A DNA stretch of 20,000 nt from Kondoa subrosea (Eukaryota). The translations under genes were made by a program, and so were the position numbers. Every line of letters starts with the position of its first letter. The first letter of the stretch is position 1. The stretch spans positions 1,925,055-1,945,054 of the forward strand of contig BCIN01000003.1 of assembly GCA_039545335.1 (NCBI GenBank), given 5' to 3'. This document shows positions 1 through 20,000 of this stretch, one piece after another. The notes beneath the pieces were generated by a model. It saw nothing but the letters and a program-made list of their open reading frames with translations. It was not told the origin of the DNA and did not search any database.

Positions 1-646
1 GACAAGCGTGATTTAACACTTCGAGAGAATTAGGTACAGCTGGATAATGATGCAGACCACACTCACCTTTCTCTAGATAACATCGTTGAGACTCTAGCTC
101 GTTTCCCTACACCACCCAAGAACTCAAGCAAGCTCATTTGCCCAAACCATTGCAGATTGTTTGCGACTTGCAGAGACCCACTTTTACTAGAAGTAGTCGT
201 CTGACGAGACTTTGCGAACGCCAAACCATCATGAAAGAAGCGAGTCATTTGAGTTGTAATGGCGTCTACATTGGCTTGCAAGACTGCAGGCGGAAGAGCG
301 TTCCTTTCCGTTGATCGGCCTGAAGGATCGCCTACAGATCCAGTTGCTCCTCCTATCTAGCTAGCCTTAAGACCCAGATCTATACTTCTCCAGTTTGGCA
401 TAAACTGACCAAAGCGATAACATTATGCCCTTCAAGCTGAAAGTGCAGAAGAGCGATCAAAGCCACAAGGTTACCGACATGTAGAGACTTTGCAGTAGGA
501 TCCACACCGAGATAAACCGTTTGAGGTGATTCGACATGCTTTCGTAAATTTCGACTCGTTAAGGCTGCTACCAAACCACGCTCTTCCAGTCTCGCTACCA
601 CATTCCTTGAAGCAGCAGAAGTCGTTAGCTGCCTAATCCATCTCAT
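1..646 (-). CDS. MSY1: Mitochondrial tyrosyl-tRNA synthetase, 5' part (runs off the left edge)
   Basis: Basic presequence [14 protein letters not shown]. Motifs [17 protein letters not shown] (HIGH-type), [18 protein letters not shown], and [16 protein letters not shown] after splicing. Exons 646-410, 356-67, 18-<1; GT-AG introns 409-357 and 66-19. Confidence 0.93.
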
Positions 647-802
647 TCAGTACTCTTCGCTGTTCATCTCACGAACTGAAGCTACTTAAACCCGGAATTC
701 AATGTTTTGATTGGGAAAGCATTTAGAAGCCGCTTCTGCGTCTCGGGTTGGCGCAGAAGCCTTACGCATCTCTTGTTGATGCTCCTCTTTCACTGAAGGA
801 CC
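647..802. promoter_or_regulatory. Compact divergent (probably bidirectional) promoter region between TyrRS and RdRP
   Basis: Only 156 bp separate the two head-to-head ATGs (646 on -, 803 on +). Confidence 0.55.
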
Positions 803-3800
803 ATGAGCGACCGCGGATACCTGGTCTGTACATCTAGTCATGCGAATATAGTCGTATCAACTCCTCCTCCTCGGCTGGATAGAGCCTTTGCAAGAATCCC
901 TTTCTTCTTACAACATGAATTGAGTCGGTACATTTCTGCTGGTGCTTTACAATGGGAAGACTTCAATGCTCCAGACCTGAAACCTTGGGCGGAAAAGCCA
1001 GACCTCAGGACTACATCCGCAAGAGCTGAGCCTGTTGAGTGCCGGAGCTTCTCTGAGTTTCATGGCATGTTGGGCGAGAAGATGCGAAGCAAACCTAGTC
1101 AAACAAGTTTTGTTGTCAATTCACCTCAGTACAATGTAACGCAAGAAGCGGAGACTCTGCATGTTCAGTCATTGAAGAAACAAGATTCTGGTATCGATCT
1201 CACTACAGCCGTACCGCAAACAACTCGAGTTCCCATCTTCCGTGGTGCATTGTCTCTGATTGAAAACCAAATCCATTTCAAGATAGCAGCACCAACATGG
1301 GACATTTCTACTCGTTTCTACCGGCAATACACTTACAAGCGTTGGCTACGAGTGTGTGTGCAAACGACACTAGAAAGAAGAGCTCAAGATTTGGATTCAG
1401 CTGTTCAAAAAGCGCTGAAAGAATTTCTTCGGCGACCTTTGGTTATTGCCGGTCTACATTATCGAGCTGTCTACCATAAAGATGGCTCTCTGTTCTTCTT
1501 TCTCGAAAAAGGACCAGCTTTCCCTCAAATTACGGATTTCGCTTATCGGCATATCAAATTTGAGCTCAATCCGGATATGACTGTAGCGAAATTCATTGCT
1601 CGGTTTAGCTTGTAAGTAAAGTATCTCATTGGTGTGGCCATTACTCAGATCTTTGCAGAGGATTTTCCAAGACCAAGGCAACAGTCGAATTCCCTTCTAC
1701 CGCTTTGCGCCTCGTTCCCGATGTAACATCAACTTCTCTACTTGTTGGTCGGACAATGATGAAAAACATTGCTGCTTCGCTCATGCTGCACTATGTGCCA
1801 AGTTTGTTCTTCTTCAATCGTAGTTCACGGTTAGCAGCTGATCTCCTTGGACAGGTGCGGTTAAGATGAAGACAAAAGATATCGACGTCGTCTATGTACT
1901 AGACCAATTGCAGAACCTCAACGAATCACAAGATTGGATTACTATCACTTCCGATATGTTTACGCTCAATGGCACCATAGAAGAGTTCAGACCTACTTTC
2001 TCAGCTACTCTTATTGGTGCTGAAGGAGAGGAACCACATACGACGACTTGTCAAATGGCTTTTCATTCAGTTCGCGATCGAGCAAAACTAAGAATTCAAT
2101 CCGGTCAATGGCCTGGAACAGGAGAAGTTATGACAGATGGATGTGCTGCAATAAGTCGGAGCGCTATGATGGAATGTGCCAAGTTCCTTGGATTGGCGGA
2201 AGTACCTAGTGCGGTTCAAGCTAGAATAGGTGGATCTAAAGGAATGTGGTATCTTGATCATGCTTTGGATTCGCGTGTAAGCCCAAATACGTCTATAAGC
2301 GTACGTCATCGATATTTATTATTAGAGTTACAGCATGACCCGCCCTGGATCGAGATCAGAGAAAGCCAGCACAAGTACAACGAAAGACCAGACTTCAAGT
2401 ATGTCCTCGAAGTTGTTCGGTGGTCTTCGCCTGGCACTACAGCGCAAATTGGTAAACAGATGCTCCAAGTGAGTGTGTATCATCTCTTCTTCTAATCAGC
2501 ATTTGACCTCCCGCTCAGGTTCTAGCTGATCGAGGTGTACCAAACAAAATCTTCACCGATCTACTTTGTTCAGCTTTGACCGAGAAGTTGGAAGATCTGC
2601 TCGCTTGGGACGATCCCTCTACGTTGAGGAGAGCAATCGAAATAGCAGGAAGAGTCAAATTTACCCGTGCCAAACTTCCTGCCCCTGCACCAGACGCGGA
2701 CGTTCTGCTTCAATCTCGATCGTCACACCGCAACGAAGAAGACGTGGATCTCCGGCGAGAAACAAGTACAGCCAGCTCGGACGATATCTTAGGTATCGGG
2801 GACGAAACTTTCGATCCGTATAGTGGTCTGCCTCGAACATCAGCGGAGCAAGTGATCGAGATGATTGATAATGGCTTTCAACCTGAACAGAATCTTTATA
2901 TGCAAGCTTGATGATTCCTGTTGTGAACATTGCTGACAGCCAACAATAGGGCAACCAAAATCAAGTCGCTTGTGGAACAAGTTATCGAGTCTACAACTCG
3001 CTTCAATGTCCCTATTGCAAGATCAACTACACTCTATGTTATCGTAGACCCGCTTGGCTGTCTTGCGCCAGATGAAATCTATGTTCAGCTTAGCGACGGC
3101 ATACTCGATCCGGACACGATGCAGAAAATCAGGGTCATCACGGGCGATGTATTGGTCACTCGATCGCCTTGCGTTCTGCCAACCGACATACGTAAAGTCA
3201 AGGCGGTCGATAAGCCAGATCTTCGCGTTTATCATGATGTCGTGGTCTTCCCTCGAAATGGTCATCGGTCCCTGTGTGGACTTCTCTCGGGAGGTGATTA
3301 TGATGGAGATACTATCTGCGTAATTTTCGAGCCGACATTGGTCCAGCCTTTTGTCGATGCGGCGGAAAGTTTCGCTGACGCGCCGTTCAATCCATCAGAC
3401 TTTTTCACCAGCGATGCAAGAAGTGTTGCTCAATTCTTACTGCCTCTGAAAGGGAACGATAATCGAGCGATCACTGACTGTCTGCTTGGTCCACTCTTTG
3501 CGCCTAGATTCTATGGTCTTATGTCTGAACTGCATACAAGCTTGATCTACACCAAGGGTCTATGCGATCCTCTGACCATCGAGCTTGCTCACCTGTTCGC
3601 GCTTTCTTTGGATGCAGCCAAAGCTGGCAAATGCTTCTTACCAGCTAAAGCTGCTCACTATCGCCGTACGTACACGCCTCCCACCCGGTAATAGCTCTGA
3701 TATCTTGTTTGTACGAACAGATCAATATAGTATCATGTCGAAGCCAGCATGGGTTCAGAAGGTGGATCAAATCGAATCTGCCCTTGATGGCTGGACAACG

Positions 3801-4832
3801 ATGAAGCGAGATGAGACGAAAGCTGCAAGACGACCTCGAACTATGGTAGAGCACGTCATGGGTAATTGCTTCGCCATGATACCTGTTATACCAAGCTGAC
3901 AGCTTGCTTAGATGCCTTGGCCAAAATTGGAGAGGAAGTCAAAGTTCAGCACAAAGCTGAAATACTCGAACGCGTAGAGCAGTGCGTGCGATCTTGTGAT
4001 GCAGACCTAGCGTAAGGCCTCTTGTCTAGTGATATGCATGCCAGCTGATTAGACACCTCGTTAGACGACCCTGGCTCGAATACCAACGTAAAGCAGAATC
4101 GGAACCTTTGCTCAAACAAGATCTCAGACTGATCGAATTATTAGTCAAGGTTAGAGCTTGTCCCGCTAGTCGAGCATTCACTGACCTCTAGCTGCTCAGG
4201 ATCTCGCGAAAAAATATGATATACTGGCATCTTCAGCAGCTAGACGTAACACACCTTCTACAGCGCTAGGGACATTGCAGATTTCAAATAGCTACGCTGC
4301 TTATCAAGCATCGTTGCAGAGTCTTGCAGCAGCCTTCATTACTGGCATCCCAATAGATCAGCTTGAAAGCCAGTACTTCAAAGGCTGTCCGGATGCGGCC
4401 AAGCGCTTGAGAGCAGTAAAGGTTTGTCAGCACCTCAAAATCTTCGTAAGCTGCTCAATGCCAAAGTGCAGGCTTCCGCTGTCTATGTCATCATGGTAAG
4501 CAAATCATTCTTGATATTCCTTCAGTCGCTTAGCTATCTTATCGCCTGTGCAGTTCAAAGAGATGCAGAAGTTTCCCTCATTCGGGAGCCGACTTAATTT
4601 ACCTTATGTCTTGGCTTTTCGAGACTTTCTGGCCTTGAAAGCGGACGCAGTGACAGCTGCTAGCTTAAGTAGGCAGATCGGGACAGCTAGCGAAGGAGTA
4701 AGTTCGCATGTCAATCGCCTGCTATGGACGCATTTGACACCGTTGCAGGCATCAGCTCAAAGAGTAGTACGACCTGTTTGGCTGGATTTAGAAACAAGGA
4801 AGACGAAAGTGAAAAGAAGAAGAGTTGCTTAG
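803..4832 (+). CDS. Cellular RNA-dependent RNA polymerase (RNAi RdRP, QDE-1/Rdp1 family)
   Basis: Motifs RFSLGFSKT, MTDGCAAIS, PSAVQARIGGSKGMW, VTRSPCVLPTDIRKVKAV, DVVVFPRNG and catalytic LSGGDYDGD (DYDGD at 3296-3310). Introns 1612-1658, 1802-1854, 2277-2333, 2469-2518, 2902-2949 (GC-AG), 3688-3730, 3862-3911, 4012-4064, 4150-4199, 4422-4471 and 4496-4553 give one open frame ending RKTKVKRRRVA*. Confidence 0.93.
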
Positions 4833-4949
4833 CCCCCGTGCGAAGCGTAAAATAGGAATTCTGGTTCAGTTCGGTTCAGTCCATAAAATGTTTTATATTA
4901 GGTTCATAGCACTTGTACACTTTACAACATCATAGAATTGCACACATTA

Positions 4950-7270
4950 TTATTGGCGTAGTACTTGACCTACTATCTCAGGCAGTTTATAAGGGGAATC
5001 TGAGGGTATCCGCCTCAACAAGTTGGCAGCTGTTGTTCCAAGTTCTTCGCGCGAATTTTCGTGTCCTCGCACCTCCCATTCTGATGGACTACCTTTGCCA
5101 GAGTATTCGAACTGGAAGACCATGTCAGCGGGAGTCTAAATGAGTATGCCAAGAGCTGACCATCACGAGACCTGCAGACCAAGGTCAGCAACTGTGATGT
5201 GGTGACCGAATGATAGCTCACCATTGCCTACTATATTACCCTGCCTATGAAACACCGACACACCTCTAGATACGGCATCAAGTTCCCAATATTGCGTTCG
5301 CAAGGCATAGGTAGCGATCTGCCGGGCAGTCAGCAATTGATCGTCGGTCTTGTTGGATTCCATCCATTGCTTAGTTAGCGACAGATAACAGTCGGCGAGC
5401 TAATGCAGAGAACATGAGCATATCCTAGAGTGCGAATAAGTGCATCGCCCACCTGCTGTCTTTGCTCTGCTAGTTCTGCTCTTCGTGCTGTATCTTTCTG
5501 TCTGTAATTCTCGCCAGGGACGACTTCTTTGTAATCCCAACTCCATTCTGTCTGGCCGCCCTGTCAATACTCAGTTACGTGAGCTCTGATAGAGCACAGT
5601 GTAGACTATGGCACCGACGAGTTCCGAAATCAAATGTTGCTTCGGTATATGAATAAAAAGATCCTCCGTGTTCTTGGTCTACGATATACTCAGCGACGGA
5701 ATTGAAAGAGCATCAATTGACTTACAAATTGTACTTTCGCTCGAACAACTGGATCAAGCATAGGTGCGACTACCTGTAAATCTTCACCTGAGAAAGTACC
5801 GGAATGACAGCGAAACGTACGAACCTTCCATATTCCTTGGAAAACCCATGGCGCCGAATGAACAAGTACGCAATTGAGTGACTCAGGATCTACAGACGAA
5901 AATCAGCTTGCATCTACAGAGTACATCAGCAGAGCTCACAGTATGCTTCAAGACACTTGACCAGGAATCTAGACAGTCAAGATCAATACAGGCAGAAGCT
6001 ATATTATAGTTTATTTACCCTCTGAAAAGGTGCAGATCAGAAATCAGCACAAGATATCAAGGAACGAAATCAGACATACAAACAGTTGTAATCTGTGAAC
6101 CTCCAAAAAGCGATAAGTCACCTAGGCGACACCTCGCTAGATCTGGACCCACCCATGTTCTTCAATCCGAAACCTACTTGAGATCTCAACAAGGTTCCTG
6201 TAAAGTACAGACTTAAGCTGACCTTCCATATTGCTATAGAATTACATTGAGCATGACATAAAGCTGAGCATACATTACTCACAAGCATATCGTGACTTTA
6301 TCAGCTGGCGGTGTGAGCAAACATCGAACGCATTCCATTGTAATGATGATAAGCTTTTCCAAAGACTGTAGGATACACTCTTTATTTAGCAGATATCCAG
6401 CAACAAGAATCACCACCCACAGCTTGCGGTTGATCTGACTGTTTATGCAAAGCCACGTTGATATACACTATCGGTCTACCAAAATGGTCAAAGCCTTGAG
6501 TATATGACTGTATCTCTATAAACACTTGCAACACATGAACATACGCACGAGTACTCACTTTGCCTATCCTAAGCTGATGAATGAAACCTTGAACGTCTTG
6601 CATGCCTTCTTCACCCAATTCCACAATCTTATCCACCTCGCTCTCTATCCTCCATTTCAAACAAGCAGCCAACATAGCCGAAGCAGCATTGGGAACCCAT
6701 TTCCTAGCTCTCAAAAATCTAAGCATAATAGAATCCGGATCATCCATAGCGATTAATTTCCAATAAGCATTCATGAATTTTTTAGATCCGTAAAGTTGTA
6801 AAGCTTCTCTAGCAGCTGCAATTTCTCTTTCTGCTCGAACTCTTTCTTTTTCTCCATCATCTTTTGGTGTAGATTTGGTCAAGTCTTCTCCTCCATTAGG
6901 TTTGCTGGATGATCGACCGCCTGAACCTTCTACTGGTGCAGAATAGACTAGTTCGAGAAAGTTCTGCAAGCAGCCTCTGGGTACTGAGCTGATGTACAGC
7001 TAAAGCAACAAGAGACGCTTGCCTTCCAGAACAACTTGAGCTGCCTATCTTGCTCAGCTATACCAAGCAGTATCAGCATGGTCTCATCTCGAGAGAGAAC
7101 ATGTGACTAACCTGTAAGCTTGCCAACGACTCCATCCGCTGGAAATGCCAGAAAGTCAATAATGATGCGCGATAGTAGGCGTGAGAGAGAGCGGACTCGG
7201 TAAAGGGTTCGCGCTATTCCATGAGTCAGTAAAGACTCTCTACGAGTGTCCAGAAACGTTACCTGATCAT
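4950..7270 (-). CDS. CRAL-TRIO/Sec14-family lipid transfer protein (Csr1/Sfh2-like), about 16 exons
   Basis: Spliced N-terminus MISANPLPTDGVVGKLTAEQDRQLKLFWK; DDPDSIMLRFLRARKW; GFDHFGRPIVYINVALH; FNMEGFGLKNMDYNCLGFLVKCLEAYYPESL; HSAPWVFQGIWK; PMLDPVVRAKVQF; LRTQYWELD. The last exon and the stop at 4950-4952 are less certain. Confidence 0.88.
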
Positions 7271-7402
7271 TCTAACTCAAACAGTCGTAGTAACAGGTGA
7301 AACAGATCGAAGCGCGAAATTGTGACACGCATCAAGTCGACCTCAAAGTATTCGAGAAGAGCTATAATCGAGTGAACCCTTGGAAATATGATGCATTGCA
7401 TG

Positions 7403-8250
7403 CTATCGCATTGATTTCGGCGGAGGAAACTTCAATACTTCAGACCTGCCTGCTTCCCCGTATTGCAGCAGCCCAACATAAGGCATGATATTGTACTGCA
7501 AGCTAAATGTAGCAGTGACGTTTCTGTGGGTTCGAACGACGCTTTTAGCTCTTGGAATGAGCATGAAGAATCAAACCACCCACTTGAAAGTATCTGTGAT
7601 TTCCTTGAAAGCATACTTGTTCTTCGCTTCACTTAAAGATATCTTAGCGTCCTTCTTTCTTCTTACTATCCTATCCCAAATAACTACTTGATTAACAGGC
7701 TGTAAGAGCATCGGCTCCATCAACCAGAACACACTGGTTTACAATGGAGGATGAGCTTACATAGGTACCTGTTTGATATTCTGCTACGAAATACACAAAG
7801 ACCTGCTTTGTGTTCCAATGAAATAAAGGTTGAAGATCTGTTCGATACCGATTTCATATAGAGCTTGATTATATAGCTAAAATGAAAGGCAGGACGAACC
7901 TGCAGAGATATCAAACCTAGCAAAAGCATACTCTCTTTCTTTCCTATCTCTATCATAGTAGTTATTCGACCTCCCAAGCATTCTAAGAACAGAACATACA
8001 TAAACATGAGATTTCTACAGAACGCTAGAGGAGGAGTAAGTGAGCTCACACATTCAAGGTATTGACTTTGAGAGAAGCAGGTTGAAGAGAATGAGGTTGC
8101 AAGTAGGAAACGAGTGAGATTGCAGCCAGGACAGTGAACAGAACAGAAGAAGCGAATGTGCTGTCATAGATCACGCCTTAGGGACGTGTAAAGATAAGCA
8201 AATTGGAGCTCATACGAGACTGCATTCAGCCTGGATAGCATGGTATGCAT
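7403..8250 (-). CDS. SPC3: Signal peptidase complex subunit Spc3/SPC22
   Basis: Missed by the ORF track because of introns. Spliced translation: MHTMLSRLNAVSTFASSVLFTVLAAISLVS...EYAFARFDISADLQPLFHWNTKQVFVYFVAEY...NQVVIWDRIVRRKKDAKI...KNKYAF...FSLQYNIMPYVGLL...PPPKSMR*. It includes the family signature LFxWNTKQVFVY. Confidence 0.92.
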
Positions 8251-8804
8251 CTTGGGCGAGAAGCGAGGGGATGCGAAATGATGTTCGCGGTGTCAAGACG
8301 AGCCAAGTCAATATTTGTCTCGACAGGGTACAGCGGCAATACACGTATAATAGTTGATGTGCATGCAATTACATATAAAGACATAGACAATATGCGACAC
8401 ATGAGGTGCAGTCCAGGCTTGTCCAGCATCTTGTTTCTTGGTGATGCGCAACATTGTCCATCAATGGCACAGTAAAATTTAGCAGCGAAGTAAGTACCAA
8501 TGAGATCGGGCTGTGTGATTTCAATCAGCAAACTCTTGAAAATACTGCGGCGAACGAACCCTGCTCATCTCGAATTAAGCTGGATGCATTGGCTAAATCC
8601 AGTTGCGAAGTGAAGAAATACTTGGTGCCAAAGCGAGAGAGGGCAAAGACTTAGACGGAAAGCGAATCATTGCTCATGCTTGTTGTGAAGCCAGTACTTC
8701 TGCAAGTGCCAGGCTCAAGTTTATCGATCGAAGATTCTGTATTCTGTACGACGACGAACTCCTGCCAGTCAGTACTCGACTAAAGCAGAGGCGATCGTCT
8801 TACA

Positions 8805-9510
8805 TTATGATCTGGCATATCCTCCATTGTTCTTGACTAATGACAAGCATTTGACATCTTCTGCCAATCGCCTAGCACAGCTTTCCAGACTCTCATCTTT
8901 CGTTCGCTCCATATCCACAACAGTCTTGAGTGCAGGTAACGCTCCTTTACGTGTTATCGGACCAGGTAAAAGTAAAGAGACTTTGCGCTTCGAGTATTTA
9001 ATGACTGAATCCGATTTCATGCTTTCGCCCAATATCTCTATTAAACACACATCAGCAGTCGCCTCAGGTCTGAAAAGAGAATAAGACTGAACCTCCTACT
9101 AGATCTTCCAACCTCGCACAAGGCTGTAACCAATCGAACAACTCCTTCGGTGCTTGATGACCGATTTCAAGAGGTAAGAGATTCAATTCCGATTCTTTCG
9201 CTAATCGATTATTGGTGACCATTAAAGCAATGTACAAATCCAAAACCCTCTTCTCCCTTGCTCCGACTAAGGGACCAGAAGTGTAAGGCCATACTAAATT
9301 CGTATTGTATGAAGGGAGGAAAGAGGATCGAAGAATAGCCATGGAGGCTAAGTAGAGTTTCTTGCTCGTCAGACGTACACCAACATGCAGATCGTTGAAA
9401 GTGCACAGAGAAAGAATTCTTAGTAAGGCATTATCTGGTAGAGCTTCCAGACTTGGTGCTTGCTTGTTGATGTCAGTCTCGCTGTAGATGGGCGGTATCT
9501 CTTCTATCAT
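8805..9510 (-). CDS. F-box domain-containing protein
   Basis: N-terminal F-box-like pattern SLEALPDNALLRILSLCTFNDLHVGVRLTSKKLY. One intron (about 9092-9038) joins ORF 9064-9510 to ORF 8805-9050 in frame. Confidence 0.65.
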
Positions 9511-9707
9511 GTACTAATGATGTGGGTATGAGCTGATTCGCAGTTTGGGACAAGAGCCATCTCTTCTCTAATCCACCGCAAAACAACATTTCTCGAAGTG
9601 TCGCTGTGCCTTGACCCTAGATCAGGGATCCCCTTATTACTACTGCTTCAGGGACCACCGACGCAAAGCTTACACCTCGACTGCCTTCTCGAGACGGTGT
9701 GCCTACA

Positions 9708-10677
9708 ATGAGCGCACCGGAGTGGAAACTTGCTTCAGTGATTGATGAATCTGGAGCTCATATTGGCGACATTCAGTCTCCCTTGGGATCCATTCTCCAA
9801 TGCGTTTTTGCATGGCTCACCAACCCAACCTCTCCAGATGCGGCCAAGATGCAGTCACTTTACATTCCAGCTCATTGCAATTACGAACAAGATATGATCG
9901 TCTACAGCTCTAGTCATCCCGCTTATAGAGCTGCTCAACTCCAGAACATTAGACACGATTTCGACTCGCTAGCCAAGATTGTCTCAGTATGTCATACTAT
10001 TGAAAAAGCAGATGATCTCTTTGGCTTCATCAAAACAAAGCGAAACTCATCTGAAGCACCGGAATTATGTTTTACTACTTCAGCTCTTCAGATGTTGTCT
10101 CTTTCAAGGAGTGATGAGGAACGTCAGCACATTTACATGGCAATCTTCCTTGTCTGCTTCCGCGAATTAGAGCACCTTTTGGGTCGCTGGGTCAGTTTTA
10201 CTGGACTTTCAAGTCACATTACGAGACTAACAACTGTCCTGTGTCAAACAGAAACGGGATTTTGTTCAAAGGTACCCCAATCAGGTCTTCAGTGACAACA
10301 GGTCGGACATCAGGGCATGGAGAGGAAGGCGGAGGGCTGATTGAGAACAAGCTAATTGATGGAGGACTCCAATCGTGGAATATCAGTGGAGATAGTAAGA
10401 CAGGCTTTCTCTGCATTCTGCTCAAAATCACCTCATACTAGAGCCAATAGAGCACAGTCCTGATCCCATTCTTGGGTATCGCTACTATCAGTTTCAAGCT
10501 ACAGTGCCTAATTCCTCTCAGCCTGATTATCACGTCCTCTCTGATTCCGACGTGCACTTGGTGTTGGAATACCTGCTCGACCCCGCAAGCGGTTACTGCC
10601 CGGTGCCATTCTTCCACCCTCCTGCCAAGATCAGAGTGCACAGCATTGCTGTTAAGTGGCATGATGGCCGCCGCTAG
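9708..10677 (+). CDS. Hypothetical protein with degenerate zincin-like motifs; possibly a pseudogene
   Basis: Three coding-like segments: MSAPEWK...CFRELEHLLGRW, then GTPIR...GEEGGGLIENKLIDGG, then PIEHSPDP...WHDGRR* (TAG 10675-10677). The second intron (GTAAGA...CTAG) joins in frame. The best splice sites of the first intron give a frame mismatch. Confidence 0.45.
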
Positions 10678-10836
10678 TGTATCAGTTTTTGCTTATCCTT
10701 TCACGCTGCAAGTTTCGGCTTCGACAACGAATGATACTTTGCTTGCCCTCAATCGACGCGGAATACAGCATACATCATCACTTCAGCATTCCTCACCGAT
10801 ATCTCACTCCGAGACCGACTCACCCACACTTTCAAA

Positions 10837-10874
10837 CGATAATGACACTGTCACTCGATAATGACACTGTCACT
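10837..10874. repeat. Perfect 19-bp tandem duplication (CGATAATGACACTGTCACT x2)
   Basis: Directly visible at 10837-10855 and 10856-10874. Confidence 0.9.
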
Positions 10875-10980
10875 ACTCCTGCTTCTTTTCCCACTTACCG
10901 CGGAATGAATGGACCTGTAGGCCAAGGTGATCAAGAAGGTTTAGTCGTTCATTTTCAAAAGTTTTGCGAATTGGTCATGA

Positions 10981-11002
10981 AGAGTTAGCGAGAGTTAGCG
11001 AG
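10981..11002. repeat. 10-bp tandem duplication (AGAGTTAGCG x2.2)
   Basis: Directly visible. Confidence 0.8.
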
Positions 11003-11307
11003 CATAAATTTCGCAATTCCTTTCATTCTGATGTATGTACTACTATTGTAATTGTTTGATCAATGTGCAGAAGATTATGATATGTCTATCTTTGCCTAAT
11101 TCTAACAGACGAATCCCACCTGATGTAATTGGACACTTCATTGAGAACCCAGATACTTAAAACGAGAGATCAAAAGGTTGGGCAAAAGAGGAAGAAGCCG
11201 AAATCGCGGGAGAGGAACAAAAGAGTACATGTAAACGCATGCATGCAATTTTATTTTTACTACAAATACACTTTGGACTGCGAAGAAGCAGCCCGTACAA
11301 CCCCAAT

Positions 11308-12915
11308 TTACGAGGCAACAATGCTTCCCGACTTGTTGTCAGTAGCAGTCTTGCGTTGACCGTAAGCTTTGGTAGCGTATTCACCGTTTTCGACGATGAG
11401 GTTGGCTGGATTTTGGTCTTTCTTGGCCAAATGACGCTGGATGATGTCAATTGTGCCATCGGCATAACGTTTTTGAGCATCGAGAGTGGTTCCAGAGTAG
11501 TGGGCGACCTGATGGCGATTATTATGAGAAAAACGCTGACGGAAAAGAAGCAGGACAACGTACCATTCCATTTCCTCCGCCAAGATGGTTTCTCATGGCC
11601 CGCCAAGGGTGGTCCTTAGGAGCAGGTTGAGGGAACCAGACATCTAGAAGACAATTTTAGAAACTTCAAACTAGAAGAAAGAGAACAAAAAACTCACCAC
11701 CAGAGTAACCGTTAATCTGACCGCTCTTGAGCGCTTCAGCAACATCTTCAGCAACAGCTAGAGCACCACGAGCGGTGTTGACCACCCAGCAGCCCTTCTT
11801 GAGGTAACCAAGAGTTTCTTTGTTCAAGATACCCTTTGTTTGTTCGTGAAGAGGGCAGTTGAGGGTGAGGACATCAAGCTGGCCTAAGAATTCCTTGAGG
11901 TCTTCTACACGGCGAGCGTTGACTGATTTAGCTGCTTCGGCAGGAAGTTCAGTGTAATCGTCTATAAAGAAGGTCAGATCACGTCAAGTTTGATATGCTG
12001 GCAGGGAAGACATACAGTAGAGAAGTTCCTTGCAGTCGAAAGGAACAAGACGTTGAAGAACTCTGTAACCAATTCGGCCGGCACCAAGAGTCCCGACAAC
12101 TTTGCCTTCAAGATCGAAAGCGTTTCTGGCAACAGCGGCGACGTTCCAGTCTCCACTGATGATTTGTTCGTGGGCTGGGACGAAGTTGCGGACAAGGAGA
12201 AGGATAGACATCTAATATATACTTAGCACTTCATCACAAAAAGACGTCACGAAAGACTTACGACAACGTGTTCAGCGACGGATACGACGTTGGAGCCTGA
12301 GACTTCAGCGACAGTGATCTTCTTTTCGTTGGCACTAGTATAGGAGAAGAGCAGACATGAGAGACAAACCAAGAAATGGACCAATTAAGACTCACGCGTT
12401 CAAGTCAATGTGGTCAGATCCGACACCAGCGGTGACAGCGAGAGTAAGCTTCTTGGCCTTCTTGAGGACAGAGGCGGTTGCGTAACCAGGGTGGAAAGGT
12501 GTAGTGATGCTGTAAGCAAAGAGTCAGAACCAATTCAAACAACACTGAGACTCGCCTACAGGATCTCGGCATCTACGATTTCCTTTTCGAAGACGGAGTT
12601 TTCCTGCAATCTTTTTTCAGCACATATTACATGCGAATCAAAGTTCGAGTACATACGCCTTCCTTGTCATCGGTGACGACCAATTCGTGACCATTGTCTT
12701 TGCACCATTTCTCAATGCCACTATGATCATCTCGCGTGAGCTAGAAGACAGGACGGAACTATGATGATGGCTTACAGCTTGTTTTCGATTGTTCCCAAAA
12801 GACGAGGCTCTTCGGAAGCACTTTGACCTCCAGAGTAAAGGACAGCTAAGATTTTCTGCAAGCCATGCAATATTAGTTATGTCGCCATGAAACAATGAGA
12901 TGGACGTACGACCAT
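11308..12915 (-). CDS. FDH1: NAD-dependent formate dehydrogenase
   Basis: Spliced [12 protein letters not shown]...[60 protein letters not shown] (Rossmann), [56 protein letters not shown]. An additional intron at 12980-12928 lies upstream of the ATG. Confidence 0.96.
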
Positions 12916-13474
12916 ATTGAATGTAAGCTAATGCGGAGAAAGCTCAGCATTGCTTCTCCTCGGACGAGTCAAGGGCTCACTTGGTTTAGAGAGTAGAGAT
13001 GTGTAAGATTGAGAGCAGGATGCTTGTATGAGAAGAAGAAGAGAGCAGTTCGTGAGGACGTGGTGTTTAAGCGTTCTCCACCTTTTGCGGCGTTAAAGCT
13101 CCGGTCCGTCCGCAAACGCCTTGGTGTATTATTGTGCGCTCCAGTTCCTGATCTGTAGAGCCTGGCCAATCATGACAAGACTATGACAAGACCTTCTGTA
13201 GTAGGTATTCTCTTCGTTGCAACTTGGCAGATCAATCCCGTTGATACACAATCCAGGGACTCCCTGCCTAATTAGCAAGGCAAGCGGGTAGCCAATGTGC
13301 TTGCCGGAACGGATCGCAGCTTCTTGAGACGAGCTTGGCTAGCGAGAATGCTGCCCTTTGTTCTGTACCTCAAGTGTACCTCTGCAATGCCAAATTTATA
13401 TTACTTAGCGCCTTTTCTTGCCAACCGCTTCGAATGAGTAGTCCTTACATCAAGTGAATCCATAGATATCCCTC

Positions 13475-15402
13475 ATGGCTCTACAAGCAGAGACTGTTGT
13501 AGTCCAGCCAAAGCGTCGAAGCAGGAATGATCTTTTCAGCACCAATTTCAGATCCGATGTACCTCATGCCAGAGCAGAGCGTAGTCCCACTCTAGCTAGC
13601 AATCCAAGCTGGCCGACCGAGACCAAGCCGAACAGATGGCTCATGAACAACAGCAATAAAGATCAGAACATTACTAAATCTCTGTCTAAATCGCCTGCCC
13701 GATCTACAAGATCTAGCATCTCCACAGAAGCTGGTCTTTCACCTGCTAGTAGCAAGCACGAATTACCTACAGAGCTGCTGGATTTCCTCATTCCTGAGGA
13801 TGTGTCATACTTCTCCTCGGACTTGCGTTGCAGATTGTCGCCGACTCGCAATTACCTGCTTGGCGTAGGTCGACAATCTTCAGTATATCTAGCATCTTAT
13901 CGTTCAGCCGGAAAATGGCGTCTTTGCGCTGGGAAACGAGTGAATGGAGATAGAGAAGCGCACGTTGAAGCATTAAGGGAAGCCTATATCATATCAAGAC
14001 TCAGCACAGGTCTTGAGACAGGCAACAACAACCATATCATAAGGCTATTAGGTCTGAAGCAAGAAAACGAATTGGAAATATGGCAACCTGACTTGGATCT
14101 GGAAATCCGATCAAGAGCTTCTTCAACAGCAGCCTCGATCAGAAGCTTTGGTCTTGGGTTATCTGGTTCATCTTCTAGCTCTCACTCTCATCCAATTGAT
14201 CTGCTCGATATACCTTCCGATTCTGCTCCTTCTATGAAAATGCGCAATTCAACTTCAATGCATTCTATTCCAGCTTTAGGCAAACGTGAATCCCTCGAAT
14301 TCGATCTAGTCAGACGTGCTGCATCTTTAAGAGAACGTACAGCTTCTTCTCGCTCCAGTCTGGTCGAACCTGCACCATCAGAACCCAGCATTATCGTCTT
14401 CATGGAATTGTGTTCAAAAGGAACGACAGCGGCTTTCATTAGAAGACAACCTTTCCTCGTCACTAGAAGCATATGGCTTAAATGGGCGAAACAAATATCA
14501 ATAGCTATTTTGCATTGTCATCGGATGGGTATCTTGCATGGCGATGTCAAGACGCAGAATATTATGGTTAGTGAGATCGTTGTTTTTGCTGATTATTCTG
14601 ATATTTTGTACAGTTGAATGATAATCTGGACGCCTACCTGACCGATTTTGGCATGTCACTCTACTTACCACATGCTCCGCCAACAGAAGGCTTAGGATTA
14701 GGTACAACAATCTACGCAGCACCTGAAGTAGTTCAAGCTTCTTCTAAAACGATCGGTTACCCATCAGATGTTTACGCTTTTGGTGTAACGCTCAATTCTC
14801 TCTTAACTGGGCATGAGCCGTATTTCAATTGTCGTAGTACGGTAGAACAAATGTTATGGGTTTCAAGAGGTGCTTATTGGGAATGGGAAAGTCGAAGAAA
14901 ATTAGCAGAAACCGATTCTCTTGATCCGAACGAAAACAACAATAGAAGATTTTCAGGTAGCGGCAGTTTCAGATATGGTCAATCCAATCTCAGTGTGGAA
15001 TCTTTTGAAAGTGGTAGATCTTCTTTCATAAGAGCTAGTCCTTCAACTGGTGGGAAAAAAGGACCTTCTTTAAAAGCGGTTGCGAGTTTGCTCAAAGAAG
15101 ATGAAGGGGAAGAAGAATCAGAATGGAATGGAAAGGGATTGCGATTGGAAAGACCTGTTTCTTCTCTAGCGGCGGAAGATTCAGATGAAGAACCACCTCA
15201 AAGTCCTACTATTCCTTCCTATCGAAAACACGTTTCACCTACTTTAAGATCTTATTCCGATGGTTCACCAGTTCAATATTTCCTTTCTGGTGCAGATCCA
15301 GTACCGGAAGGTATTCTCAGGTTGTTGCAAAGAATGACGGCTGCAAACGCTTCGGACAGACCGACGATGAAAGAGGTGTTTAATGCTTTGCAGGTATTCT
15401 AG
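13475..15402 (+). CDS. Ser/Thr protein kinase (non-RD) with large inserts
   Basis: LGVGRQSSVY (Gly loop), CAGKR, EALREAYI, HIIRLLG, MELCSKG, HGDVKTQNIM, TDFGMS, GTTIYAAPE, SDVYAFG, DRPTMKEV. Single intron 14567-14613. Confidence 0.92.
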
Positions 15403-15845
15403 TTCGACAGGTAAGGCACCTTTATGCTTTCGTTTCGATGTCGCTGAGAAGTGTAGATGATCATAGTTTATTATTTTTATACGCATGGTTTTCTGTCTTG
15501 CCAAGTTTGGCGAAGCAGCTTTCGCAATTCGATGCAAGACTTGGCGGTACGTTGGTTCTGCTTTGCGCTCTCGTCACGGTGTTTAAAGAGTACGCAGCGG
15601 AAGATTTACAGTCAAGTAACCAGATCAGCTCTGGTTTCAAGGCCTTCCGTATGATCGTGCTCGCATTGCATTGAATTAGGTTGTAGTCGATAGACGCTAT
15701 TCTGTGCTTTCAATGTAATGTGAAGATGTAGCTCACGTCTTCCTGCAATTGCCAGAGCTGACTTCCGACATGCAATACTTAAATGTCGTTTCTCGTCCGC
15801 AAACAGATACCTTGAAGGTTGATATCCACAAAGAAAATACCAGAT

Positions 15846-17069
15846 ATGGGCAAGAAGGTCAAGCTAGCCTCAGGCGCGTTTCTGGCCAGACAGGGCGTAT
15901 AAACGATGTATTGAGATTTTGCATAAACAGCATTACAGAAGCAGCAGGAGAAGCAGAAGAAAGCGGATTACAATGCAGAGCTACAGAACAGGCCATCAAA
16001 GAAGCCGAAGCTCGATAAAGGCAAAGCGAAAGCTGTCGAAGCAGAGCCTGTCAAGAAATGGATTCCGTTTGATGAAAATCAAAGGATCTTGCTCGTGGGC
16101 GAAGGTGACGACTGTCGCTAGTAGTTGGGAAGTGGATGCTCATCATCATGCTGTAGCCAACTTTTCCTTTACTCTTTCCCTTCTGACCCATCATATTCCT
16201 TATGCTGCACCAAACATCATTGCTACCTCTTATGATTCTTTCGAGGTTTGCAAAACCAAGTACGCTGATGCTGAGGAGAACGTCACTACGGCTAGTCCCT
16301 TCTGCTTCTCAATGTAATCATCTCTGATAGTCAAATTAGCTCCGAGACATGGGCGCTACAGTTCTCTTCGATGTCGATTGTGGAACACTAGAAACTGTCA
16401 AAGCACTCAAAGGCAAAACTTTCGATCGAATAGTCTTCAATTATCCTCATGTTGGCTTGGGAGAGAAAGATGAAGCTCGAAATATACGATTCAACCAAAC
16501 TCTCTGCTTGAGGTTCTTCAGAAGTGCTGCGTCGTTTTTGGCTCTTGGAGATATGCCTAGGAGTGTGACTAGTGGGAAGAAGAGGAAACGAATAGAAGGA
16601 CTGGATTCGGATGAGGAAGAGATGATTTCTCAAGAAGATCGTGGATCGATATTAATTACGTTGAGAGATGCTAAGCCCTACTCTGAATGGAATGTACCGT
16701 ACGTATACCCGCTCCAGGCGATACCTTCAATTCGCTCATGCTCTTGAATCTAGCTCACTGGCAAAGAAAGGCTCATTATACGTTAAAACTCTCTTACCTC
16801 AACTCAAAGCAGATCCAGATACCCAGCCAAGCTACGTCGTGGTCCGATCAGGCGCTTTTGACGCCTCACTTTATCCTGGATACAGTCATAGAAGAACGAT
16901 AGGCTACAAAGAAGGGACGTCTTTCGATGACAGCGTGGATACCAAGTACTCTGCAAAGGAGAGGAAGAAGGAAGTGAAGACGCAGGAAGCTGGGAGTTCA
17001 AAGATGTGGCAGTTGTGTTTGCTTGAGCAGCCTGTTGTAGTGAAGACGGGTTGGGCGTCGAGGGAGTGA
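15846..17069 (+). CDS. BMT5: 25S rRNA (uridine-N3)-methyltransferase, DUF2431/Bmt5 family
   Basis: Spliced MGKKVKLASALQKQQ...RILLVGEANFSFTLSL, IIATSYDS, VLFDVDC, FDRIVFNYPHVG, RNIRFNQTL, GSILITL...PYSEWNV, FDASLYPGYSHRRTIG. Four introns, two with probable GC donors (15874-15930, 16291-16339). Confidence 0.88.
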
Positions 17070-17309
17070 TGCGCAGTTTGGGAATTGGAGCGAGACTTGC
17101 AGGAACGCTAGCATAGCTGACACACTCCATAATTGCTCGAATGCGTGTGGGAAGTCGATAATGCTCACTGATATTGCTATACGGTCTACCTGCAACCACG
17201 GTCCAACGGTCGCGCTAGACTAAGTCTCGCAGAGGAAGCGTAAGGCTTCTCTGCTGCACAGCTCTTGCTCTCGCAGCACCCACCGAGCTTTCAGGAATTC
17301 GACTTACCG

Positions 17310-18613
17310 ATGAACTTGCTCGATCTGCCTTCGGAGCTGCTTCAAATGATCGCACATGAAGCCTACTGGGCATTTGATGATGAATTGTCGGGCGAACCTT
17401 TGTCGTACGATTGGCTGCGCAAACCTATCCATGGTCAACTGCGGCATTCTGATAGCACTCTGGTATTCTGGACTTCTGCTGACTGCTTGGCTCTCTCATG
17501 TCAGAAGCTTTGGCATCTGACGCGTTCTGAGCAACTCTATGGCTTCGAATTGTTGCATGAAACGAACAAGGAGGTGCAAGAGCAAATCGATCATTACGGG
17601 TCTGATCTGTCTTATGTGAGGATTCTTGAATGCTATATTGCATATCGTAGGCGCTTCGGAATTTGACATGATGCTCCACGCTCATTCCAGACTCTCTCTA
17701 GCCAAACGCAAGCTAGCGCTAGAGCCCGCGTCACGTCAAGATGAGAACGGTGCCATGGGGACAACAGCCGATCCATATGAAGAGAACGAGCGTGCTGATT
17801 CGATTTGTCGATTTATATCGCAGTGCAAGCTTTTGCGAAAGCTGGTCATCGATTTCACACTGCATTCTTCATTCAAGTCTACTCTGTCTGGTCTTTCCAC
17901 TCTTACGCAATTGCATATCTCACGAAGTCGACACCCTCTGAACGAAGAAGTTATAGCAAGCATTATTGACAAGCTCCCTTGCTTGCTCGTGATTGAATTG
18001 AAGGACATAGTCGAAGGAAACCATGAGATTGGTGACATGAGGTTGAGGAATGCGTTGGCGTCACGTAATCGACTGTTCGAGCTGACTTTGAAAAACTGTT
18101 CTGCTTGTAATGACGGCTTTATGTGAGCTGGTTTGGCATCATTAGCAGTTCTGAAACTCATTTGCGTCCAGGGACATTTGATGGCTGGGCAATCTTGTAC
18201 ACCTCTGCATCGGGTGTAAACTGAATCTCAACTCTGCAAACGCGATTATTACAAGTCTCGGCTCCAACTTGCAGACTTTGCAGATCTCTACCATTCTGGA
18301 CGACGGCACAGATGAGAGCGTGCCATTCAATCTGCCGAAGCTACAACAGCTTCAACTTTCGACTTTGACACCCGTTCATCTCCTGCGAAGGTTCGCCTCG
18401 CCTGTTTTGCAGGAACTTGCACTTGTCATGTGCGAGAACTTTACCATGCAAGACTTTAGCAAGATCATCCTGGAGAAATCTTTCCCTCGTCTGATTCTTC
18501 TGGACCTTCGAGCTCAGCCGTTTGATGGCCTGAGAGGATTTCAAGAGCAATGTAAAGAAGTTGGGCTGACTTTGGAAGTGTTGATGCCGTGGCCTGAAAC
18601 GGACGAGGAGTAG
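17310..18613 (+). pseudogene. F-box/LRR-like gene with an in-frame premature TGA (pseudogene, null allele or sequencing error)
   Basis: F-box start MNLLDLPSELLQMIA and LRR-like segments (LLRKLVI, TLTQLHIS, KLQQLQLS, VLQELAL). Introns 17647-17701 and 18123-18171. Exon 3 reads M-D-I-TGA(18179-18181)-W-L-G-N-L-V-H-L and then stays open to TAG at 18613. Confidence 0.62.
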
Positions 18614-19772
18614 CTTGAGTGGGAGGAAGAACGAAGAATTGTATGCATGCATCAAGGTTTGTCTTCTACATCACGTTTCCCGAGGTCACAAGCTCACATC
18701 ACATCATGATACAGTTGAGATGGACTGTGCAGGATATGATCAGCTAGTTACCAAACATCGCTCTCGGCTCTACCGACAGCACGTCTTATAACCTAAGCTG
18801 TTTTCTCTTACTGTCCATTTACTGAGCCTTAGTTCACTGTTTTGGAGCTCTTCTATCCAATTCTTTCAACCATGTCTGCACGGTCTGTTTGGAGTTTGTC
18901 TCTTTCGTTTCGATGTTGCAATTGTTGTGTCTTGCCTTTTTTCTTGTCTCGTCGTCTTCTTGATTACAAGATTTTCGATGAGCTTCGCTGCTCGCTAAGC
19001 AAGCAACTACGGTACAAGAAACCATTCCCGCCCCGCGCTAGTTCCTGCGCCTTGTGGTGCACTTATGCCTAGACATTTGCTTTCTTGTCATTGCTGAATT
19101 TTTGGAAGGCGTTTTGCTGTCTTTTTGCCCATATTCTTCCTGTCATCGTTACTGCATTGTAGTGCCAGGGATTATGCAATTCTGTCAGCATTGTTTCCAT
19201 ACTTACATCAGTTCTGTCAGCTTGTCGAGTTTGGAGAATCCCATCCATGATCTGCATTCATCATCATGCCAACTCGATTCCTTTCGTACTACACGGCTTG
19301 CAGTATATCTTATGAATTTGTATTGTTTGCCTGTGATCTGTATTCCATCTAACGTTGCTGTTTGGTGGACCTTTTCAGTTCCTTGTGGGATATTTTTTAC
19401 GGTCTGTTTATCTTATTGACTCGAAATATATGCAGTCTGTGAAGATGTGTTTCTCCGTCTCGTTTTCAGTGCAGAGATCTATATATCCTTTGCTAGCTGA
19501 ATATAAGGTGTATAGGTATATCGCAGCCAGTGAACGAGTGCGAAACATCGCTCGAGCCAGGGTCATGTATACGCTGCCTTGTGTTAAAAATCTTTCTTCC
19601 TTGTTTCCGTGTCCTTGCACCGCGATCAGAGACAGGTATGGATAGACCGTCTAGTAGAAAATGCCTCGTCGAGAGCGAAAGGACGCAGAAGAGAGCATCC
19701 AAAAGTTTTTTTTCATCGCAAATGACGGTTAGATGTTGCTAAAAAGAAGAGGGCTCAGCCCGCCAACCAAGC

Positions 19773-19777
19773 AAAAA
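19773..19777 (-). terminator. RNA polymerase III oligo-T terminator of the tRNA gene
   Basis: TTTTT on the minus strand 12 nt downstream of the discriminator base; a second T5 lies at 19741-19745. Confidence 0.65.
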
Positions 19778-19825
19778 GACAGGCCTAGTAGATCTACCGC
19801 GGACTCGAACCGCGAGTCTCCTGAT

Positions 19826-19834
19826 TGTACGGTA
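19826..19834 (-). other. Canonical tRNA intron (position 37/38), 9 nt, TACCGTACA
   Basis: Starts one base 3' of the anticodon and contains CGTA, complementary to the TACG of the anticodon loop, as is typical of SEN-spliced introns. Confidence 0.85.
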
Positions 19835-19845
19835 TCGTAGTCAGA

Positions 19846-19896
19846 CTGGATGAGGAGATGAGCATGTGAAATACAGAGGGTGATGAAGCGGCTTAC
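19846..19896 (-). other. Spliceosomal-type intron (51 nt) inside the tRNA between positions 26 and 27
   Basis: GCG|GTAAGC donor, ATGCTCAT branch-like motif, pyrimidine-rich tract, CCAG| acceptor. Precise removal restores the cloverleaf. Confidence 0.82.
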
Positions 19897-20000
19897 CGCC
19901 TTAACCATTGGGCCAGTAGACCAATATGATCAAATGAAGCGGGATGTATAATCTCTATTCCATGTCTTTTGGTTTTGTAGAGCAATGCCATATAGGGCAC

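Follow-up and report, generated by a model that had tools for sequence, protein, structure and literature searches.

The window, by which we mean the whole stretch of 20,000 nt of DNA that was analysed, contains genes for an RNA-dependent RNA polymerase (RdRP), a Sec14-like protein, a 2-hydroxyacid dehydrogenase, a protein kinase, a BMT5-like methyltransferase and F-box-like proteins, all of which have short introns, together with a tRNA-Arg(ACG) gene on the minus strand that is interrupted by two inserts (Table 1). The Pfam RdRP match extends over at least three exons. Hits to the RdRP are 29-41% identical, and the best that bear a name, obtained with the RdRP exon, come from the basidiomycetes Calocera, Naematelia, Kwoniella and Vanrija at 38-41% identity; searches with the Sec14-like protein and the kinase brought up unnamed proteins only, and none of the three proteins gave a close named relative. 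Judging from these similarities the window is fungal and its lineage basidiomycete-like, and this lineage appears to be poorly sampled in protein databases. On the plus strand no convincing reading frame is present beyond approximately position 18610, and a plus-strand gene overlapping the tRNA locus was rejected. A weak match to the C/D-box snoRNA model snoTBR17 (18.8 bits against a gathering threshold of 40, E = 1.6), which adjoins a predicted intron, is probably noise.

The codons CGT, CGC and CGA account for 61 of the 144 arginine codons (42%) in the Pfam-supported frames of the window. In standard fungal decoding these three codons need a tRNA-Arg with inosine derived from ACG, and the organism would therefore be expected to need a tRNA-Arg(ACG) species.

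Table 1. Positions of the interrupted tRNA-Arg(ACG) gene, its parts and other features mentioned in the text, numbered along the window.
Feature	Position	Strand	Length or detail
Whole interrupted tRNA-Arg(ACG) gene	19790..19922	-	133 nt; 73 nt once both inserts are cut out
Exon 1, tRNA positions 1-26 (acceptor 5' strand, D arm with A box, G26)	19897..19922	-	26 nt
Insert between tRNA positions 26 and 27, with the anatomy of a spliceosomal intron	19846..19896	-	51 nt, GTAAGC...CAG
Branch motif CTCAT of the insert	19862-19858	-	A at 19859
tRNA positions 27-37 (anticodon stem 5' strand and loop, anticodon ACG)	19835..19845	-	11 nt
Canonical tRNA intron at 37/38	19826..19834	-	9 nt
tRNA positions 38-73 (anticodon stem 3' strand, variable loop, T arm with B box, acceptor 3' strand, discriminator T)	19790..19825	-	36 nt
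T5 run, likely RNA polymerase III terminator	19773..19777	-	13-17 nt past the last tRNA base
Second T5 run	19741-19745		
TATACAT, possible upstream promoter element (putative role)	19944..19950	-	-28 to -22 relative to tRNA position 1
Hairpin over the 5' splice site	19886-19901	-	AGGCGG (end of exon 1 and first intron base) paired with insert positions 6-11 (CCGCUU), UAAG loop
9-mer CCGCTTCAT, copy in the flank	19934-19942	-	12 nt upstream of the tRNA
9-mer CCGCTTCAT, copy in the insert	19882-19890	-	insert positions 7-15
Repeat of about 384 nt, approximately three copies in the source sample	19906..20000, continuing past the window end		5' flank and tRNA positions 1-17; from contig depths and the branch node 19906-19935
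RNA-dependent RNA polymerase gene	797-5100	+	
Local intron with GCTCAT	16699-16753	+	
Local intron with GCTCAT	17647-17701	+	
Local intron with GCTCAT	7542-7583	-	
Local intron with GCTCAT	5400-5452	-	
Weak match to snoTBR17	10647-10703	+	
Predicted intron adjoining the snoTBR17 match	10395-10450		

The original prediction divided the tRNA gene into five parts, and cutting by coordinates confirms both this anatomy and the minus-strand sequence that was given for it. Once the two inserts are deleted in silico, ARAGORN recognises a tRNA-Arg(acg) of 73 bases with a score of 118.5, in which the acceptor stem has seven of seven pairs (one of them G.U), the D stem three pairs, the anticodon stem five of five (one U.G) and the T stem five of five, and in which the conserved bases U8, A14, G18 and G19, U33, T54 to C56 and A58 are kept. 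The cloverleaf, the A and B boxes and the T-run terminator are complete, but only after both inserts have been removed in silico. No decay is seen at any of the 73 exon positions or in the splice signals, in agreement with the earlier impression that this is not a decayed gene. It had also been proposed that cutting at GT and AG yields a properly paired cloverleaf; the product is indeed right and the GT-AG register is the natural one, yet the cloverleaf does not force it, because a G precedes both junctions and a cut placed one base to the left gives the same product.

A run of five T is known in general to act as a terminator for RNA polymerase III, and one such run lies shortly downstream of the gene, with a second T5 run also present nearby. 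The A and B boxes of the interrupted gene are, by counting, approximately 92 nt apart, and TFIIIC tolerates a spacing of this size. Fission-yeast tRNA genes require a TATA element, and the TATACAT that precedes the gene may play a comparable part.

The shorter of the two inserts was described originally as a canonical tRNA intron, and its structure bears this out: it lies at 37/38, in a constrained fold its CGU pairs with the anticodon within a helix of 4 bp, and the 3' cut falls in a 3-nt bulge beside the anticodon stem. Its 9 nt are within the range of 6-133 nt given for eukaryotic tRNA introns in the available part of a review (PMC4090602), where an intron of the canonical type is also reported for 132 of the 143 tRNA genes of the basidiomycete yeast Cryptococcus neoformans.

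For the longer insert, the mRNA introns of the window provide a local standard. A segment from GT to AG was accepted as such an intron if it joined two open frames with a minimum of 35-40 codons and if read-through across it was blocked, one acceptor being kept per donor, and 16 were obtained; the junctions of those in the RdRP gene agree with tblastn comparisons to homologues. The 16 introns are 42-56 nt long, have a GTNNG donor and a CTNAY motif 11-23 nt before the acceptor, and end in YAG in 15 cases and in AAG in the remaining one. The insert, at 51 nt, has a donor that scores 6.9 bits against 4.7-8.0 bits for the local introns (leave-one-out), the donor matrix being somewhat circular because the 16 introns were picked partly by G at +5, by YAG and by the branch motif. 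Its acceptor scores 3.2 bits against 0.4-6.6, the pyrimidine share of its tail is 0.76 against 0.41-0.82, and the A of its branch motif lies 13 nt from the intron end against 11-23 nt. Furthermore the final CAG is the first AG downstream of CTCAT, with no AG in between. In its donor, its branch motif and pyrimidine-rich tail, its acceptor and its length the insert thus has the features of a U2-type GT-AG intron. The claim that the insert shares its donor, type of branch motif, YAG acceptor and length class with the mRNA introns of the window is thus upheld. The extended branch motif of the insert, GCTCAT, recurs in four of these local introns, where it precedes the acceptor by 15-17 nt.

How often such a combination arises can be estimated from a joint pattern of a GT start, G at +5, a YAG end and a CTNAY motif whose A lies 10-23 nt before that end. 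The pattern occurs in 4 of the 39,900 51-mers of the window, the insert itself included (about 1e-4), and in 24 of 400,000 51-mers generated by a Markov chain (6e-5); among the 164 51-mers of the window that run from GT to AG, 5% reach the donor score of the insert and 2.4% reach both its donor and its acceptor scores. The likeness of the insert to a spliceosomal intron is real and goes beyond chance. The longest T run in the insert is of three T, so that a stop of RNA polymerase III within it is not expected, although this is a weak argument as 13 of the 16 local introns likewise have no T4. The exon flanks, GCG before the insert and TCT after it, are unlike the classical AG/G insertion site.

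A different route out of a tRNA precursor is offered by the tRNA endonuclease, which would be suited by a bulge-helix-bulge. As a template for this structure we took a 4-bp helix and a pair of 3-nt bulges, one on the 3' side of either strand, with cleavage following the second base of each bulge, and the insert does not fit it in either register: at the 26/27 and 77/78 junctions of the precursor one of the four central pairs is present, in the register one base to the left two of the four are, and the outer and inner helices are also absent. The known tRNA-endonuclease route therefore does not fit the 51-nt insert. The whole precursor folds at -36.0 kcal/mol (z = -0.93), 35 of 200 shuffles folding at least as well, and when the stems of the cloverleaf are enforced the insert gives no stable arm. 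A reading of the insert as a structured extra arm was rejected for want of a stable fold. In the minimum-energy fold the 5' splice site is enclosed in a hairpin of 6 bp that forms in competition with the D stem.

It had been anticipated that standard tRNA finders would miss or mis-call a gene of this kind, and this is true of both that were used. The Rfam models report no tRNA at their gathering thresholds, at E <= 5 in the window or at E <= 10 in a stretch of 241 nt round the gene. ARAGORN makes no call on the native sequence in its default mode, and with introns allowed it offers only a poor tRNA-Trp(cca) that scores 105.4; that reading was rejected, as it needs a 40-nt intron at 32/33, an A.G mismatch in a stem and an oversized extra arm, and falls short of the 118.5 of the tRNA-Arg. 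The same spurious tRNA-Trp is returned when the 9 nt alone are cut. Deletion of positions 19846-19896 had been expected to give a high-scoring Arg-ACG in tRNAscan-SE. In ARAGORN, deletion of the 51 nt alone leads to a call of Val(tac) at 111.1, because ARAGORN misplaces the 9-nt intron, whereas the expected tRNA appears at its full score once the 9-nt intron is also taken out.

Whether the gene has relatives elsewhere in the genome was approached through the contigs of two DNA runs (X1 and X2) of one sample, possibly the source of the window, which were compared with positions 19740-19972 at a likeness of at least 80%. One long contig (26.7 kb in X1 and 11.5 kb in X2, at depths of 142.9 and 52.8) covers 19740-19935 without a difference, and the interrupted gene is accordingly present in both runs just as in the window, at single-copy depth, with no joint and no differing letters. 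A short contig (384 nt in X1 and 392 nt in X2, at depths of 435.4 and 174.6) runs upstream from 19906, and a contig of 2137 nt (depths of 275.5 and 113.3) shares only 19906-19935 and then differs. No other contig matches the insert or the final 56 nt of the gene (its 3' part) at this likeness, in a comparison that did report a 30-nt match elsewhere, and holes in contigs prove nothing. Contigs break at shared 31-mers, which suggests that no second locus has a 31-mer in common with 19740-19905.

The contigs are therefore weak evidence that the probable source sample holds neither an intron-free twin with the same 3' exon nor a near-identical source intron. If so, the insertion is probably not recent, though the exons and splice signals are intact. 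An uninterrupted Arg-ACG copy with the same exons, which the original prediction had suggested should be looked for, was not found among the contigs of this sample, a weak result in that contigs cannot show absence. The window itself holds no further copy of the insert, the exons or the flank. One metagenome scan for Arg-ACG anchors from the D arm and the anticodon arm, set 21-81 nt apart, revealed no relative; the one locus that it returned (L001) is GC-rich and lacks a tRNA, and was rejected as a chance match.

Two other places in the genome carry the 5' flank and the first 17 bases of the tRNA without the rest of the gene, diverging after tRNA position 17 into a continuation of which the 30 letters seen are absent from the window. 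The resulting three-copy repeat may be a partial duplication of the locus, or it may be a mobile element that captured the locus, and it hints at rearrangement near the gene. The 9-mer CCGCTTCAT is present on the minus strand both in the flank and in the insert, a match that is equalled by 52 of 2000 shuffles of the insert and that may be due to chance.

Taken at face value this is a live tRNA-Arg(ACG) gene with two introns of different kinds that depends on the spliceosome, a reading to which we give just short of an even chance. Transcription by RNA polymerase III, directed by the internal A and B boxes, would end at the T5 run; the 51-nt GT-AG intron at 26/27 would be cut out by the spliceosome, with GTAAGC as donor, the A of CTCAT as branch point and the next AG downstream of it as acceptor; and the tRNA endonuclease and a ligase would take out the 9-nt intron at 37/38. 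The spliceosome would probably act before the tRNA endonuclease, because the cloverleaf by which that enzyme takes its measure cannot form with 51 nt between the D and anticodon arms. The intron itself could have originated by reverse splicing into a tRNA. Of the original interpretation, the anatomy, the likeness to an intron, the lack of a bulge-helix-bulge, the canonical nature of the 9-nt intron, the intact exons, the failure of the finders and the lack of a case in print have all stood, whilst the transcription, the splicing, the order of the steps and the origin of the insert by reverse splicing are what we infer from them. As judged from anatomy, a mechanism that combines the spliceosome with the tRNA endonuclease would seem to be the best single explanation. 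What counts against a working gene is that its 5' splice site lies inside the 6-bp hairpin, that it neighbours a repeat and that its exon flanks are unlike AG/G.

The alternative that has most in its favour is that this is a dead or dying copy, in which a genuine or derived spliceosomal intron has landed in one tRNA-Arg gene and is not productively spliced, other genes supplying the tRNA-Arg(ACG). Such a copy could have arisen, for example, by reverse splicing into the tRNA followed by reverse transcription and recombination, with too little time since then for visible decay. We regard this as quite possible, if on balance doubtful. The gene stands at the edge of the approximately three-copy repeat in gene-free sequence, and splicing is understood to be coupled to RNA polymerase II, which argues against efficient splicing of a polymerase III transcript; according to the title of a 1987 paper, polymerase III transcripts reportedly were not substrates for splicing in the system tested. 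If, as is usual, there are several identical Arg-ACG genes and these have another sequence, a lone variant such as this one would look more like a dead copy. Furthermore this is the default position of the field for inserts outside 37/38 in eukaryotic tRNA genes, those in the D or T arm being generally taken for pseudogenes, as the available part of one review has it (PMC4090602). Against it stand the absence of a single sign of decay in the 73 exon positions or the splice signals, the intact terminator and promoter boxes, and, more weakly, the fact that neither a near-identical source intron nor an intron-free twin is seen among the contigs of the sample. For this tRNA-Arg(ACG) gene the pseudogene default is weakened.

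The remaining alternatives keep some part of the live gene and change how the insert is read. [quoted passage not shown] We consider it very unlikely that the 51 nt are removed without the spliceosome, by the tRNA endonuclease or another pair of nuclease and ligase at a non-canonical site, the GT-AG appearance being coincidental or inherited. Nucleomorphs and Cyanidioschyzon merolae do excise non-canonical tRNA introns, some from the D arm, according to the available part of PMC4090602, yet here neither register offers a bulge-helix-bulge, the insert has no stable structure (the z of -0.93 for the precursor being equalled or bettered by those 35 of 200 shuffles) and a full set of spliceosomal signals would have to have come together by chance, at about 1e-4. 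Equally slight is the prospect that the insert is no intron at all but some other insertion that resembles one by chance, having been picked from very many windows. Many windows were indeed screened and the cloverleaf permits two cut registers; against this the joint features are found in just 6e-5 to 1e-4 of 51-mers, and among the 164 GT..AG 51-mers the donor score is reached by 5% and both scores by 2.4%.

If the preferred reading is true, that of a live gene that depends on the spliceosome, the kind of element is a known one, a spliceosomal intron in a non-coding polymerase III gene, and the class of host is new. We would suggest, with confidence appreciably short of even, that dependence on the spliceosome is here met with for the first time in a tRNA gene and that, if the contig evidence holds, this is maybe the organism's only gene for this tRNA-Arg(ACG) sequence. 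It would then be the first tRNA to need two splicing systems, its precursor passing through both before folding and charging. Were it also the only gene, the decoding of CGU, CGC and CGA, 42% of the arginine codons counted in the window, would hang on splicing of the mRNA type. A working gene would imply that the spliceosome can act on a very short and highly structured polymerase III transcript with no link to the spliceosome core, it would tie translation capacity to splicing capacity, and it would let the idea that any abundant RNA can gain introns by reverse splicing be tested in nature. The failure of the Rfam models to report the gene, and of ARAGORN to find it or to call it correctly, would in that case expose a blind spot in tRNA annotation; if the reading is true, standard tRNA finders would overlook such genes, and intron-rich fungi could contain more of them. 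Even if the gene is dead it would still be a rare record of how an intron enters a non-coding gene.

Introns in eukaryotes are taught as separate classes, each with its own machinery. Three such classes, spliceosomal, tRNA and XBP1, are named in the available part of PMC12530127. The literature searched in full text, from which subscription journals are largely absent, yielded no tRNA gene reported to carry a spliceosomal intron, nor is a tRNA case mentioned in the available portions of reviews of tRNA introns and disrupted tRNAs (PMC4090602, PMC3978253) and of U6 (PMC5855946). The statement in the original prediction that there is no established case in a tRNA is in keeping with this, absence from the literature searched being no proof.

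There are a number of known systems with which the tRNA-Arg gene can be compared. [quoted passage not shown] 2016; in PMC5855946, available part). As far as they are described there, the U6 genes of S. pombe and other fungi resemble the tRNA-Arg gene in having a short intron with canonical 5', branch and 3' sites within a small structured polymerase III RNA, and in that the host RNA does not work until the spliceosome has removed the intron, which for tRNA-Arg is what we propose; reverse splicing is likewise the proposed origin. The two differ in that U6 is part of the catalytic centre of the spliceosome, a location that accounts for the entry of an intron by reverse splicing, whereas a tRNA has no such contact. 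They also differ in that the S. pombe intron has been proven to be spliced whereas the tRNA-Arg insert is known from its sequence, and in that the tRNA-Arg gene has a second intron, of the tRNA type.

Other non-coding hosts of spliceosomal introns include the U1, U2 and U5 snRNA genes of the red yeast Rhodotorula hasegawae (Takahashi et al. 1993, 1996) and the rRNA genes of ascomycetes (Bhattacharya et al. 2000), both as cited in the available part of PMC5855946. [quoted passage not shown]

Tracing the comparison from the tRNA side, the genes of Cyanidioschyzon merolae, of the nucleomorphs of cryptophytes and chlorarachniophytes and of archaea provide cases, in the available portions of PMC4090602 and PMC3978253, of introns outside 37/38, sometimes in or beside the D arm and in addition to a canonical intron, and standard tRNA finders miss such genes too. 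According to the same portions, those introns are cut at a bulge-helix-bulge by the tRNA endonuclease or are very short (3-24 nt), whereas the insert in the tRNA-Arg gene has no bulge-helix-bulge and does have spliceosomal signals. Finally, tRNA pseudogenes whose D or T arm contains an insertion, as the available part of PMC4090602 describes them, have in common with the tRNA-Arg gene that a single gene copy carries an insert outside the canonical site. They differ from it in that the exons, promoter boxes and terminator of the tRNA-Arg gene are undecayed, and its insert is a complete intron rather than an arbitrary sequence.
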